Source: Candidatus Thorarchaeota archaeon
GTDB lineage: Archaea > Asgardarchaeota > Thorarchaeia > Thorarchaeales > Thorarchaeaceae
Direction of reading: 5' to 3'
Assembly (NCBI GenBank): GCA_011364905.1
Contig: RDNZ01000001.1
Span: 130,803 to 194,802 of the forward strand
Length of the DNA stretch: 64,000 nt
Shown here: in pieces, positions 1-64,000 of the stretch
Layout of the letters: each line of letters begins with the position of its first letter
Position numbering within the stretch: the stretch's first letter is position 1
Made by a program: the position numbers and the translations under genes
The notes under the pieces: generated by a model
Seen by the model: the letters and a program-made list of their open reading frames with translations, nothing else
Told to the model about the DNA's origin: nothing
The model's database searches: none

Positions 1-449
1 CCTATGTAGATAGCCTTCCTGTATCCAAGATTCTGGTCAAACTCGTTTCTCACTTGGACAGGACAATGAGGTACGCAATCTCCACATCCCGAACATTTGT
101 CTTCCAAGACTCTTCTGGCTTTCTTGAGAACCTGAACTCTGAAATTCCCTGCTTCACCTGAAATTCCCTTGATCTCGCTATAGGTCAATAGTTTGATGTT
201 TGGATGCCGGGACACTTGGCTTAGTCTGGGAGTCAAGATGCAAGCACTGCAGTCCAGCGTGGGGAAGGTCTTGTCGAGCATTGCCATGACACCACCGATT
301 GATGGCGTTTTCTCCACCAGAACAACTTGATATCCCTGATCTGCAATGTCAAGAGCTGCCTGCATCCCTGCCACTCCGCCTCCGACGACAACTGCAGTTT
401 CGGCGGGTCTCATTGAACCAAAGTCAACCTTTTCGTCTGCTATGGTCAC
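1..449 (-). CDS. hdrA: Heterodisulfide reductase subunit A-like protein (5' part, truncated by window edge)
   Basis: Manual translation from the GTG at 449, which overlaps the mvhD TGA and has GGAGGTG upstream: ...AVVVGGGVAGMQAALDIADQG...DKTFPTLDCSACILTP...CSGCGDCVPHCP. Not in the ORF track. Confidence 0.9.
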   Translation of the reverse strand, partial: MTIADEKVDFGSMRPAETAVVVGGGVAGMQAALDIADQGYQVVLVEKTPSIGGVMAMLDKTFPTLDCSACILTPRLSQVSRHPNIKLLTYSEIKGISGEAGNFRVQVLKKARRVLEDKCSGCGDCVPHCPVQVRNEFDQNLGYRKAIYI

Positions 450-877
450 TTTCCAGCACCTCCTGCTTTCAGCGGACTAGGTCCCAATAGCCGGATAGAT
501 TCCGTCATCTCGGTTATCCCCTCTGCCCATTGTTGTCCTTCTGAGGCACTTGCCCAGAGAAGCTTGAGCCTGTCTGGGTGCAGCCCCATAGTTTTCATTG
601 CCATTTGGAGGGCATCGAATCTGACCTGGGTTCGGTAGTTGCCGGTTGCGTAATGACAATCGCCAGGATGACACCCAGTGACCATCACTCCATCGGCACC
701 TCCTTTGAACGCTTCAATCACCATTACTGGGTCCACTCGCCCGGAACACATCAAGCGAATGACCTTTGCATTGGGAGGATGTTGTATTCGAGAGATGCCG
801 GCTAGATCTGCCCCTCCATAGGAACACCAGTTGCAGGTAAACGCAACAATCTTCGGTTCGAATCTCTTTCGAGTCAC
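446..877 (-). CDS. mvhD: Methyl-viologen-reducing hydrogenase delta subunit ([2Fe-2S]), Cys form
   Basis: FTCNWCSYGGADLAG, CSGRVDP and GCHPGDCHY motifs. Start reassigned to the GTG at 877, which overlaps the hdrA stop. Confidence 0.93.
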   Translation of the reverse strand: MTRKRFEPKIVAFTCNWCSYGGADLAGISRIQHPPNAKVIRLMCSGRVDPVMVIEAFKGGADGVMVTGCHPGDCHYATGNYRTQVRFDALQMAMKTMGLHPDRLKLLWASASEGQQWAEGITEMTESIRLLGPSPLKAGGAGK

Positions 878-3800
878 GGTATCAACTCTCCTCTTACAGA
901 TGCCGCAGCTAAAATCTGCGGTATGATCTGTTGCTTGCGATAATGTCGCATATCGATAGCATTCTTTGGACATGCTGCCGCGCAGGTCCCACAGCCTTGA
1001 CAAAGCTCGAACATTACCCGACGTTCCTCTCCAGTCCCGGTAATTGCAAAATATGGGCAAAGATCTGTACAAAGGTCACAGTCAAAGCATCGCTCTGTGT
1101 CTATCTCAGCATAGATCGGTTCCACATAGAAGACACCAGGTGCCATCAGGGCCTGAGCACCAGCAGCTGCACCTTTCCCATAGGCGACAGCCTTTGGAAT
1201 GTCCATGGGCCCAAGTACAGCTCCAGCCAAGAACACTCCATCCTGAAATGAGTCTACAGGACGCAGTTTCGGATGAGCTTCCATCAAGAACCCATATTCC
1301 CCAGTGGAAACCTTCAGCTTTCGGGCAAGCTCGGCTGTGTTATCATTTGGCAGCAAGGCAGTTGCAAGAACCACAAGGTCAGTGGTAGTTTCAAGACGCG
1401 CACCTGTGTATAGATCCTCTGCTAGAACAACAAGGGACTTGGTTTCAGGATCTTCCTCAATCTCAGAGGGACGACCTTTTACCACAACTACGCCCTTCTC
1501 CCTTGCCCGCCTGTAGAGACCTTCGTATCCAAGTCCATGAGTTCTGATATCCATGGCATACACAGTGACCTCTGTCTTTGGATACTTCTCTTTGATCTGA
1601 ATAGCTTGCTTCAGTGAATTTTCGCAGCCAATATAGCAGCAATAGTCTTGGTTAAATCGTCGGTCTCTTGACCCAACGCACTGGACAAAAGCTACTCGTT
1701 TGGGAACCGTGTGATCCGAAGGACGATATGGCTTACCCTGAGTTGGACCTGCTGCGTTGGTCAGCCGTTCTAGCTGTGCGTTCGTAATGACATTTTCAAA
1801 AGTTCCATACCCAAATTCACGTGTTTCAATGGGATCATGGACCTTGAATCCTGTGGCTACTATGATGGTTCCTATGTTGAGCTCAACAATCTCATCTTGA
1901 AGCGAGTGGTCAACAGCCTCGAGTTTACAAGCCTCAACGCACTTCTCACATTCGCAGCATACACCACAGCTCAAGCAGCGTTCGGCTTCGGCAAGCGCTA
2001 CAGCCTCTTTGAATCCAAGTTCAACCTCACCAAATGATGTAGTTCTCTTGGACTTGCTGAGAGTCCGCATAACTGGTGCATAACTCATCTTGATACTACC
2101 ATCAATCTCGATATTTTCGATGGGCTTCAGATATTCTTCGCGGCCTTCTAAAAGATCTTCATCCTTTAGATATCGATCAATAGATTTAGCAGCTTCTTTC
2201 CCTGCGGCTACAGCCTCGACAACAGTACCACCGCCGCCAAGAACTACAGCGCCTCCACCAAAAACACCTTTCATGTTTGTCTGAAGAGTGACTGGGTTAA
2301 CTTCAAGTGAGCCCCACATTGTGGGTTCGAGCTGTGTTAGCAATGCATCAGCAGTCACCTCCTGACCTATTGCGATGATGACATTATCAACCGACATCTT
2401 GAATTCTGAATCCGGAATAGGAATTGGTCTTCTCCTACCGGTATCATCTGGTTTACCTAGTTTCATTCGTACACATTTCATTCCTGAAACTTGCTTATTC
2501 TTCTCGATGACCTCCACAGGATTCGCTAGAAGGGCAATCTTGACTCCTTCTTCTTCTGCTGCATCTATCTCAGATGAAATTGCTGGCATTTCTTCTCTAG
2601 AACGGCGATAGACAATCGTGACTTTCTTTGCCCCTAACCGTCTAGCAGTGCGTGCAGCATCAATTGCTGCATTGCCTCCACCGATCACCGCAACGTTACG
2701 ACCAATCTCAACGGTTTTTCCGCTGTTCACCTTATCGAGGAAAGCGAGTGCGTGATGAACACCTTTGGCATTCTCGCCCTTGATATTCATCTTGCGACTG
2801 CCAGGAGCCCCAGTTCCAACAAAGATGGCTTTAAAGCCTTGACTTCTTAGTTCCTCAATTGATTCTATTTTGGATCCTGTTTTGATTGTAACTCCAAGCT
2901 TCTTGATGATTCCAATCTCATCATCTAAAATGTCCCGGGGGAGCCGATATTCAGGGATACCATACCTAAGTAGACCTCCAGCTTTCTTTCTTGCTTCGAA
3001 GACTGTAACTGAGTATCCTTCTCTAACGAGATCATACGCGCAAGCAAGACCAGCAGGTCCAGCCCCAACGATAGCAATTGGTTTCTTAGCTTTCTTCTTA
3101 TTGGGAACAATCGGATCGATTTTGATTTCACCAGCCTCTCTTTCATAGTCAGCTAAGAATCTGTGCAGGTTTCTGATACTTACGGATTCATCATATTTTC
3201 CACGCTCACATTCTAACTGACAAGGATTCGTACAGACTCTACCCAACGTACCAGCGAAAGGCGAGCTCTTTCGATAAATCTCAAGAGCCTCATCGAAACG
3301 TTCCTCTTTAAGGAGGATAATGAATGCTTGAACATTCACATGCGCTGGGCAGGCGATCTTACAAGCAGAGGTGCCTCTCTTGTCAATCGTATACTTGTTA
3401 GGCACTGCCTGTGGAAATGGCCTGTAAGCCGCTCTACGTGTAGCAAGTCCGAATTCATAGTCGTTCTTTACACTAACAGGGCAGGCTTTTTCGCAGTCAC
3501 CACACCCATTGCATTTGTCATAATTGATGTAAGGCGACTTCTTTCTTACTTTCAAACGGAAGTTGCCGACGTATCCATCCACACTATCGAGCTCGCTATA
3601 GGTCATGAGATTGATTTTTGGATGCTGACCAACCTTGGACATGATTGGTCCCAAAATGCAAATCGCACAATCATTTTGTGGGAAGACCTTGTCAAGCAGA
3701 GCCATTTGGCCCCCGATTGTTGGACGACTTTCAATAAGGTGAGTTTCAAATCCCGCATTAGCCAGATCTAGAGCTGCAGAAATGCCAGCTACTCCTCCAC

Positions 3801-4254
3801 CAATAACCGCAGCGCTTTGTATCACGTCGACCGCTTTTCTTTCTAAGGGCTCAAGGTACTTTACACGCTCAACCGCCATTGCGATGAGCTCCTCAGCCTT
3901 CATGGTTGCGAGGTCGTGATCATCCATGTGAACCCAACTTACATGTTCACGAAGATTTACCTGATCGTAGAGATAGCGGTTCAATCCAGCCTCTTCAACA
4001 CAGGCACGGAAAACTGGTTCATGTGTTCGGGGTGTGCAAGAAGCAACAACAACTCTGTTTAGGCTGTATTCCCGAATCGCCTGTTTGATATTCTCTTGTC
4101 CATCGTCAGAGCATGCAAACAGCAAATCTACTGCATAAGCAACATCTGGAAGATTCAATGCGTATTTTGCTACACGTTCGCAGTCTACTGTGCCTGCGAT
4201 GTTCAAACCACAGTGACATATGAACACGCCTACTCGCAATTCTGGTTCACTCAT
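874..4254 (-). CDS. hdrA: Large HdrA with inserted GltD/SudA-like NAD(P)/FAD module (HdrL-like)
   Basis: [10 protein letters not shown]-terminus, GGGVAG, ferredoxin motifs, insert CKIACPAH...GRVC...GAGPAG...[11 protein letters not shown]...YRRS, QCVGSRD, C-terminal 2x[4Fe-4S]. Confidence 0.93.
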
Positions 4255-5147
4255 CTACTACCACCTCCAACTATCTTGGCCACAATTTTGTCAGTCTTCA
4301 CAGTATGCAAATCAAGACCAAGTTCTTCGGGAGAGTAACCAAACCCTAAAGCTAGAATTTGTGGGAAATGCAGGACGGGAATATCCAAATCATCCATGGC
4401 GAACTTTCGCTTGATGGTTCTCTGACCCATGTCATGCTGCAAATGACACAACGAACAGACTGTAACGATGCCATCCACTCCAGCATCCTGTGCATCCACA
4501 AGTCGTTCATGAAGAATACGATCAGCGAGGTCATCCTGGACACCCCTCAAGAGTCCTCCACAGCATCGATGCCGACCGGTATACTGCACACTGTTCACGC
4601 CAAACTGCTCAATGAGCTCATCTGCAAAGGTGGGTCGCTCAGAGTATTCGATGTTCAACAGCTCGTGAGGTTTAAGCATATGACATCCATATCTGAGACC
4701 AATTGAGATGTTGCTCAGATCTCGCACGGACTTTTGCCTGATCTTGTCAGCTCCAATATCGGTGTACAGGAAGTCCACAATGTGCCTGGCTTCTACAGTG
4801 CCATCATAGTGCAGACCAACCGTCTTCAGGATTTCATTTACGCGTTCCCGCATATCCGGATAAGTTTCCAGTACGTGGTTCACGCGTTTATAGGAATGGA
4901 AACATCCGCTGCAAGGTGTAAGGAGATCCAAGCCCATCTCTTCGGCTTTGGCAAGATTCCTTGCAGCCATCGCGATTGAAGTGGTAAGATCAAGAGATTG
5001 CATCCAGAAAGGAGCACAGCAAGTTTCGTTGGGAATGTCTATTGTTTCAATTCCCAGATGGTCTAGAACCTTTCTGGTGGCAGCCTCGTAGCCTATCAAA
5101 GATCGTCTTGTGGGAACCAAACAGCCCCAAGCTATTGCCTTCTTCAA
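4251..5147 (-). CDS. hdrB: Heterodisulfide reductase subunit B (two CCG domains)
   Basis: WGC...TCCAP...PCSGC and YGCH...RCCGG...VCSLCH; typical [14 protein letters not shown] tail. Confidence 0.92.
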
Positions 5148-5701
5148 TCCGATTCCACCTCCTTCTTCTGGTTAGCTGCCAAGACCTCGTTAAGTCCGGC
5201 CGCTTTCATTATCCCTTGTAATTGCGTAATGTCAGGGTCGTGTAAGGGAGGTAAACCAAGTTGTTCACGCATCTTGTCTACTAAGCCGGTTCTTGCGCTC
5301 ACGCGTCCATTCTGCCTTACCATTTCAGCCATCTTGACATAACCCTGTGCAGCGTGTCCCTCCTTGCTTGCCATATTGCGTAACACGGTAACAACATCCG
5401 TAAAGTTCACTTGTTGGACACATCGTTCTTCACAGGTAAAACAAGCCGCGCAAAGCCAAATCTGGTCGGTTGAGAGCACCTCATCCTTGAGTCCGAGCAA
5501 TACATTGCCTAGGACTTTCCTGGGTCTGTAGTCTATTACCGCACCAACAGGACAGCCGCCACTACAAGCGCCACATTTCAAGCATCGAAGAAGACCCTCT
5601 CCGCCAACCATGTCAGCGACATTATATTTGAATGACGCCTTCACATCTTCGTCGCGAACAGGAAAATCGCCTCGATAGCTTCTCTTTTCAGTTTCTTCCA
5701 T
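5144..5701 (-). CDS. hdrC: Heterodisulfide reductase subunit C
   Basis: [12 protein letters not shown] and [14 protein letters not shown]; adjacent to hdrB. Confidence 0.92.
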
Positions 5702-6579
5702 TAGTACCTCACACCTGTTAATGATTCGAGTATACGACTAGGACTGATACGATTCATGTGCATCCCCAGCTCTTCGTCGAGGATGCCTAAAGATGGACCA
5801 AGGAACTGCGGAAGCGTTATCACAGGCATTCTGGACTTTCCTAATCTGCCTCCAAGCTGAACCTGAGATAGCTGGATGTTGCAATAAGCGCAGGCTGTGA
5901 CAATCCCCTCTGCACCCGCTTCTTTGATGCTCCTGATCTTCTCTATTCCCACCTTACTTGCTAGCTTGTCATCCATTGCAAGAAGAGGAGCACCGCAACA
6001 ACGAAACTTACCTTCGTATTTGACAGGCCATCCACCTGCAACTCGTATGATTGAATCGATGATCGTTGGAACCTTGCCACTGGTAGAATTCATGTCATCG
6101 AAAGGTCTTGATACATGACAACCATAATGGGCCGCTAAACGGATATTTGTGTAGGGATTAGTTATCGCAGATTCAAGAGAGCTGAGAGTTAAATCCTGTT
6201 CAAAGACATCCAGAAGATGCTTTACTTCCACCTTTCTTGTATATTGAAGCCCATCTCTATCAAGCAAAGAGTTGACATCAGCGCGTGCTCGTTTCCTTCT
6301 ATCAAGCAGCATTTTCACGTGCTTCAAGGATCCAGCACAAGCGCCACAGATGGCAAGGATGTCCTTACCTTCATTCTCTGCGAGTGCAAGAATCCTTCCC
6401 CCCAGAGCAAGGAAGGCATTCTCATTGAGAGATTCAATGTATTGTGCGCCGCAGCAGTTTGTGTTGTTTAGAGGGCTTATATTGATTCCAAGCTTTTCGA
6501 GGACAGCTATAGTTGCAGCCTCATATGCAGGAAGACGTACTGGAGTTACACAGCCTCTGAACAGTACGTACTCCTTCAT
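5701..6579 (-). CDS. hdrB: Heterodisulfide reductase subunit B
   Basis: GCVTP...NCCGAQ...CGAC and HYGCH...RCCGA...CAYC. Start taken at the MKEY ATG. Confidence 0.9.
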   Translation of the reverse strand: MKEYVLFRGCVTPVRLPAYEAATIAVLEKLGINISPLNNTNCCGAQYIESLNENAFLALGGRILALAENEGKDILAICGACAGSLKHVKMLLDRRKRARADVNSLLDRDGLQYTRKVEVKHLLDVFEQDLTLSSLESAITNPYTNIRLAAHYGCHVSRPFDDMNSTSGKVPTIIDSIIRVAGGWPVKYEGKFRCCGAPLLAMDDKLASKVGIEKIRSIKEAGAEGIVTACAYCNIQLSQVQLGGRLGKSRMPVITLPQFLGPSLGILDEELGMHMNRISPSRILESLTGVRY

Positions 6580-6583
6580 GCGA

Positions 6584-7075
6584 CTACCCATCCTCTTCAA
6601 AATACATCGATCTTACGTCCCTTGTGTATCGCTTATTGTGAGATAGTCTCGAGCTTAGACCTAGTTCCTTCCGTTCATCAGCAATGAAGTCAGAATAGGC
6701 GTCCTTCATGAGCCACCCATCGGAAAAGATCGCATCTGCTGCTTTTTGAAAAGAAGCCGGTATGATGTTTTCTCGGATTGCCAGACTACGTACAACTCTA
6801 AAAACGTCAGCAAGTCTCACACCGTATTGACAGGTGTCCTCACACTGATGACATGTCTTGCAGACCCATGGTTGCTCACTATGCAAGACTGGTTCCCGAG
6901 CTCCAACAAGAATCTTCTGCATAATCTGGCGTGGATTGTAATGAGTACCAGCTGCAACTGCACATCTTGCTGTACACATTCCACAAGCAACACAATTCTC
7001 CAGGAGTCTACCCTTTGCCAGGGTAGTCAATTCTTGAATGAAGCTTGAAGACGGAATGAGTCTAGTTCGTACCAT
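6584..7075 (-). CDS. hdrC: Heterodisulfide reductase subunit C
   Basis: CVACGMCTARC and PWVCKTCHQCEDTC. Confidence 0.9.
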   Translation of the reverse strand: MVRTRLIPSSSFIQELTTLAKGRLLENCVACGMCTARCAVAAGTHYNPRQIMQKILVGAREPVLHSEQPWVCKTCHQCEDTCQYGVRLADVFRVVRSLAIRENIIPASFQKAADAIFSDGWLMKDAYSDFIADERKELGLSSRLSHNKRYTRDVRSMYFEEDG

Positions 7076-7888
7076 CTTTTTCCACCTATTGAATCAAGCA
7101 CGGTGGCCAGATAGAAAGCATCGATGGTGTTCATGATTCGTCGATTGTCACTAAACTTGGTGGAAATTTGTGGTTTTCAAGGTTCGATGATCCCAAATTT
7201 TCAAGGTTCACCGCCCTAGTCAATATACTCATATCTTGCATAAAGGGCCTATATGCTTCATTGTCGAAAACAGCGCATACACATTACAAGAAATGATTGG
7301 AATTGAAACTATCACAATTGAATTCTTACTATATAGGACAAGAAATAGGCATTTCATGATTACGAGCTCCAAGTCTTAACCATGAATCTATTCAATCAGA
7401 AAAGCTGGAATGATGTCACAAAACAAACATGGCTGTTTTACCTTAGTTTCAGGTTGAAACAAAACTATGCACACAATGGAGATGAAATGTGAACCATTAC
7501 CTCTCAAACATGCACATTACTAATCATTCAACTATATTATTTTTAGCTGATTTGATAAACTGACCTCTTAAGCTTTTTAGTAGCTATTACTACGTCAGCA
7601 TTAATAAAAATAGTAAAAACGAAGCTTCCCAAATATCTCTAAAATGATGATTCATATCATTCAAATATTGGCTTGATTTGCATCATTTCATAACTATTTT
7701 GTGTCTATGTCCAAAAATCAACACAATAGAGAAAACGAGAAGGTTGTTTGCGGCCTACTTTTTCTTAGGAATTGGAACCCTAATTAGGAATTGAGGCAGT
7801 TGCTTTTTCGAAAAACATCATCTCGAAGCAAATTATGTATCTGATTAGACGTCAATGTGCGCTCTCGCCGCATAATAGAAAAATGGAT

Positions 7889-7908
7889 GGGGGTTCTCTG
7901 AAACCCCC
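7889..7908. terminator. GC hairpin downstream of the small minus-strand ORF
   Basis: GGGGGTT-ctctga-AACCCCC inverted repeat, followed on the minus strand by a T-tract. Confidence 0.45.
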
Positions 7909-7926
7909 TGAACTTACTTCGGCACT

Positions 7927-8130
7927 TTACTTTCTGCGTATGCTTGGGCCTTCGATAATACGGAGAATCTGTTTCGATGTCAGAGTAGTATACTCAGCAT
8001 CCGGAAACATGCTATTCTCATGCTGCTCTTTGATCATCTCTGCAAAGTACTTTAGATACCATCGGACCTCGTCCTTGCTATGTTGACGTATTGCCTTAGT
8101 TTTCCGTTTTCGTGAGATACTTCCTGACAT
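7927..8130 (-). CDS. Small basic hypothetical protein (67 aa)
   Basis: ATG at 8130 preceded by GGAGGT SD; MSGSISRKRKTKAIRQH...; downstream hairpin. Confidence 0.6.
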   Translation of the reverse strand: MSGSISRKRKTKAIRQHSKDEVRWYLKYFAEMIKEQHENSMFPDAEYTTLTSKQILRIIEGPSIRRK

Positions 8131-8225
8131 TCTTGTTTTACCTCCAATGAGGAACAAGACATCCAGAGCAGCTGTTCGCTTATAGCTACAGTCCGCAAAC
8201 CTAGTCCTCTCCCCCGAGAGGACCA
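8131..8225 (-). promoter_or_regulatory. Structured 5' leader with an SD-sequestering hairpin
   Basis: Inverted repeats at 8131-8159 (TCTTGTT/AACAAGA plus CCTC/GAGG) and 8204-8223 (GTCCTCTC/GAGAGGAC). Confidence 0.4.
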
Positions 8226-8434
8226 CAGAGAAAACGCAGGCATCACGAGGAAAAGGACATAGCATTAGTTCCCACTAATATTTGGGAACCAATACTGGAT
8301 TGTCATTATTCCTCGCATTGTAAACGATTTTTAGGGAAATTTGAATTTAAACATTGACATCGAAGTATTGTCGTACTGCTGGAAATGCTTTTGAACAACT
8401 AGAGCACATGTAAAGAAAGCGTCCAATAGGAAGA

Positions 8435-11002
8435 GTGGCTTTGACAGAATCTGCTCAAGAAAAACTCACTCGTGCAAAGGCCCTCCTAAAGACGGGAGAA
8501 TATGAGAAATGTCTACAGGTCATAAACGCCCTTTCTGCAGGAGATGAGTCAAAGGATCCTCTCGTAACACTGGACACCCTAGTTATCAGAGCAGAAGTTT
8601 CCTGGCGAACAGGAAAGCTGGATGATGGTCTTGACGCTATTGACAAAGCTGAAAGATTCTTCTCCGCCGATTGGATGAGGAAGCTAGAAGAGCAAAAGGA
8701 GATTCTTCAACAAAAGAAGAGCAATATCCTATCACAAGCAGGTGTGATTTATTGGTACAAAGGTGACCTGATTAAGGCAAAGGAAAGCCATGAAGAGAGC
8801 TTGAGAATCAGAGAGAGGCTAGGGGATAAAGAAGGCATTTCTATAGCCTACAACAACCTGGGTCTCGTTTTTTGGACGAAGGGAGACCTTGACAAAGCAA
8901 CTGAGTGCTACAAAAGGAGCATAACGATCTATGAAGAGCTAAATGATGAGAATGGTGTATCAAAAGTCCTCAATAATCTGGCTAACATAAGTGCATCAAG
9001 AGGTGAGCTCGATCAGGCATTGGAATATCATCAACAGAGTCTAGCCATCAAAGAGCGAATAGCATCAAAGCAAGACGTTGCTGTATCACTCATAAATATC
9101 GGCGTGATTTACAGACTCAAGGGAGAGTTGGACAAGGCAACGGAGTACTACAACAAAAGCTTAGCCATTCAAGAGGATATTAACATTGGACCAGAGTTCG
9201 CTCTTGTTCTACACAACTTGGGAGAGATATACAGTCTAAAGGGAGAAATTCAACTATCTTTGGAGTTCTATCAGAGAAGTCTTCTCATTTATGAAGCAAT
9301 GGGGACAAAGGAAGGAATAGTTCTGACTCTGATCAATATTGGGGATTGTTACAGTAGAAAAGGGCAGCCTGAGATTGCATACGAATACTTCCAAAGGGGC
9401 TTGACAATTGCAGAGGATATGGGAAGTCTAAGGCTGATTTCAAATGCTCTCTCTGATATCATTTGGGCCGCATTGGACAATAAAGACACAGAGCTAGCCC
9501 ACGAATATTTGTCAAAGCTAGAACTGGTGAATTCAGAATCCGACAGTCTCTTTGTTGACCAAAGATATCGACTTTCAAAAGCCCTTTTTCTTAAAAAGAG
9601 CGGACGTACACGTGAGAGAGCAGAGGCGGAGGAGATTCTTGAGAAACTTTTGGAGGAAGAAATCACAGACCATTCGCTCACGGTCACAGCTATGATCCAT
9701 CTGTGCGATTTACTACTGATGGAACTAAAGATATCAGGGGAAGAGAGCATTCTCAAAAGAGCAAAAGATCTTACCGAACGACTCAGCGGAATAGCTGAAG
9801 AACAGGCATCACATCCTTTGTTCGTCGAAACACTTCTTCTTCAATCTAAGCTAGCAGTTGTGGCATTCGAATTTAATCAAGCAGATGAATTGATGAAAAA
9901 AGCGAAGCAGATTGCAGATGAAAAAGGACTGCTAAGATTGTCAAAAACTGTGGAACGTGAGGTTCAACTTCTACAACAGCAAAGAGAGAAATGGGAAAAA
10001 ACTCTCAAGACCAGTCCGTCCAAACAGGAGATGGTTGAACTTACCAACCTGAATGAACTGTTGGAAAAGATGGTCCAGAAAACAGTAGAAACTCTTGGTC
10101 TAGAATCAAAGGTCGAGTCAAGAAAGTCTAAGTATAGATTGGTTTACCAAGACCTGCTGGGAAGCAGTCAGAAATCAGAAAGAGGTCGGTTCAGAGTAGG
10201 TATTGCGCAGATTGGACTCGCCGACCAAGGGGATATTCTGAATGAGCTCTACGAAGAGAAAGGTGACGGATTAATCGGTCTTCGAGATGACTCAATTGAA
10301 ACAGTGCGAGAGAAATTGCAGAGCATGGTAAAGAGAGCTAATTCTGAGAATGTTGACGTCCTCATCTTTCCTGAGATGACCATCGATCTCAACTATGAAC
10401 AACTGGCAGAGGATGTACGAAACCTTGCTAAACAGTACGAGATGTGTATCATTCCGGGATCATTCCACAATAAGGATACAAGGAAGAATGTTTGCAGAGT
10501 CTATGGTCAAGATGGAATCCTTTGGGAGCAGGAGAAGCATATTCCAGCTATCATCCATATAGCAGATAAGAGGTTCATAGAAAAAATTGAAACTTCAGAA
10601 AAAGAAAAAAACACAATCGTATGCAACACACAGTTTGGTAGGATTGCTATAACGATTTGCCGTGACTTTCTTGACATGGACTTAAGAGTTGAATTGAAGA
10701 ACTCGGACCCTCCTGTGGACCTAATCATCAATCCAGCTTTCACTCCAGTAACTGCTGATTTCAAAGCGGCACATTTTGACGCGAGAAGGTCAATCTATGC
10801 GTACTGCTTTTTTGCTAATGTTGCGGAGTTTGGCGACTCACTGATTTATAGTCCTGAGAAGGACCGCATTGAGAGGAATGTGCCAAGGGGAGAGGAGAAT
10901 CTAATCTACAAGGATGTGGATCTGTTCCAACTTAGATCGGAACGTAAGAAATGGGAAGAAGAGAGGAAGAAAAAAGTTTCATTCATCCAAAGCACGAGAT
11001 GA
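8435..11002 (+). CDS. TPR-repeat protein fused to a C-terminal carbon-nitrogen hydrolase (nitrilase-fold) domain
   Basis: Repeated ~40-aa TPR units (NNLGLVF..GDLDKA..Y.RS), then RVGIAQI, IFPE, QEKH, ICRD and FANV. Confidence 0.85.
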   Translation: MALTESAQEKLTRAKALLKTGEYEKCLQVINALSAGDESKDPLVTLDTLVIRAEVSWRTGKLDDGLDAIDKAERFFSADWMRKLEEQKEILQQKKSNILSQAGVIYWYKGDLIKAKESHEESLRIRERLGDKEGISIAYNNLGLVFWTKGDLDKATECYKRSITIYEELNDENGVSKVLNNLANISASRGELDQALEYHQQSLAIKERIASKQDVAVSLINIGVIYRLKGELDKATEYYNKSLAIQEDINIGPEFALVLHNLGEIYSLKGEIQLSLEFYQRSLLIYEAMGTKEGIVLTLINIGDCYSRKGQPEIAYEYFQRGLTIAEDMGSLRLISNALSDIIWAALDNKDTELAHEYLSKLELVNSESDSLFVDQRYRLSKALFLKKSGRTRERAEAEEILEKLLEEEITDHSLTVTAMIHLCDLLLMELKISGEESILKRAKDLTERLSGIAEEQASHPLFVETLLLQSKLAVVAFEFNQADELMKKAKQIADEKGLLRLSKTVEREVQLLQQQREKWEKTLKTSPSKQEMVELTNLNELLEKMVQKTVETLGLESKVESRKSKYRLVYQDLLGSSQKSERGRFRVGIAQIGLADQGDILNELYEEKGDGLIGLRDDSIETVREKLQSMVKRANSENVDVLIFPEMTIDLNYEQLAEDVRNLAKQYEMCIIPGSFHNKDTRKNVCRVYGQDGILWEQEKHIPAIIHIADKRFIEKIETSEKEKNTIVCNTQFGRIAITICRDFLDMDLRVELKNSDPPVDLIINPAFTPVTADFKAAHFDARRSIYAYCFFANVAEFGDSLIYSPEKDRIERNVPRGEENLIYKDVDLFQLRSERKKWEEERKKKVSFIQSTR

Positions 11003-11011
11003 ATGTTGTTT

Positions 11012-11467
11012 TCAGATTTCACGCATCATAGATGGCGAGCTTGTACAGAGGGTGGTGAATTCGACTGATTGCTTCATGTCCTCAGGAACCCTATCTCGCG
11101 TAACTACAACAAATCCTTTCTTCACAAAGTATCTTTCAGCTGTGTCAGTCAAAAGGAATAGACGAGTTATTCCATTCTTTTTTGCTAGTTCGGTTATGCT
11201 CTCGACCAGTTGCGTACCTAGTCCGGCTCCTTGAAAGTCAGGGTGCACTGCAAGAGACCTCAATAGTGCTGATTCACCGTAAATCTCCAAACCTACTGAA
11301 CCGATGAGGAATTCAGATCCATCTTTTTCATTTGGATGTCGGATAATGAGGAAGTTCTCCAAATGAGGCTCGATACCATCAGGTGGAAGCTTAGTGATTT
11401 CTAGAAGCGCCGAAATCGAAGAATAATCAGATTCCTTTGCTCTTTCTGGACTAAAATTATTGGACAT
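11012..11467 (-). CDS. GNAT acetyltransferase, ArsN2-like
   Basis: LLRSLAVHPDFQGAGLG, LLTDTAERYF and S.EF..LC tail. Confidence 0.8.
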   Translation of the reverse strand: MSNNFSPERAKESDYSSISALLEITKLPPDGIEPHLENFLIIRHPNEKDGSEFLIGSVGLEIYGESALLRSLAVHPDFQGAGLGTQLVESITELAKKNGITRLFLLTDTAERYFVKKGFVVVTRDRVPEDMKQSVEFTTLCTSSPSMMREI

Positions 11468-11593
11468 ATTGCGACTGATAGTAGGAATTGGTTATAACTG
11501 ACTCGGAGCGAGCGAGGACAATCAGACTTGACCATAGCCTTTCTTATACAAGTTCAAACAGTCATTTTGAAGAGAAATCAGAAGCTGGTCAAG

Positions 11594-12406
11594 ATGGTAA
11601 GCGATTACTCCTTGAGACCTTTGAGAGAGGAAGACTGGGACAGGTTCCACGAGATGGAGAAGACTGCATTTGAAGAAGGGGACCTGATGACAAAGGACAA
11701 TTTCGACAATTCGTTCAGTACGGATGGATTCATTGCATTGGAAATCAATGAATTGCTAGTAGGCTATATCCGTGTTTCTCAATATGGATCAGAGGAAGGC
11801 CATCTTGGTAGAATAGGTGTGGCTGGTTCGCATCAGGGGCAGGGATGGGGGAAGGTTTTGATGGAGCATGCGATTGATTGGTTCAAAAACAAAGAAAACA
11901 TCAAGGCAGTCCATCTCTACACTCAAGACTACAATAAAACAGCTCAGTCTCTATACATGAAGTACGGTTTCATGGTATCAGGGACAACCTGGAGCTATTT
12001 TATCCCATTTGAAGGTCTTGAACCTAAAGGAAGATATACCTGTCAAATTATTGATGAAAATGACATTGATGTAGCGGCTGAAATGTTCCCCTCATTACCA
12101 TCAGCACAGATCAGGAAATTCATAGAGAGTGAAGTGAATCAAGTCCTTACACTGAAGAATGAAACCAAGAAGATTGTCGGGGCAGCCAGATTCACACCAT
12201 CATATCCAGGTGTCTTTCCATTCGAAATCACTGACGTCGATTGTTTTGATGATTTCATTATCGGGATACAAAAACTAAGTCTGCCAGAGTTTGATTATGT
12301 GAGAAGCACTTTCACTGACAATGAGGAACTGGCTAAACTCTGTGGAGAGCGCGGATATCATTTACATCACAGACTGTACAAGATGACCCTCAGACTAGTA
12401 GACTAG
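11594..12406 (+). CDS. GNAT N-acetyltransferase
   Basis: HLGRIGV...QGQGWGK and N..AQSLY.KYGF. Start taken at ATG 11594. Confidence 0.85.
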   Translation: MVSDYSLRPLREEDWDRFHEMEKTAFEEGDLMTKDNFDNSFSTDGFIALEINELLVGYIRVSQYGSEEGHLGRIGVAGSHQGQGWGKVLMEHAIDWFKNKENIKAVHLYTQDYNKTAQSLYMKYGFMVSGTTWSYFIPFEGLEPKGRYTCQIIDENDIDVAAEMFPSLPSAQIRKFIESEVNQVLTLKNETKKIVGAARFTPSYPGVFPFEITDVDCFDDFIIGIQKLSLPEFDYVRSTFTDNEELAKLCGERGYHLHHRLYKMTLRLVD

Positions 12407-12486
12407 AGCCTGATGGGTGACTATTACAAAACCATCATATACAGTTGCATGTAGGGGTACACATTCTCTAAAGCAGGTGGAAGACT

Positions 12487-13374
12487 ATGACCAAGGTTGC
12501 AGTTATTTCAACAAATGATCGAGTCTACGGAGTGAACAAATCCTTCGAACTCCTTGGAATCAATCCAGTCAAAGACAAGAGGGTCGTTTTCAAACCAAAC
12601 TTCAACACAGCGGACCCACCACCCGCATCGACTCACATGGATACATTCAGACAGATTCTGGTAAAGATACAGGAGATGGGAGCAAAGACAATCACTGTTG
12701 CAGAGAGATGCGGACCTGCAAATACAGATGAGGCATTCAGGAAAAAGGGTCTCTATGAACTGTCAGACGAGTTTGGATTCAATATCGTAAACCTCGAAAC
12801 GGCAACGGAAGACCAATGGGTGAAGAAAAATCCTGAAGGAAATCACTGGAAGAATGGTTTCCTTTTTGCAAAGGTCTTCGATGAAGCAGAGTGCGTTGTC
12901 GAAACCTGCTGCTTAAAGACTCACATGTATGGAGGTCAGTTCACCCTATCTCTGAAGAACGCAACAGCTTTGGTTCCAAGAGTGGGCTACAAATACATGA
13001 GTGAGCTTCATAGCTCACCGCACCAGAGAAAGATGATTGCCGAGATCAATGCTGCTTACAAATGGGACTTGGTCATTATGGACGGAGTACTTGCTTTTGT
13101 TGATGGGGGACCGATGGAGGGGACGCTCAAAGAGCCGAATGTGTTTGTTGCCGGAACAGACAAAATCGCAATAGATGCAGTCGGTGTCGCGCTGCTACGA
13201 ATGCTTGGCACCACACCAGAGGTTTCCAAGGGATCAATTTTCAAGCAGGAACAGATTGCACGAGCTGTGGAGCTGGGGATTGGGGTTTCGTCTTTCCAGG
13301 AGATCGAATTCGTGACGGATTCAGCACAGAGTGAGAAGTTAGTTGAAAAGATGAAACAAGAGTTCGAAGAGTAA
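12487..13374 (+). CDS. DUF362 family protein
   Basis: KPNFN, LKTH...FTLSLKN, IMDG and D.IAIDAV motifs. Confidence 0.85.
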   Translation: MTKVAVISTNDRVYGVNKSFELLGINPVKDKRVVFKPNFNTADPPPASTHMDTFRQILVKIQEMGAKTITVAERCGPANTDEAFRKKGLYELSDEFGFNIVNLETATEDQWVKKNPEGNHWKNGFLFAKVFDEAECVVETCCLKTHMYGGQFTLSLKNATALVPRVGYKYMSELHSSPHQRKMIAEINAAYKWDLVIMDGVLAFVDGGPMEGTLKEPNVFVAGTDKIAIDAVGVALLRMLGTTPEVSKGSIFKQEQIARAVELGIGVSSFQEIEFVTDSAQSEKLVEKMKQEFEE

Positions 13375-13422
13375 TTCACTTAGTTCAAAAGTCTCTTAAA
13401 TGCCCAACTTCTCAGATGCATT

Positions 13423-14625
13423 ATGATAGAGGTACGAGAAGCCCGTGAAGAAGACAGAGAGTCTGCGCTAAGAGTGCTCTGGAAAGCATTCGAATCAACC
13501 ACAGGTTATGAAGACTATCTAAAACAAGAGTGGATTAAGAGATGGAACACTCCTGAAAAGGAGAATTACGCCTATGTTGCAGTGGATGGAAGTAAGGTTG
13601 TTTCGAGTCTCTCGTTCTTCACTACCGCTGAACAAGAACAGATTATCAGAGGTGCTCCAGTAAGATTTGGCGGCGTATGGGCAGTTGCAACTGATCCAGC
13701 GTACCGTAGGAAAGGACTAGTCAGGAAGATATTTGATATCTCTTTACCTAGGATGCGAGATGAGAGTGCATCTCTCTCAATCTTAGACCCCTTCTATAGA
13801 CCATTCTATGAGAAATTTTCATACGCATTAGCAGAGAAGCGAGCCTACCATGTATTCACGAGGGACCAAATTAGAGTCGGCAAGACCAGGAACGACATAA
13901 CATCAAGAGAAGCGAAGGACCCAGATGATAGGAAAACAATCCAGCAAATCGAAAGAACAATGACACGGTTTGGCTCTAGGTTCTTCACGAGTGGCGAGTT
14001 CATGGACTATGTCATGAAGAATGGTATTATGCATATACTTGAGGACGATAGTGGGCCAGTAGGCAGTGTGTGGTTCAACTTCACGAAAGGACCACCGAGG
14101 GAGCCTCCTGAACTGACTGTCGGTATGTCGAGATACGCGCGCGATGATGTTTTTCCCTCAATCGTCGAGTTGGTTCGTAACCACTCAGTTAACGTGAGCA
14201 AAGTTTCATGGTGGACCGATGCTGATGTTCCAGTCAGACATTATTTCAGTGATATCCATCGAACCGAGTCGCATTTGATAGGCTCTATGATGATGAGGGT
14301 TGTTGATATTGAAGGCTACTGCCGAAGTATCAAGATTCCTGAAGATACGACAGAAAAAGTCACTATTGAGTTGACTGATGATCAATGTCCATGGAACAAT
14401 GGTATCTTTACTCTTGTTCCTGATGGAGGTAAACTAACAGCTGAAAGGAGTGACTCAGAACCAGACATATCTCTTAACGCATTTCAGTTATCGGAAGTGA
14501 TTGCAGGGATTACTCCACCGACACTTCTTAGGTCTCTAAAGGAGATCGACTGCGATGAAAAGACAGCAAGAAGACTTGAGGACATATTCCCTGCTGATGC
14601 ATTTGTATCGTACACTCGTTTCTGA
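13423..14625 (+). CDS. Eis-like GNAT acetyltransferase with C-terminal SCP2-like domain
   Basis: VWAVATDPAYRRKGLV, FYEKFSY, MMRVVD and D.QCPWNNG motifs. Confidence 0.85.
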   Translation: MIEVREAREEDRESALRVLWKAFESTTGYEDYLKQEWIKRWNTPEKENYAYVAVDGSKVVSSLSFFTTAEQEQIIRGAPVRFGGVWAVATDPAYRRKGLVRKIFDISLPRMRDESASLSILDPFYRPFYEKFSYALAEKRAYHVFTRDQIRVGKTRNDITSREAKDPDDRKTIQQIERTMTRFGSRFFTSGEFMDYVMKNGIMHILEDDSGPVGSVWFNFTKGPPREPPELTVGMSRYARDDVFPSIVELVRNHSVNVSKVSWWTDADVPVRHYFSDIHRTESHLIGSMMMRVVDIEGYCRSIKIPEDTTEKVTIELTDDQCPWNNGIFTLVPDGGKLTAERSDSEPDISLNAFQLSEVIAGITPPTLLRSLKEIDCDEKTARRLEDIFPADAFVSYTRF

Positions 14626-14678
14626 TTATACTAGTCTACCATAGAGAAGGTCCGGAAAAGGACAAAGCCAATCCGAAT

Positions 14679-15563
14679 TCATTTCAATGATTTAACGAAG
14701 TTGTCTGCACAGGTCTCTGAACAGAAGGACTGAGATTTCCCTTCCACGTTTCTCAAAATCATTTCGCCTTTCTCTATAGAGTCACCGCAGTACGAACAAA
14801 CTGCATCCATGTCTGTTGTATTTCCACAGCAAGGAGTGAGAATAACATCTTTGATCTCCTTTTGGATACCAAGAAACTCGTCATTATCAGAGAGGAAGAT
14901 GTATGCAAGTCCTTGGAGCAAGTCACTCAAAGCGGTGGATTCGATATCGACATCCTTCATTTGAGTCGCTAGATACTCCATCGTTTCATCAACCATTTCA
15001 ATCTGCCGCAGCATAAGGTCTTCCAGATGTCCCCAATCTTTTTCCTTCATGTCGACATTTAGGCCATCTTTGAAAAGCTTGAAGTATGAACCTACAACAT
15101 CGCCGCTCATCTTCGAGTCAATGATAATGAAGACTTTCGCTGTACGTCTATAGTAAATCCCTCGACGACTCTTACTATCGTCTTCATCTTTTTGAGAGAA
15201 TTCCTCCACAAGACCTTGTTCTACCAGTTTTGGTAAATGATAATAGCAGTTGTATTTTGATACATCCACCTCTGGGAGATATTGCTCGACGTTTGCCACG
15301 ATGTCAGGCACAGTCAACCAGAAACGTTTAGTCTTCTTTTCCTCCACCACAGTCGTGCGCACCTTCGTGCCATCAGCCTTGATCGTTTCTTCTGTGGTTG
15401 TATGCTCTTTGATGCTCTCAGTTCCATACCGGAGGGCAACAAGAATAGCACGCCGAATAGGATCTCGAAAAGATTCGACAAGGTCTCGGTTAGTAATCAT
15501 GAAGTAACTGCGTACTTTTGAATCAGGGAAAACTGGTTGTGGTTCTGTGGACAATATTCGCAC
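14679..15563 (-). CDS. Winged-HTH (ArsR-like) regulator with C-terminal TRASH/YHS-like metal-binding motif
   Basis: DPIRRAIL...YYHLPKLVEQGLV...YYRRTAK; C-terminal CCG, CSYCG and FCSETC. Confidence 0.75.
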   Translation of the reverse strand: MRILSTEPQPVFPDSKVRSYFMITNRDLVESFRDPIRRAILVALRYGTESIKEHTTTEETIKADGTKVRTTVVEEKKTKRFWLTVPDIVANVEQYLPEVDVSKYNCYYHLPKLVEQGLVEEFSQKDEDDSKSRRGIYYRRTAKVFIIIDSKMSGDVVGSYFKLFKDGLNVDMKEKDWGHLEDLMLRQIEMVDETMEYLATQMKDVDIESTALSDLLQGLAYIFLSDNDEFLGIQKEIKDVILTPCCGNTTDMDAVCSYCGDSIEKGEMILRNVEGKSQSFCSETCADNFVKSLK

Positions 15564-15674
15564 CGTTTATTTTTCGACAGATACACTAAATCTGCTTCAA
15601 TGCTATAGCTCTTACACTTTTATAGCCTTTGCTATCTTTGTTAGTATTTTCTTTACACCTTTATCAACGATAAG

Positions 15675-15740
15675 TTTATAAGAAAGTGTAATGTTTACAC
15701 TATGTGTAGCATAACAATGTGACAATTGAACTAAATTGTC
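15675..15740 (+). promoter_or_regulatory. TATA box with adjacent palindromic operator(s)
   Basis: TTTATAAG followed by AGTGTAA-N3-TTACACT (15685-15701) and GACAATT-N6-AATTGTC (15721-15740). Confidence 0.55.
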
Positions 15741-15752
15741 TGGGTGATAAAA

Positions 15753-15872
15753 ATGGCGTTCACTAAAACAAGAAAAAGCTCAAAGGGTTGCTGGGAATGC
15801 ACTGAAAGAAACAATCTAGACCGTGTTTCAATATATCAGTACAATAGTCCGGTAGCCTCAATGATTAGGTAA
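15753..15872 (+). CDS. Small CxxC peptide (39 aa)
   Basis: MAFTKTRKSSKGCWECTERNNLDRVSIYQYNSPVASMIR*; GGTGAT SD, TATA upstream, hairpin downstream. Below the ORF-track cutoff. Confidence 0.55.
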   Translation: MAFTKTRKSSKGCWECTERNNLDRVSIYQYNSPVASMIR

Positions 15873-15904
15873 TCCGAGAAAATCTCTCTATTCTCCATAC
15901 TAAG

Positions 15905-15945
15905 GAGGAAGCATCGCACTCAGATCGTGGGTGTGATGCTTCTTC
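15905..15945 (+). terminator. Long stem-loop downstream of the small peptide gene
   Basis: GAGGAAGCATCGCACTCA-gatcg-TGGGTGTGATGCTTCTTC, an 18-bp stem including G-U pairs. Confidence 0.55.
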
Positions 15946-16143
15946 AACTATATCTGCGTGTTGCAGCCAAACCACACTCTTCGAAATTGCTTCCAAGTTT
16001 CAATGCCTTCTTTTCCACATGGACCTGTTTTGAAAAACCATCAATGCTGAGAAACTCAATTCATAGCTTTTGCACAGAATAAAGTGTTTTATTAGTTGCG
16101 ACCATAGGAAGGAACTCTTGCCGTTTGTGTGGAGGAGCGATGG

Positions 16144-19100
16144 ATGAAGAAGGTGAGAACGAACCAAAGGAGGCCTTCCCTGAAATTCATGGCGGCTATT
16201 ATTGTATCAATGTTAGCAGTTTCTACCATAGCCATGATCAGAGTAACAACCGATATTGGCTCTGGAAAAGAGTTAGAACCAATTCCTGTTGACCAGGTAT
16301 ATGCAAGCCACCCCTGTGAAATCAGTTCAGTTCTTGCCCAAGAAGGAGTTTGGGTTTCACCTGATTCATCACTCGCTGGAACTCCATCTCAAGCTCACAC
16401 TACGGTCTCGGATACTTCAGGGACCACGATTGTTGCAGATTTTCATGGATTCTATAGAAACAACACCTTTTCGATAAACGGAACTCTGTATGACAACCTC
16501 GAAATGCCAGGAGCTTTCTCCATGAATGAGCCCGGTAGGCCCATGCTACCACGGTTGTCCGAGTTTGTCGAGATTCCTTTTGACGTTGACGTTTCGGTTC
16601 AAGTCCTCGCCTCATCGTATGTGACAGACACTGGATACAACGTCAGACCTGCTCCCCTCCCCAATGTTCCAGTTGAGCTAAGTGTACCCGACTCTTACAA
16701 TTTGTCCCTATTCTATCCGGCTCCAACAATCTTCGACCCTGTGTATTCGAGAAATGCCTTCTTTCCCGGAAATGGTACCAGTGTTAGTGGAGAAACAACC
16801 GCGACATCGATAGTGATAAGGGGCCACAGACTGCTGGAACTCAACTTCTATCCCGTTCAGTTCAATCCTGTAACAGGAAACGCTCTGATGTTCTCCCAAT
16901 TAGTAATTAAACTAAAGTATAGCAAGCCTGCTCAGATTCAGCCAGTTCGAAGCTCGTTGCGATCAGATATCTTTGAGCAAATCATTCGTGACTCCATTTT
17001 ATACTACGATCCTATCCACATCCAACACTCTGAAACCTTGGGCGAACCGTTCCTGTACTCAATCACACCACCGTCGCCGCCATCTTCTCCAAATTCCACG
17101 GTGCATATGTTCTCTCAGTCCCAATTGATCCCAGAGGATGTAAGCGGCGAGTATCTGATTATCACAACCGACCTTCTCAAACCTCAAGCTCTGAAACTAG
17201 CCGCTTGGAAACAGCAAAAGGGCGTTCGCTCCGCAGTCTATTCCTTTTCGGAACCACCAACAACAACAGATGTAAGGGCGGTAATTGAATTTGCTTACAA
17301 CAATGCGATTCCAGCTCCGACATATGTCTTGCTTTTTGGAGATGTCGAAATCATTCCAACTAATTATGACATGAATCATAGAGCAAAGTTCGGCCCGGGT
17401 TTTCCGCCTCCTCTTTTTCAACCAAATACGGATGGTTTCGGTACCATTGCATCGGACTTAGGCTACTTCAATATTGAGGGGCATAGATATTTCCCCGATA
17501 TGATTTACAGCCGGATATCAGTGGACACCCCAGAACAAGCCGAGATAGTCGTAAACAAGACTCTTCAATATGAGCAGTCTCCGCCATTTCAACCAGAGTT
17601 CTATAGCAATATGCTGTCAACTGGATATTTCAATGACATGAAACCCAGAAATGGGATAGAAGACAGAGAGTACCCATTTGTCTATTATCTTGAAAAGATT
17701 AGAGAATTTTTGGAATCGGACTATGCTTACAAAGTGAACTACACCTATACACGGTCGGATGCTCAAATACCGGTGAAGTTCTACACTCGATTCGATCCGA
17801 CAGATCCAGACTCCAATCTGCTGTCGAACTCACCCCTAGCTGACTATTACTGGCCTGAAGAAGAGGTCAATCCAATTTTGGCTGCTCCTGTAATAGAGAG
17901 ATTGCAGTCAGTTTTCAATCAAGGAAGTTTCTTCGCTCTCTATTACGGTCATGGCAGTTCGACGAATATGGTCTACAACTTTGATGCGAATCCAAGGGAA
18001 GGCATAGAAGGATGGGTCACGCCATACTTCGACACCTCTTGTGTTCGGGATTTGGTGAATGGAAATAAGACACCATTGATAGTGAGTATGGGTTGCAATA
18101 CTGGATGGTTTGATGGTGAAACCGATCAAACGTACATGGATATCTCCGGGTTGGTTCCAAATCCTTTTAGTTCTGTGGCGAGCGAATGCTTCGCTGAGAA
18201 CATTACAAGGATGAAAGATGGGGGCGCTATTGCGGTAATTGCAGCTTCACGTCCAGCTTATGCACGAATCAGCGGAGATCTACTAAACGGAATAGTCCAA
18301 GCCTTCTGGCCAGGATTTCAAGAGTCTGAAAATCAACCCATTTACGAAATGGGTGCGGCTCTACTTTTCAGCAAGTTACAGGTAGCACACGCAAGGATGA
18401 CTCGCTATGATCCAGAGGCGCAAACCAGAACAACATTCGAAGAATTCCATCTCTTTGGCGACCCTGAAACACAGCTTTGGACAGAGAATCCTTCCAATTT
18501 TAGTGTCGAGTATCAGCCCATCGGAACCACAGGTGACCAGAAGTTTGCTGTGACCGTCAAAAACAAAGACACCGGTGATCGCGTCCCTGGAGCCAAGGTT
18601 TGTATCCAACAGGGCACATATATCTATCAAGTTGGTTATACGGACAATTGGGGTCAAATAAGATTCAATTGCGATCCATTTGATACATTATCATCTCTCA
18701 ATGTGACTGTGACAAAACACAATTTCAGACCATATATCGGTGAAGTCGAGACTTTTGCGCCGGACTACATTAGTCCCACTGGAGAGCCCCCCACAGTTAG
18801 CGCTTCCCCCGAATCAGTCGTTGTGGGCAGAGATGTAAAAATCATCGTATCTGGATTCGATGAACAGCAAGAAGTAAACATATTTTTCGATGGAGTGGAG
18901 CAATATCCGCCGATACCTGTGGGCTCAAACGAAGTTCAAATACCTGTACCTGACGATGAGCCACCTATCGTTACAGTCACTGCGAAACAAGGTAATACTC
19001 GGGCATCTAATTATTTCAAACGATTATCTACAGACCAGAATCCTGATTCTTACATCTATTCGCAGTATGACGAAAGCACTTGGCATCTTGCAAATTACGA

Positions 19101-19833
19101 ACTTGTTTGGGACAATCCTTGTATAACAATATACAAAGGTTCGAGGCAAGTGACATATGTCAAACAGAATGAGAATTACGATGTCAAAGTGAAGGTGTAT
19201 TGTGGAGGAAACGCGGATGCAGTTGATACTAAAGTGTCCCTTCGATGTTCATATAATGGAGGAGTATCTTGGAGACCAGTTGGAAATGATACAATTACAA
19301 TTGCCCTTGGAGAATCAAATGAGGCATCCATTAGCTGGATGCCTAACCTCCCTAATGCTGCATACTTACAAGTAGTACTCGAACCCACGAATGAAAGACT
19401 AGAAGATGAGAGCAACAACATCGGATTAGAGTATCAAGATGTCATTCCTCTGTGCTCGCCTGGTTCAAGAAACTTTCAGGTTGGTAATCCTACAGATGCC
19501 AAAGACTATGTCTTAATCAACGTGAAGCAGGAGGGGAGCTATGACGATGTTTGGAATGCCACGGTTCTAAACTACTCCTCTCAGAGAATGGAGGCAAATG
19601 AAAACAAGTCAGTAACGTTGTTTGTTGATCCCGGAATACTTGAGAATTCTCAAGAAGAACGCAATTTCACGGTTGATATCTACATTAATGGGAGATTAGT
19701 AGGCGGCGCGACAATGGAAGCAACAGCCAATGCAGCAGAATGCCATCACGTCTGTTATTGCATTTGCGTTTTGATTCTATTAGTAGGAATAATAGCAATT
19801 GGAGTGCTTCTTTGGTATGCGAGAAGACCATGA
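16144..19833 (+). CDS. Gingipain-like peptidase family C25 with propeptide, Ig-like domains and C-terminal membrane anchor
   Basis: Propeptide G.P.LP, YLIIT, YVLLFGD, catalytic YYGHGS and SMGCNTG, LFGDP; N- and C-terminal hydrophobic segments. Confidence 0.88.
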   Translation: MKKVRTNQRRPSLKFMAAIIVSMLAVSTIAMIRVTTDIGSGKELEPIPVDQVYASHPCEISSVLAQEGVWVSPDSSLAGTPSQAHTTVSDTSGTTIVADFHGFYRNNTFSINGTLYDNLEMPGAFSMNEPGRPMLPRLSEFVEIPFDVDVSVQVLASSYVTDTGYNVRPAPLPNVPVELSVPDSYNLSLFYPAPTIFDPVYSRNAFFPGNGTSVSGETTATSIVIRGHRLLELNFYPVQFNPVTGNALMFSQLVIKLKYSKPAQIQPVRSSLRSDIFEQIIRDSILYYDPIHIQHSETLGEPFLYSITPPSPPSSPNSTVHMFSQSQLIPEDVSGEYLIITTDLLKPQALKLAAWKQQKGVRSAVYSFSEPPTTTDVRAVIEFAYNNAIPAPTYVLLFGDVEIIPTNYDMNHRAKFGPGFPPPLFQPNTDGFGTIASDLGYFNIEGHRYFPDMIYSRISVDTPEQAEIVVNKTLQYEQSPPFQPEFYSNMLSTGYFNDMKPRNGIEDREYPFVYYLEKIREFLESDYAYKVNYTYTRSDAQIPVKFYTRFDPTDPDSNLLSNSPLADYYWPEEEVNPILAAPVIERLQSVFNQGSFFALYYGHGSSTNMVYNFDANPREGIEGWVTPYFDTSCVRDLVNGNKTPLIVSMGCNTGWFDGETDQTYMDISGLVPNPFSSVASECFAENITRMKDGGAIAVIAASRPAYARISGDLLNGIVQAFWPGFQESENQPIYEMGAALLFSKLQVAHARMTRYDPEAQTRTTFEEFHLFGDPETQLWTENPSNFSVEYQPIGTTGDQKFAVTVKNKDTGDRVPGAKVCIQQGTYIYQVGYTDNWGQIRFNCDPFDTLSSLNVTVTKHNFRPYIGEVETFAPDYISPTGEPPTVSASPESVVVGRDVKIIVSGFDEQQEVNIFFDGVEQYPPIPVGSNEVQIPVPDDEPPIVTVTAKQGNTRASNYFKRLSTDQNPDSYIYSQYDESTWHLANYELVWDNPCITIYKGSRQVTYVKQNENYDVKVKVYCGGNADAVDTKVSLRCSYNGGVSWRPVGNDTITIALGESNEASISWMPNLPNAAYLQVVLEPTNERLEDESNNIGLEYQDVIPLCSPGSRNFQVGNPTDAKDYVLINVKQEGSYDDVWNATVLNYSSQRMEANENKSVTLFVDPGILENSQEERNFTVDIYINGRLVGGATMEATANAAECHHVCYCICVLILLVGIIAIGVLLWYARRP

Positions 19834-19972
19834 CGTTAAGTTAGCAGTTCATACTTTATCATAAAATCTAGAGTCGTTTTCGGCAAATATTTTGTTTTAT
19901 CTTTTAATAGCTGAATTTTTATACAACCTGCATAGAGTTTACAACTACTACGTCGTTAGGAGGTAGATGTAA

Positions 19973-20095
19973 ATGGACCGTAGGATCCTTTATGCTATCA
20001 TTGTTGTTCTCATAATCATTTTACTTATCGTAGTTTTGGAATGCTTGGGAATATCAGATATAATACCCGGTTTTCCAGTGGAAGGCTTTACATAA
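19973..20095 (+). CDS. Small single-pass membrane protein (40 aa)
   Basis: MDRRILYAIIVVLIIILLIVVLECLGISDIIPGFPVEGFT*; strong AGGAGGT SD. Not in the ORF track. Confidence 0.7.
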   Translation: MDRRILYAIIVVLIIILLIVVLECLGISDIIPGFPVEGFT

Positions 20096-20165
20096 TCCAG
20101 TGCGTTACTTGCACCCAATGATCCAGATGCTAGTTCCAGCGGTGAAGAGACCTACAGCTATCTTC

Positions 20166-21635
20166 CTATAGCTTCTCAGTCAAACTTTCAAAATGAATTC
20201 TTAAGAATTCTAGATCCTCCTTTTCAATGAGTGATTGGAGCTGTGGAACAATCTCTCTTAGACGCGTTGCGTCGCTGTCCATAATCGCTGCATCAGCCTT
20301 GAGTAGCAGAACAAGTCCCAATATTCCGGGAAGGTCTTCAGACAGTGCCTTATCCTCCAAAATGGCCAACGATGGAGAAACTACTTCTTCCGAGGTACAA
20401 GAATAAACTTCAATCTTTGCGAGTTGATACAAGAAGATGAGTTCCATAATGAAAGCTCCCCGAAATTGTTCATAGATCTCAAGTCCCTGATTAACACTAC
20501 TTAGAGCTGATGTAAAGTCTCCTCGAGCCATTTCCAAAACGCCAGTAACAAAGTAGAGCCATGCAAGTTGACTCTCATCTCCAGATTTCAAGATTGGTTC
20601 TTGATATGTATCCAAAAGAATCTGAGCCTCTGTGAGCCTATTCAAGAGAATAAGTGACCACATCTGATTGAGTTTTGCGCGATTTGTCAGAATTGGTCTG
20701 TTCTTTACCTGATTTTCGGTCATTAGTCCCCACTCCAAACCAGATTCAGGTTCGCCAATCACATTGTATAAGGTCGAGAGAAAGTAAGAAGCATTGGCTG
20801 TGCTCAAACCTGCTCTTTCTCGTAGCGTGATAACATCTAGAAGACTCTTGATTGCGCTATCAAACTTGCCGCGCATTGCGTCTATAAGACCAAGCTTATC
20901 CAGAATATTTGCGTAGTTCATGGGAATCCCCAGAGAAGATTCAACTATTGCATATGCTTGTTGAAGTAATTCCTTACATTCTGCCCGATCCTGGTTCATA
21001 ATGATGTTTGCTTTCTTTGTTAGAAGGTGTGCAACTCGTACTCGGTCATTGAATTTCTCGGCGGCGCGTAACGCTCTGTTAATGCATCGAAGTCGGCCAT
21101 CAGCGTCACCATCTGAGAGTGCCTTCTCTGACAAGTAATCATAAAGCGTGGCTTCGTAGAAACCAAAATTAGATTCGTTGTCCATTAGCTCTTTGATCTT
21201 ATCCATTATTTCTGTTTCATACATGGTTTTTGGATAGTTTCTCATGGCAACTTCGAATTTCATGAAGTACATTTCTAGTGCGATCCAATCATCTGGTTGC
21301 GTAGCAAGAATTGCATCAGCCATTTCATGGACTTTCTCAACATCTTCATAGGTGCCCTGATATGATGAAGCAAAGAACAGATTTGGTTCCAAAATCTGAT
21401 TTTCACCATATTTCTCTCTAATCTTGTCGATGAGTTTGTATTCGTATGCAAGGATAGCATGATGAATTGCAAAATAGACAGTCATGACTCGACTATTAGT
21501 GTTTAAGACCAATTCACCCAATCTTTCAACAAAGTTATAGTAGTCTGAAGCTTCAGCCATAACATACTCCAGCACATTCTTTGTTTCTTCATCGATAAAA
21601 GGGAAATATTGGGTTATAGTCCCAATTGGTTCCAT
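20166..21635 (-). CDS. TPR-like alpha-solenoid protein
   Basis: TPR-like helices (LG.I..MRGKFDSA; GVLEMARGDFTSA). Start taken at MEPIGT, with GGAGGAG upstream. Confidence 0.7.
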   Translation of the reverse strand: MEPIGTITQYFPFIDEETKNVLEYVMAEASDYYNFVERLGELVLNTNSRVMTVYFAIHHAILAYEYKLIDKIREKYGENQILEPNLFFASSYQGTYEDVEKVHEMADAILATQPDDWIALEMYFMKFEVAMRNYPKTMYETEIMDKIKELMDNESNFGFYEATLYDYLSEKALSDGDADGRLRCINRALRAAEKFNDRVRVAHLLTKKANIIMNQDRAECKELLQQAYAIVESSLGIPMNYANILDKLGLIDAMRGKFDSAIKSLLDVITLRERAGLSTANASYFLSTLYNVIGEPESGLEWGLMTENQVKNRPILTNRAKLNQMWSLILLNRLTEAQILLDTYQEPILKSGDESQLAWLYFVTGVLEMARGDFTSALSSVNQGLEIYEQFRGAFIMELIFLYQLAKIEVYSCTSEEVVSPSLAILEDKALSEDLPGILGLVLLLKADAAIMDSDATRLREIVPQLQSLIEKEDLEFLRIHFESLTEKL

Positions 21636-21788
21636 CGCTACTCCTCCGCTATGGCGAATATCCAGCATATCATGTATGCGTCACTTAGAGAAAAATCTTG
21701 TTCACATTCCACTAATGTCTAAATGAATTGTTGACACATTAGTACGACATCTGCGAAGTATAAGGAAGAAGAGAATCGTCAATTGGAT

Positions 21789-22712
21789 TTATAGTCCGAC
21801 CTCATCAATCATTCGCTCTAACTCAATTCGTCCAAGCCTTGGGAATTTTTTCACAGGATATGAGAGAAGGACATCAACAGATTTGGCGAAATGCGCGCTC
21901 TTGGTAAGGTGAGAGATCTTCTCAGCGTCTCGGAAATGTTCGGTCACAAACTTTGCAAAGAGTATAGGTTCCATTGCGGAGCAGAAAGAATACCAATACT
22001 CATCAGGAAAAGATTCCCGGAACCATCTGTTTATCTCTTCTATCTCCGAAGTCTGTTCATCATATGTGATTTTGAGATAGAACTCTGAGTTATTTCCAAG
22101 ACTCAGATTCCACCGTGCAGCGAACCAGACTGCATTACTGTCAAGCATCTCCTGAATGGCTCTGCTTACTCGTCTTGCCGTCAAGCCGGTTTCCTCCGCT
22201 AGTTGACCGACTTGCATTCGAGCATCTTCGAGAAGATATTTCAAAACTTTAAGATGAAGTTTCTTGATTTTGAATTTTTCACCACGTTGTACCAATATTG
22301 TGTGTAATTCGGCATCATTGACTGAATCAAGTGTCCGAATGAACGATGCAAGACTCTGAAGTCCTTCTGCTCCTTTGTACTCACATTGGAGAAAATATAG
22401 TCTACCAGCTCCGGTTACTATTTGGCCTACTTGGACTATCAAGGGATTAGATCCAATCAGTTCCATGAGTTCTTCTTCATCCTCAGAACCATCGGTGAAA
22501 ACTAGTGCAACCAAATAATCAGAGTCCATCATTGCTGGCTTCAAAATCACTGAGAATTCTTCTATGACACCGGTTTCAATCAACCTATCCATACGTTTTC
22601 TAATAGCAGTGGCAGTCAAACCAGTTTTTTCGCCTAGAGCTTGGTAAGATAATCTGCAATTTTCATCAAGTGCGAGAAGTATTCGCTTGTCAATAGAGTC
22701 CACAACTTCCAC
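21789..22712 (-). CDS. Lrp/AsnC family regulator, tandem duplicated HTH+RAM units
   Basis: DSIDKRILLALDENCRLSY...G+I and a second HTH, LKYLLEDARMQV. Confidence 0.85.
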   Translation of the reverse strand: MEVVDSIDKRILLALDENCRLSYQALGEKTGLTATAIRKRMDRLIETGVIEEFSVILKPAMMDSDYLVALVFTDGSEDEEELMELIGSNPLIVQVGQIVTGAGRLYFLQCEYKGAEGLQSLASFIRTLDSVNDAELHTILVQRGEKFKIKKLHLKVLKYLLEDARMQVGQLAEETGLTARRVSRAIQEMLDSNAVWFAARWNLSLGNNSEFYLKITYDEQTSEIEEINRWFRESFPDEYWYSFCSAMEPILFAKFVTEHFRDAEKISHLTKSAHFAKSVDVLLSYPVKKFPRLGRIELERMIDEVGL

Positions 22713-22732
22713 CCTGACTGGTTTTAATCAGT

Positions 22733-23125
22733 TTACGGTGGAATTAGAGCTCTAAATAAATTATCTTTGGGAGTTCCATCAATGTCCAGTGATGCGCAGT
22801 AGATGCATCCAGTGCCAATCACGGACAATTCAAAACCGCTATCTCTGAGCTGTTGGAGATATAACAGATGTTTGGAGAGTGTATCAATAAGTTCTGAGGA
22901 TTTTAGCTCACTCTTTCCATTGGAGTCTGGAATTGATATCTCAACCTCAATTGAGAGAGAATGGTCATCATCTTGGTTATTCACGAGTAGTATACGGAGC
23001 CACGGAGTTCGATGAATCAAAACAGTTACTTCTCCGGTGCCGCCTTCACCTCTAAGTGTAGCTTCGGCTTTGGCATATTTCTCTTTCAAGCTGAAACTAT
23101 TCATACATTTCACGAAGTTTAACAC
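22733..23125 (-). CDS. Hypothetical protein
   Basis: 130-aa ORF directly upstream of, and co-oriented with, the Lrp gene. Confidence 0.6.
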   Translation of the reverse strand: MLNFVKCMNSFSLKEKYAKAEATLRGEGGTGEVTVLIHRTPWLRILLVNNQDDDHSLSIEVEISIPDSNGKSELKSSELIDTLSKHLLYLQQLRDSGFELSVIGTGCIYCASLDIDGTPKDNLFRALIPP

Positions 23126-23244
23126 TCACGAAATAGATATGAAATGTCCTACACCTGCTGGTTTGGAAACTAGCTGTACATCACATATCTCTAGACCGAA
23201 AAACAAATGGGTAGGTTAGAGAGCGGTTTCAATCTTGGTATGAA

Positions 23245-24165
23245 GTGATTCCCATGGATGATATCGATAAGAGAATCATATTCCAACTTGATTCAGACTG
23301 CAGAATGACATACCAAAAAATGGCTGACAAACTAGGTATTACTGCTACTGCTGTGAAAAAGAGAGTCACGAAATTACTGGAGCGAGGGGTGATAGATCGC
23401 TTCATTACTACGCTCAACTTCGAGATGATTGATTCCGACCTAGTACTAGCCATAGTCCAGACAGATGGTTCTGAATTCGAGGAGGACTTCATTGACGAAT
23501 TAGGAGAACCATCCTTTGTATTCCAAGTCAGTCCCATTGCTTGTGGTAAAGGAGGTCTTTATGCTGTGTTTGCTGTTACTAGCGGGCTTTCTGGCCTTTC
23601 AGAATTTGGGACATTCATACGAACCTTGAAACCAGTTGCAAATTCGGAGATTCATGTTCTTCTTTATCCTAAAGGGAAAAAAGTCAACCTGACAAAGACT
23701 CAGCTTCGAGTTTTGAAATATTTGGTCGAAAATCCGCGTATGTCTATCGTGGAGATTGCAGACCTAAGTGGAATGACTGCGAGGAGAATTAGACGTACAA
23801 TCGAGGAGTTGCAAGAAGGAGAAGGGATTCTCTTCGCCGTCATCTGGAACCTTGGAATAGGTGGACTAACCGAAGTCCTATTGCGAATTGAGTGGGATGA
23901 GAAAAATACCGATCATGAATCAGTTATAGCTTGGCTTAGGAAAAGGTATCCTCTCGAATACTGGTCACCATTCATCAGCGCCGCATTCCCTGTCATCTTT
24001 GCTCGTTTTGTTGTAGAGAAACTTGAAACTATCGAATCAATTGCACGAGAGGTGAAAAGAGCACCATTTGTGAAATCTTTATCGACCCTAGTCTTTTATT
24101 CCAACTATCTATTCAATTGGCCTGGTGTCACAGAGCTAAGACGACTCTTTGAAACTGAACTATGA
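23245..24165 (+). CDS. Lrp/AsnC family regulator, tandem duplicated units
   Basis: MDDIDKRIIFQLDSDCRMTY and LKYLVENPRMS; paralog of 21789-22712. Confidence 0.85.
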   Translation: MIPMDDIDKRIIFQLDSDCRMTYQKMADKLGITATAVKKRVTKLLERGVIDRFITTLNFEMIDSDLVLAIVQTDGSEFEEDFIDELGEPSFVFQVSPIACGKGGLYAVFAVTSGLSGLSEFGTFIRTLKPVANSEIHVLLYPKGKKVNLTKTQLRVLKYLVENPRMSIVEIADLSGMTARRIRRTIEELQEGEGILFAVIWNLGIGGLTEVLLRIEWDEKNTDHESVIAWLRKRYPLEYWSPFISAAFPVIFARFVVEKLETIESIAREVKRAPFVKSLSTLVFYSNYLFNWPGVTELRRLFETEL

Positions 24166-24193
24166 TAGATCTAAACTTTTACCAAGGTGCGCG

Positions 24194-24811
24194 TTAAACA
24201 GTAATTCCACTACGGACCGTAGACACAAGCGCTTCCTTAATTTTGTCCCACTTGAACTTGATACCTGCTGTCACCATAAGGTTTGACAATCCTCCAATCG
24301 CGCTTATCAAGATGGCAGCAAGACTGTTAGCATCAACCTCTTTCCTGAACTCGCCTGATTCAATGCCTTCTTTGATAGTGTCCTCAAGGAGTTTCATAAC
24401 CGCCATCTGCTGAAATCTATGCTGTTTTCTCATTTTTGGCGATCGAGAAGAGGCCACTTGAAACTCAAGATCCATTAGACACATTTCCTCAGAGACCTCG
24501 CACATGGATGCAAAGACAAGGTCTGCAGTTCGCTCAAGCTTTGCCAAAGCTGTTTTCTCTTTATCAATCACTGCTTTGAGCTCCAGATAGTTCAGTGTCG
24601 CAAACTTCTTCTGAAGCTCGATAAACAGGGCTTCTTTGCTATCAAAGTAACCATAGATTGCACCCTTGCTAAAGCCGCTCTCTTCAACAATGTCATCCAT
24701 GGAAGTTTCATGATAACCTTTCCGCGAGAATAGGGTTATTGATGCTTCAAGGATCTTCTCCCTCATCATAGTCTTGTATTCATCAGATACTTTCGGAGAC
24801 AATAAGGACAC
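24194..24811 (-). CDS. TetR/AcrR family regulator
   Basis: ILEASITLFSRKGYHETSMDDIVEESGFSKGAIYGYFDSKEAL. Confidence 0.93.
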   Translation of the reverse strand: MSLLSPKVSDEYKTMMREKILEASITLFSRKGYHETSMDDIVEESGFSKGAIYGYFDSKEALFIELQKKFATLNYLELKAVIDKEKTALAKLERTADLVFASMCEVSEEMCLMDLEFQVASSRSPKMRKQHRFQQMAVMKLLEDTIKEGIESGEFRKEVDANSLAAILISAIGGLSNLMVTAGIKFKWDKIKEALVSTVRSGITV

Positions 24812-24829
24812 CTCATCGTATGCTATATA

Positions 24830-24847
24830 AAACTGACTGGTCGGTTT
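24830..24847. promoter_or_regulatory. Putative TetR operator (copy 1) in the tetR promoter
   Basis: AAACTGACTGGTCGGTTT, an imperfect palindrome just downstream of a minus-strand TTTATATTA box. Confidence 0.75.
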
Positions 24848-24912
24848 AATATAAATCTATTGTACTGAACGGGATGTTGCCCTCGATCTCTCAAGGGCAA
24901 CCATTGATTACA

Positions 24913-26277
24913 TCAGTCCTCCTCGAGGTCAATTGTGATCTCGCCAAGAGGCAGGATGGATTTGTTCATCCCAGCAAAGACCCCTATTACAGCGAGAAGG
25001 ATGCCTCCAATGAGGTACCAAGTCTGAATGCCAAAAACGTCACCAATCGCACCGGCCGCTCCTAGTCCAATAGGTGTCATAATGGGGCCAAGACTGATCA
25101 AGACTGTAAAGACTCGGCCTTGAATGTGGGGAGGAACGACTGCCTGCACTATAGCCATGATTGAACCGCTAGCAAGGGGAATCATCATTCCAGCAAGGAA
25201 CATCCCGGCAACTGCCAGTTGTATCAGATTAGCTGGTGTTATCCCGACCAAGACGATGCTTGCAGATGCAATAAGGATAGCCATCAATGCTGTGAGCATT
25301 CTTCTTCTGAAGCCGCCCCAGACACCCAATGCAATGCCGCCGAGAACCATACCAACCCCCATCATTGACTCAATCAATGCAAGTTCGAAAGCACCACCAG
25401 CAAAGTGACGCAGCACGAGAAGAGGTGTAAGTGCAAAGGTTGGGATCAGTACGAAATTAATCACCATCATAGCGACCGCAATGAACCGTCCACCTTTCCA
25501 GTTCTTCATATATGAAAAACCTTCAACGATGTCCTCAATTACACCCGATGTGACCGAATCATGCCTCAACTCAGTCGAGGTAGGTTCTGGAACCTGAATC
25601 ATGAACAATGGCAAGACTGCTAGCGCAGCGGTAGCAACATCAACCATGAGTATTAGCTGCATGGGCAGAAACACCAAGAGGACTGCACCCATTGCGGGAG
25701 CAGCTATCTTGGCAAGACCCTGTAGAGCCTGGTACATTCCATTCACCCGTGAAAGATGTTCCTCTGGCACCATCAAAGATGCCGATGCCTGTAGTGCAGG
25801 CCACTGGAAACTGCCTAACGTTGAACGGACAGCCATTACAGCAAACACATGGATGAACTCAACCACGCCCATTGTCCAAAGGGAAGCTAGAACCACTATT
25901 GCCAGAGCTGATAGTGTGTCTGAAACAATCATAACTCGGCGGCGACTCCAGCGATCAACTAGTGCGCCAGCGAAGGGACTGACTAAGATCTGAGGTAAGA
26001 TGACCATCATAGTTGCCAGTGAAAGAATTACTGCACTCCCGGTCGTGTAGGTCAGCCACCAGACAAGTGCAAATTGGACAAGTGCACTGCCAACGAGAGA
26101 GAACGCCTGTCCACCAAAGATCTTCATGTAATCCTTCATCTGAGTAGGTTTCAGTATTGGGATTTCTTGGAGAGATTCAACAGCCATTGATTCAGTCTGC
26201 GGTAGCACTATACTAACCTGATGCGCATTCGTTGTAGATCCATCAAGATTTGGTTCATTCTTTGAGAGTAAAGTCAA
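24913..26277 (-). CDS. MFS efflux transporter (Mef/DHA3-like)
   Basis: GQAFSLVGSALVQFAL, GALVDRWSRRR, QGRVF; about 12 hydrophobic segments. Confidence 0.9.
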   Translation of the reverse strand: MTLLSKNEPNLDGSTTNAHQVSIVLPQTESMAVESLQEIPILKPTQMKDYMKIFGGQAFSLVGSALVQFALVWWLTYTTGSAVILSLATMMVILPQILVSPFAGALVDRWSRRRVMIVSDTLSALAIVVLASLWTMGVVEFIHVFAVMAVRSTLGSFQWPALQASASLMVPEEHLSRVNGMYQALQGLAKIAAPAMGAVLLVFLPMQLILMVDVATAALAVLPLFMIQVPEPTSTELRHDSVTSGVIEDIVEGFSYMKNWKGGRFIAVAMMVINFVLIPTFALTPLLVLRHFAGGAFELALIESMMGVGMVLGGIALGVWGGFRRRMLTALMAILIASASIVLVGITPANLIQLAVAGMFLAGMMIPLASGSIMAIVQAVVPPHIQGRVFTVLISLGPIMTPIGLGAAGAIGDVFGIQTWYLIGGILLAVIGVFAGMNKSILPLGEITIDLEED

Positions 26278-26303
26278 TTTTGATACACTCCATGTATTTA
26301 TTA

Positions 26304-26352
26304 AAACCGACTGGGCGGTTTTTATTATTAAAATAAACTGACTAGTCGGTTT
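26304..26352. promoter_or_regulatory. Two putative TetR operators (copies 2 and 3) in the MFS promoter
   Basis: AAACCGACTGGGCGGTTT (26304-26321) and AAACTGACTAGTCGGTTT (26335-26352), abutting a minus-strand TTTATAA box. Confidence 0.75.
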
Positions 26353-26444
26353 ATAAATGTATCTACTCCAGTCAGAATTCAGAAAAACAGAGATTTACAG
26401 AAGTATCTCTTTAGAAAAAGCATACGGGATGAGAGTACGAAGAA

Positions 26445-27908
26445 CTATTCAGACACTCGAGCCAAGTTCTTTGCGAGCTTCTTCTTCTCCTCTATGTCAC
26501 TTAAGCGGTTAATCATTATTCTCTGTGCCTGAGGAGAGCCAGCACCATGCATTGATTCAGTTAGATATCCAACAGCAGCCCGGCCGAGTGTCAGGTTCTC
26601 AATAAGTCTGAGCATCTTCACACGATCCATTGTGTCAACCCCCTCTGCTCCAGCCAGATACTTCTCGACGATTTCACGGGTTTCAGGATTATTGAGCTCT
26701 CGTGCACTTGGACAGGTAACAAAGAGCCCTCCAGCTATGTCCTGCAAGAGTCGGGATATTTCATAGGGAAACCGCGTCACGTTTTGCTTGCACACATTTG
26801 CTAATAGAAGATCAACGAGATAGTTGCCTGCAGGAGTCTTGTGTCCCGCAGCTGAACAAGCAATTCCACAGGAATATAGCGTTTCATTCAGGTGAACCAT
26901 CTCTGTGATTTTATCTTTGATGTGGGATGCCTTTTCAACTCCATTATATTCTGCAATGGATGCAGCCGCCCCAACGAGAACATCTCCAACTCCAACCTTG
27001 CAACCACCATAACTCTGACGATGGTAGGCTGCAAAGGACTCAACCAACCTATTGCAGAACTCGCTCTCGCCATTCATGAAGATGCGTTCGTTGGGTACGA
27101 ATACATTATCAAAAACAATGAGGCACTCTTGGCCTCCAAAAGTGGGATTACCACAGTCCACGTCTCCAGTTTCTGTCTGGTCTAGTCGACGAAGATCACA
27201 CGATTGGCGTCCATAATAGTAGGTGATACCCTCTGCATCTGCAGGAATAGCACAACAGATTGCATAGTCCTTGTCTTCGTTCCGCATCGCCAAGGTAGGC
27301 ATGATGAGATGTTCGTGGGAGTTTATAGCTCCAGTTTGATGCGCCTTGGCGCCCCGTATCACAACACCATCGTTTCTTCGCTCAGCAACATGGACAAAGA
27401 GATCAGGATCCTTTTGTTCCGAGGGTCGTTTGCTACGGTCACCTTTTGGATCGGTCATGCATCCATCAATTACCCAATCTTCAGCTTCTGCTTTTTTGAT
27501 ATACTCAATGAACCTCTTGTTATAGTCAGTTTTGAACTGCTGGTCAATCTCGTAGGTAGTGAGATAGACTGCGTTCAGCGCGTCCATGCCAACACATCTC
27601 TGAAAACATGTTCCTGATAGCTGGCCAAGTACGCGTTGCATCTTGACCTTGTCCTGAAGGTCCTCTGTGCTATTATGCAAATGGCAAAACCTATTGATCC
27701 TGTTTCCTGTAATCACGGACTTAGCGGTCATTAGGTCTGAGAACCTTTCATCATGAGCCAAATCATAGGTGAGCGCCACTGAATTGATTGATGCTCTGAT
27801 TATTGGATGATCTATAGGATTCTCGATCTTCTCACCAAGCATGTATATCTTGAGAGGACCGCGTTTTCTCAGACTCTCTATATATTCTTCACCAGTCTTC
27901 AGAACCAT
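26445..27908 (-). CDS. abfD: 4-hydroxybutyryl-CoA dehydratase family protein
   Basis: CFQRCVGMD, MTDPKGDRS, GAKAHQTG, HRQSYGGCK and ESMHGAGSPQAQR motifs, including the Fe-S ligands. Confidence 0.88.
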   Translation of the reverse strand: MVLKTGEEYIESLRKRGPLKIYMLGEKIENPIDHPIIRASINSVALTYDLAHDERFSDLMTAKSVITGNRINRFCHLHNSTEDLQDKVKMQRVLGQLSGTCFQRCVGMDALNAVYLTTYEIDQQFKTDYNKRFIEYIKKAEAEDWVIDGCMTDPKGDRSKRPSEQKDPDLFVHVAERRNDGVVIRGAKAHQTGAINSHEHLIMPTLAMRNEDKDYAICCAIPADAEGITYYYGRQSCDLRRLDQTETGDVDCGNPTFGGQECLIVFDNVFVPNERIFMNGESEFCNRLVESFAAYHRQSYGGCKVGVGDVLVGAAASIAEYNGVEKASHIKDKITEMVHLNETLYSCGIACSAAGHKTPAGNYLVDLLLANVCKQNVTRFPYEISRLLQDIAGGLFVTCPSARELNNPETREIVEKYLAGAEGVDTMDRVKMLRLIENLTLGRAAVGYLTESMHGAGSPQAQRIMINRLSDIEEKKKLAKNLARVSE

Positions 27909-27974
27909 CAATGGCAACTCCTTTTCAAGAGGTGGTTCTATTTGATATCTCGAAATCACTTATGAGCTGTTCTA

Positions 27975-28862
27975 TTAGTCGAAGTGCTCATCAAGCCAAG
28001 TTCCAAGTGGGTCCCAGCTTCCAGGAGGAAAATCGGAGTGTGTTCCACCTTTCGCGATGTGAAACATTTTTTCAGTTGATGGAATTTCATCGAAAAGTGC
28101 CCTGCAGTCCTCAACTGTAAATAACTCGTCTTTGTCACCCACTCCAACAAAGATAGGCATATCTCCAAAGTCTGGAAATGTGAAGTCTCGAATACTGGTA
28201 ATCTTCATGAATCTGTAGGTATAGTTGAAATTGAAGAGAGGATTATCAAGTCCAAGCATCCCTTCACGATAATACTTTATCACAGGTTTACTGGGTCTAA
28301 AAACAGAACTGAAGAAGATTTTCAGTTTTTGAGTTGTAGACATAGGTGGATAGGCACCGGGTCTAGTCCTACGAGCTCCGCTCAGGAGGACAGCACCATC
28401 TATATTCTCGAGACAATTGTTGAAAGCAATTGCACTTGACAGGACTCCAAGACTATGGCCCAATATAACAACTTTCGGATGAATCTGCTTGACGAACTGG
28501 ATTGTTTCACAGAGGTCCTTGATGAATCGCTCCTTGCTTGGATAGTCGCCTCGATTCCCATCAGAGAGTCCGTGTCCCCGCAGATCAAGACCATAAACTG
28601 TGAATCCCAAATCTGTGAGAGGTCTGGTAATTAATCCATACGGACCGCTATATGCAGTGATTCCATGAAATAGAAGTATCGCTGTACTCTTGGAAACTTC
28701 ACTTCTAGACTCCCATTCTCTAAGAAAGAGGATTTTGTTATCAGAGGTTCTAATTAGATGATGGGGACCTTCGAATTGATTCTGGAGGGACTGAATATCG
28801 AGTGCCATACTATCACTTTGTGAAAAGCATGTGTTGGTGCCTAAAGTATTCTCCCCCCTCAA
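27975..28862 (-). CDS. Alpha/beta hydrolase (lysophospholipase-like)
   Basis: HG, DLRGHGLS and GHSLG nucleophile elbow. Confidence 0.88.
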   Translation of the reverse strand: MRGENTLGTNTCFSQSDSMALDIQSLQNQFEGPHHLIRTSDNKILFLREWESRSEVSKSTAILLFHGITAYSGPYGLITRPLTDLGFTVYGLDLRGHGLSDGNRGDYPSKERFIKDLCETIQFVKQIHPKVVILGHSLGVLSSAIAFNNCLENIDGAVLLSGARRTRPGAYPPMSTTQKLKIFFSSVFRPSKPVIKYYREGMLGLDNPLFNFNYTYRFMKITSIRDFTFPDFGDMPIFVGVGDKDELFTVEDCRALFDEIPSTEKMFHIAKGGTHSDFPPGSWDPLGTWLDEHFD

Positions 28863-28890
28863 TCAGCTAGACATTACTTGGACAAATCTA

Positions 28891-29535
28891 TCATTCTCTG
28901 TACGCCTTGAAGATTTCAATGACCTCGCTATCAGGTACATCATACCAATTCCTGTATGCATTGGCAACTGCGAAAATGAATCCCGACTCTATCCTTGGAC
29001 AGATAAGATTCTCAACTTTGGCTCCAACGAGATCTGCAGCGCTGCGAGATGATGTTGGAACTGCCACAGTAATACTAATCGGCCCCAAAGTTCCTACTGA
29101 TTCAACCGCGGCCATCATTGTGTATCCACTAGCAAGCCCGTCATCTACAAGAATGACGTCCTTGTCAGATATGTCGATGATTCCCACAAGACCACGATAA
29201 TCCTCCTTTCTCCGATCAATCTGTTCCTGAGTGTTCTTAGTGACCATTTCTATCTGATGTTGGTTTAATCCTAATGATCGCACTAGACGCTCATTGAGCA
29301 GCATTGCCCCTTGGGAAGTTAGGGCCCCAAAGCCAGCTTCTGTGTTTCCAGGAACTTGGAGTTTCCTAACAATAAGAGCATCCAACTCAGCCTGTAATGA
29401 CTTTGCAATCTCTACACCGACAGGGATTCCCCCATTAGGTATAGCAAGTACTACAGGGCGGGCTGCGAAATGAATGTCCTTCAGCCCTTGCGACAGAACC
29501 TTTCCAGCTTGGGTGCGGTCCTCATATGAATACAA
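28891..29535 (-). CDS. Phosphoribosyltransferase family protein
   Basis: DRTQAG, PNGGIPVG and VILVDDGLASGYT. Confidence 0.88.
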   Translation of the reverse strand: MYSYEDRTQAGKVLSQGLKDIHFAARPVVLAIPNGGIPVGVEIAKSLQAELDALIVRKLQVPGNTEAGFGALTSQGAMLLNERLVRSLGLNQHQIEMVTKNTQEQIDRRKEDYRGLVGIIDISDKDVILVDDGLASGYTMMAAVESVGTLGPISITVAVPTSSRSAADLVGAKVENLICPRIESGFIFAVANAYRNWYDVPDSEVIEIFKAYRE

Positions 29536-29615
29536 GGATTACTCCTCATCTACTTAGTTAGTTACTGAAATCGACCGCATAGAGGGTACTGCGGGAATTA
29601 ATAAAGGAGTGCCAA

Positions 29616-30620
29616 ATGACTAAGTTGGTGTTTAATGTGGCAAAGTCCAGAGACCGCATGCTTTACCTCTCACAGGCGGATGTAAGTCGGATCGATCTTC
29701 CAATGGAAGAAATAATTAGTCAAATGGAAATTGCATTCGAAGAGAAGGCACAAGGCAGAGTAGAAATGCCGCCCAAACCTGGAATTCATCCGGGTGAGGC
29801 TGACAACTTCATACATGCGATGCCAGCATATATACCTGCAATGAAATCTGCTGGCTTGAAATGGGTGAGTGGATTCCCACTCAATAAGGAGAGAGGACTG
29901 CCTTACATATCTGGACTCCTGATTTTGAATGATCCAAACACGGGTCTGCCAATCTCTGTGATGGACTGTGTATGGATTACTGCAAAGCGAACAGGAGCTG
30001 CCACCGCCGTCGCTGCAAAGCATCTTGCTCGGCCTGAATCCTCTGTTGTTGGAATTTTGGGATGCGGAGTTCAAGGACGGAGCAATCTCGAAGCATTGAG
30101 TATTGTTTTCTCTTTGAAGAAGTTGAAAGCGTACGATGTCAATCCTAAAGCCTCATCCATATATGCACAGGAGATTGAAGAGAGATTTGGACTAGAAGTT
30201 GAAGAAGTCTTCAGTCCGAAGAAAGCTGTTTCAGATTGCGATATAGTTGTAACTGCCGGACCGATTCTAAAGAAACCGCATGCCACGATTCAGGCTGGTT
30301 GGATGGATGAGGGCACTTTTGCATCACTTGTAGATTTTGATTCATATTGGCATCCTGATGCCTTGAGGGAGGTTGACAAATTCTGTACCGATGACGTTCC
30401 ACAACTCCAACACTATCAAAACGTAGGCTACTTCCAAGATATTCCTGAAATATATGCAGACATTGGGGAGCTAGTTACTGGATCAAAACCTGGTAGAGAA
30501 TCAGCCGAAGAACGAACCATTACCTGCAATCTGGGACTGGCGATGGACGATATGGCTATCGCACCATTGGTGTATCAGAAGGCAATGGAGAAGAGAGTTG
30601 GCATTTGGTTACCATTGTGA
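29616..30620 (+). CDS. Ornithine cyclodeaminase / mu-crystallin / archaeal alanine dehydrogenase family
   Basis: AMPAY, ITAKRTGAA, GCGVQG and GLAMDD. Confidence 0.88.
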   Translation: MTKLVFNVAKSRDRMLYLSQADVSRIDLPMEEIISQMEIAFEEKAQGRVEMPPKPGIHPGEADNFIHAMPAYIPAMKSAGLKWVSGFPLNKERGLPYISGLLILNDPNTGLPISVMDCVWITAKRTGAATAVAAKHLARPESSVVGILGCGVQGRSNLEALSIVFSLKKLKAYDVNPKASSIYAQEIEERFGLEVEEVFSPKKAVSDCDIVVTAGPILKKPHATIQAGWMDEGTFASLVDFDSYWHPDALREVDKFCTDDVPQLQHYQNVGYFQDIPEIYADIGELVTGSKPGRESAEERTITCNLGLAMDDMAIAPLVYQKAMEKRVGIWLPL

Positions 30621-30686
30621 GAGTTTGAAAGCATCGAATTTGACGAAGTCTTTTATCTTCGAAATGGTATCAATAGTTGACCAGTC

Positions 30687-32417
30687 ATGATTTCGATAGA
30701 GAAGAAAGATGGCGTGCCAATGTGCACACTGGAACAGTACGAAACTGACTTTGCTGATAGACATCTGGTCCATGGAGTGATTGAGAAGTGGGCAAAAGAG
30801 AAACCTGAGGAGATCGGACTAATCTGTGCAGATGACGGTAGGGAATTCTCATGGAGAACGATTCACCAATCAGCGACCGCAATTGCACTCAAGTTGACTG
30901 AAATGGGATTCAAGAAAGGTGATTTTCTGGCCACTTCATTGCCATTTCTCCCTGAGCACATATTCCTACAGTATGCTTGTTTTCAGATTGGAGTAATCCA
31001 CGTACCTCTGGATTTAAGGTTGAAAGCTCCAGAAGTCATTCGTTGTCTGACTCTGGTGAAAGCGAAGGCGTATTGCCATTTGGGAAAGACACCTAATGCA
31101 GACTTTGGAGCACTGGGAGTCGCGGTCAGACAGAATTGCCCATTTGTAAAGCACTTCATCCAATTCTCGAAACCTGAGGAGTGTAACGAGGGATCAATAT
31201 CAGTGTTTACATTTGCAAAGGAGGCAGAAGACTTAGCTGAACTAGTCCTTTCTGGCAAAGCTCCAGAACTGGTTCAGAAATTCTCAGATGCAAAAGATAG
31301 TATAGTTGAAACTGATGGGTGTCAAGTAATTTATACCACTGGTTCTACTGGAGCTCCAAAACCTGCACTTCTCTCTCACCGCGGAATCACATCCCAGAAT
31401 CTGACTCTGGGAATGGGCTTTGACATGACAGAGAAAGACACCATGTGCGTGAACTTACCCCCGAGTCATGTCGGAGGCCAAGCTGAGCAATTGATGACTC
31501 CCTGGTTCTTTGGTGGAAAATGTGTGGTCCTCCACATTTTCAAACCGGATCTCACTTTGGAAGCAATTCAAAAGTATAAGGTGACGCTCTTTGGACAGAT
31601 ACCTGCTCTCTTTGCCATGGAGTGGCGTCTTCCCAATTATGCGGACTATGACCTCTCCAGTCTTAAATTCGGACTGTACGGAGGGCAAGCGGTCTCACGC
31701 CAATTCCTAGAGCAGCTGCAAAAGATGACTCCGAGATTCGGAACAGGCCTGGGTCTGACAGAAACTTCGGGTTTTTGCACTTACACACCGCTCGATGGTA
31801 CTGTAGATGACATTCTTGCAGGAGTTGGTTATGCAATGCCCATTACGCCCATTTCTATTCGAGAGCCTATGCTTCCAGACGGGAAAGCTGGGAAAGAAAT
31901 GCCTCCCGGAGAGAATGGAGAGATCTGTTTCAAGGGGCCACAACTATTCCTAGGTTATGTGAATAATGAGGAGGCGACCCGGAAGACAATCTCGAGCGAC
32001 GGATGGTTGTACACCGGTGATTATGGCAGCTATGATGAGAAAGGATTGCATCTTGCTGGTCGAACCAAGCTAATAATCAAGCCGAAGGGATACAATGTCT
32101 TTCCTACAGAGGTTGAGAATTTCATTATGAACGCATTGAAAGAGAAAGTAGCTGGTGTCGCCTGTGTTGGAGTCAAGCATGAAGTATTCATCGAAGCGAT
32201 CTTTGCATTCGTAGTAGCAAAACCAGGCATGGAGGTCACTCCTGAGGAGGTTTATGAGGCAGCAAAAGGAATGGCTTCTTACAAGCGTCCATCACATGTC
32301 GAAATTATTACAGAGATGCCCTTGAACCGTGTGGCAAAAACAGACTATGTTGCCTTAAAGGAAGACGCAGATAAAATCGTTGAAGAACTCCGTGCAGCTA
32401 GTAAATGGGATAATTGA
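30687..32417 (+). CDS. AMP-dependent acyl-CoA synthetase
   Basis: YTTGSTGAPK, GLTET, GWLYTGD and YKRP. Confidence 0.92.
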   Translation: MISIEKKDGVPMCTLEQYETDFADRHLVHGVIEKWAKEKPEEIGLICADDGREFSWRTIHQSATAIALKLTEMGFKKGDFLATSLPFLPEHIFLQYACFQIGVIHVPLDLRLKAPEVIRCLTLVKAKAYCHLGKTPNADFGALGVAVRQNCPFVKHFIQFSKPEECNEGSISVFTFAKEAEDLAELVLSGKAPELVQKFSDAKDSIVETDGCQVIYTTGSTGAPKPALLSHRGITSQNLTLGMGFDMTEKDTMCVNLPPSHVGGQAEQLMTPWFFGGKCVVLHIFKPDLTLEAIQKYKVTLFGQIPALFAMEWRLPNYADYDLSSLKFGLYGGQAVSRQFLEQLQKMTPRFGTGLGLTETSGFCTYTPLDGTVDDILAGVGYAMPITPISIREPMLPDGKAGKEMPPGENGEICFKGPQLFLGYVNNEEATRKTISSDGWLYTGDYGSYDEKGLHLAGRTKLIIKPKGYNVFPTEVENFIMNALKEKVAGVACVGVKHEVFIEAIFAFVVAKPGMEVTPEEVYEAAKGMASYKRPSHVEIITEMPLNRVAKTDYVALKEDADKIVEELRAASKWDN

Positions 32418-32436
32418 ATATTACTCGAATAAAATT

Positions 32437-32517
32437 AGAAAGGATGGAAGGAGGTGCGACCCGCGCAAGTTTGCGGTTTGTGCCAGATTCAAACAGTTTC
32501 GTTTACAGTCCTTCTCC
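32437..32517. repeat. Degenerate copy of the vhuU SECIS/terminator region (direct repeat of 33833-33917)
   Basis: 31 bp identical (AGAAAGGATGGAAGGAGGTGCGACCCGCGCA, 32437-32467 = 33833-33863), plus TTCGTTTACAG shared at 32498 and 33893. Confidence 0.9.
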
Positions 32518-33766
32518 TCTTGATTGCAATAGGTAGTACAATTAAGATAACGATGATGGGGATTGAAACTCCGACATAGATTCTGAGAGGCAATAGAGAT
32601 ACGCCACTATTCGTAGGTTCACCATTAGTAGTAAGAGGATCATGATTGATGTTGGACCAATTGAGTCTGTATGAATTTGCTGAGGGAACATATTCAGCCA
32701 GATATTCCCGTGCTTTTTCAACATTCAATTTACCATATCCAGATTTGTCATCCCATCCTTCGTCGAGAATATCTGTTGCACCCCAGACTAAGGCATCTTC
32801 AATTTGACTATTTGATGCCCATGGAAACTGATTCCAGAGAAGAACAGCTGAAGCCGCTGCTATTGGTGTTGAACAGGATGATCCTCCGAATGTCCCATAG
32901 GTAGCTGTTGCTTGCATGTAAGCCGGAATTCCTCCTGCAGGAGCAAGCAAGAACAATTGATTCCCATAACCGCCGTCTACATAGGACCCACTGCTATCGA
33001 ACCTACCAATACCGCGAGCAAAGGGAAGAGCTGTAGGAACGTCCATGGGATGCAACGGGTACAGCACATTATCAACAGCAACAAAGAATAAGGCATTTCC
33101 ACCCTCATAGAGTTCTGTAACTTTGTTTTGAAGGTCAACCAAGACTGGATCATCAAGTTCAATCCAATACAAAGTATCCAAAAAACTCATCGTGAAAACC
33201 ATCTTTCCAAAACTTGAACCCCACTCAAAAATGTCAGTCAATTGCTTCACATACGTACGACAGTACGTAAAATCATCCTCAGGATAGTTACCCCAAGACC
33301 ATACACTATACAGTGGAGCATTGACTATTCCAGCTACACCTATTCCATTGTTGATTGTGGAAGCTGCGACTGATGCCACTGCAGCTTCATGTGAATTATA
33401 ACTGACACTTGGATATGACAAATATTCTGAATACTCTGCATTCCACGCAAAACTCGCTCGTTCTGTGATGTTGAGGTCTCCATTTTGGTCATCGATAATG
33501 GGCTGTCCAATGACACAGAGACCAACTGCTCCAGGAGAATAGAAGGAATAGCCGTGGTCCCAAACACTGTGGATCTTGATAGCATCCAGATGCCAGGGAT
33601 TACCTATGGGATCGTCTGGGATGAATCCTCCTACAATAGGGCGAATACCAAATGTCGGGATTATAATCAGGAAGATTATCAAACCAACAAGAGCCATTGG
33701 CTTCGAAACACATGACTTAGAACTTGCTTTCTCATTGCTCACAGGTCTCAACTCAGATGAAACCAA
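32489..33766 (-). CDS. Divergent subtilisin-like (S8) protease with N- and C-terminal membrane segments
   Basis: WHLDAI, SHEAAVAS...NNGIGVAGI, LLAPA, GSSCSTP, G.DDKSGYG.LN. Confidence 0.8.
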   Translation of the reverse strand: MVSSELRPVSNEKASSKSCVSKPMALVGLIIFLIIIPTFGIRPIVGGFIPDDPIGNPWHLDAIKIHSVWDHGYSFYSPGAVGLCVIGQPIIDDQNGDLNITERASFAWNAEYSEYLSYPSVSYNSHEAAVASVAASTINNGIGVAGIVNAPLYSVWSWGNYPEDDFTYCRTYVKQLTDIFEWGSSFGKMVFTMSFLDTLYWIELDDPVLVDLQNKVTELYEGGNALFFVAVDNVLYPLHPMDVPTALPFARGIGRFDSSGSYVDGGYGNQLFLLAPAGGIPAYMQATATYGTFGGSSCSTPIAAASAVLLWNQFPWASNSQIEDALVWGATDILDEGWDDKSGYGKLNVEKAREYLAEYVPSANSYRLNWSNINHDPLTTNGEPTNSGVSLLPLRIYVGVSIPIIVILIVLPIAIKRRRTVNETV

Positions 33767-33841
33767 TTTGTTGCTATAGAATCAAAATTCCTTGAATTAA
33801 GAACACTCATCCCAGCAACGGATTAGCAAAAAAGAAAGGAT

Positions 33842-33940
33842 GGAAGGAGGTGCGACCCGCGCACCCTTGCGGGGTGTGTCAAGCCCGGCCCGTTCGTTTA
33901 CAGCCGAACCTTCATCCGCCGCCGGTCACTAGCTCCTTCC
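33842..33940 (-). promoter_or_regulatory. Eukaryote-type SECIS element (core 33878-33915) with extended basal stem
   Basis: Minus strand: AUGA-AGGUUCGGCU-GUAAACGAACG-GGCCGGGCUU-GAC, i.e. AUGA/GA core, 10-bp helix and apical AAA. Basal pairing GGAAGGAG/CUCCUUCC and GUGACC/GGUCGC. Confidence 0.85.
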
Positions 33941-34064
33941 TGACTAACTCGCGACCCTCATCGTCTACAACGACCAGATGAGCGCCGCAGGATAGTCAGC
34001 AGTCATAACACCGAACAACCATCTCAATGATGTTCAGTATTCCTTCAGGTATTTCGTCAGTCAT
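33912..34064 (-). CDS. vhuU: Selenocysteine-containing [NiFeSe]-hydrogenase small peptide subunit (50 aa; in-frame TGA at 33996-33998 = Sec23)
   Basis: MTDEIPEGILNIIEMVVRCYDC-U-LSCGAHLVVVDDEGRELVRKELVTGGG*; AAGGTG SD; directly follows an mvhA lacking this motif; SECIS downstream. Confidence 0.92.
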
Positions 34065-34075
34065 AGTGTACACCT

Positions 34076-35392
34076 TTATTTTTTGACCATTGGCTCAGGG
34101 AGTTTGAGACCCTCGAGAGCCTTGTCCTCGAAAATCTGCTTAGCCGCGACCATGAGGCTCTTCTCGATACCTGCAATGTTGTTGTTTGTCGCAACCACCA
34201 GATTAGCTTTAGTAAGCATTCCTTTTTCGTCTGATACATAGTTGTGCATCAGTGTTCCTCGTGGAGCCTCAACGATACCGACACCGTTTCCAGCTTTGGG
34301 TTCAACATCCACAACCTTCACATCAGTGTCGCAAATGTCTGGATCATTGAGGAGCTTGGCAATCCACTCGAAGGCCTGGACCATCTCCACTATCCTTGCA
34401 TAGTGATATGCAAAGGTGTGATGTGAAGGTCGACCAACCAATTCACGCATCTCCTTGAGGGCGGCATCAGCTAGCGGAGTAGCCATTCTCTCATTTACAT
34501 TGCACCTTGCTAGCGTATTAGCTCTCCAAATTCCCTCTGGATATCCTGCTGGTTTGTAGTATATGTGAGTTGCGTAGCTATGGTCCGATACATACTCACC
34601 GTAGTACTTCGTGTAGTCCTTTGGCTCAAAGTCAGCTACAATCTCACCACCAGGCTCCTGCACTCGAACAGTGCCATCATAGATGTCAAGTGTTCCCTTG
34701 TTTGAAAGACCGAGGTAGTAGGTTGGCACGACAGCTACCTTTGTGATAACATCGAGATAGTCTGTGACAACCTTCTTCGCAAGGTCCACTGTGTTCAAAG
34801 TCAATTGTTGAATCTCCTCGAGTCTTCCTAGAAAGAAGTCACGGTCTTCCTCCTTCAACGATGTTAACATTCCTCCGGGAATCGCTGTTGTTGGGTGGAC
34901 CGCCTTTGCTCCTACAGTCTTGATCAGCTCCTGGCCAAACTCCATCATCTTGATGGCTTGGACTGCCACATCAGGGAGGTCTCGTAAGACTGCAGCAACG
35001 TTCCTGTCCGCAGGATTGGCAAAAGGTCCGTAGACGAAGTCTGGTGCCGCAAGAGCATAGAAGTGAATCACATGCGAGGAGAACTGCTTTGCTTCAATCA
35101 TCAGTCTGCGCAACTTGACTGCAGTTGGAGTTGGTGAAACTCCCCAAGCAGCCTCAACTGCTTTCACAGATGCGAGATGATGGGGGATTGGGCAGATTCC
35201 ACAGATTCTTGGTGCAATTCTAGGAGCCTCTTCCATTGGGCGACCCTCTAGAAACTTCTCAAAGAATCTTGTGGAGTTCACATTAAACTGAACGTCCTTG
35301 ACCTTGCCATCCTTCCCAAGCTTCAGAGTAAGGGAACCATGTCCTTCGAGTCGAGTAACTGGATCAATTCGAATAGTCTTTTCTTCGGTCAC
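34076..35392 (-). CDS. mvhA: Group 3c [NiFe(Se)]-hydrogenase large subunit, split form without the C-terminal CxxC
   Basis: PVTRLEGH, RFFEKFLEGR, RICGICPIPHH, VEAPRGTL.H.Y, VATNNN; no DPCxxC at the end. Confidence 0.95.
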   Translation of the reverse strand: MTEEKTIRIDPVTRLEGHGSLTLKLGKDGKVKDVQFNVNSTRFFEKFLEGRPMEEAPRIAPRICGICPIPHHLASVKAVEAAWGVSPTPTAVKLRRLMIEAKQFSSHVIHFYALAAPDFVYGPFANPADRNVAAVLRDLPDVAVQAIKMMEFGQELIKTVGAKAVHPTTAIPGGMLTSLKEEDRDFFLGRLEEIQQLTLNTVDLAKKVVTDYLDVITKVAVVPTYYLGLSNKGTLDIYDGTVRVQEPGGEIVADFEPKDYTKYYGEYVSDHSYATHIYYKPAGYPEGIWRANTLARCNVNERMATPLADAALKEMRELVGRPSHHTFAYHYARIVEMVQAFEWIAKLLNDPDICDTDVKVVDVEPKAGNGVGIVEAPRGTLMHNYVSDEKGMLTKANLVVATNNNIAGIEKSLMVAAKQIFEDKALEGLKLPEPMVKK

Positions 35393-36312
35393 CGGGTTTT
35401 AACCTCTTCTCGCTTGATTCGTATTTGCCCTAAGTTACTGGTAGCATAGTCGAAACGATAGAATGTCCCTAACGGGTCTTTTACTTGTTCTTTGATTTGT
35501 TCGGAGGGGAGAGGAGCGTATGTGCCAAGCATTGCCATAGAGTTGGCGCCATGATCCTGCAATATTGGAGGAGGCGGGCCAAAACAACCCCTGCAAGTGG
35601 CACCCTTATTCACGCACTGACCCTCGCATAATCCCCAAGTTGACGAACCCATGCAGATGTAGCCCTGCTCAAGAAGACATCTGTCTGGATCCGCGATTCC
35701 TTGATACGGGCGTAAGATTTTCTCAACGGGGGTCTCTTTCTTCTCACGTTCGCAGTAATGACAAACTGTATGTGGTGGAAGTTCGATAGGTTCGCCAGCA
35801 AGAAGCTTCGTAACAGCTGTGAGAATCAGTTTAGAAGTGGGGGGACAGCCGGGAAGGTAGATATCTATGTCTACAAAGCTGTTGTTAGGTTTCACCACGG
35901 GAGCAATACCAGGCAGATTCTCACTTGGAACCTTTCCACCAGTCACAGTAGCATTCTCGCGAAACTTGACATCATAGCACTCCTCTATATCGGAAAAGTT
36001 TGCTAGACCTGGAATTCCGCCGAAGCATGAACATGAACCAAATGCAATCAGTACTTGGCATTTATCACGCAACAACTTGAGAAGGTGAATATCCTCCTCA
36101 GTCCGGGCCATTCCTTCATACAGACCGACAACTATAGATTTGTCTTCGTAACTCTCGAGGTGATGGAGTTTGAAGTCAGCCACTGCTTGCCAGTACTTTA
36201 TTTCAAGAGCTGGGAGAACTTGAGCCAAATTGAGATGGATGTCCACAAGGCTTTGGAAGCAGCCCCAGCAGGAACTGCCTTGGCCCATTGCAATGGAAAC
36301 AGGATCAGCCAA
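35389..36312 (-). CDS. mvhG: F420-non-reducing hydrogenase small (Fe-S) subunit
   Basis: CWGC, FGSCSCFGGIPGLAN, PGCPP, CHYC, CLLEQGYICMG and CRGCFGP. Confidence 0.93.
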   Translation of the reverse strand: MADPVSIAMGQGSSCWGCFQSLVDIHLNLAQVLPALEIKYWQAVADFKLHHLESYEDKSIVVGLYEGMARTEEDIHLLKLLRDKCQVLIAFGSCSCFGGIPGLANFSDIEECYDVKFRENATVTGGKVPSENLPGIAPVVKPNNSFVDIDIYLPGCPPTSKLILTAVTKLLAGEPIELPPHTVCHYCEREKKETPVEKILRPYQGIADPDRCLLEQGYICMGSSTWGLCEGQCVNKGATCRGCFGPPPPILQDHGANSMAMLGTYAPLPSEQIKEQVKDPLGTFYRFDYATSNLGQIRIKREEVKTR

Positions 36313-36314
36313 TC

Positions 36315-36557
36315 TCAGACCTCCTTCAGTGTGTAGACCATCTCGTCATTTTCTTCTCCGGTCACTTCGACTTCGCCCCAACGAAGCATCCCCAGTAGGT
36401 TCCAAACAACCAAATCAGTATCGTATTGCGTCGCCTCTGCAATCTTCGATACCGGGGCAGGTCCGCCCTTGAGGAAGTCGCCAATGGCTTTTCGTTGTTT
36501 GCGAACATCGCCTCGTTTTTGCGAGAAGAAACGTCCAAACATATTACTCAAACCCAT
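36315..36557 (-). CDS. Small winged-helix protein within the mvh operon
   Basis: 80 aa; I.DFLKGGPAPVSKIAEAT...G.VEV...YTL wHTH pattern; tightly packed between mvhD and mvhG. Confidence 0.75.
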   Translation of the reverse strand: MGLSNMFGRFFSQKRGDVRKQRKAIGDFLKGGPAPVSKIAEATQYDTDLVVWNLLGMLRWGEVEVTGEENDEMVYTLKEV

Positions 36558-37003
36558 TCCCTCCTTATTGGTCCAAGCTTTCGTACTTGTTCGGTGAGTG
36601 TCCTAACACCATCTGCGAAAACCTGCGCCTCTGAGGCACTCGCCCATTGAAGCCGCACCCTACGAGGATCGACTCCAGCCTGTTCGATGGCAGTCTCCAT
36701 TAGAGCCCATCGAGCCCGGGCTTTCAGATTTCCACTTGTATAATGGCAGTCACCAGGATGACACCCAGAAACAAGCACACCATCTGCGCCCATATTCAGC
36801 GCAGCCAGAATGAATTCTGGACTTATTCGTCCTGTGCAGTTCACTCGAAGAATTCTTGCATTCGTCGGGTACTGTATCCTGCTCGTCCCTGCAAGGTCAG
36901 CACCTGCATACGAACACCAATTACAGCAGAACGCCATAATCTTTGGTTCCCATTCTCCTTGTGAGTCCACAGTTTCAGTAGTTGATAATGACGTTGATGT
37001 CAT
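36548..37003 (-). CDS. mvhD: MvhD [2Fe-2S] subunit, Cys form
   Basis: FCCNWCSYAGADLAG, CTGRI and GCHPGDCHY. Confidence 0.93.
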   Translation of the reverse strand: MTSTSLSTTETVDSQGEWEPKIMAFCCNWCSYAGADLAGTSRIQYPTNARILRVNCTGRISPEFILAALNMGADGVLVSGCHPGDCHYTSGNLKARARWALMETAIEQAGVDPRRVRLQWASASEAQVFADGVRTLTEQVRKLGPIRREWV

Positions 37004-37004
37004 T

Positions 37005-38753
37005 CTATCCACCTCCTTGTATTGATGGTGAAGGGCATAGGAATGCCTCCACCATTGTTAGAATCTGATCATCAGTTGAGTGATACATCACAATAGCGCT
37101 ACTCGGACAAGCGGCAGCGCAGGTTCCACAGCCGTGACATTTTGCCTCGGTCACTACAGCTATTGGCGGATCTTTGGTTTCATCCATTGAAATCGCATTG
37201 TAAGCACAAGCAGTGAGGCATGTGTGACAGCTTGAGCAAAGCTCAGGAATGACATGTGATACAGTGGATTCAATCTCCACTTCACCCTGAGCCATTAGAC
37301 CCACAGCCTTGGCAGCGGCGCCACTAGCGTCAATGACCGATTCTGAAGCATTCTTGGCTGCTTGAGCGGCGCCTGCGATCATCACACCAGCAGTATGAGT
37401 TGTGAGTGGTGCAAGTTTGATATGCTCTGGATTGAAGAACCCATCACCGCTTCGGGTGAGACTGAACAGATGCGAGGTCTCTTCAACATCCTCTGGAGGA
37501 ATCATCGCAGATGCAAGAACCACCATGTCAGGCTCAAACTCAAGATCCTCGTCAGCAAGAACATCGCGCCACTTTATCGTGATTTTGCTTTTCTTGACAA
37601 TGACGTCAGGATATTCGTTCTGCGGGAACTTACTATAGATGACATGCTTCTGTCGAGCCATTCGATGAAACTCTTCATGCCCTTTACCATAAGTTCGAAT
37701 ATCCTGATACAAGACCAGTACTTCATCAACACGGTCTCTCAAATCAGCAGCTGCCTTTGCCGTGGCTGAGCAGCAGTGACGCGAACAATGTTCGTGCCCT
37801 TTAACACCTGGTTGACGAGACCCGACACAGCCGATGAAGACAACCTTCTTCACTGGCTTGCCATTACTGATTTTCAGAAGTTGTTCACTACGAGGAAGCT
37901 CCTGAAGTTCAGCCAAAGTAAGTATGTCAGGGGACTCACCATAGGAATAGTAGCCAACTGGTTTGAATGGTTCAAATCCAGTAGTCACAATCACTGCACC
38001 CACCTCATATCGTTCCTCTTTCTCAGTCTTAAGATTCTTGACAGTGACCCCGAAGTTTCCAATGTAACCATCAAACTCAGAGACCTTGCTCTCTGTGAGG
38101 ATTTTGATTCGTTTGTTTTTCTTGACGTCTCGAATAAGTGGTTTGATTATATCAGCTCCGGTTTCATCAGAGGGGAAAAGATGAGTCCATTTGGCAACAT
38201 TACCACCAAGCTTCGGTGTCTTTTCGACAAGCAACACATCAAATCCACGGTCTGCTATGTCTAATGATGCTCTAAGACCAGCAATACCACCGCCAACCAC
38301 CAGAGTTGTAGGAAGAACATTGACCTTTTTTATCGGCAGATTTTGTAGCTTAGATGCACGCGCAACAGACATTCTTACGAGGTCTATAGCTTTCTCTGTC
38401 GCAAGTTCTGGTTCTCTCATGTGGCACCAAGATACATGTTCCCGAAGGTTGACCTGGTCAAACAGATACCTATTGAGGCCTGCCTCCTCCACAACTCGAC
38501 GGAACGTGGGCTCATGCATACGAGGCGAGCAGCTGGCAACAACAACTCGGTTGAGATTATGTTCTTTGATCTTCTCTTTGATGAGCGTCTGCCCAGCATC
38601 CGAGCACATGAACATCTCATCTGCTGCAAAAGCAACACCTGGCAGATTCGATGCCATATGCGCCACTGCTTCAACATCAACAGTACCAGCTATGTTGTGC
38701 CCACAGTGACAGACAAACACTCCGATTCTTGGTTCATCTTCTGTTCCTGACAT
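37005..38753 (-). CDS. hdrA: HdrA-like subunit lacking the inserted ferredoxin domain
   Basis: IGVFVCHCG, ASCSPRMHE, GGGIAG, CVGSR, CSRHCC, C-terminal ferredoxin; FPSDETGA replaces DCxxC. Confidence 0.88.
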   Translation of the reverse strand: MSGTEDEPRIGVFVCHCGHNIAGTVDVEAVAHMASNLPGVAFAADEMFMCSDAGQTLIKEKIKEHNLNRVVVASCSPRMHEPTFRRVVEEAGLNRYLFDQVNLREHVSWCHMREPELATEKAIDLVRMSVARASKLQNLPIKKVNVLPTTLVVGGGIAGLRASLDIADRGFDVLLVEKTPKLGGNVAKWTHLFPSDETGADIIKPLIRDVKKNKRIKILTESKVSEFDGYIGNFGVTVKNLKTEKEERYEVGAVIVTTGFEPFKPVGYYSYGESPDILTLAELQELPRSEQLLKISNGKPVKKVVFIGCVGSRQPGVKGHEHCSRHCCSATAKAAADLRDRVDEVLVLYQDIRTYGKGHEEFHRMARQKHVIYSKFPQNEYPDVIVKKSKITIKWRDVLADEDLEFEPDMVVLASAMIPPEDVEETSHLFSLTRSGDGFFNPEHIKLAPLTTHTAGVMIAGAAQAAKNASESVIDASGAAAKAVGLMAQGEVEIESTVSHVIPELCSSCHTCLTACAYNAISMDETKDPPIAVVTEAKCHGCGTCAAACPSSAIVMYHSTDDQILTMVEAFLCPSPSIQGGG

Positions 38754-38757
38754 TATG

Positions 38758-40056
38758 TTATGTTCCTCCACTGGATAGGATGATGGTGGCTTTCATTGCA
38801 GCTGCGCTGCCAGCAGATACTGAATCTGGGATATCTTTTGGTCCATCAGCACATCCGCAAACAAAAACGCCTGGGATCTTTGTGATAGTTGGACCGAAGA
38901 AAGTGTGACTGATTTCGATGTAACCATCATTCGTCTGGTCTATACCTATCTTCTTGGCCATCGTGTCCATTCCACTTGAAGGAATTACACCTGGACTGAT
39001 GACCACAAGGTCATGTTCAATAAGTCGAAGTTTGGAAGTGGCTGTGTCCTCAACCTTCACAACAAGGTCGTGAGAACTCTTTCCTTCCATAACCTCCGCA
39101 ACACGACCTCTCACAAAACGAACGCCAAAACGACTCTTGGCCATTTCATAGAATTCCTCAAAGCCTTTACCAAAAGCTCGTATATCTGCATAGTAAACCC
39201 AAACTTCCGCTTCGGGATTATGTTCAAGAGCCATTACAGCATTTTTTATCGAATACATGCAGCATACCCGACTACAGTATGGAACGCCTTTCTGAACATC
39301 TCGTGCGCCAACACATTGAATGAAACCTATTGACTTGGGCTTCTTTCCATCGCTGAGACGAATAAGATGTCCGTGTGTCGGACCAGCTGCGTTGATTAAT
39401 CGTTCGAATTCCATCGCATGAATGACATTGGGGTACTGTCCATACCCAAGACGTGGATACCTTGATACATCGAAGAGTTCAAATCCTGTGGCAATGATGA
39501 TAGTACCGACATCGAGATTGACAAAACTGTCTTTCATCTCCAAGTCAATTGCATTTCTTTCGCAGACTTTCACACATCTGCTGCAATCTATGCAATTCTC
39601 CTTGTCAACCGTATATACATTGGGTGTAGCCTGTGGAAACGGTGTGTAAATTGCTTTTCTAAAACCCAGACCTTGATCAAACTCGTTCGCTACTTCAACA
39701 GGACATTCAGCAGAACAGGCACCACAACCAGAGCAAAGATTCTCTCTTACAAATCGAGCTTTTCTTCTTAGTTTGACCCTGAAGTTACCTGCAGAACCGG
39801 TTACACTCCCAACTTCAGCACATGTCATCAAACGTATGTTTGGGTGCCTAGCAATCTCGCTCAACTTCGGAGTCAATATGCAAGCGCTGCAATCAAGGGT
39901 TGGAAAAGTCTTGTCTAGCATTGCCATGCGTCCACCAATTGAAGGAGACCGTTCAACCAGGTAAACCTTGAACCCCTGATTTGCAATATCTAAAGCAGCT
40001 TGCATTCCAGCAACGCCACCACCTACAACAAGTGCTCTTGCTGTTTCTTTGCTCAT
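38758..40056 (-). CDS. hdrA: Short HdrA-like subunit (FAD domain plus inserted ferredoxin only)
   Basis: GGGVAG, FPTLDCSAC, 2x[4Fe-4S], YCSRVCC and GPKDIPDS; no N-terminal or C-terminal Fe-S domains. Confidence 0.9.
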   Translation of the reverse strand: MSKETARALVVGGGVAGMQAALDIANQGFKVYLVERSPSIGGRMAMLDKTFPTLDCSACILTPKLSEIARHPNIRLMTCAEVGSVTGSAGNFRVKLRRKARFVRENLCSGCGACSAECPVEVANEFDQGLGFRKAIYTPFPQATPNVYTVDKENCIDCSRCVKVCERNAIDLEMKDSFVNLDVGTIIIATGFELFDVSRYPRLGYGQYPNVIHAMEFERLINAAGPTHGHLIRLSDGKKPKSIGFIQCVGARDVQKGVPYCSRVCCMYSIKNAVMALEHNPEAEVWVYYADIRAFGKGFEEFYEMAKSRFGVRFVRGRVAEVMEGKSSHDLVVKVEDTATSKLRLIEHDLVVISPGVIPSSGMDTMAKKIGIDQTNDGYIEISHTFFGPTITKIPGVFVCGCADGPKDIPDSVSAGSAAAMKATIILSSGGT

Positions 40057-40067
40057 TTCATTTGCTC

Positions 40068-40934
40068 CTAATGTGCTTCTAGAATTGCCTGTGGACTAAT
40101 CTTGTTCAGTTGTATGCCTAACGATTCAGAATCAATCCCAATTGCAGGACCCAAGAGCTGAGGTAGTGTCATGCACGGGATCTTAGGCTTGTCTGAGGCG
40201 CCTTCACCGAACTGAACTTGCGTCAATTGAATATCACAGAATACACAGGCAGTGACAATTCCATCAGCATTCTCTGCTCTGATATTCTCAATCTTGTCAC
40301 GACCTATTGCATTTCCAACTTCATCATCCATGGCCAGAAGTGGTCCACCACAACAACGAGTCTTTCCAGTATAGTCGACGGGGGTTCCACCTACAGCCTC
40401 GATTATACGATCAATGATAGTAGGATTTTCAGCGTCATCAACTTGGACAATCTCCTCGGGTCTAGTAACATGGCATCCATAGTGCGCTGCTAACCGAAGA
40501 TCCTTGTAGGGATTGACAACCGCCGACTTGATGGCGTCATAGCCAATATCTTCACGGAAGACTTGAAGTAGATGCTTGACCTGCACGGTGCCGGTGTACT
40601 TCAGACCCTCCTCTTCCAGGATATCGTTGACTTCATTACGAAGCTCTTCATTACTATCAAGATCGTGCTTGACATGCTTGAGAGATCCTGAACACGCTCC
40701 GCATATTGCTAGTATGTCCAAATCCATGCTCTCAGCAAGAGCGAGAATCCTGCCACACATTGCTGAAAACGCAGTGTGACTCACCGACTCAATGTACTGA
40801 GCCCCGCAACAGTTTGCGTCTTTCATTGTTGTAAGCTTGATACCAAGTTTCTCCAGAACTACGTGCACTGCTCTCTCATACGCAGGCAACCGAACGGGTG
40901 TGGTGCATCCTGTATAGAGAACGAATTCTTTCAT
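40068..40934 (-). CDS. hdrB: Heterodisulfide reductase subunit B
   Basis: GCTTP...NCCGAQ...CGAC and HYGCH...RCCGG...CVFC. Confidence 0.92.
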   Translation of the reverse strand: MKEFVLYTGCTTPVRLPAYERAVHVVLEKLGIKLTTMKDANCCGAQYIESVSHTAFSAMCGRILALAESMDLDILAICGACSGSLKHVKHDLDSNEELRNEVNDILEEEGLKYTGTVQVKHLLQVFREDIGYDAIKSAVVNPYKDLRLAAHYGCHVTRPEEIVQVDDAENPTIIDRIIEAVGGTPVDYTGKTRCCGGPLLAMDDEVGNAIGRDKIENIRAENADGIVTACVFCDIQLTQVQFGEGASDKPKIPCMTLPQLLGPAIGIDSESLGIQLNKISPQAILEAH

Positions 40935-41452
40935 ACTTCAATGCCTCCCTTGAAGTATCTTTTCTTAATCTTCTTGACAAACTCAGTATTCCATCCGAGG
41001 TCTGCGTCTAGTCCCAAATCAGAGCGATCATCTTCCTCAAAATCTGTGTATGAGTCATTTAGCATCCAACCATCTTCAAGCACTTTATCGATTGCGTTCT
41101 GAAAGACAGCAGGGATGTAACCTTCGCGAGCAGCAATCTCACGAACAGCAGTGAATATGTCCGTGGGGTCAACATCTTCCTGACAACGCTCCTCACAGAG
41201 TCTGCAGGTCATACATAACCAGGGTAGCTCGCTAGTAAGCACTTCCTCTCTTTTCCCAAGGAGTATCTTCTGTATGAGCTTTCTTGGCCGATATCTATCA
41301 GTCATGTTCGCGACCATGCATGAGGCAGTACACATTCCACATTGAATACAATGCATTATGCCTGATCCACCAGGTTCCAGCTCAATTTCCTTGGCAAAGC
41401 TTGAACTTGGCTCATGATAGGCAGGCAATTCGGTATTTACATGTTCAGTCAT
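40931..41452 (-). CDS. hdrC: Heterodisulfide reductase subunit C
   Basis: CIQCGMCTASC and PWLCMTCRLCEERC. Confidence 0.92.
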   Translation of the reverse strand: MTEHVNTELPAYHEPSSSFAKEIELEPGGSGIMHCIQCGMCTASCMVANMTDRYRPRKLIQKILLGKREEVLTSELPWLCMTCRLCEERCQEDVDPTDIFTAVREIAAREGYIPAVFQNAIDKVLEDGWMLNDSYTDFEEDDRSDLGLDADLGWNTEFVKKIKKRYFKGGIEV

Positions 41453-41472
41453 TTTTCACCACGTTCCATTTA

Positions 41473-44217
41473 TTATTCATCAACTTTCGATAGTATGATA
41501 GTCGCTCTCATTGCAGCAGCACTTCCTGCTGAAACAGAGTCAGGGATGTCCTTGGGACCATCAGCACATCCACACACGAACACTCCATCAATGGAGGTAT
41601 CAACAGGTCGGATGACCTGGTCTTCGACAGTTACATATCCTTCCTCAGAGAGGTCCATGTTGAGTTCAACCGCAATATCCGCCAGACCCTCTGGTGGTTG
41701 GACACCAGGACTAATCACAACCAGGTCATGATGCACTTCGTGTAGTTCGCCTTTCACAGTATCTTCGAATCTTACACTTAGTGAGTCGGTTTGCTTGTCA
41801 GGATTAACTTCTGCAACCCTTCCACGAACAAAATTAACGCCGAACCGTGTTCGAGCCATTTCGTAAAACTCCTCGAAGCCTTTGCCAAATGCCCGGATAT
41901 CGGCGTAGTAAACTGTGACTTCGGTGTCAGGATTGTGCTCCTTTGCCATGACTGCATTTTTGATCCCGTACATGCAGCATACGCGGCTGCAGTATGGAAC
42001 ACCTTTCTGGACATCGCGAGCTCCAACGCACTGAATGAACCCAATGCTCTTGGGAGCCTTCCCATCGGTCAGCCGCACAAGGTGCCCATGTGTTGGGCCA
42101 GCGGCGTTAATGAGCCGCTCATATTCCAATGCATGAATAACATTAGGTAGACGGCCGTATCCAAACTGTGGATACTCAGTAATGTCAAAAAGGCGATACC
42201 CAGTGGCCAGTACAATGGCACCTACATGAAGGTCGAGGACTGAGTCATTCATTGAATGATCAATTGCTTCACGCGTACAAGCCGCGACACACTGCTCGCA
42301 CTCACAACAGTTTGCACAGCCCAAACATCGTTCTGCTTCAGCAGCAGCCACAGCATCATTGAAACCGAGCTCAACCTCCGAGAATCCACGTTTTCTACTA
42401 TTGATTGCTTGTTTTGGCATTGCGGCGCGGTTATCAAATGGTATGTTAGTCTTGTCGACCTCAAATGACTGCACTCTGTGCCGTTCTTTGATGCGTCCCT
42501 CTTTGAGGTCCACACCACGGATGTATCTGTCAATAGAAAGAGCAGCATCCTTTCCATGACCCACAGCTTTTACGACGGTAAGAGGTCCAAGAACCACATC
42601 TCCACCTGCAAACACACCAGGAATACTTGTTTCCAAAGTTATGGGATCTGCTTTTACTGTGGCCCACTCTGAGCAATCAAGTTCAGTCTGTACGCCGTGT
42701 GGGTCTGCAGACTGTCCAATAGCAATAATCATAGAATCAATTGCCATTGTAAATTCCGAATTTGGAATTGGGACCGGACGCCTTCTGCCTGAATGATCAG
42801 GCTCACCTAGTCGCATCCTCATGCATCTGATTCCAGTAATTTTGCCTTTGGAAGAGAGAATCTCCACCGGAGATGTAAGGAGCATGATCCTGATTCCTTC
42901 TTCCTTCGCATCGTCAACTTCGCTTGGTATTGCAGGCAGCTCGACATGAGACCGTCTATAGATGAGTGTGACTTCTTTGGCTCCTAATCTTATTGCAGTA
43001 CGAGCAGAGTCAATCGCAGCATCCCCACCCCCGATGACAGCGACCTTCTCGCCTATCTCAACTTCCTTACCTTTGTTCACTCTTTCAAGGAAGTCAATCG
43101 CATGGACTACTCCTTCAGATTCTTCGCCTGCAATTCCCAGTTTGTTACTTTGCCATGTACCAGTAGCAACGAAGACTGCTCTGAAACCTTTCTCCTTGAG
43201 GTCGTGAATCGACTTAACTCGTGTATTGGTCTTGATCTTGACACCCATATCGACAACACGCTGAATCTCCTCATCCAGAATATCACGTGGCAAACGATAC
43301 TCAGGAATTGCATATCTGAGCATTCCACCAGCTTCCTCGCGAGCTTCGAAGACAGTTACAGGGTAGCCCATCCGTGCAAGATGATAGGCACAGCTAATTC
43401 CCCCTGGACCTCCACCGACGACAGCAACTCTTTCTTTCTTGTCAATCTTTGCTTCTACTGGAGCCGCTCCATGCGCTCGTTCATAGTCTGCAAGAAATCT
43501 GTGAAGATTTCTTATACTGACGCTTTCATCATGCATTCCTCTCTCGCATTCGGCCTCACAGAAGCTGATACAAACCCGACCCAAAACCCCAGGGAATGGA
43601 ATAGACCGTCTTACTATCTCAAGGGCTTCTTTCATTTTTCCGTGTCGCATCATGGTCACAAAACCTTGTGCATTGACCTCTGCAGGACAAGTAGCTCGAC
43701 AGGATGGTTCTCCCTTCTTATCAACGGTCACGACGTTTGGCGTTGCTTGAGGGAATGGCGTATAGATAGCCTTTCGAAAACCAAGTCCCTGATCGAACTC
43801 ATTAGGTAGCTCCACGGGGCAAACTGAAACGCAGTCTCCGCATCCGGAGCATTTGCTTTCATCCACATAACGAGCTTTTTTGTGAATCCGAACTCGGAAG
43901 TCCCCTGTTTCACCTTGGACTGACTTGATTTCTGAATAGGTTATCAGGTCAATGTTTGGATGCCTTGACACTTCACTGAGTTTAGGTGTGAGAATGCATG
44001 CACTGCAGTCCAGGGTTGGGAATGTCTTATCGATCATCGCCATGCGACCGCCAATCGAGGGCGACTTTTCAAGGAGTGTAACCTTGAATCCTTGATTGGC
44101 AATGTCTAGAGCTGCTTGCATACCGGCTACTCCGCCACCTACGACGAGGGCCTCATTAGATTTGATACCGTGTTCGGTACTGTCAGTAACTGATTTTGAC
44201 TGTCTCTCAATGGTCAT
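41473..44217 (-). CDS. hdrA: HdrA-like subunit with GltD/SudA-like insert, lacking the N-terminal and C-terminal Fe-S domains
   Basis: FPTLDCSAC, CRATCPA...GRVC...GGGPGG...GGGDAAIDSAR, YCSRVCC. Start reassigned to ATG 44217 (GGAGG upstream). Confidence 0.9.
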   Translation of the reverse strand: MTIERQSKSVTDSTEHGIKSNEALVVGGGVAGMQAALDIANQGFKVTLLEKSPSIGGRMAMIDKTFPTLDCSACILTPKLSEVSRHPNIDLITYSEIKSVQGETGDFRVRIHKKARYVDESKCSGCGDCVSVCPVELPNEFDQGLGFRKAIYTPFPQATPNVVTVDKKGEPSCRATCPAEVNAQGFVTMMRHGKMKEALEIVRRSIPFPGVLGRVCISFCEAECERGMHDESVSIRNLHRFLADYERAHGAAPVEAKIDKKERVAVVGGGPGGISCAYHLARMGYPVTVFEAREEAGGMLRYAIPEYRLPRDILDEEIQRVVDMGVKIKTNTRVKSIHDLKEKGFRAVFVATGTWQSNKLGIAGEESEGVVHAIDFLERVNKGKEVEIGEKVAVIGGGDAAIDSARTAIRLGAKEVTLIYRRSHVELPAIPSEVDDAKEEGIRIMLLTSPVEILSSKGKITGIRCMRMRLGEPDHSGRRRPVPIPNSEFTMAIDSMIIAIGQSADPHGVQTELDCSEWATVKADPITLETSIPGVFAGGDVVLGPLTVVKAVGHGKDAALSIDRYIRGVDLKEGRIKERHRVQSFEVDKTNIPFDNRAAMPKQAINSRKRGFSEVELGFNDAVAAAEAERCLGCANCCECEQCVAACTREAIDHSMNDSVLDLHVGAIVLATGYRLFDITEYPQFGYGRLPNVIHALEYERLINAAGPTHGHLVRLTDGKAPKSIGFIQCVGARDVQKGVPYCSRVCCMYGIKNAVMAKEHNPDTEVTVYYADIRAFGKGFEEFYEMARTRFGVNFVRGRVAEVNPDKQTDSLSVRFEDTVKGELHEVHHDLVVISPGVQPPEGLADIAVELNMDLSEEGYVTVEDQVIRPVDTSIDGVFVCGCADGPKDIPDSVSAGSAAAMRATIILSKVDE

Positions 44218-44551
44218 ATGCTGTCCTCCGGAATCACCACGCAAATCTCGTAATAGAGAGGTCCGGCGATATGTCTGAGAATTGCACGTCCCACTGAGTA
44301 TTGGTGGCACCATGCACGCATCGAAGTCTTTGTTATAGTCGCGTCTTCTTTCAAAGCCAATCGCCGTGACCTAGGTCACTTCTTGTGAATAACCAAAGAC
44401 TATATGCTTGTCGAGTATGACAACGTAAAATGGCATAGTGATGGATATCCATTTGAGACATGAACAAGCAAGAAATGAATGAAAACATCCATTTTTCAAA
44501 GAATATTGGAATGCGCATTTTTGGTGCTGTTACAATTTGAAATTTCTAGCA

Positions 44552-46426
44552 CTAAGCGAATTTTAAGGGCGAAATGCAATCTCCAAGCCTCATCTGAGCA
44601 TCCAAAAGTCTCGAGCGCTGCTCTTCTAGCACGTCAAACAGCGCTTTTGGAGCATCGGAAACGGTATCCTTGTAGATTTTCTCAATGCGATTAATTTTGT
44701 CAAGTAACTCGGGCACTCGTGTTTCAAATTGGAGTACGTAATCCTCACGAGAATATTCTTTGTCGAGATGACACTGAAAAAGTTCCTTTAGGTCATCGTA
44801 CACCGGAATAAACCCAGTAGGTGTTTCGATAGCATCAACCTCATTATGTACTCGAAGCTCCATCCACTTCAACCAGACTGTCTTGTCGAGTTTGTCGGTG
44901 ATGAAGTCCCCCTGTTTGTTCTTTAGGAAGTAATTAACTGAGAATATTAACGGAACTTTGGTAGCATCTTTAACGAAGTCTAAGTGATTTTGAATGTACT
45001 TTCCCAAAGGAATTGAGATGAAATCAAGATTCGAGAATGGTTGAAACATTCTGACTCCTCTCGGGCCAAGTGTCGCGGAGGTGGTTTCCGACTCAAGACT
45101 AGCACCCATCGTGATCACACCATGAATCCAATCGAGAGACTGCTGTACAGGAACCCATGTGTCCTTGTCGCGCCCTCCATAAATGATAGCGCCAACCTCC
45201 ACACCACGTGGATCATCAAGAGTATCATCAAGATTGGAAAGACCGTCCAGGCCAACAGTATAACGGGCATTTTTGTGAGCAAATGGAATTTCCTCGCCCT
45301 CTCGATCTACTTTACCAAGAAACCACTCACCAGAGTGGTTTATGCCACTCTTAGGAGAGTCAAAACCGTCATCCAGCCAACGAACACCTTCATCTTCGGT
45401 CACGAGCACATTAGAGAAGATTGCTGGTTTATTTGAATGTAGAACATCCCAAATAACAGGATCATCCTTCGAGGTCACAGACCGAATGATGCCAAATATC
45501 CCTCGTTCAACATTGACACCTCGTACTTTTCCATCCATTACGCGAAGATATGTAAGATCATCTCCTACTATAGTGTTTCCTCGCACCATAGAAGTGCTTG
45601 TCTTTCCACAGCCAGAGGGATATGCACCCGTGAAATATGTTCGTCGAGATGATGGCCCATGAACAGCCATCAAAAACATGTGTTCAGCCAACCAACCTTC
45701 TCGGTCAGCTTTACGGATAGCAAGTCTCAAGGCAAGTTTCTTCAAACCAATAGTGTTTCCCGCGTACTGCGTGTTCATGCTGTAAACAATGTTTTCCTGA
45801 TAGTCTATCATCACTCCTCGTTTCTTCCAATCGGTACTGACTGAATGAATGAGCTTACCTGAAGAGTGAAGCATCCAGAAAATCTCCTTACCATCTGGGA
45901 TTCTTCTAAAATAATCATAACCCCGCCTGTAAAGCAAGTCTTCACTGTGAGCAACGTAGAATGAATCGGTGATTTGAACAACAGGGATTGAAAAAGGAGA
46001 ATCCAATGGTCCAAGACAGAAGAAACGAACGACCATCTTTTTGTTGTTCATACTTCCATCAAGTCGTTCTTTCACTATCTCGAGCCCTTTCTCTCGTTCC
46101 ATCTGAGACAATTGTTTTCCAAGAGTCTCGCCTTGTGGAACCAAATAGACCGTACTCTCTTTATCTCGCGCCTGGTCATGAAAACCGTCGAAATGAACTG
46201 TTTGATAAGGATTAGCAAGCGGGGTTTCTTCCCCTCTCGCAATGGCGGTTCTACGGATGTATTCAGTGTCCATCTTTGAGTCATTGCAAACAAACACTTT
46301 CATCGGTTTGCAGAGTCGAATAGCATTAGCGATGAACTCATGCACCTTCCTATTTGGGATTGCTTGGAGCTTGCTAAGATTAGCCTCTGTCAATGCTTGC
46401 TCAAGTGTTTCCATGGTCTCATTCAT
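44552..46426 (-). CDS. pckG: Phosphoenolpyruvate carboxykinase (GTP)
   Basis: YAGNTIGLKK, WLAEHM, PSGCGKTS, VGDD, HKNARY and YGGR. Confidence 0.95.
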   Translation of the reverse strand: MNETMETLEQALTEANLSKLQAIPNRKVHEFIANAIRLCKPMKVFVCNDSKMDTEYIRRTAIARGEETPLANPYQTVHFDGFHDQARDKESTVYLVPQGETLGKQLSQMEREKGLEIVKERLDGSMNNKKMVVRFFCLGPLDSPFSIPVVQITDSFYVAHSEDLLYRRGYDYFRRIPDGKEIFWMLHSSGKLIHSVSTDWKKRGVMIDYQENIVYSMNTQYAGNTIGLKKLALRLAIRKADREGWLAEHMFLMAVHGPSSRRTYFTGAYPSGCGKTSTSMVRGNTIVGDDLTYLRVMDGKVRGVNVERGIFGIIRSVTSKDDPVIWDVLHSNKPAIFSNVLVTEDEGVRWLDDGFDSPKSGINHSGEWFLGKVDREGEEIPFAHKNARYTVGLDGLSNLDDTLDDPRGVEVGAIIYGGRDKDTWVPVQQSLDWIHGVITMGASLESETTSATLGPRGVRMFQPFSNLDFISIPLGKYIQNHLDFVKDATKVPLIFSVNYFLKNKQGDFITDKLDKTVWLKWMELRVHNEVDAIETPTGFIPVYDDLKELFQCHLDKEYSREDYVLQFETRVPELLDKINRIEKIYKDTVSDAPKALFDVLEEQRSRLLDAQMRLGDCISPLKFA

Positions 46427-46629
46427 GGTATTCGACCTCGCTCCGTAAAATGCCCACGCTTTCAGACCTCACTAGTAATATAACAGCGTCGCCAGCTGCA
46501 AAGCATGAATAGTTTTCTGTCCCCCAAATGCATACCTGTTCATGTCGCAAACGACAAGGTTCAAATGCGAGCAAGCGACGAAAACAGCTAAGAACCTGCA
46601 GTTACGCAGAGCCCCCTGTTGGTGATTCC

Positions 46630-48813
46630 ATGCCTAAGGAGTTCACATATGATATACCAGCAATTGAGCGCGGGTATGCTAACCAGACGCTCTATGTAAA
46701 CCTGAGCAACAACGAAATCAAGATCAAGCCTGTGGATGAAAAAATGAAAGAAACTTTCACAGGCGGGAAAGGATTTGATCTCTGGCTGATGTGGAATGGA
46801 CTTCCCAAGGACCGAATTGTCAAATGGGACGAACCTGAGAATGAAATATGCATCGCAACAGGACCATTAGGAGGAGTGGCTCTGTATCCGGGTGCAGGTA
46901 AGTCGATTGTCACCGCCATTTCTCCCATGACGGGAATCGTGATTGACAGCAATGTAGGAGGATATGCAGGACCAAACCTGAAGTTCGCTGGCTTTGATGC
47001 AATGGAGATTCAGGGAAAGGCCAAGCAAGATGTGTACATCTTCATCGACGGTGATCATGGAAAAGTGGAGATCCGTGACGCTGGGGACCTTCCCGATACG
47101 GCATATGAGATAACTCGCGTACTATCAGATCGCCACACAGAGAAAGAGGGGAAGGATATGGCTGTGGTGACCTCAGGGCCAGCGGCAGAACATGCTTGGA
47201 TGGGTTGTCTGAACTTCTCTTGGTGGGACAATCGAAGAAACGTGCCAAGATACAAACAAGCTGGTAGAGGTGGAATTGGTACCGTCTTTAGGAATAAGAA
47301 GGTCAAAGCAATCGTAATGAAGAAGGAGAAGATCACTCTTGAGATGAGCGGACCAGCTAATGTTGACGGACTAAAGACAGTTGGCCGAGAGCACTCAAAG
47401 GAAATTCTAGAACAGGATCCCAAGCAGAACCGGATGAGAGTTGTCGGTACTGGCCATCTGCCCTCAATCATGGACGAATTCGACCTCTTCCCCACTCGCA
47501 ACTTCAGAACTGGCAGTGACTCTGAAGCGAAGAAACTCTCTGGTGAGGAATGGGAGAAAATCTTCACTAACACAGGAAAAGGATGGGATGGATGTTGGCG
47601 ACCTTGCGCCATCAATTGCTCTCACTGCATTGAAGGCTTTGTTCCGAAGACGGGACCCTTCAAGGGAAAAAGTGTCCTTGTGGACGGACCTGAGTATGAA
47701 ACCATAGCAGGATGCGGATCAAATCTAGGTATTTTTAATCCCAATGATGTTGCAGAGCTAAACTTCTATTGCGACGCATATGGTATAGATACTATCTCTT
47801 TCGGTACGACAATGGCTTTTGTAATGGAGCTATTCGAGGGTGGATATATCACCGAAGAAGCCACTGGCGGCCATAAGCTGAAGTGGGGAGCCGCTGAAGA
47901 AGCACTTGCAGTACTTCATGAGATAGCTGATGGCAAAGGTTTCGGTGGTCAGCACTTCGGGAAAGGCATCCATTACCTCAAAGGATACTTCGGCGACAAG
48001 TTTGGTGTTGACTGCGACCTAATGCAGGACATTGGAATGGAGCATAAGGGCTTGGAGTATTCTGAATACGTGACCAAGGAGAGTCTTGCTCAGCAGGGCG
48101 GCTATGGTCTCACGCTGAAAGGACCTCAGCATGATGAGGCATGGTTGATCTTCATGGATCAGGTTCACAATTACCTGCCAACATTTGAGGACAAAGCAGA
48201 AGCGCTCCACTATTTCCCAATGTGGCGAACGTGGTTCGGACTCAATGGGCTTTGCAAACTACCGTGGAACGATGTGGTACCAGCGGACAACGCACAGACT
48301 TCTGAACCTGCCAAGGTGCCCCGCCATGTTGCGTTCTATGCGCGGTTCTTCGAGACGATGACTGGAAGACCAACTAAAGGTGATGATCTAATCACAATGT
48401 CAGAGAAGGTCTATAACTTCCAGAGGATATTCAATATCAGACAGGGCAAGGGTCTCAGGATTAATGACTCCTTCATTCCCTACAGAAGCGCAGGTCCTGT
48501 TACTGACTGGGAATATGAGTCACGCCAGGACCGATACGATGGACAACTGAAGGAGCTCGGAGTTGATGTCAGCAAGATGTCAACAACGGAGAAGAACAAG
48601 AAACTCCGGGAACACAGGGAGGAAAGCTACAAACTTCTGACCGATGCAGCCTACAAGCGAAGAGGCTGGACCCGAAATGGCGTTCCAACCATGGAGAAGA
48701 TCAAGAAACTTGGTCTTGATTGGATACCAGAGGTGGTCGCTATCGTGAAGAAGCACCAAAGTTCCGAGCCTCCAAAGGATACACTTCCTGCTTCGGATGA
48801 AGCCTGGAAGTAG
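46630..48813 (+). CDS. aor: Tungsten-containing aldehyde:ferredoxin oxidoreductase family
   Basis: SPMTG..DSNVGG, AGRGG.G, GCW.PC..NC, GPEYET, CDAYGIDTISFG and RRGW...GVPT. Start at ATG 46630 (GGTGAT SD). Confidence 0.9.
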   Translation: MPKEFTYDIPAIERGYANQTLYVNLSNNEIKIKPVDEKMKETFTGGKGFDLWLMWNGLPKDRIVKWDEPENEICIATGPLGGVALYPGAGKSIVTAISPMTGIVIDSNVGGYAGPNLKFAGFDAMEIQGKAKQDVYIFIDGDHGKVEIRDAGDLPDTAYEITRVLSDRHTEKEGKDMAVVTSGPAAEHAWMGCLNFSWWDNRRNVPRYKQAGRGGIGTVFRNKKVKAIVMKKEKITLEMSGPANVDGLKTVGREHSKEILEQDPKQNRMRVVGTGHLPSIMDEFDLFPTRNFRTGSDSEAKKLSGEEWEKIFTNTGKGWDGCWRPCAINCSHCIEGFVPKTGPFKGKSVLVDGPEYETIAGCGSNLGIFNPNDVAELNFYCDAYGIDTISFGTTMAFVMELFEGGYITEEATGGHKLKWGAAEEALAVLHEIADGKGFGGQHFGKGIHYLKGYFGDKFGVDCDLMQDIGMEHKGLEYSEYVTKESLAQQGGYGLTLKGPQHDEAWLIFMDQVHNYLPTFEDKAEALHYFPMWRTWFGLNGLCKLPWNDVVPADNAQTSEPAKVPRHVAFYARFFETMTGRPTKGDDLITMSEKVYNFQRIFNIRQGKGLRINDSFIPYRSAGPVTDWEYESRQDRYDGQLKELGVDVSKMSTTEKNKKLREHREESYKLLTDAAYKRRGWTRNGVPTMEKIKKLGLDWIPEVVAIVKKHQSSEPPKDTLPASDEAWK

Positions 48814-48944
48814 CTGACATGGCTACCATTACAAAGCACGAGAAAATTGAATCCTGGAAAGAAACGCTTCCCTAGACATTTTCATTTTTGAACGGATCTT
48901 AATGTCCTCTCTGAGTTTTATCTCAGATTTGTCCATCATCGTAC

Positions 48945-49997
48945 CTAGTGAACTTCCTTTGAGTTCCTAATTTCGTCAGCTCTCGCTCTTGAAGATGCAG
49001 CTTGGCTACTATCACCCAACTGCTCATACACTTCGGCGAGAAGTATCCAAGCATCAGCATCATCTCTACTGATAGATAGATATTGGCCTAGGAATTCCAT
49101 TGCTTTTTTGAACTCCTTTTTGTCCTTCATACACTTACCCATCAGTAGGTAGGATCCTGAAAGCTTTGGATAAAGCCTGATAGCCTGTTTTGCTTCGTTT
49201 TCTGCTCTCTTGTTTTCTCCAATTTTGTAGTATTCAAGTCCAAGCTGCAATCTTGCAAAAGCAGGTTTCTTACCATATTTGATGGAGTTCTTGAATGCTT
49301 CAATCGCTTCTTTGGATCTGTTCTGTTTACTAAGCAATGTGCCATAGTTCACCCATGCGGAGTCATTTCGTGGATTCATCTTCAAGACTCGTTGCAGAAT
49401 AATCTCAGCATCAGAGTGGTTCTCCATTTTTTCCAATACATTAGACAGAGTTACCCAGGCATTCTCTTTTTTCGGATACAGTTCAACTGCTTTCCTCAAT
49501 AGCTCTTCTGCTTCGCTTAATTTTCCTAGTGATGAAAGAGTTGATCCAAGGTTGGTTAGAAAGTTTTCATCAGTAGGATGGTGAGTTAACGCCTCGCGAA
49601 GGACTTTCTCCTCAGTTTCATGATCTTGTTTCAAGAACAATATCAGAAGCCAAGGGCCCCAGTTAGCCACCTTGTCTGGATTAGCTCTTGCCAATTGCTC
49701 GTAATACTTCAGTGCCTTGTCTAGTTTTCCTTGCTTTTGATAGAAATGGCCTGTGGCGTTCAAGGCCTCCTCATCATTGGGATTGATTTCCAGAGCCTTC
49801 AAGAAGGTTTGTTCTGCAACCTCTGTGTTTCCCTGCATATTGATGATTGTTGCCAAGTAGACCCAGGGTTTAACGTAATCCTGTTGAGTGTCAATTGCTT
49901 GTTTGAGATAGGAAAGAGCACGAACCAAATCGCCAGTTTTCATATATCCAAATGCGATGTCAAACAATTGCCGGGCTTTAGGATTGGTGGAATTCAT
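48945..49997 (-). CDS. TPR-repeat protein
   Basis: Multiple 34-aa TPRs (KALEINP; AWVNYG). Confidence 0.9.
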   Translation of the reverse strand: MNSTNPKARQLFDIAFGYMKTGDLVRALSYLKQAIDTQQDYVKPWVYLATIINMQGNTEVAEQTFLKALEINPNDEEALNATGHFYQKQGKLDKALKYYEQLARANPDKVANWGPWLLILFLKQDHETEEKVLREALTHHPTDENFLTNLGSTLSSLGKLSEAEELLRKAVELYPKKENAWVTLSNVLEKMENHSDAEIILQRVLKMNPRNDSAWVNYGTLLSKQNRSKEAIEAFKNSIKYGKKPAFARLQLGLEYYKIGENKRAENEAKQAIRLYPKLSGSYLLMGKCMKDKKEFKKAMEFLGQYLSISRDDADAWILLAEVYEQLGDSSQAASSRARADEIRNSKEVH

Positions 49998-50764
49998 TCC
50001 TGACCGCCTTCTTTAACTTCTTCATGACATTGTGCAATGGCTACGGCAGCATCTAGACCATATACTGCAGCTTTTCCACTGGCATTAATCAACGTAATAA
50101 TGTAGTATTCAAGGTGTTCGCAATAATGAAAGAGTATCCGCATTGGCCAACCCTCTTTACTGGAACCATCTACACATTCGGCATCATGTCCAGAGTATCG
50201 TATTGTCCTCTGCTCATCTTGATGAGCGCCCATCCTACCCATATTCTCTTTCAGGCGATTGAACTCATCTGAGGCTTTGCCAGCATTCCTGTACCACTTT
50301 ACAAGGTATAGAACTGTACCAAGATTCGGAAGGCTCGTCCGAAAACCTATCTGTCCAGTTTCATCACCCTCTTGAAGCTCGGTGAGAGCCCACGAATGTT
50401 TCCTACTCATAGTGAATGGACCCTTTCGTGGATCATAACCCTTGAAGACTCCATGAATTATCACAAATGCCCCAAAGATTGCTATGGCGGATCCAACTGG
50501 AGTCACCATAATACCTAGTACTCCAAGCATCAAACATATGAGTCCCCCAAAAAGAAAGATGTAAGGTCGTTCATAGTTTGCAGCAATAGCAACTGCAATT
50601 GTAAGAATAATCAGTCCAAGCCCAAGAAGGGCGAACATCAAATCGATACCAGCAAATGCAGAGAAGAAGATAGGTACGATGTATATCGTTACTAGGATTA
50701 TAATACCTCCAATGCAAGATATACATGCACCACAGTCAGCTTGACCCTCATCCACCATTTCCAC
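49994..50764 (-). CDS. Hypothetical membrane protein (about 4 TM plus soluble C-terminal domain)
   Basis: Hydrophobic N-terminal half; ATGA overlap with the TPR gene. Confidence 0.7.
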   Translation of the reverse strand: MEMVDEGQADCGACISCIGGIIILVTIYIVPIFFSAFAGIDLMFALLGLGLIILTIAVAIAANYERPYIFLFGGLICLMLGVLGIMVTPVGSAIAIFGAFVIIHGVFKGYDPRKGPFTMSRKHSWALTELQEGDETGQIGFRTSLPNLGTVLYLVKWYRNAGKASDEFNRLKENMGRMGAHQDEQRTIRYSGHDAECVDGSSKEGWPMRILFHYCEHLEYYIITLINASGKAAVYGLDAAVAIAQCHEEVKEGGQE

Positions 50765-50989
50765 CTAATTTCGTAAATGGAAACCAAATAATAAATTCTT
50801 CTTCGAAAGTATGAGTTTCAAATAGAATAGATATAATTAGAACACTCTGTAGTTTGTGAATTCAACCGTCTGGAAGGTTGGGTGACATTCTCTTGCTAAT
50901 GTCAGAGGGATTGTGATGGAATCAGCAAGGAGAAAATTGAAAGAAGTTGAGTGCAATTGCTTGTCCGAGAGAATTTTCAGCTCTATTGG

Positions 50990-51688
50990 TTATGCTCTAA
51001 GACGCCGAGCTAAAAGAAAAACTATCACAAAGAATTCAAGAATCACACCAGCGATAAGAAAAGGGGTCAGAGTTGATTCAAATTGCGCTTGGCTATGAGT
51101 GAAACTGTAAACACCCGGATAGTACTTCAAACGCAACGTATACACTGTGTTGTTGGGATACTTTATTGAGGTGTCATATTGTTCGGTGCGTCTAGCCTCC
51201 GTATCATAGTACAGTGATTCCAAGATTTTGTAACCCACCCACTGAGTTGTGCGATGAAACTCATGTGAATATTCCATTGTGAAGTTGAAAAACCAGGAAT
51301 CAGTGTCGTCAATTACTTGGCCATTTTCATATGAGGACAAATCAAACCAGATTGGGCAGTAAGACCATCTATGAATGATAACACCTTGAGAATTAACTAC
51401 TGCCCACTCAGGGATTTTCAAACTGTAGTCCTGTATTGCAGATTCATTAGTCACGCGGAGTCTAGCAATTCCTTCGTTCGTGTCCCATTCCTCTACTGAG
51501 AACTTCACGAACATCTCCCAACCTCCATGATAGTCGATTATCTTGTAGTAAGCTGCCTTTCCAGTGAAGATGCTTCCTGAAGCAGGGTGCACAGCTGTAG
51601 TTGACAGAGTCAAGAAGAATACTATAATGAGTATAGTATGATATCTTCGAACTCCAACCTGCCTACATCGCATTCCTCGATGCCTCAA
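50990..51688 (-). CDS. Secreted protein with C-terminal membrane anchor
   Basis: Signal-like N-terminus, aromatic-rich ectodomain, TM FLIAGVILEFFVIVFLL followed by ARRLRA. Confidence 0.7.
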   Translation of the reverse strand: MRHRGMRCRQVGVRRYHTILIIVFFLTLSTTAVHPASGSIFTGKAAYYKIIDYHGGWEMFVKFSVEEWDTNEGIARLRVTNESAIQDYSLKIPEWAVVNSQGVIIHRWSYCPIWFDLSSYENGQVIDDTDSWFFNFTMEYSHEFHRTTQWVGYKILESLYYDTEARRTEQYDTSIKYPNNTVYTLRLKYYPGVYSFTHSQAQFESTLTPFLIAGVILEFFVIVFLLARRLRA

Positions 51689-51865
51689 AGAAGAATCTAC
51701 ACTTGAAACGAGATAAACGCGTCGGAAATGTGCTTCCGAGGTTCATAGTATTCTATTGCAGGAGAAATTGCCGCTTATGTCGATTTCTGAAAAACCCTAT
51801 AACCTATCAGGAATACGAGTATCAGTGGATTGTGGTGCGCTGTGTAGATAGCTTGAGGGAATCCA

Positions 51866-53080
51866 ATGAATCAAACTGCCAAAAAAAGTGACTCTGCAAG
51901 TCTCCGGACATGGCTCTTCATGTGTCTCATTACTTTTTTTTTTCTGATAGTAATTGTGCTTCTCTACATATTTCGAATAGGTGGTCCTGTCATCTTTGTT
52001 TATTTGGCGGTTTTCTCAATCTTTTGCGTATTTTGTGCCAGTGCAAATGCCAACAAGACTGAGGAGTCCGAACAAGACAAAAAAGAGATACCCGAGGAGT
52101 ATCAATCACTTATCCCAGAAGGATTTCGCAGATTACAGATGAGTGAGTCTCAAAAAACAAAAGCGGCTGACAGCTTGCCTCGAAGACCAATTCCTGGTGT
52201 TGCGCATTCCCTTAGTAGGATTCACGACGTGTTCGATGATGAACCAACAAGACGGCCATCTACGAGACCAAAACCACAAGCTGTACGGGTTCTACGTGGA
52301 GGCGAATTCATTGGTAACAGGATGAGGTTCAAGGTGAAGGTCATCAATGACTCGCCCTATGTCATTACCGATGTTACCGTCTTCTTACTCGCCTATCCAA
52401 AAGAATCTCTGAAATTCGTTGGTGATGATGATAGTGTATCCTTTGCTAAGATCGAGCCCGGAGGATTTCTTAGTCCTACATTTGACTTTCTGCCAACTCA
52501 AGATTGTGTCAAAGGTGAGATTGTTGCAGGGGTTTCATTTCTTGACATGCATGGCAATCCACAAGTGAGAAACACAAAACCATTCATCATAAGATCAGTC
52601 TGTGACTTGCTTCTGCCTTCCAGAATAACACCAGAAGACTTCGAGCTAAGATTGAAAGATCTAGAATGTGGTGAAGTTTCTGTTAAGATAGAAGAATGGA
52701 CTCCTGAAGAAATGTTTGAGAAGGCACTTAGAATTGTTGACGAATCCAACTTCTTTGAAGTCAGTAGCAAAATCGAAGATACTGACGGAATCGCCTTTGG
52801 AAAGATAACGGGCTTTGCTCTCGGAAAGTATACGAACAAGGAAGTTGGTGTTGAAATAGATATTACCGGACCAGTGAAAGCGAAAGGTGCATCGTGCAAA
52901 ATCAAGGTTTCTGGAGAAGACCAAGCCATGATCCTACCTGCCATCGACGACTTGAGAGAACGGCTTAATGCATGGTTATGTCCAATGTGTTCAAGTCCAT
53001 TATCGCTTGCGCAAGTAGAGGACTTGAAAGAAGGGAATGCTGTAGTATGTTCTTTTTGCGATGTCACCATTGGACGCTAA
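51866..53080 (+). CDS. Membrane-anchored protein with adaptin-appendage-like domain and C-terminal Zn ribbon (paralog 1)
   Basis: 2 TM segments, charged linker with RRPIPGV, conserved RGGEFIGNRMRFKVKVIN domain, CPMC...CSFC. Confidence 0.7.
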   Translation: MNQTAKKSDSASLRTWLFMCLITFFFLIVIVLLYIFRIGGPVIFVYLAVFSIFCVFCASANANKTEESEQDKKEIPEEYQSLIPEGFRRLQMSESQKTKAADSLPRRPIPGVAHSLSRIHDVFDDEPTRRPSTRPKPQAVRVLRGGEFIGNRMRFKVKVINDSPYVITDVTVFLLAYPKESLKFVGDDDSVSFAKIEPGGFLSPTFDFLPTQDCVKGEIVAGVSFLDMHGNPQVRNTKPFIIRSVCDLLLPSRITPEDFELRLKDLECGEVSVKIEEWTPEEMFEKALRIVDESNFFEVSSKIEDTDGIAFGKITGFALGKYTNKEVGVEIDITGPVKAKGASCKIKVSGEDQAMILPAIDDLRERLNAWLCPMCSSPLSLAQVEDLKEGNAVVCSFCDVTIGR

Positions 53081-53158
53081 GTTTTACTTGAGCGATGGAA
53101 TACAGCCGCATCAGGACTGTGATGCGAACTCGTGGGTCTACCAAGTAGTCTACTTCTT

Positions 53159-53965
53159 TCAGAGTTCAATGCTGGTCTTTCTTTTCTTTACTAGCCATCC
53201 GATTATGACTAACTCAATGGCAATTGCGGGCAACAAGAGTGTTGTCAACAGCCAGTTTTGTTCGAAGATGATTGGTGGATTTAGGTTGCTGCTTACAAGT
53301 TTCGTTGACAGGCTATTTGTAGATAATGGATTATCAATATCAAAGTGAAAGAAGTATCCTTGTGCAAGGATTCCATGTGACTCGTAAGTTATTGTGTCTT
53401 CATCTTTTCCCATTTCATGATGAAGAGTACAACCTGCGCTAGTTATCGATGTGATATTATACACACGCCATCCTAGTGTGACCGATTCTAGGCCCATCCA
53501 ACTTGTTAGATTGATCCATAATGGTGCACTTTCGTGCACAGAGAGGGTGCTATTAGGGTAGTTCTCATAGAAAGTCTGAACCGTCGTTCCACTGCTTTGT
53601 GTTAGATTCCGTATTACTATATATTGAGGAGGAATGCTTTCGAGCTTCCTCGTCACTTCAAAACGTACGGTGTAGGTTTCTTGGTTCAGGCCACCCCCGT
53701 ATTTATAGACACTTTGATATTCAAGGACCATACCCAGAGGAAATTCATCTATGTTGAGATTCGCATTCGCATGAGACATTGGGAAGGTTGCGAGGATTAT
53801 GATAAAAGTGAATAAAAGACAAGCATTCTTCCGTACCTTTTGTTTCTTCACTTCAATCCTACCCTCTTTGTGCGAAACGAGTCTTCTCCTGTCCACCTTG
53901 CGTGTCAGGATGAATAAAGCTTTACTATTCTTGTCGACATTGCCAGAAATCAACATACGGCACAT
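53159..53965 (-). CDS. Secreted protein with C-terminal membrane anchor (true start probably downstream of 53965)
   Basis: Signal-like segment LLFTFIIILATF, TM LLLPAIAIELVIIGWLV followed by KKRK. Confidence 0.7.
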   Translation of the reverse strand: MCRMLISGNVDKNSKALFILTRKVDRRRLVSHKEGRIEVKKQKVRKNACLLFTFIIILATFPMSHANANLNIDEFPLGMVLEYQSVYKYGGGLNQETYTVRFEVTRKLESIPPQYIVIRNLTQSSGTTVQTFYENYPNSTLSVHESAPLWINLTSWMGLESVTLGWRVYNITSITSAGCTLHHEMGKDEDTITYESHGILAQGYFFHFDIDNPLSTNSLSTKLVSSNLNPPIIFEQNWLLTTLLLPAIAIELVIIGWLVKKRKTSIEL

Positions 53966-53996
53966 TATTAGGTAAGAATCGAAACTGAGCTATTCA

Positions 53997-54908
53997 ATGC
54001 AACCTTTCCCACAGTCCTATGCCGTAGGTGTGATCATCGCATTTCTAGCGATGCTATTCTTTGGAGTCACGAATATATTCTACAAAAGGATGAGTGACGA
54101 CATCAGTGTTATGGACATAATGTACACCAGGATGTGGATTAGCTTACCTGTCGCATATATCTTCGCAGTCGCTACTTCTGGATCGATTAGCTTCACGGTC
54201 CCTCTACACTCTCTCTTTCCGCTTATCCTTTCCATGGTTGTAGGAATTATGATTGGCGACGGGATGTACTTCTATAGTCAAGAGAGAATAGGCGTTGCAA
54301 GGGCATTCCCGATAGCAATGAGCTATCCCTTGTTGGTGTATCTCTTGGCCGCTTTGTTTCTTGGTGAACCTGTTATACCCCAGAGAGTTGTTGGTGCGTT
54401 CATTGTAGTTTCTGGTGTGATTATGATTGCGCGAGCTGAACAGGATGAGAGTAGGGTCAATGAGCGCTGGAACAAAAGTGACTTAGAGAGAGGTGTTGTT
54501 GTAGCATTTCTTGTATTGGTTTGTTGGGCGACAAGTGATGTTGTTTTTCAATTCGGGCTCATAGGCGTCGCACCGGCTGAAGCTAATTTCTATAGGATTC
54601 TTGCCGCTTCTTTGATACTTGTACCAGTTTTCCTCTTCTCATTGAAGGGGAGGAAAACGTATCCAAGCAGGAAGACAATTGGCCTTGCATCATTGATAGG
54701 AATCGTAGCACTCGGATTCAGCCTTATTGCCTATAGTTTTGCAATAAAATACATAGGGGCCACGGTGACCTCATTAATTGTAGCATCAGGACCCATGTTT
54801 ACTGCGCCATTGTCCGTGGTCTACTTGGACGAAGATGTCAACCGAAATGTTGCCTTTGGCACCATGCTGACAATCATTGGTGTTCTGATGGTTATTGTTA
54901 TTTTTTAG
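53997..54908 (+). CDS. DMT/EamA family transporter
   Basis: About 10 TM in two EamA repeats (IGVARAFPI..SYP...LGE; IGATVTS...P.FT). Confidence 0.9.
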   Translation: MQPFPQSYAVGVIIAFLAMLFFGVTNIFYKRMSDDISVMDIMYTRMWISLPVAYIFAVATSGSISFTVPLHSLFPLILSMVVGIMIGDGMYFYSQERIGVARAFPIAMSYPLLVYLLAALFLGEPVIPQRVVGAFIVVSGVIMIARAEQDESRVNERWNKSDLERGVVVAFLVLVCWATSDVVFQFGLIGVAPAEANFYRILAASLILVPVFLFSLKGRKTYPSRKTIGLASLIGIVALGFSLIAYSFAIKYIGATVTSLIVASGPMFTAPLSVVYLDEDVNRNVAFGTMLTIIGVLMVIVIF

Positions 54909-55047
54909 GAGGATCCTTCACCTTTATTTCAGCGGCTGGTTACAGAAAACACAATACTTTTCGAATGAAGGTGTTTTTCTCCGTCCATCAAAGATTTTAA
55001 AGCGCTCCACGCAAAGGTTGAGCTCAGATGAATGACCAATCGGGTCG

Positions 55048-56181
55048 GTGGGATTGGGACCAATGTTACTTATGATTCAAGCTGCTGATAGCCTTCTGAA
55101 TGGGATACTCATTGTTCTCTTCGTATTCTTGGCTTGTATAGCCTTGGGATTGGGATGTACTGGAAGTAGGGAGGTCGATACTGAGAAACGAATCCCAACC
55201 AGTATCAGGAAAGAAATTGGCATGCCTCGTTCTGATGAAAAGCCTGCTGTATCAACTATGAGTTGGCAAGATTTGACTCGAAAACCAGTGCCTAGACGAA
55301 CTGTTCAGACCTCAAGACCAATCCCAGGAGTTTCTCATGCGATAAGGAGAGTCCATACTCTACCCGCACGTGTTGAGAAGCAAGTAAGAGTTGCAAGGGG
55401 AGGAGAATTCGTAGGTAACAGAATGAGATACAAGGTAAAAGTGATCAATGAAACGCCATACATGATAACAGATGTTACAGTTTACCTTCTTTCGTACCCC
55501 AAGAATGCTCTTCGATTGGCTGGAAATAAGGATGATTGCCGATTCGAGAAAATAGAACCAGGAGGATTTCGTTCTCCAACATTTGATTTCTTACCCACTC
55601 AGGATTGTGTTCGCGGCGAAATAGTTGCAGGCGTGTCTTATGTCGACATGACTGGGAAGGCGCACACACTCAGCACGCAACCGTTCATCATTCGTGCAGT
55701 GTGTGATCTTCTCATACCTGACCAAGTATCTCCAGAGGATTTTGAACTCAAGCTGAAATCACAAGAACATGGAGAGATATGCATCAAGGTTGACGAATGG
55801 ACTCCAGAAGAGATGTTTGAGAAAGCCCTTCGAATAGTGGATAACTCAAACTTCTACGAAGTGAGCAGCAATATTGACGTAAAGGATGGCATAGCGTTCG
55901 GTACGATTTCTGGATTTGCTAAAGGGAAGTATACAGGCAAGAGCGTGGCAGTTCAATTGAGCATCAGTGGACCTTCCAAAGAAAAGGGTGCTTCATGTAC
56001 CATCCATGTTTCGGGAGAGGATCAGGCGATGATTCTTCCTGCAATCGATGACCTCAAGGAGCGGTTGAGTGCATGGCTTTGCCCAATGTGTGGCAGTCCG
56101 CTGACACTTGACAATGTCGAGAAACTCAAGGACGGTCAAGTAGTCACCTGTCCTTTCTGTTCTGTGCCGATAGGAAGGTAA
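55048..56181 (+). CDS. Membrane-anchored adaptin-appendage-like protein with Zn ribbon (paralog 2)
   Basis: TM segment, RPIPGV, RGGEFVGNRMRYKVKVIN, CPMC...CPFC. Confidence 0.7.
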   Translation: MGLGPMLLMIQAADSLLNGILIVLFVFLACIALGLGCTGSREVDTEKRIPTSIRKEIGMPRSDEKPAVSTMSWQDLTRKPVPRRTVQTSRPIPGVSHAIRRVHTLPARVEKQVRVARGGEFVGNRMRYKVKVINETPYMITDVTVYLLSYPKNALRLAGNKDDCRFEKIEPGGFRSPTFDFLPTQDCVRGEIVAGVSYVDMTGKAHTLSTQPFIIRAVCDLLIPDQVSPEDFELKLKSQEHGEICIKVDEWTPEEMFEKALRIVDNSNFYEVSSNIDVKDGIAFGTISGFAKGKYTGKSVAVQLSISGPSKEKGASCTIHVSGEDQAMILPAIDDLKERLSAWLCPMCGSPLTLDNVEKLKDGQVVTCPFCSVPIGR

Positions 56182-56205
56182 GCGACAGGGGGTGAATAGA
56201 TCTCG

Positions 56206-57255
56206 ATGCAGACTCCCGAAGTTGGTCTTGCGATGGACCTATTTTTCGGCTTTATCTGTATCTGCTTCTCTCTTCTAAAGGGTGATACGCAAGAGGATAA
56301 AAAATCTGAGAGAAGGAGAAGGTATAGAGCAGAGTATGATAGACCTTTCCATAGTAGAAGATATTCAACCTCGAGATATCCTGCAAGGCCTCCAAGAAGG
56401 CCGATTCCTGGAGTCGCAAAAGCAATCGCTCGAGTATCTGATGAATCCGAGGAGAGCGATGTGAAAGCTCTTCGTGGGGGGGAATTTATCGGAAATCGCA
56501 TGCGGTTCAAGGTAAAAGTGATCAATGACTCGCAATACATGATCACGGATGTCAGAGTGTACCTTCTTTCGTTTCCCAAAGATGCACTCAGATTAGCAAG
56601 TGATGATGATTGTCAGTTCTCAAAAATTGAGCCGGGAGGTTTCAGAAGCCCATCTTTTGACTTCTTGCCAACTCGAGACTGTGTACGAGGCGAAATCATG
56701 GCAGGATTGTCATACGTAGATATGAAAGGGAAGGCTCATACGATTAGCACAAAACCGTTTGTGATACGAGCAGTCTGCGACCTCCTTCTTCCAGAGCAAG
56801 TCAGCCCAGAGGAATTCACATCGAAATTAAAAGAACATCAACATGGAGAAATCGTAGTAAAGGTAAATGAATGGACTCCTGAAGAGATGTATGAGAAAGC
56901 ACTTCGAATTGTGGATGAGTCAAACTTCTACGAAGTGAGCAGCAATATTGACCAATCGGATGGGATAGTTTCAGGAAAGATAACTGGTTATGCCAAGGGA
57001 AAGTACACTGGAAAAAGTGTAGGAGTGCAAATCGATATTACTGGACCTAGTAATAAAAAAGGAGCGAGATGCACAGTGAGGGTCTCTGGAGAGGATCAAG
57101 CTATGATACTCCCTGCTATTGATGATTTGAGAGAACGACTTAGTGCCTGGCTTTGTCCCATGTGTGGATCCGCTTTGACATTACAAAATGTTGAAGATCT
57201 TAAGGAAGGAAAGGTCGTCTGCTGTCCCTTTTGCAGCGTGTCAATTGGGAGATAA
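56206..57255 (+). CDS. Membrane-anchored adaptin-appendage-like protein with Zn ribbon (paralog 3)
   Basis: Short hydrophobic N-terminus, RRPIPGV, RGGEFIGNRMRFKVKVIN, CPMC...CPFC. Confidence 0.7.
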   Translation: MQTPEVGLAMDLFFGFICICFSLLKGDTQEDKKSERRRRYRAEYDRPFHSRRYSTSRYPARPPRRPIPGVAKAIARVSDESEESDVKALRGGEFIGNRMRFKVKVINDSQYMITDVRVYLLSFPKDALRLASDDDCQFSKIEPGGFRSPSFDFLPTRDCVRGEIMAGLSYVDMKGKAHTISTKPFVIRAVCDLLLPEQVSPEEFTSKLKEHQHGEIVVKVNEWTPEEMYEKALRIVDESNFYEVSSNIDQSDGIVSGKITGYAKGKYTGKSVGVQIDITGPSNKKGARCTVRVSGEDQAMILPAIDDLRERLSAWLCPMCGSALTLQNVEDLKEGKVVCCPFCSVSIGR

Positions 57256-57413
57256 TGAGTCTTCGAGCAACCGATAATTATTGCCAAAGACCAATCTTTG
57301 AATGGAGGACACTTACAACGGCATAAGGATGAAGATGAATATCGATGGCTTCCAAATGGAAGTTGGAGGATTTGAGGATGTGAGGGTTTAGAACTCAAAT
57401 CCATTCTTTGATT

Positions 57414-58100
57414 TTAAATGAATCCTCTACCTGGAGAAGTTCCGACCCTGAGTTGAGCGTATCTTGCGTCATCATGTGGCTTTGCGCCTTGAGCTTGCCT
57501 CTGCAGCTTCTTGTACTCATCTTCACATGTTGATTGAAGCTGAAACTTTGACATACTCAATCGAATCTCATCTTTGGTTATTTCTTCGATGAAGTGTGGC
57601 GGGACAAGAAGGTCAATGTCAGGTTGCGCTTTTATGCGCTCAAGAAACTCTTCAATGAAACCGCCGCCCAATACCAGCCACATGACGTTTTCATTGTCAA
57701 ACCAAATGTCAATCACAAATCCCACCTTCAAACCGTCTGAATCTACGACCTTTATGTCAGAGAGCTTGGAGAAGGTGAAGTCATCTTCGTTTAGTATACC
57801 AGGATCAAGTGTCTTCTTTAAGGACTCACTATCAACCTTCAGGTATACTTTGTCAGATATCGAATCAACATCTTCGGGTCTGACCACAGGATCAATATCA
57901 GGACGTGCATGAATGGATTCAAGAAATTCCTCAATCCTTCCGCCCCCCAGTAGTATGTATTTTAGATTGAGTCTGTTTTCACCACAGCCAAAGATCCAGT
58001 CTTTAACCTCACCGACCTTTTGCCCTTTCGAGTCAATGACGTCCTTGCTTCTAATGTCACTGTATTTTAATTCAGAGCACTGCATTATCCCAATCCTCAT
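57414..58100 (-). CDS. Tandem PRC-barrel domain protein
   Basis: Two repeats of V(I/V)DS.G.KVG.V.D...LGGG.IEEFLE.I.A.PDID. Confidence 0.85.
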   Translation of the reverse strand: MRIGIMQCSELKYSDIRSKDVIDSKGQKVGEVKDWIFGCGENRLNLKYILLGGGRIEEFLESIHARPDIDPVVRPEDVDSISDKVYLKVDSESLKKTLDPGILNEDDFTFSKLSDIKVVDSDGLKVGFVIDIWFDNENVMWLVLGGGFIEEFLERIKAQPDIDLLVPPHFIEEITKDEIRLSMSKFQLQSTCEDEYKKLQRQAQGAKPHDDARYAQLRVGTSPGRGFI

Positions 58101-58193
58101 ATGTAGTTCACAATAGTTAACATATAAGCTTTCGCTTCAAAGAAAGCGAAACTCGTTGGCATCTGTAAGATATTCGTCCTGAAAAAGGATTGG

Positions 58194-58212
58194 GAGCCGG
58201 GTATCCGGGCTC
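58194..58212. terminator. GC-rich hairpin after the minus-strand ORF
   Basis: GAGCC...GGCTC inverted repeat 5 nt past the stop, followed by a T-tract on the minus strand. Confidence 0.45.
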
Positions 58213-58217
58213 AAAAT

Positions 58218-58520
58218 CTAGTAAACTTCTCTTGGACTCTCTTTTAGGCGGTCCGGAAGTTGACCACCCTCGCCGAGGACCTCAAGTTCATGGTCCCGGC
58301 CATAACGACCACCGTCATTACAGAGAAAGCCGGTCTTTGTGATTCCCCTTGCCTGACGCTCAGCAGCGCGACGTGTGATCATCGTCTTGCCTGATGGAAC
58401 GGTCATTATCAACTTTTTCTGGGCTTCATCAATCACCAAAAGAATGGTGTCATCACTGGTACTTCGTGTGGTCTCGAAGAATTGAGAGGTCGACTCATTA
58501 AACTCAAGGTAGACTGGCAT
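58218..58520 (-). CDS. 100-aa protein, possible single gelsolin-like domain
   Basis: Start reassigned to ATG 58520 (GGAGG upstream); SDDTILLVIDE...TRRAAERQARGI pattern. Confidence 0.5.
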   Translation of the reverse strand: MPVYLEFNESTSQFFETTRSTSDDTILLVIDEAQKKLIMTVPSGKTMITRRAAERQARGITKTGFLCNDGGRYGRDHELEVLGEGGQLPDRLKESPREVY

Positions 58521-58624
58521 ACGGAACAAAGGCCTCCAGAAGGCTGTTTTAACTAGAATGAACTTTGGGCGTATATTAATGAATCTCGCGCGAGTCCTTT
58601 CAAGTATTTGCTGTCCCATGATGC

Positions 58625-59308
58625 TCATCTGAGGAGGTGTGCAGTTCCACAATGAGCACAGACCACTGCATCTTCAAACTCTCCGGGCAGCGGAAGCGGC
58701 GCTCCACAATTCTGACACTTGAGATCTCTAATCTCTGATCTCTTTTCCTCAGGGATATTCAGTCTGAAGACGCGCTCAGCGACATCTTGAATAGTTTTTC
58801 CAATTCTCTGCGCAGCTTCTCCAACCGAATTCCTCTCAGGATCACTAAGAGATCCAAGGCCAACTGCTTGGAAGAAATTATCAATTGCGCGACCAATCTT
58901 CCCAAAGACAGAGCCAGCTTTCCAAGACATTACATCTGAAACCTGTAGTTCTAGAAGTTCGCTATCTGGGTGCCCCGGAATCTCATAGCCTCGTTTCCAG
59001 TCGACTCGTTCAGAGCGTGTCGTCGACAACGCTTGACCGCATGAAGGGCAGAATAATTGCCATTCTTTACCAAACAGACCTTTCCTTCTTTTCCTCTCTC
59101 CAATATTATACCAGCACCTTTTGTGTGCATATTTATTGCAATTCGGACAGGAGAAGAGAAAGTAGGTATCCGGCTTGATCTTTGAAGTTCCGCCAGTATG
59201 TATTTTCATGTAAGCTAAATCATCAGGCGTGCTGTTTAGTAGGTACTTGCCACATATGAAACAAGTTTTCCCATCCAGTTTGTTTATCTTATCAGGAGTA
59301 ATCCTCAA
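58625..59308 (-). CDS. Zinc-finger protein (C4HC3 PHD/RING-variant-like finger plus C-terminal Zn ribbon)
   Basis: CFIC...CPNCNKYAHKRC...CPSC and CQNC...CAHC. Confidence 0.75.
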   Translation of the reverse strand: MRITPDKINKLDGKTCFICGKYLLNSTPDDLAYMKIHTGGTSKIKPDTYFLFSCPNCNKYAHKRCWYNIGERKRRKGLFGKEWQLFCPSCGQALSTTRSERVDWKRGYEIPGHPDSELLELQVSDVMSWKAGSVFGKIGRAIDNFFQAVGLGSLSDPERNSVGEAAQRIGKTIQDVAERVFRLNIPEEKRSEIRDLKCQNCGAPLPLPGEFEDAVVCAHCGTAHLLR

Positions 59309-59448
59309 TGTCTTGGAACCTCATCTACAGTCTGTCATAAGGCAATATGAACCTTACAGATAGGTTGGTTTTTTATGAAAACAAATCCAACGACATGATA
59401 CTGAATTATATTAAGGCGTTTCAAGAAGACCAGTAGTGGGAATCCACC

Positions 59449-60090
59449 ATGTTCGAATACGTTCAAGAACGGGAGATTGGTAAACGGCTTGAACCAAGAA
59501 CGATAGTCTATGTCATAACGGTAGGAGAGTATCGAGGACTCAACTCACAGAAACTCACCGAACGAGGCGAAAACCAACTCCTTGAAATGGCAAGATCCCG
59601 TGTGGCTACAGGAGTGAGGATACTTTATTCTGCAACAGACAAAGTCTCTGGCAAATCCGCTGAAATTCTAGCAAAGGAGTTCGAATCGAAAGTTCAGAAG
59701 ATGGATTGTCTAGACATGGTGAAATTCGGGGATAAATCGGGCATAACCAAAGAAGAACTAGAAAAAATGTGGCAGAATGAGGAATATCAACCAAAGAATG
59801 GAGAATCATTGGCAGAAGTCCGTGAGCGTTTTGGAACATGTATGGGAAGTATCGTGGCAAACCATCAGGATGATGTTTTTGCGGTTGTTGTTGATCCCTT
59901 TCTTGCAGTGCTCTTTTACACGCACATCGCTGCAGCTCCTCTAGATGTCAATGAGTGGTACTCGGCGGGATATGCTGCTTGTGCAACATATGAGTATTCA
60001 CGTGGTTGGAGTGTTGTCATGCCCTCGGATAATAGTTACCTTAGTGAACCGACAACTGTGGGTGATTCACTCTCAGATGAAATGACCTGA
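59449..60090 (+). CDS. Histidine phosphatase-fold protein lacking the catalytic histidines
   Basis: LTERGENQ, ILYS and P.NGESLAEVRERF are present, but ITVGE replaces RHGE. Confidence 0.7.
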   Translation: MFEYVQEREIGKRLEPRTIVYVITVGEYRGLNSQKLTERGENQLLEMARSRVATGVRILYSATDKVSGKSAEILAKEFESKVQKMDCLDMVKFGDKSGITKEELEKMWQNEEYQPKNGESLAEVRERFGTCMGSIVANHQDDVFAVVVDPFLAVLFYTHIAAAPLDVNEWYSAGYAACATYEYSRGWSVVMPSDNSYLSEPTTVGDSLSDEMT

Positions 60091-60150
60091 TTTGGTTTGA
60101 AAAAAAGAGAGAGAAGAACCGGACCAGAAGCCCGGTCTTCAAGAACTAGA

Positions 60151-63100
60151 TTATCTCCGTCTATAGAGTCCACAGACAATGACAACTAGTGCAACTACTC
60201 CTCCAACAATCAGATAGAGGACTAGCGGATTACCCTCGCCTGGTATGTATGGAGTTGTGGGACCACTACTTTGGTAGGAGCTTGTGTAGGCCACGAAGAC
60301 TGGATCACAAATGATGTCATGTCCGCCCCAGTGCTCATAACCAGAAGTCATGAAGAGCATTGAAGCATCGACTTGCCAATTGGTCACAGAGGATCCAGCC
60401 GCCGACTCGTACATGATGCTGAATGCCCCAATAGGAGCAGTAGATGACCCAGAGGTGTATACCGTCGAGTGACCATCGCCACCATATGTATACGGCAGTC
60501 CGCCCATTGTGACACTAGCATAGGGACGGTCTTCTGAGCCAAAGTCATAGTATGAGGCTTTCAGACTAGCGCTATTCGTGTCTGTCACGGGTCGATCACC
60601 AGCCGTGTATCTGGTCCCGGTAGCAGTCCCTAAGACACCGAAGAAGTTCACGGCCAAACTCCGATTCTCCAGAATACTGTTGTCATAACCATACAGTGTC
60701 CATTCTCCAAAGCGTTGATCCACTTTGAATGAAACTGCGTGGTTCCAAGTATTTGGATCCTCAGCATCATAAGTGACCATGTCGACACCAAACGTGATGT
60801 CAAATGACATCTCATCCACAGTCGCTCTTGTTACTGAGTAATCGAAGGAGGTGCTGTTCAAGCCAATCGAACCCTCATATGACTGTCTGAAGTCCCACGC
60901 TCCTCTAAGTGCGGATGAGTGCTCAACGCGGAGAGGGTAGATTGTCACATTGACATCATAGATTGAAACTCCAAAAGTCACAGAGGTGTCTGGGTCTACA
61001 CGAACGTTTCCTGAGTTATTGGTAGCTGCAAACGGTCTTCTAAACTCATAACTGCCAATCTCGTCAATTAAGACAAGATGAGTAACCTCATCAGTCGTAA
61101 CTTGACCGTTTACGATTGAGAAGTCAGGAGCACTTGGAGTAGGACCAATTCCATCGTTGAAGATCAGTAGCCCTGCATACTCTGCACGGAACCGAGCAAG
61201 TGTAGCTTGGGTTTCAGAGATGCCAACCCAGTAAGTCTGCCTTGTGCCCCAAGCAAACCATGTATTCGACCACTTACCATCTTCAAGACCAGGAACTTTG
61301 CTTACATCAAGAGTCCGATTCTTGGCTGTCCATGCTACGTACTCATATCCAGGTATTGGGATTTCATTGTCCATATCAGCCCATAGGGTCTTCTGAATTT
61401 GGCTCATTTCAGAAGAACCGACAAGAGAACCATCCGTGTGATACCAGTAGAAGGTCTCGTTTGCGTTGAACCACATGTCCATCTGTAGAACTCCCATCCA
61501 GTTCTCTGACACGAATTCGTCTCCATTATTGCCAGGAGTTGGGTCAAATCCAAGTGCGACAAACATTCCACTGACTGTAACGTTTCCCCAATCAGACCAG
61601 TAACCAGTCCGTTTGACATAGTATTGGTCGTTGGTTGTGTAGATGTTCCCATCGAGGTCGATTGCACCATCCTTTGTTACAGTCCAGATTGGTGGTATGT
61701 AGACATTAACATCGCCAAGCCTGAGATTTCTTGGGCTCCAGAGTGTGTCGCCTGACAGGTCAAGTTTTGTTGGCACATCGGTCCAAGAGGCAACAAGCTG
61801 GTCGTACTCAGCAGGAGTAAGCTGACCAGCCGAGACCATCCACCAGGGATAGCTCCATGTAGCATTATTCGGGTCCCAAATCCTCACATTAGTCAGTAAT
61901 CCCACATTCACCTTGGCTTTGTCTATGACCATCGAAGGCGCAGCAGGGTCAAAGCTGAATATGATGCTTAGAGTTGTGAGATCGCGTTGTATGTTTATGT
62001 TATAGCTGGAGACGTGTATATGGTTTGCAGGAATTGGTACGCTCCAGAGAAGGGTACCTCCCTTCTCGTACATAGTTAGCCTGTAAAGAGACCGCTCTAT
62101 TGGTAACCCACTCGTGAAGTTGACACCAATCGTATGAGTGATATCAACCCGCCAATAGTTGGTTTCATTTGAGTCCATGTATGAACCTTGCACTTCTATT
62201 ATGACGTCCTGTAGTTTTTGGGTGGCATTGAACAAAGCTGGCGGCAGAGCAGTCCCTGAGGGAACTTCGTAGACCATTGAACCATTGATTTCGTTCATAT
62301 TTCTATGAACCAACATAGTGAGATTAAGTAACTCACCCTGTTGAGCAACGTCAGCAATTTGGCCTGCGTCGTTAAATACGAATGCTTCAACGAATGCCGA
62401 TCTGAATGCGAGCTTCATTGTTCCTTTGGTCTTTATTTCAGGCCGAGCAGTGATTGGTTTGCTGTTTGTGTCGAGAACAGTGACCAGCGACATTTCAGGC
62501 TGAATTGTTCCTCCGTAGCCAAAGCTTGGGTCCATGTCAGTTTCATTCGTGAAGTAACCACCCCACTGAATGAGGTGACGGTTTGAGGCGCTGGTATAGG
62601 CATGGTTGACTACAAAGTACTTGCTTAGATCTATTGTGGAATTCTCAGTAACAAGGATGTGGGGAAACCACATTCCCGCTCCACCACCAAGGTCAATCCA
62701 TTCCCATGCGACATCAATATAGCCAGCCAGCACATAAGAATCAGTGGCATTGACCTTAAAGAACATCATAGGATAGAGGTCTGTTTCTAGTTGTTTCCAT
62801 GCTACGTCCCTGTTGAACAACACGGATTCACTAACATCCATTCCGACAGGATATGTCAAATTCCTCTTGATGTGATAGGCTGGATCCCACGTTAGTTGAG
62901 CAAATGGAAGGAGGGTTGAACCGATTTCGACATTTGACATCATTCTAACGATGAATGTGTCGTTGACATCCACATAGTGAATGATATGGCCATCTTCGCC
63001 TACAATGTCTGCATAATAGTAATTGGGTAGAGAGAAATCTGTAGGAATCACAGGAGAACCAAATCCTATCGGAGGACTCACGTAAGCGCCAGTTTCAGCC

Positions 63101-63717
63101 GCAACCAACCAACTGGAAGCAACTGGACGGCCTTCTGTGTCGACAACTTGCATCCCAGTCGAGAAAACTCCAGGTGCGATCGGTGATTCGTATGTGATAG
63201 CGAAAACTGCGTGATAGATATTAGCATCCTCAGTGTAGCTAGAGCTCAAGGAGTCGAGGGTGATGAAGTCTGAGGAGCGCGGTTCCTCTGATCCAGGAAT
63301 GTAGCGATAGGCTAAACAATTCCATCGGTCGGCTGTCAGATTATACTCAAGACCGAAGAATGCAGCTCGGTCGGTCCTACCTGTTCCCCAAAACTGAATC
63401 GAATCCAGATCTGTTTTCAAAAATGACTTGGGAACAGAAATGTCAACGAGTAGATCATCGCCAACATTCACTCTGTAACTGTTTTCGGCAATGTCAGTCA
63501 TGTTGTTTGCATACAATATCGTGATGCTTGGTTGAGGTCCGAAAATCCAATTCGATTGTTCCTCAGAGTGTTCAAACTGAGTAACATTGTTTTCTTCCAC
63601 TCTCCATGCCACGCCCATTGCAGGGTCAGCACCATCTTGCGCGACTGCTGGTGCTATTGCTATAGCGAAACTGATGACAAGCATTGCAATTAGCGTAATT
63701 GTGTTTACTTTTCTCAT
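60151..63717 (-). CDS. Large cell-surface (S-layer-like) protein
   Basis: Signal peptide, many N-x-S/T sequons, Ser/Thr/Pro linker, C-terminal TM followed by RRR. Start at MRKVN (GAGGTG upstream). Confidence 0.75.
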   Translation of the reverse strand: MRKVNTITLIAMLVISFAIAIAPAVAQDGADPAMGVAWRVEENNVTQFEHSEEQSNWIFGPQPSITILYANNMTDIAENSYRVNVGDDLLVDISVPKSFLKTDLDSIQFWGTGRTDRAAFFGLEYNLTADRWNCLAYRYIPGSEEPRSSDFITLDSLSSSYTEDANIYHAVFAITYESPIAPGVFSTGMQVVDTEGRPVASSWLVAAETGAYVSPPIGFGSPVIPTDFSLPNYYYADIVGEDGHIIHYVDVNDTFIVRMMSNVEIGSTLLPFAQLTWDPAYHIKRNLTYPVGMDVSESVLFNRDVAWKQLETDLYPMMFFKVNATDSYVLAGYIDVAWEWIDLGGGAGMWFPHILVTENSTIDLSKYFVVNHAYTSASNRHLIQWGGYFTNETDMDPSFGYGGTIQPEMSLVTVLDTNSKPITARPEIKTKGTMKLAFRSAFVEAFVFNDAGQIADVAQQGELLNLTMLVHRNMNEINGSMVYEVPSGTALPPALFNATQKLQDVIIEVQGSYMDSNETNYWRVDITHTIGVNFTSGLPIERSLYRLTMYEKGGTLLWSVPIPANHIHVSSYNINIQRDLTTLSIIFSFDPAAPSMVIDKAKVNVGLLTNVRIWDPNNATWSYPWWMVSAGQLTPAEYDQLVASWTDVPTKLDLSGDTLWSPRNLRLGDVNVYIPPIWTVTKDGAIDLDGNIYTTNDQYYVKRTGYWSDWGNVTVSGMFVALGFDPTPGNNGDEFVSENWMGVLQMDMWFNANETFYWYHTDGSLVGSSEMSQIQKTLWADMDNEIPIPGYEYVAWTAKNRTLDVSKVPGLEDGKWSNTWFAWGTRQTYWVGISETQATLARFRAEYAGLLIFNDGIGPTPSAPDFSIVNGQVTTDEVTHLVLIDEIGSYEFRRPFAATNNSGNVRVDPDTSVTFGVSIYDVNVTIYPLRVEHSSALRGAWDFRQSYEGSIGLNSTSFDYSVTRATVDEMSFDITFGVDMVTYDAEDPNTWNHAVSFKVDQRFGEWTLYGYDNSILENRSLAVNFFGVLGTATGTRYTAGDRPVTDTNSASLKASYYDFGSEDRPYASVTMGGLPYTYGGDGHSTVYTSGSSTAPIGAFSIMYESAAGSSVTNWQVDASMLFMTSGYEHWGGHDIICDPVFVAYTSSYQSSGPTTPYIPGEGNPLVLYLIVGGVVALVVIVCGLYRRR

Positions 63718-64000
63718 ATATTCCACCTCACCAAAAGCCAAGCGTGCCACACATTGCCTTCTCAAGGAATACTGTGCTGGAAGTCAGATGCTGGCTGTTG
63801 ATTTCTTGGTGTATCATCAAAGGTACTTTCCTAGTATCCTCTGATGGAAAAAACCGACAAACTGCAAGTAAATACATACATCTTTGCATATAATGTATTA
63901 TGGATGAATCATCTATAGCTCATCGATGACTATTGTTGACTACTCCACATTAATCCACAACGATGAACAATGATTTCTTCTCGCTCACTATATCCAATTT

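Follow-up and report, generated by a model that had tools for sequence, protein, structure and literature searches.

A vhuU selenopeptide gene predicted to complete a split [NiFeSe] hydrogenase in a Thorarchaeota archaeon carries an Asgard-wide cysteine beside its selenocysteine

The 64,000-nucleotide stretch of Candidatus Thorarchaeota DNA analysed here (the window) encodes a [NiFe]-hydrogenase large subunit, VhuA (MvhA), that contains the RICGIC motif of the nickel site but ends at LPEPMVKK-TAA and lacks (C/U)xxCxxH in its translation (34076–35392). Annotated without a partner, such a subunit appears catalytically dead. Where, then, is the second half of the nickel site encoded? An earlier note on this DNA had described the truncation and had pointed to a 50-codon frame 11 nt downstream, reading RCYDC-TGA-LSCGAH with the TGA at the nickel-ligand position; translation bears out both statements. 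The frame, vhuU, opens with an ATG at 34064, 11 nt past the vhuA stop, and its product is MTDEIPEGILNIIEMVVRCYDCULSCGAH followed by a 21-residue tail. It is missed by gene finders because one of its codons is a UGA predicted to be read as selenocysteine. The predicted length of the mature peptide, 29 residues, was also correct as a count from M1 to H29; cleavage after His29 would occur as in Methanococcus VhuU, and a HycI-family protease is encoded in the genome.

VhuU could be aligned with the C-terminal nickel motif of the solved [NiFe] hydrogenases 3zfs_A, 7t2r_D and 5odc_F, its U falling on the first Cys of DPCxxCxxH, as well as with the mature VhuU chain 9sfi_M. The best PDB matches of VhuA are VhuA and MvhA proteins, the closest being the split VhuA of M. 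maripaludis (9sfi_g, E 3e-125). Its Cys64 and Cys67 are invariant in 87/87 aligned Asgard VhuA sequences, and an APRG motif lies at residue 377. vhuU is present in a single copy genome-wide, and no hydrogenase large subunit other than VhuA was found in the genome. A natural vhuA-vhuU read-through fusion is absent from both loci inspected (this one and L013), and the two genes lie in different frames. These data support the view that vhuA and vhuU together encode a split [NiFeSe] hydrogenase large subunit whose nickel site would be completed by the VhuU selenopeptide. The features of the locus are summarized in Table 1.

Table 1. Features of the vhuA-vhuU locus (positions in the window).
Feature	Coordinates	Strand	Basis
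Probable terminator: two overlapping GC-rich hairpins (33862-33876, 33848-33866), then a T-run	33828..33876	minus	fold and homologs
lokiSECIS-type element: AUGA, 9-bp stem (33903-33911 with 33881-33889), 13-nt A-rich loop, then GA	33879..33915	minus	fold and homolog comparison
vhuU: 50 codons (33915-34064) and TGA stop; supplies Sec23, Cys26 and His29 of the Ni motif	33912..34064	minus	homologs, structure-chain alignments
21-codon C-terminal extension after His29, presumably cleaved off by a maturation endopeptidase	33915..33977	minus	tail length and sequence conserved
Long coding-region hairpin, Sec UGA at its base	33938..34001	minus	MFE z-score -3.1
His29 codon	33978-33980	minus	translation
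Cys26 codon	33987-33989	minus	translation
In-frame TGA, Sec23, terminal Ni ligand position	33996..33998	minus	translation and alignment
Cys22 codon TGC, position of Pro in DP(C/U)	33999..34001	minus	Cys in 158/161 homologous loci
Intergenic spacer, 11 nt, with a GGTG ribosome-binding-like motif	34065..34075	minus	sequence
vhuA/mvhA: truncated [NiFe]-hydrogenase large subunit, 438 aa	34076..35392	minus	Pfam PF00374, E 1.2e-30
Codons for R62-I-C64-G-I-C67, N-terminal Ni/Fe-ligand cysteine pair (RICGIC, residues 62-67)	35192..35209	minus	translation
mvhG/vhuG: hydrogenase small subunit	35389..36312	minus	PF01058, E 3.5e-20
mvhD/vhuD: Cys-type, no in-frame TGA	36548..37012	minus	PF02662, E 2.4e-51, full-length profile match
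hdrA: Cys-type; start GTG 38771 or ATG 38753	37005..38771	minus	HdrA-type FAD/Fer4 domains

The surrounding cluster has the composition that defines a group 3c [NiFe] hydrogenase, namely an RxCGxC large subunit together with MvhG, MvhD and HdrA. A second selenoprotein candidate, hdrA, was rejected: reading TGA as U yields a 641 aa ORF, but the added residues are spurious, lying ahead of the canonical MSGTEDEPRIGVFVCHCG start, hence hdrA is assigned to the Cys type. Taken as a whole, the locus very probably encodes the catalytic half of a group-3c Mvh/Vhu hydrogenase, split into VhuA and the selenopeptide VhuU, with Cys22 most likely in the second shell of the metal site. By analogy with Methanococcus VhuU and its maturation, EFSec and Sec-tRNA would decode the UGA at 33996–33998. 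VhuU would then dock on VhuA, so that the Ni-Fe centre is held by VhuA Cys64 and Cys67 and by VhuU Sec23 and Cys26; once nickel is inserted, a HycI-type protease would cut after His29 to leave the 29-residue peptide. The resulting enzyme would work with MvhG, MvhD and HdrA, encoded just upstream.

Such decoding calls for selenocysteine machinery, the check proposed in the earlier note, and all the components sought (tRNA-Sec, PSTK-like, SepSecS, EFSec and SelD) were detected in the genome. tRNA-Sec scored 58 bits against a cut-off of 47 and lies on a contig other than that of the window, within which ARAGORN found no tRNA. It is clustered with EFSec (281 bits, cut-off 242) and adjoins a PSTK-like gene (E 1.5e-39; 136 bits, under the curated cut-off of 290). 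SepSecS was found with an E-value of 3.9e-115, and SelD (211 bits) contains one TGA, being itself Sec-containing.

A scan of the window at Rfam gathering thresholds gave 0 matches, to SECIS or any other family. Folding and homolog comparison nevertheless identified a eukaryote-like kink-turn element directly at the 3' end of vhuU, whose AUGA contributes its UGA as the vhuU stop codon. At least 8 of the 9 stem pairs can form in 88/117 unique homolog sequences versus 6/117 shuffles, and each of the nine positions covaries, with several kinds of Watson-Crick pair occurring across the 117 homologs. This architecture fits the lokiSECIS described in PMC4989117, except that the apical loop of the published Loki element has 11 nt versus 13 nt here.

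In order to evaluate how widely the peptide is conserved, the degenerate DNA pattern E-x3-R-x-[YF]-D-x-U-x2-C-x2-H was run on 400 Asgard genomes with the reversed pattern as a control. Matches were obtained in 203/400 genomes, spanning 11 families, and none with the control; the vhuU match is thus far beyond chance. The homolog search with VhuU recovered 15 relatives. A genome-wide scan with the pattern gave at least 116 true VhuU among the 119 matches listed, nearly all in Asgard records; among these listed matches, true VhuU sat in Asgard records or in contigs labelled otherwise. Asgard-like VhuU peptides turned up in contigs labelled Bacteroidales, Deferrimicrobium and Nanopelagicaceae, for which mis-binning is the probable cause. 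In more than 150 homologous loci, both the TGA at this codon and the frame beyond it are retained, the conservation that the earlier note had asked to be checked.

The same note had singled out the Cys-Sec motif as atypical. Asp-Cys-Sec and RCY are indeed real, and they differ from the DPU of M. maripaludis and the DPC of fused Cys-type MvhA, but among Asgard archaea Asp-Cys-Sec is the rule rather than the exception: it was found in 158/161 loci, with Cys22 encoded by TGC in 120 and TGT in 38, although the loci are phylogenetically related and counts of this kind therefore overstate independence. The RCYDCU sequence seen here recurs in a Promethearchaeum record. Asp-Pro-(Cys/Sec) was seen in every non-Asgard hydrogenase aligning to VhuU here. 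The TGA is kept in all D-x-U loci, and three derived lineages have TGY in its place. One genus (L179, L180) has DPU, with Sec kept and Pro back, and single Asgard genomes carry Asn or Phe at the Cys22 position. In the VhuA tree, the DCU clade encloses the DPU and DNU forms as well as the three DCC ones, and all three independent Sec-to-Cys reversions retain Cys22. This distribution is best explained if Asp-Cys-Sec became established in the ancestor of the Asgard split VhuA/VhuU clade and purifying selection on the amino-acid sequence has maintained it since.

How does this locus compare with known systems? VhuU selenoproteins with lokiSECIS elements have been described in Asgard (Loki/Thor) archaea (Mariotti et al. 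2016, PMC4989117; survey by Huang et al. 2024, PMC11227280; Valentin-Alvarado et al. 2024, PMC11291895), as the earlier note had correctly stated (PMC4989117, PMC11227280). Since the family was published in 2016 and surveyed in 2024, the hidden-selenoprotein part of the present finding is a correct rediscovery. The vhuU analysed here is a member of that family: it shares about 50 codons with one Sec, an adjoining vhuA, a eukaryote-like SECIS over the stop codon, and the same phylum, and it shows no essential difference. The picture of Asgard selenoproteins is unchanged by it. What is unreported is the cysteine next to the selenocysteine and its retention across Asgard archaea, while the gene family, the SECIS and the Sec machinery are already published. 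No mention of Asp-Cys-Sec was found in the full texts searched on the Asgard selenoproteome, on Asgard hydrogenases and on Vhu structures, through motif-string searches, or in any of the 87 supplementary files to PMC11227280.

The closest structural relative is the Hdr-Vhu-Fwd complex of M. maripaludis (PDB 9sfi, PMC13518236), which has the same split large subunit, a small Sec peptide with (U)xxCxxH, and the partners MvhD, MvhG and HdrA. Its VhuU reads RAYDP-U (9sfi_M) versus RCYDC-U here, and the organism analysed here, unlike M. maripaludis, is not a methanogen. The Asp-Pro-Sec form is not present in this locus, but this is variation within the Asgard branch and no ground for exclusion from VhuU. 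Methanococcal Sec genes use an archaeal GAA_A-type SECIS, not a eukaryote-like one. In the bacterial periplasmic [NiFeSe] hydrogenases of D. vulgaris Hildenborough and Dm. baculatum (PDB 2wpn, 1cc1), Sec likewise replaces the terminal Ni-ligand Cys; these enzymes are however unsplit, belong to group 1, have DPU and carry a bacterial SECIS inside the coding region, and they match VhuA over its N-terminal part only. Thioredoxin reductase, with its Gly-Cys-Sec-Gly end, shares the vicinal Cys-Sec dipeptide without homology, so that the likeness is chemical only: there the pair is carried by a flexible tail at the C-terminus and undergoes selenenyl-sulfide cycling, whereas here it lies inside a metal-binding motif with Sec as the predicted nickel ligand.

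What, then, does Cys22 do? On a reading at least as likely as a selenenyl-sulfide role, Cys22 takes the place of the usual proline in the second shell, as a change specific to this lineage, and may tune the site or provide a nearby thiol. A point against this reading is the very strong conservation of the residue: with only a handful of exceptions among some 200 genomes, it suggests a part beyond neutral packing. In the selenenyl-sulfide role, Cys22 would be a resolving cysteine, forming a reversible selenenyl-sulfide with Sec23 when selenium is oxidised or before nickel insertion, and thereby protecting or reactivating the site. Strong amino-acid-level selection on Cys22 across 11 Asgard families, which use both of its codons, is consistent with this. 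Vicinal Cys-Sec is chemically competent in thioredoxin reductase (GCUG end), and in bacterial [NiFeSe] hydrogenase the formation of Se-S species by Sec on oxidation is established. Among the 87 aligned VhuA sequences, no cysteine co-occurs with Cys22 as a disulfide or ligand partner, the two Ni-ligand cysteines being the only invariant ones; lacking an invariant partner in VhuA, Cys22 would have Sec23 or Cys19 as its nearest candidates. Against it, the DPU genus and the Asn and Phe genomes keep Sec without Cys22, and the three Sec-to-Cys reversions keep Cys22 without Sec, so the two residues are separable both ways. In the usual extended D-P-C geometry with Sec bound to nickel, moreover, neighbouring side chains would be opposed. 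We therefore regard a resolving cysteine as unlikely, and somewhat more doubtful still is its specific form, in which oxidised selenium would leave nickel, pair with Cys22 as a selenenyl-sulfide and be re-reduced by the enzyme's own electrons. If true, this built-in thiol would amount to thioredoxin-reductase-like chemistry on a metal site and would explain resilience of these sediment archaea to O2 or oxidants. On the sequence comparisons, the pattern is best explained if Cys22 is not an obligatory redox partner of selenium.

The C-x-x-C spacing within RCYDC raises the idea that Cys19 and Cys22 form a unit of their own, acting as a disulfide switch or as an extra metal site beside the Ni-Fe centre. 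Cys19 is present in 132/161 loci but is not constant: whole lineages that retain Cys22 (Hel-, Jord- and other types) have N, S, A or I in its place; a paired function is hence not general, and we consider this reading improbable.

Could the Cys22 codon be maintained for the RNA, as UGA context or as part of a hairpin, rather than for the protein? Thor-type vhuU, beyond the published description of Asgard VhuU, adds a coding-region hairpin that starts at the UGA and may additionally favour recoding. Over 35 Thor-like sequences 91% of its cells are paired, with some compensatory changes, versus 34% over the 57 Loki-like ones. Within the UGA hairpin of Thor-type genes, a G is the pairing partner of the last base of the Cys codon, and TGC is used in 34/35 sequences, the lone TGT coming with a compensating A. 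Loki-type genes, on the other hand, do not have the hairpin and use TGC 29 and TGT 28 times, yet still encode Cys, and the Cys-type derivatives without a SECIS also retain Cys22. Hence RNA structure as the cause of the codon is largely refuted, the hairpin being Thor-specific and the Cys phylum-wide, and such a cause is very improbable. Least credible of all is an inactive hydrogenase in which the TGA really ends translation or reflects a sequencing error or a pseudogene lesion. In its favour there is only the fact that standard gene callers end there; against it, the TGA recurs at the same codon in more than 150 loci, and conservation extends to the downstream frame, the SECIS and the entire Sec machinery.

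The locus matters in two ways. Standard gene calls drop vhuU, so that reconstructions built on them will overlook or misread the H2 metabolism of Thor-type Asgard archaea. In addition, the exchange of Pro for Cys throughout the phylum, right next to the selenium ligand, offers a natural experiment, apparently an unexamined one, on how the second sphere tunes [NiFeSe] sites.

Downstream of the SECIS element, the GC-rich hairpins that probably terminate transcription are also shared by relatives, stems of at least 5 bp being found in 86/116 homologs versus 32/116 shuffles.

The vhuA product carries RICGIC at residues 62–67 and the APRG arginine at residue 377, and it terminates as ...LPEPMVKK, directly followed by TAA, without a (C/U)xxCxxH motif. 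Its best solved relative is the split VhuA of 9sfi (E 3e-125). When the in-frame TGA is read as Sec, the downstream vhuU frame gives MTDEIPEGILNIIEMVVRCYDCULSCGAH followed by a 21-residue tail. In alignments with solved hydrogenases, this peptide matches the C-terminal nickel motif with U over the first Cys of DPCLSCxxH, and it also aligns with the mature, 27-residue VhuU of Methanococcus maripaludis (9sfi, chain M). The two-gene anatomy proposed in the earlier note is thus borne out in full, including the place of the TGA over the first nickel-motif Cys and the 29-residue length from M1 to H29.

Features of the vhuA-vhuU locus, with positions in the window
Feature	Position	Strand	Evidence
vhuA ORF, [NiFe]-hydrogenase large subunit, 438 residues	34076-35392	minus	PF00374, E 1.2e-30
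vhuA-vhuU spacer, 11 bases, includes GGTG	34065-34075	minus	sequence
vhuU 50-codon frame	ATG at 34064	minus	translation with TGA = Sec
In-frame TGA (Sec) of vhuU	33996-33998	minus	sequence
AUGA; its UGA is the vhuU stop codon	33915-33912	minus	sequence
SECIS 9-bp stem, 13-nt A-containing loop, then GA	33911-33903 with 33889-33881	minus	fold

The element that overlaps the vhuU stop codon belongs to the eukaryote-like "lokiSECIS" type reported by Mariotti et al. 2016, who explicitly described a VhuU gene in which AUGA doubles as stop codon (PMC4989117). At least 8 of the 9 stem pairs form in 88/117 unique homologous downstream sequences compared with 6/117 shuffled controls, and several different Watson-Crick pairs occur at every stem position in these homologs. 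Rfam at gathering thresholds returned no match for the element. Directly 3' of it comes a pair of overlapping, GC-rich hairpins (CACCC/GGGTG and GGGTGCG/CGCACCT) followed by a T-run (33828-33876, minus strand). A CCC...GGG hairpin past the SECIS is found in both Thor- and Loki-type homologs, with a stem of at least 5 bp in 86/116 sequences versus 32/116 shuffles. The hairpins at 33828-33876 could be a terminator or a component of the recoding signal.

All the Sec machinery sought was detected in this genome (95 contigs, 81% complete): tRNA-Sec (58 bits, cut-off 47), an immediately adjoining PSTK-like gene (E 1.5e-39, under the curated cut-off), SepSecS (E 3.9e-115), EFSec (281 bits, cut-off 242) and, on contig 57, selenophosphate synthetase SelD. 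From the one in-frame TGA of its gene, SelD is itself a predicted selenoprotein. The other four genes form one cluster of about 4.3 kb on contig 16 (G000:C16:14394-18674).

Relatives show the vhuA-vhuU order at 15 loci, where vhuU carries the same motif and its tail is conserved. In a set of one genome per prokaryotic species, at least 119 stretches match E-x3-R-x-[YF]-D-C-U-x2-C-x2-H as a DNA pattern. Among the matches listed, 116 are genuine VhuU genes; nearly all stand in Thor-, Loki/Promethe-, Hel-, Hod-, Jord-, Borr- or Atabey-archaea records, and the nearest to the window vhuU are from Thorarchaeota MAGs, which marks the window as DNA of a Thor-type Asgard archaeon. With the residue before Sec left free, the pattern occurs in 203/400 Asgard genomes from 11 GTDB families, and its reversed control in 0/400. 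Sec machinery is present and the frame past the TGA is kept in homologs, so that the refuting conditions of the earlier note which these data address speak for a real selenoprotein gene; a TGA shared by over 150 loci at the same codon is no sequencing error. Asgard-like, nearly identical vhuU genes were also seen on contigs of Bacteroidales, Deferrimicrobium, Nanopelagicaceae and Thermoproteota MAGs (L043, L048, L070 and L065), which probably reflects wrong binning of public MAGs. A second paralog of VhuA, also truncated, is 60–70% identical, retains both RICGIC and APRG, and is not followed by a vhuU (L023, L024 and L025 in genomes G009, G006 and G036; G017:C55; G003:C57). G017 and G003 each hold two vhuA genes and only one vhuU, and no vhuU was found in G009 and G006 (each 83% complete); either a single VhuU is shared by both large subunits, or the partner gene is missing from the assembly.

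The VhuU family itself is not new. Lokiarchaeal VhuU selenoproteins with such a SECIS were published in 2016 (PMC4989117), a 2024 survey found VhuU in 68% of Sec-using Asgard archaea (PMC11227280), and it was also noted for Atabey- and Freyarchaeia (PMC11291895), in agreement with the earlier note's mention of Asgard VhuU. The earlier note's hidden selenoprotein is thus correct, but a rediscovery. No mention of Asp-Cys-Sec in VhuU was found in the Asgard selenoprotein and hydrogenase papers and supplements searched, or by motif-string searches; Mariotti et al. remarked on a Cys beside Sec for HdrA, not VhuU (PMC4989117).

The window VhuU reads RCYDC-U, whereas M. maripaludis VhuU has RAYDP-U and the fused Cys-type MvhA of other Asgard lineages (L029-L034) has RAYDPC. 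The Cys-Sec pair, presented in the earlier note as atypical, is real and unlike the M. maripaludis form, but it is the Asgard standard: Cys precedes Sec in 158 of the 161 VhuU genes compared. Both TGC (120) and TGT (38) are used, which indicates selection on the amino acid. The other three loci have Pro (two species of one genus, L179 and L180) or Asn (one genome, L176); Phe was met in a single genome, only in the 400-genome pattern scan. Cys19, the Cys of RCY, varies more (C 132, N 10, S 9, A 8, I 2). Asp-Cys-Cys was found in 3/400 genomes, as one re-fused full-length subunit and two split genes without SECIS. On a FastTree VhuA tree rooted with the fused DPC forms, the Pro form, the Asn form and the three Cys-Cys forms are nested at separate places within the Asp-Cys-Sec clade. 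This nesting indicates that the split enzyme of Asgard archaea had Asp-Cys-Sec as its ancestral motif, that Cys22 was retained in all three Sec-to-Cys reversions, and that Sec was retained at least once after Cys22 loss. The re-fused subunit (L197, G166:C211), nested among split Sec-type genes, apparently arose by secondary fusion after a Sec-to-Cys change.

Among 87 aligned VhuA sequences no cysteine is invariant besides the two nickel ligands, so that VhuA offers no obligatory partner thiol. As a variant of the [NiFeSe] ligand motif, Asp-Cys-Sec is real, spans the phylum and has apparently gone undiscussed. The favoured reading of Cys22 is a second-shell substitution peculiar to the lineage and kept by purifying selection. 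The earlier note's interpretation is supported in part; a Cys22-Sec23 selenenyl-sulfide, which it suggested, we consider rather improbable.

Folding revealed a long hairpin within the vhuU coding region (33938-34001, minus strand; energy z-score -3.1), whose 5' side opens at position three of the Cys22 codon, with the Sec UGA at the base. Canonical pairs fill 91% of the pair cells among 35 unique Thor-like sequences, with several pairs changed on both sides, whereas in 57 Loki-like sequences 34% of cells are paired and shuffled sequences fold at least as well. This makes the hairpin a Thor-specific feature; it accounts for the near-exclusive TGC at Cys22 in Thor genes and is ruled out as the cause of the phylum-wide Cys22. 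Possibly it serves as a further recoding signal, akin to the Sec redefinition element of eukaryotes.

The genes mvhG, mvhD and hdrA lie upstream of vhuA, and a HycI-family protease is encoded in the genome. By analogy with the Methanococcus enzyme and general [NiFe] maturation, Sec would be inserted at the vhuU UGA, VhuU would complete the Ni-Fe site by docking on VhuA and would be cleaved after His29, and the enzyme would supply the H2 module in a complex of the Mvh-Hdr type. Between mvhD and mvhG, an 80-codon ORF without Pfam match (36315-36557, minus strand; 10-nt overlap with the mvhD stop) encodes what looks, from its sequence (…AIGDFLKGGPAPVSKIAEAT…), like a small winged-helix protein. 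Upstream of mvhD, the 37005-44313 region (minus strand) encodes a Cys-type HdrA of 588 aa, a 432-aa HdrA-like FAD/ferredoxin protein whose gene overlaps hdrA by 14 nt, a 288-aa CCG-domain (HdrB-like) protein and a 946-aa GltD/NfnB-like and HdrA-like fusion, so that the electron-bifurcation cluster of the window is larger than a plain hdrABC-mvhADG set.

Follow-up and report, generated by a model that had tools for sequence, protein, structure and literature searches.

The overlap of a stop codon with the core of a SECIS element, together with a minimal-distance mechanism, is already published for the Asgard archaea, in 2016 and again in 2024. Mariotti et al. (2016; Mol Biol Evol 33:2441, PMC4989117) described that the AUGA of the Loki VhuU.1 element doubles as the stop codon of the gene, and explained by a eukaryote-like minimal distance why nearby UGA stops are not recoded; the VhuD genes in that study end in various stop codons that adjoin their SECIS. 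Huang et al. (2024; ISME J 18:wrae111, PMC11227280) catalogued the Thorarchaeia elements of frhA, mvhA and vhuU, reported that UGA stops often overlap the AUGA in Lokiarchaeia, and designed their search around this overlap. SECISearch3 gave no significant result on the Asgard elements in that study, and the Asgard archaea were reported to lack an SBP2 homologue.

The element described here lies on the minus strand of a stretch of 64,000 nucleotides (the window) from a Thorarchaeota metagenome-assembled genome, the bin of which is 81% complete. The gene order on this strand is mvhD, a small ORF, vhuG, vhuA and then vhuU, with a gap of 11 bases between the last two; Pfam assigns FlpD, Oxidored_q6 and NiFeSe_Hases to mvhD, vhuG and vhuA, respectively. 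The VhuA protein and its counterpart in Thorarchaeota SMTZ1-45 share 96% identity. As judged from its alignments, the product of vhuU is the Sec-containing C-terminal Ni-ligand piece of a split [NiFeSe] hydrogenase large subunit. The peptide aligns to solved large subunits of [NiFe] hydrogenases, at the C-terminal segment that holds the Ni ligands, and also matches the 27-residue VhuU chain, which ends one residue past the His. The C-terminal tail of the hydrogenase large subunit is cut off in maturation, and the end of the 27-residue chain fits this. The tail encoded by vhuU is nevertheless not free sequence, since the Cys-type methanogen FrhA has a similar one. The coordinates of all features are collected in the table.

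Table. Features of the vhuU 3' end in the window, and copies of the SECIS region in the window and at other loci
Feature	Position	Strand	Evidence or remark
vhuU coding sequence, 50 codons	33915-34064	minus	start ATG at 34064-34062; comparison of 57 orthologs
Sec codon UGA, codon 23	33996-33998	minus	motif CYDC-U-LSCGAH, kept in 57 of 57 orthologs
vhuU stop UGA, codon 51	33912-33914	minus	A33915 just before it gives AUGA
Coding hairpin, from Sec UGA to one base before the SECIS basal stem	33941-33998	minus	energy, recoding test, compensatory changes
Whole (probable) SECIS, three-way junction	33842-33940	minus	MFE fold, RNAalifold, covariance-model alignment
Basal helices, 5' strands, all coding (codons 42-49)	33920-33940	minus	covariation, synonymous constraint, alignment-free stem test
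AUGA core, its UGA being the vhuU stop	33912-33915	minus	invariant columns; 55 of 57 orthologs
Helix II (10 bp) and 11-nt apical loop starting GUAAA	33881-33911	minus	MFE fold, RNAalifold, covariation
3' GA of the core, expected to form sheared G-A pairs with the last two bases of AUGA	33879-33880	minus	conserved columns
Side hairpin (third helix) on the non-bulged strand, 5-nt loop CGCAA	33862-33876	minus	covariation, loop conservation, selD parallel
Basal helices, 3' strands, in the 3'UTR	33842-33861	minus	MFE fold, covariation, alignment-free test
T-rich run directly after the element, likely archaeal transcription stop (putative function)	33828-33837	minus	sequence
Decayed second copy of the SECIS 3' half, end of S8 peptidase gene	32437-32525	minus	without AUGA, without helix II
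Extra copies at other loci	L019:4798-4934, L019:5368-5501, L011:5095-5230		
Other loci with copies	L005, L007, L012, L013, L016, L018, L020-L024, L033, L054, L065, L071		

Genes for tRNA-Sec, SepSecS, SelB and a Sec-containing SelD are present in the genome; those for SepSecS and SelB are adjacent (G000:C16:16008-18674), and aragorn places the tRNA-Sec gene at 15150-15240 of one contig. The mvhD/vhuD gene of the operon (36548-37012, minus strand) carries Cys (FCCNWC) at the position where the VhuD proteins of Methanococcus and Loki carry Sec. Within the window only vhuU needs a SECIS.

The original prediction had placed at the 3' end of vhuU, on the minus strand, a eukaryote-type layout, with AUGA and GA on either side of a 10-bp helix that ends in an AAA loop, and not the methanogen type. 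The minimum free energy (MFE) fold of 33835-33945 reproduces it. Helix II pairs 33902-33911 with 33881-33890 without a mismatch and with four G-U pairs, the AAA of the apical loop lies at 33897-33899, and the conserved unpaired core consists of AUGA and GA. The predicted basal stem between coding sequence and 3'UTR is present as well, in the form of an outer stem (33933-33940 with 33842-33849) and an inner stem (33924-33929 with 33852-33857, plus three more pairs). The predicted side hairpin sits between the 3' GA and the 3' basal strand; it has a 5-bp stem and a 5-nt loop rather than the proposed 6-bp stem and 4-nt loop. That the core UGA is the in-frame stop of vhuU is confirmed in the sequence, as is the claim that the UGA of the 3' core (33881-33879) is in frame, 33 nt past the stop. 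The distance from the Sec UGA to the AUGA, put at about 80 nt, was measured as 83 nt, and the junction begins 56 nt after the Sec codon. The energy of the fold (-50.4 kcal/mol; z -2.49; matched by 3 of 200 shuffles) is just moderately unusual for a single sequence, and the case for the element therefore rests on the comparison of orthologs.

In its design the element comes closest to those described for the Asgard archaea. With lokiSECIS it shares the vhuU family, the AUGA, the stem of 9-10 bp, the 11-nt A-rich loop and the 3' purine-A, and also an overlap with the coding sequence that extends so far that AUGA is the stop. The 3' core is AA in the Loki VhuU element and GA in that of Thor, and the loop begins with GUAAA instead of the run of A found in lokiSECIS. 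Mariotti et al. (2016, PMC4989117) describe the core stem-loop alone; the basal helices between coding sequence and 3'UTR and the side hairpin are absent from their description. The type I elements of Huang et al. (2024, PMC11227280) are built on an AUGA_GA core, with 7-15 bp and no more than two mismatches in the upper stem and a loop of 8-20 nt that is A-rich at its start, and the window element has the same core, a 10-bp upper stem and an 11-nt loop; moreover, GUAAA agrees with the loop start G[U/G]AAA given there for frhA and vhuU of Thorarchaeia. The context is that of the Asgard type I eukaryote-like elements: the element sits at the 3' end of a gene that has an in-frame Sec UGA, and the genome encodes the Sec machinery. 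Family-specific pairs of the lower stem are shared too, although the middle pair of that motif is a G-G mismatch in the window. The model of Huang et al. consists of two stems and an internal loop, and their paper speaks of neither a third helix nor a three-way junction.

Eukaryotic SECIS elements of form 1 (RF00031) have the same order and spacing of AUGA, 12 nt, AAA and UGA, as well as a kink-turn-type core, which is predicted for the window element too, and they likewise act on a distant upstream UGA. The window element differs from them in that its Sec codon is only 83 nt away, in its third helix, in a host without SBP2 (according to Huang et al. 2024), the protein that binds the eukaryotic elements, and in its position: a eukaryotic element lies wholly in the 3'UTR, whereas here the 5' half, AUGA included, is coding. 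With the SECIS of Methanococcus vhuU it has in common the gene and the location at the 3' end, but the core is AUGA/GA, and neither the GAA_A bulge of the methanogen type nor its short upper stem with a row of three G-C/C-G pairs is present. The element was scored with an Infernal SECIS model, as had been proposed. The whole of Rfam SECIS_1 (RF00031) aligns to it, and the AUGA, AAA and UGA of the model coincide with those of the element, yet the score is 15.7 bits against a gathering threshold of 35 (E 2.9 over all families), so that the element is not a SECIS_1 member by that threshold; at gathering thresholds Rfam had zero matches in the whole window. A crude scan of the genome for an AUGA-stem-loop-GA pattern ranked the vhuU element first and also recovered that of selD; the other matches lie outside any Sec-gene context. 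Our covariance model R1 found the vhuU element alone in the genome, and is too vhuU-specific for a SECIS census. Two further genome matches to the 16-nt 3' arm (L003, L004), each with two mismatches, lie in ordinary coding-looking sequence and were discarded as chance.

For the comparison, 77 vhuA loci were collected from Thorarchaeota and other Asgard bins, 57 of which have a Sec-containing vhuU just downstream; the identity between the VhuA orthologs compared falls to 54%. The original prediction of an invariant TGA stop holds for nearly the whole set, A-UGA being found in 55 of the 57 orthologs (a count that, like the others given here, overstates independence, as the orthologs are related to each other). 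The two exceptions are L056, where a UAG stop is located one base before an intact AUGA element, and L066 (Harpocratesius), which has a UAA stop and no SECIS-like element within 400 nt of it. In the genes with the A-UGA stop the last sense codon ends in A, be it a codon for Gly, Ala or Glu. The distance between Sec codon and stop is 84 nt in 46 genes, 96 nt in ten and 81 nt in one. The base following the Sec UGA is C in all 57 genes and that following the stop UGA is A in 51, in agreement with the usual stop-context rule. On the evidence of these orthologs the A-UGA overlap in vhuU is not chance; it is strongly kept, and not obligatory for Sec insertion.

The structure is conserved together with the overlap. 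Among 55 sequences the AUGA and GA columns are invariant or nearly so; in the 3' core, neither the A nor the C after it varies, and over 90% of the sequences have the G. Both the side hairpin and helix II were recovered by RNAalifold from a MAFFT alignment, and 10 of their 12 pairs show compensatory changes; the basal helices were not, because the 3' arms of the distant sequences were misaligned. These helices were therefore examined in an alignment fitted to a model and in a test that needs no alignment. A covariance model built from 28 Thor sequences served to align 61 distinct matches. Although such an alignment is biased towards the model's own structure, 89.3% of its cells are paired on the three-way structure, against 39-48% with the partners slid, and compensatory double changes occur in 28 of the 32 pairs; none of 500 shuffles reached the observed values. 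All ten pairs of helix II show compensatory changes in this alignment, and the stem of the side hairpin is 97% paired with two compensatory pairs. The alignment-free test looks for the longest stem without gaps that the coding arm can form with the sequence 3' of the side hairpin. Measured in this way, the inner basal stem has a mean length of 7.1 bp, compared to 5.0 bp for shuffled 3' arms, while its sequence differs widely between lineages. The covariation proposed for the Asgard vhuU 3' ends is thus found in all helices. Pairing between the G-rich 5' loop and the C-run of the side hairpin was also considered and discarded, as the Loki-like sequences keep the hairpin while the 5' loop changes fully.

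The expected synonymous-site constraint in the RKELVTGGG codons is equally visible. Gly50 is encoded by GGA in 42 of 42 cases, Lys43 by AAG in 35 of 35 and Val46 by GTG in 34 of 35; the third position of the Thr47 codon is C or U in 32 of 33, both of which pair with G. In contrast, all six codons are used for Leu45, which lies in the bulge between the two basal helices. Taken together, these data make it very likely that the element is a working vhuU SECIS of the Asgard lokiSECIS or type I eukaryote-like class, the core UGA of which is the stop codon.

The selD gene of the same genome also encodes a selenoprotein (motif GUSCK), and it stops at the UGA in the AUGA core of its own SECIS (G000:C57:75001-75004). 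We compared 26 Sec-selD genes of the taxonomic family (the selD loci include L085:100-260 and L086-L113). All of them stop at UGA, and the preceding base is A in 15, G in ten and C in one. They share the three-way layout of vhuU: past the stop come helix II and GA, then a side hairpin with an NGCRA loop, and lastly a basal arm, which pairs and covaries with coding sequence. The overlap is close to universal in the Thorarchaeia in two unrelated gene families (vhuU 55/57, selD 26/26).

In the pentaloop of the vhuU side hairpin GC is nearly invariant, and CGCAA occurs in 31 of 51 sequences. At the level of secondary structure, this third helix lies on the strand opposite the kink-turn bulge, which is the topology of a k-junction. 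The k-junction of the TPP riboswitch (Wang et al. 2014; NAR 42:5322, PMC4005666) has the same topology, a resemblance in secondary structure only, and the loop on the bulged strand is longer in the window element (8-9 nt). Both sequence and topology fit a kink-turn or k-junction, with the sheared pairs and the kink itself as predictions.

A second structure is found further upstream, at the Sec UGA itself, and is not mentioned in Mariotti et al. 2016 or Huang et al. 2024. The hairpin (58 nt) has an MFE of -29.8 kcal/mol, with a z of -5.1 against dinucleotide shuffles and of -4.7 against synonymous recodings. Against the latter, z ranges from -2.7 to -6.1 over twelve Thor-type loci (-3.7 to -6.1 without L036); it is near zero in two of three AT-rich Loki-like loci and in L066, and -3.3 in L053. 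Six pairs show compensatory changes, and the variants with a 12-nt insertion lengthen the stem. The codons at 33950-33955 (minus strand) are fixed, with CGC for Arg38 in 34 of 34 and GAG for Glu36 in 40 of 40 cases, on account of pairing inside the hairpin; where codon 38 has changed from Arg to His (L022 and L036), the Cys codon that pairs with it has changed synonymously from UGC to UGU. The Sec codon of the selD gene of the genome has no convincing hairpin. As a coding stem-loop directly 3' of a Sec UGA the hairpin resembles the eukaryotic SRE and the bacterial in-frame SECIS; unlike these, it occurs in Thor-type vhuU only and has no recognizable factor-binding loop motif. Many genomes contain a second vhuA paralog (about 68-70% identical) with the same end point and no vhuU downstream (L038-L051, L075, L076); for lack of a downstream vhuU, these paralogs were rejected as a Cys control for the hairpin.

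In the window, direct repeats of the SECIS 3' half, with about 30 bases identical, lie on both sides of an S8 peptidase gene (32489-33766); they are at 32437-32525 and 33828-33876 on the minus strand. The stop UGA of this gene (32489-32491) lies about where the 3' core GA of the distal copy was. The copy at 32437-32525 has neither AUGA nor helix II and is no working SECIS. In 20 of about 53 loci, the vhuU 3' end with its SECIS recurs, in full or in part, as a direct repeat 0.5-1.4 kb further downstream; on the right these copies end at a fixed position near +83 to +88 from the stop, while the left edge varies. The second copy in L019 is 93% identical to the window element, compared to 85% to the element of L019 itself. 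The cargo between the copies varies as well: it may be a pair of small ORFs, which by eye we take to resemble a DUF433/PIN-like toxin-antitoxin pair, a small membrane protein, an ORF that by eye looks like an alpha/beta hydrolase, or the S8 peptidase. By analogy to the att sites in tRNA genes, the vhuU 3' end looks like a hot spot for insertion or recombination; no integrase was seen.

According to the original prediction, the element is folded while the ribosome is at UGA23 and melted when it reaches the terminal UGA. This idea coincides with the minimal-distance model of Mariotti et al. (2016, PMC4989117). The geometry agrees with such a mechanism, which we infer to run as follows. With UGA23 in the A site, the ribosome would cover about ten bases downstream, leaving its leading edge some 45-50 nt short of the junction. 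The folded junction would recruit SelB with Sec-tRNA, either directly or via an adaptor that binds the kink-turn. The hairpin at the Sec UGA, which abuts the base of the junction with no unpaired base in between, would probably assist as a pause or positioning element. On reaching UGA51 the ribosome would have opened all three basal helix segments and would hold the AUGA itself; with the AUGA inside the ribosome there would be no SECIS in cis, and the release factor would win. Each terminating ribosome would erase the signal, and the following one would be served only after refolding. As a corollary, from about codon 40, the start of the basal arm, a ribosome would disable the signal for another one waiting at codon 23. 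As a tentative extension, doubtful as a whole, we propose jointly that the Thorarchaeia SECIS may be a k-junction-type three-way junction with the NGCRA loop of vhuU and selD as candidate dock for a stand-in of SBP2, and that the translated 5' arm and AUGA plus the Sec-UGA hairpin, stacked in vhuU on the base of the junction, may form a self-resetting module that serves one ribosome at a time.

It is also possible, albeit rather unlikely in our estimate, that the element is a SECIS but that the overlap has no discriminating role, being a by-product of compaction that was frozen under double constraint; any stop so close to the element would then escape recoding. The UAG stop of L056 and the UAA stop of L066 are in line with this, as are the various stops beside the SECIS of the VhuD genes (Mariotti et al. 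2016, PMC4989117) and the acceptance of A, G or C ahead of the UGA in selD. Against it, UGA has been kept as the stop in vhuU and selD while nearly every helix position differs. Such conservation would, however, also be expected from the double constraint alone and is no proof of a discriminating function: the by-product account and the mechanism set out above differ only in selection on the overlap itself, which sequence cannot separate.

Two other explanations would take the recoding role away from the 3' junction. The strong and conserved coding hairpin, with its compensatory changes (including the Arg-to-His change matched by a synonymous one in the Cys codon) and an upper stem that begins about 6 nt after the UGA, might be the primary recoding signal in Thorarchaeia vhuU, the junction being accessory. 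We consider this improbable, since the AT-rich Loki-like orthologs keep the 3' SECIS while the hairpin is absent or at chance level in two of the three tested, since the selD Sec codon of the genome has no comparable hairpin, and since the conserved AUGA/AAA/GA signature sits in the 3' element; furthermore, the letters of the hairpin loop are dictated by Val codons, so that no factor-binding motif can be read from them. More improbable still is that the structure serves chiefly at the transcript end, as a terminator or stability hairpin, or in recombination, and not as a recoding signal. The T-rich run immediately after the element and the copies of its 3' part that flank cargo genes do point in that direction, but a terminator or att site needs no invariant AUGA, eukaryote-spaced A-rich loop and GA, and the full motif set follows both Sec genes examined. 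In addition, the covariance model finds no other copy in the genome, and the downstream copies decay, as expected of relics.

As the probable SECIS of vhuU, the window element is one more instance of the published arrangement, within a group of Asgard elements that have been proposed as a link between archaeal and eukaryotic Sec encoding. If the tentative reading as a self-resetting module is true, vhuU would contain a composite recoding module that tells UGA23 from UGA51. The overlap, the junction, the conserved loop of the third hairpin and the translated half define what a minimal reporter must contain, and they suggest where a binding protein might dock.

Follow-up and report, generated by a model that had tools for sequence, protein, structure and literature searches.

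Membrane-anchored proteins with a predicted adaptin-ear-like cytoplasmic domain in Thorarchaeota

The origin of vesicle coats and adaptors is an open question in eukaryogenesis. Appendage ("ear") domains carry pockets that bind peptide motifs, one on the platform around alpha-adaptin W840 and another on the sandwich. Such domains have already been published for archaea (Liu 2021; Eme 2023; Makarova 2024). Makarova et al. (2024, mBio; PMC10936438) described archaeal "adaptin (TRAP-beta) appendage" proteins in ESCRT-linked systems, including Methanosalsum WP_013898571 (ear plus zinc ribbon) and WP_013898578 (ear, transmembrane [TM] segment, and GOLD), Asgard fusions of the ear with Vps28-C and longin, and methanogen appendage-region proteins with an HHpred probability of 98% to beta-COP and AP2 beta (Table S3 of that study). 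Standalone Alpha_adaptinC2 and B2-adapt-app_C matches, sparsely distributed in Asgard archaea, were reported by Eme et al. (2023, Nature; PMC10307638). The Asgard ears known so far are either sparse standalone Pfam matches or soluble parts of ESCRT-linked fusions. Here, we describe an ear family that is near-universal in sampled Thorarchaeota and occurs mostly on membrane proteins, on the predicted cytoplasmic side behind a hinge. A first-pass annotation of the locus implied a higher degree of novelty than is warranted, as the ear domain was already published for archaea; for the same reason, it is the arrangement of the ear, and not the ear itself, that is new. In the literature that we searched, we found no account of a TM segment or ectodomain first and an ear last, nor of an ear as the common tail of type I surface proteins.

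Within a 64,000-nucleotide stretch of Candidatus Thorarchaeota archaeon DNA (GCA_011364905.1 RDNZ01000001.1:130803-194802; here, the window), open reading frame, alignment, and hydropathy analyses revealed three paralogous genes, all on the plus strand, with every feature noted in the first-pass annotation present. EAR1 (51866..53080) encodes 404 aa comprising two hydrophobic segments (residues ~15-36 and ~40-61), a hinge, an ear, and a zinc ribbon. Its hinge motif, RRPIPGV (52181..52201), occupies invariant alignment columns and is followed by a beta-sandwich subdomain (52283..52615; residues 140-250) and an alpha/beta platform subdomain (52616..52969; residues 251-368), both mapped by alignment from the EAR3 model, and then by a C4 zinc ribbon (CPMC...CSFC, 52970..53077) with four invariant cysteines. 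EAR2 (55048..56181, 377 aa) has a single hydrophobic anchor (residues ~16-37), the hinge motif SRPIPGV (55312-55332), the sandwich (55384-55716), the platform (55717-56070), and the zinc ribbon (56071-56178). EAR3 (56206..57255, 349 aa), the paralog that was modeled and used in fold searches (AF2 model ma770da37504a), consists of an anchor (residues 5-25), a hinge (residues 26-85) with the motif RRPIPGV (56395-56415), the sandwich (56461-56790), the platform (56791-57144), and the zinc ribbon (57145-57252). The paralogs can be aligned along their entire conserved part, with EAR2 and EAR3 being 58% and 60% identical overall to EAR1 and a mean column identity of 70%. The N terminus is variable and hydrophobic and the linker of all three is charged and little conserved, followed by the conserved ~230-aa domain, which spans RGGEF to ...LRERL, and the C-terminal CPMC...C(P/S)FC tail. 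Orthologs of EAR2 in other Thorarchaeota genomes share 72 to 90% identity.

The AF2 model of EAR3 had a mean pLDDT of 80 (82 to 95 within the domain) and placed the strands of the Ig-like sandwich at residues 86-196 and the TBP-like platform at residues 201-313, ahead of the zinc ribbon. Foldseek searches with this model returned appendage domains as all of the top 14 matches (E values of 1.8e-11 to 9e-9; 232 to 259 aligned columns each), among them COPI 9qpq_H (1.8e-11), beta2 1e42 (2e-10), and alpha 2vj0/1w80 (~3e-10). According to VIA-align, the alpha ear 1w80_A was superimposed in one rigid alignment over 216 residues (Z score of 16.4, rmsd of 3.6), meaning that both ear subdomains were found in the ear-type mutual arrangement, and lower scores were obtained for beta2 (Z of 13.9), gamma-COP (13.6), and BBS9 (12.3). 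The platform by itself (model residues 190-318) matched the AP-4 beta platform 2mj7 (Z of 13.0, rmsd of 2.6, 116 residues), whereas other alpha/beta folds reached a Z of at most 9.6. The sandwich aligned with those of 1w80, 3h1z, and 1r4x, as well as with the GAE domains 3mnm and 2ymt (Z of 9.6 to 10.3); the best unrelated folds spanned only one subdomain, with sandwich-only matches at a Z of no more than 12.6. The first-pass annotation had proposed an ear-type sandwich plus platform from sequence landmarks read by eye, and this proposal was supported: the platform is predicted as well, the appendages of alpha- and beta2-adaptin, beta/gamma-COP, and BBS9 rank first, and the landmarks agree at segment level with the sandwich start (~86), the sandwich/platform junction (~190-210), and the last strand and helix (287-313) of EAR3.

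At the sequence level, no match to the Pfam ear models PF02883 (Alpha_adaptinC2), PF02296 (Alpha_adaptin_C), and PF09066 (B2-adapt-app_C) was obtained at an E value of ≤1 for EAR1 to EAR3. For 33 diverse family members and for six distant members scanned singly, the listed matches did not include any of these models, and nothing exceeded the cutoff in the whole genome. Likewise, the family profile recovered no appendage chain from the PDB at an E value of ≤10, searches found no sequence link between the EAR family and the methanogen appendage-region proteins, and a language-model search reached eukaryotic ear clusters at just 0.75 to 0.78, below the reliable level for such matches. Because the Pfam adaptin models fail to match, kinship with eukaryotic ears is read from the predicted fold only. 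An identity to ears of only 7 to 14%, the missing profile link, and the KA1 and Bet v 1-like chains aligning to the platform at a Z of 9.5 to 9.6 are what would be expected of a generic Ig-like sandwich joined to a helix-grip domain, ear-like without common descent, whose platform might take up lipids or small ligands in the manner of KA1 and Bet v 1-like domains. Such convergence appears quite improbable, considering that both subdomains and their arrangement align together to five ear families (216 residues, rmsd of 3.6), that the AP-4 beta ear exceeds any other alpha/beta fold on the platform by 3.4 Z units, and that methanogen appendage proteins do reach beta-COP and AP2 beta by HHpred (98%; PMC10936438, Table S3). 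Judging from the modeled fold, the Asgard and eukaryotic ears are probably homologous.

Membrane topology was evaluated across 144 family representatives, of which 106 have a TM segment ahead of the ear. In these 106, K/R residues averaged 3.24 in the 15 residues after the last TM segment versus 0.44 in the 15 before it, being more numerous after it in 82, equal in 13, and fewer in 11. More than 150 residues lie N-terminal to the last TM segment in 72 representatives, and the density of N-glycosylation sequons among representatives, counted as topology evidence, was 1.69 versus 0.73 per 100 aa. One relative, P0162, is ordered as signal peptide, SBP_bac_5, S/T linker, TM segment, KRRG, ear, and zinc ribbon. 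Three independent lines, namely, the charge bias, the C4 zinc ribbon, and the signal peptides and extracellular-type domains fused across the membrane in relatives, place the ear on the cytoplasmic side; an extracellular location, which would have contradicted the earlier reading, is opposed by the positive-inside bias of the 106 representatives. The topology of EAR2 and EAR3 is that of signal-anchor proteins (N-out/C-in), while EAR1 forms a two-helix hairpin with both ends inside. All three are small membrane-anchored proteins with a predicted ear-like cytoplasmic part, and we hold this fold and topology with high confidence.

Between anchor and ear lies a hinge of 60 to 80 residues that is basic and predicted to be disordered. 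In the EAR3 model, residues 43-82 have a pLDDT of <50, are charged, and show little conservation save for the PIPGV motif; the model has this flexible hinge in front of the ear without docking it there. The motif, with the consensus [RK][RK]PIPGV, occurs as P[IVL]PG[VIL] in 107 of 120 close homologs, at a median of 21 residues (range, 19 to 44) before the domain start, and nowhere else in 156,589 residues. This typical spacing of 21 residues suggests that the motif extends the structure of the ear domain instead of acting as a free linear motif. At the other end of the domain, 98 of the 144 representatives have the zinc ribbon after the ear. The ribbon is of the C4 type, and its matches to zinc-ribbon families are weak across the family: the Sec23/Sec24 zinc finger model PF04810 scored 13.6 bits with EAR2, under the gathering cutoff of 25, and matched weakly in 9 of 33 family members (best E value of 3e-4).

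The conservation of these proteins is well above what chance would produce: a word-indexed search retrieved 310 homologs at an E value of ≤1e-3 (best, 3e-227), and an exhaustive search gave 465 clusters at 50% identity. The family was present in 72 of 76 genomes sampled from the archaeal family of the window and in 62 of 68 from a second Asgard family. Suggested earlier as a prokaryotic family of membrane-anchored hinge-plus-ear proteins, it appears to be restricted to Asgard archaea. Its members mostly carry the ear and zinc ribbon as the C-terminal cytoplasmic end of surface proteins that span the membrane once, with ectodomains including a solute-binding protein, beta-propellers, a beta-helix, and PKD. 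Soluble fusions also occur, with ESCRT-II-like EAP30/Vps36 (P0239), E3_UFM1_ligase (P0163), TPR, WD40, LRR, and TIR, and the soluble protein P0128 carries two ears in tandem in one chain. The E3_UFM1 fusion matches published Asgard "adaptin/COPI C-terminal domain" fusions. EAR1 to EAR3 have a TM anchor instead of an alpha-solenoid (HEAT/Adaptin_N) trunk, which is absent from them, while a paralog encoded elsewhere in the same genome (L006, 1072-2295) combines HEAT_2 (40.7 bits; cutoff, 27.7) with an ear, aligns to the family by hhalign (probability of 99.5%, E value of 3.7e-23), has gamma-COP as its best fold match, and lies beside genes for a WD40 protein and a Ras-family GTPase. Across Thorarchaeota genera, both the order of the tandem genes and the positional ortholog groups persist. 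An EamA-family transporter gene (53997..54908, plus strand; Pfam EamA E value of 9e-40) directly precedes the codirectional EAR2, and an EamA gene is upstream of and codirectional with an ear gene in 25 Thorarchaeota loci, making the transporter a conserved neighbor and possible operon partner of EAR2. No ESCRT, GTPase, or ubiquitin gene was located within 10 kb of EAR1 to EAR3, and such genes were also absent from the neighborhoods of two long-form members.

As a whole, these features are best explained, with reasonable probability, by hinge-borne cytoplasmic ears forming a membrane-proximal docking platform, although for the docking-hub function itself we would offer slightly less than even confidence. 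The ear, held on its hinge just beneath the membrane, would dock short motifs of cytoplasmic partners and thereby couple membrane proteins to sorting or remodeling machinery. The ectodomain-less tandem paralogs would then serve specifically to anchor such partners to the membrane and may cooperate with the codirectional EamA transporter. This reading is weakened by the missing sequence link to eukaryotic ears, by the lack of ESCRT, GTPase, or ubiquitin genes near EAR1 to EAR3 and near the two long-form members, by the spacing of the hinge motif, and by a structure that is predicted and leaves the hinge undocked. A more speculative and in our opinion unlikely extension is that ears borne by cargo represent an ancestral way of recruiting sorting machinery in Thor/Loki-type Asgard archaea. 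If so, the ear would recruit soluble factors, for instance ESCRT modules, small GTPases, or the HEAT-ear protein, which would sort, cluster, or internalize the surface protein; the tandem paralogs would be a minimal set of membrane-resident adaptors; and the eukaryotic adaptor would have arisen by the move of the ear from cargo onto a soluble solenoid trunk.

Other roles were weighed against docking. The single-pass architecture and binding-type ectodomains of most members would also suit a receptor output module, in which a ligand outside alters ear-ear or ear-partner contacts inside, the ear and zinc ribbon signal or cluster, and the ectodomain-less paralogs regulate the long receptors or serve as decoys for them; the tandem ears of soluble P0128 fit such ear-ear contacts and a TIR fusion exists, but in the cases examined, neither fusions nor neighboring genes supplied a kinase, nucleotide cyclase, or DNA-binding output, and we consider this role improbable. 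Somewhat more doubtful still is an envelope-to-cytoskeleton anchor, by which ears would tie cell-coat proteins to an actin-based cytoskeleton or other cortical scaffold and so position surface proteins on the cell body or protrusions. Asgard cells do possess an actin cytoskeleton, protrusions, and an amorphous protein coat (PMC9834061), and many large, sequon-rich surface proteins end in the ear on their cytoplasmic side. Against this, actin, profilin, and gelsolin genes were not found beside the ear genes examined, and a search with the conserved neighbor X144 retrieved no solved gelsolin structure at an E value of ≤1. Least probable, and in fact very improbable, is the simple proto-coat raised by the first-pass annotation, with tethered ears assembling into a submembrane lattice that bends the membrane into buds or vesicles. 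Several tandem paralogs have been maintained for long and the HEAT-ear protein has WD40 and Ras-family GTPase neighbors; the ears of eukaryotic AP2 and COPI, however, recruit as hubs and do not form the lattice, and EAR1 to EAR3 are devoid of a propeller or solenoid cage element.

Because this ear family is missed by the Pfam models, trafficking domains in Asgard genomes are undercounted wherever the counts depend on Pfam. The ear with its zinc ribbon (266 residues) and the conserved motif of seven residues are small, expressible targets for learning what an archaeal ear binds.

Compared with the AP2 alpha/beta2 and COPI beta/gamma ears (PDB 1W80, 1B9K, 1E42, 1R4X/1PZD, and 9QPQ_H), EAR1 to EAR3 are predicted to have the same two-subdomain fold and arrangement, likewise C-terminal to a disordered hinge and facing the cytoplasm beside the membrane. 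They differ in that AP2 and COPI ears sit on a HEAT-repeat trunk in a heterotetramer, whereas EAR1 to EAR3 have their own TM tether, carry an extra C4 zinc ribbon, and do not match Pfam ear models in sequence. BBS9 of the BBSome (GAE plus platform; 6VBU chain 9) also combines a sandwich with a platform (Z of 12.3 over 188 residues), but this match is weaker than those to the AP2/COPI ears, and the BBS9 module follows a beta-propeller in a large soluble coat-like complex. The proteins described by Makarova et al. likewise have an IG plus TBP appendage, accompanied in some cases by a zinc ribbon and in some by a TM segment, and the EAP30/Vps36-like and E3_UFM1-like fusions of EAR relatives resemble published Asgard fusions; in contrast to those systems, the EAR family has the TM segment or ectodomain first and the ear last, a Thorarchaeota-specific hinge motif, and ectodomain-less tandem paralogs, and the neighborhood of EAR1 to EAR3 is without an ESCRT gene. 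The ears of PMC10307638 are also from Asgard archaea and also without an Adaptin_N trunk, and one Alpha_adaptinC2 match listed there (Lokiarchaeales or Helarchaeales) has a CxxC...CxxC tail like that of the EAR family. Those ears were identified with Pfam models, whereas the EAR family escapes such models and yet is present in nearly all sampled Thorarchaeota genomes.

The three open reading frames EAR1 (51866-53080, 404 aa), EAR2 (55048-56181, 377 aa), and EAR3 (56206-57255, 349 aa), all on the forward strand, lie exactly where the first-pass annotation had placed three paralogs with a transmembrane (TM) segment, a charged linker, a domain of about 230 amino acids, and a CPMC...CxxC tail, and all of these features were seen. 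EAR2 and EAR3 are 58% and 60% identical overall to EAR1, with a much higher likeness in the alignment from RGGEF on. Two N-terminal hydrophobic segments were found in EAR1 and one each in EAR2 and EAR3; these anchors are followed by a charged, poorly conserved stretch and then by the conserved ∼230-residue domain, and each protein ends in CPMC...C(P/S)FC. A word-indexed search retrieved 310 homologs of the paralogs at an E value of ≤1e-3, while an exhaustive search yielded 465 clusters at 50% identity, with the close homologs carrying the name Candidatus Thorarchaeota in public records.

The structure of EAR3 was predicted by AlphaFold2 with an alignment built of 43 sequences, and the resulting model had a mean pLDDT of 80, with values of 82 to 95 over the conserved domain. 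In this model, a TM helix (residues 5-25) and a disordered stretch (residues 43-82) are followed by a beta-sandwich (residues 86-196), an alpha/beta unit (residues 201-313, in the order helix, strand, helix, four strands, helix), and a small zinc ribbon at the end. Foldseek searches against the PDB revealed that the best 14 matches were all appendage ("ear") chains, aligned over 232 to 259 columns each at 7 to 14% identity, including the COPI appendage 9qpq_H (E = 1.8e-11), beta2-adaptin 1e42 (E = 2e-10), alpha-adaptin 2vj0/1w80 (E of about 3e-10), and gamma-COP 1pzd/1r4x. The same outcome was obtained with a second structure search independent of Foldseek, in which the EAR3 model was aligned to the alpha-adaptin ear 1w80_A (Z = 16.4, rmsd 3.6 Å, 216 residues), the beta2 ear (Z = 13.9, 4.3 Å, 208 residues), gamma-COP (Z = 13.6, 6.5 Å, 215 residues), the AP-4 beta ear over the platform only (Z = 13.0, 2.6 Å, 116 residues), and BBS9 (Z = 12.3, 4.0 Å, 188 residues). 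Alignment of unrelated Ig-like domains was limited to residues 77-190, and the platform of the model matched other alpha/beta folds with Z scores of up to 9.6. Thus, the proposed adaptin-appendage-like fold of sandwich plus platform was recovered, with both subdomains in the model and ears as the best structural matches; the lack of a platform had been named as an argument against this fold, and since the platform is present in the model, that argument falls away.

No ear match for the EAR proteins was obtained from Pfam, NCBIfam, or PDB sequences, either with single proteins or with profiles of the closer (A2) and diverse (A3) family alignments, and the sole Pfam/NCBIfam-type matches were weak zinc-ribbon ones at the C terminus. 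Pfam ear models returned nothing for the ear across the whole genome of this archaeon, and the PDB ears were not found by HMMER profiles of the family. In a language-model search, eukaryotic ear clusters ranked 3 to 5 with scores of 0.75 to 0.78, a likeness that serves as a lead only. The proposed kinship of the EAR family with eukaryotic ears rests on predicted structure.

Membrane topology was surveyed in 144 family representatives, of which 106 have a TM-like segment preceding the ear and 98 a zinc ribbon after it. The 15 residues flanking the last TM-like segment contain on average 3.24 K/R after it versus 0.44 before it (n = 106), the count after the segment being higher in 82 representatives, equal in 13, and lower in 11. 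More than 150 residues lie ahead of the last TM-like segment in 72 representatives, and in these N-terminal parts the density of N-glycosylation sequons is 1.69 per 100 residues, versus 0.73 in the ear part. In many relatives, the ear sits at the C terminus of a long protein whose N-terminal part is of extracellular type, such as a PQQ/BamB-like propeller, a NosD beta-helix with PKD, SBBP propellers with TSP3 repeats, or an SBP_bac_5 solute-binding domain. For instance, the collected family protein P0162 consists of a signal peptide, a solute-binding domain, a Ser/Thr linker, a TM helix, KRRG, a linker, the ear, and a zinc ribbon. The anchor of EAR3 is itself flanked by acidic residues on its N-terminal side and by KKSERRRRYR after it, the opposite of a cleaved signal peptide. 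These ectodomain layouts, together with the K/R census, the sequon densities, and the EAR3 flanks, place the ear in the cytoplasm, as anticipated, and the alternative of an extracellular domain, which would have undermined the adaptin-ear reading, is therefore not borne out.

The hinge between anchor and ear is variable apart from [RK][RK]PIPGV. This motif occurs in 107 of 120 close homologs at a median of 21 residues (range, 19 to 44) upstream of the domain start, is present in just 3 of 143 wider representatives, and was not found elsewhere in these same proteins; at its position the EAR3 model has no confident structure. Because the spacing to the domain is regular, the sequence pattern argues for a motif that extends the domain and acts jointly with it, rather than for a freely placed linear motif. 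Cysteines were also observed at two further sites. In the membrane anchors (51866-52050, 55048-55160, and 56206-56280), they occur close to where the hydrophobic segment ends on the cytoplasmic side (contexts ICICFSLLKG, FLACIALGLGC, and FCVFCASA), with one column invariant in the EAR1-EAR3 alignment. Outside the zinc ribbon, EAR3 has cysteines each adjoining an aspartate (D158-C159 and C191-D192, same columns in EAR1 and EAR2), one within the sandwich and the other at the sandwich/platform junction. Both of these cysteines are kept in at least 90% of the diverse 33-member alignment and may serve as a second metal site or in structural packing.

Profile searches detected the family in 151 of 301 genomes of the phylum, including 72 of the 76 genomes sampled from the window's own family (f1), 62 of 68 from another large family (f9), 5 of 5 in f16, and 6 of 7 in f24, and did not find it in several other sampled families (0/28, 0/21, 0/19, 0/11, and 0/11). 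The named members (Thorarchaeota, Helarchaeota, Njordarchaeum, and "Promethearchaeota") are all Asgard. About one-quarter of the representatives are without a TM segment, and in these the ear is fused to LRR, TPR, WD40, TIR, a second ear, an EAP30/Vps36-like domain, or an E3_UFM1_ligase-like domain. In addition, the metagenomic protein P0270 (493 aa; cluster of P0232) carries an ear and a zinc ribbon behind an N-terminal near-threshold Arf-family match (21.2 bits against a cutoff of 22.3; E = 2e-4) and may represent a GTPase-like module joined to an ear.

A tandem gene order recurs in 35 Thorarchaeota loci, namely, AOR, (small exported protein), EAR1, (small exported protein), EamA transporter, EAR2, and EAR3, followed on the opposite strand by genes for a PRC-barrel protein, a 144-aa protein, a zinc-finger protein, and a histidine phosphatase. 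The EamA gene (53997-54908, forward strand) lies directly upstream of an ear gene, and 25 of the 35 loci have an EamA gene upstream of an ear gene in the same orientation. In a quick tree with only moderate branch support, the ears cluster by position, with separate groups for the first and the second ear after EamA, for the one upstream of EamA, and for the third, and with 16 changes of position label versus 34.7 in shuffled data (0 of 200 shuffles as low). Given this clustering, the sequences indicate that the ear duplicates predate the separation of several Thor genera.

The EamA gene and those for the double PRC-barrel protein (57414-58100), the 144-aa protein (58218-58652), and a 227-aa zinc-finger protein with a weak prokaryotic-RING match (58625-59308), the latter three on the reverse strand, are kept in about 20 to 30 Thor loci, which may reflect function or just slow genome rearrangement. 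The 144-aa protein reaches 95% identity across Thor genomes, above the conservation of the ears; its assignment as a Thor gelsolin was rejected, as no solved chain matched at E ≤ 1 and no Pfam match was obtained. EAR1 is flanked by two small reverse-strand genes (50990-51688 and 53159-53965), whose products have a signal-like N terminus, a body with sequons, and a C-terminal TM helix followed by a very short, basic tail. They gave no family match, and each was found again at its own place in some Thor loci. Their interpretation as split-off ear ectodomains was discarded as unsupported, with a BLAST E value of >1 between them and neither being ear-fused among the collected homologs. Further along on the reverse strand (60151-63765) is a 1,204-aa protein rich in sequons, with a signal-like segment at its N terminus and, at its C terminus, a single TM helix followed by the tail YRRR; from its sequence it looks like a surface protein and carries no ear. 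The neighborhoods of two long-form members yielded no genes of the ESCRT, ubiquitin, or GTPase type; two EutA/FtsA-like genes lie upstream of one, and tandem surface-protein genes adjoin the other.

The same genome encodes six family members, three of them in the window. Apart from the tandem set, a fourth TM-hinge-ear-zinc-ribbon paralog (338 aa) is located on contig C36 (L005:1501-2517, reverse strand). A soluble 775-aa protein on contig C59 (L004:94-2421, forward strand) has about six repeats of a CxxC...H zinc module ahead of its ear and zinc ribbon; ∼760-aa open frames bearing this type of ear were found again in most sampled Thor genomes, and the following gene encodes a paralog of the repeat part with a weak B2-adapt-app_C match (E = 0.045). 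The sixth member, on contig C57 (L006:1072-2295, forward strand), is a 407-aa HEAT-ear protein without a zinc ribbon, which aligned with the window ear family at an hhalign probability of 99.5% (E = 3.7e-23, 227 columns) and has a HEAT_2 match above the Pfam cutoff. Its AlphaFold2 model comprises helical repeats, then a linker, sandwich, and platform, with full-length gamma-COP in the COPI coat (5a1u_E) as the best Foldseek match (E = 2.1e-12, 422 columns). The protein is conserved across Thorarchaeota at a length of ∼406 aa, with at least 175 public counterparts that carry only a HEAT-repeat annotation, and its gene has a Ras-family GTPase gene on one side and one for a WD40 protein on the other.

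In eukaryotes, ears act as hubs by binding to short motifs in accessory proteins. By analogy, a hinge-borne ear at the cytoplasmic membrane face, whether it forms the tail of a surface protein or has only a TM anchor before it, would most plausibly dock soluble partners there; we hold this docking role tentatively, as falling a little short of probable. Protein sorting would be the most likely context for the family, because the ESCRT-II-like and E3-UFM1-like fusions of relatives echo published Asgard fusions. Rival readings are signalling, cytoskeletal anchoring, convergence on the ear fold, and a true coat, and nothing in the sequence, model, or context data points to self-assembly or membrane bending by the ears.

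The ear domain of archaea is already known, since it has been reported in three studies. Liu et al. (preprint 10.1101/2020.10.19.343400) described Asgard proteins linking Vps28/Vps23 with C-terminal domains of adaptin/COPI subunits and E3 UFM1 ligase, which the EAP30/Vps36-like and E3_UFM1-like ear fusions resemble. Makarova et al. 2024 (PMC10936438) identified IG + TBP "adaptin (TRAP-beta) appendage" regions within a number of archaeal ESCRT systems, including one methanogen protein with an ear and a zinc ribbon and another with an ear, a TM linker, and a GOLD domain, and assigned the appendage domain to the last archaeal common ancestor. Eme et al. 2023 (PMC10307638) reported Adaptin_N plus standalone Alpha_adaptinC2 and B2-adapt-app_C hits as "sparsely distributed." In the literature searched, no description was found of the Thor tandem set of TM-hinge-ear-zinc-ribbon proteins without ectodomains, of the PIPGV hinge motif, of the ear as mostly a cytoplasmic tail of type I surface proteins, or of its near-universal presence in Thor genomes though missed by Pfam models. 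Moreover, an ear directly behind an Adaptin_N trunk was not detected in Asgard by Eme et al. (PMC10307638), whereas the HEAT-ear protein has such a trunk-hinge-ear layout.
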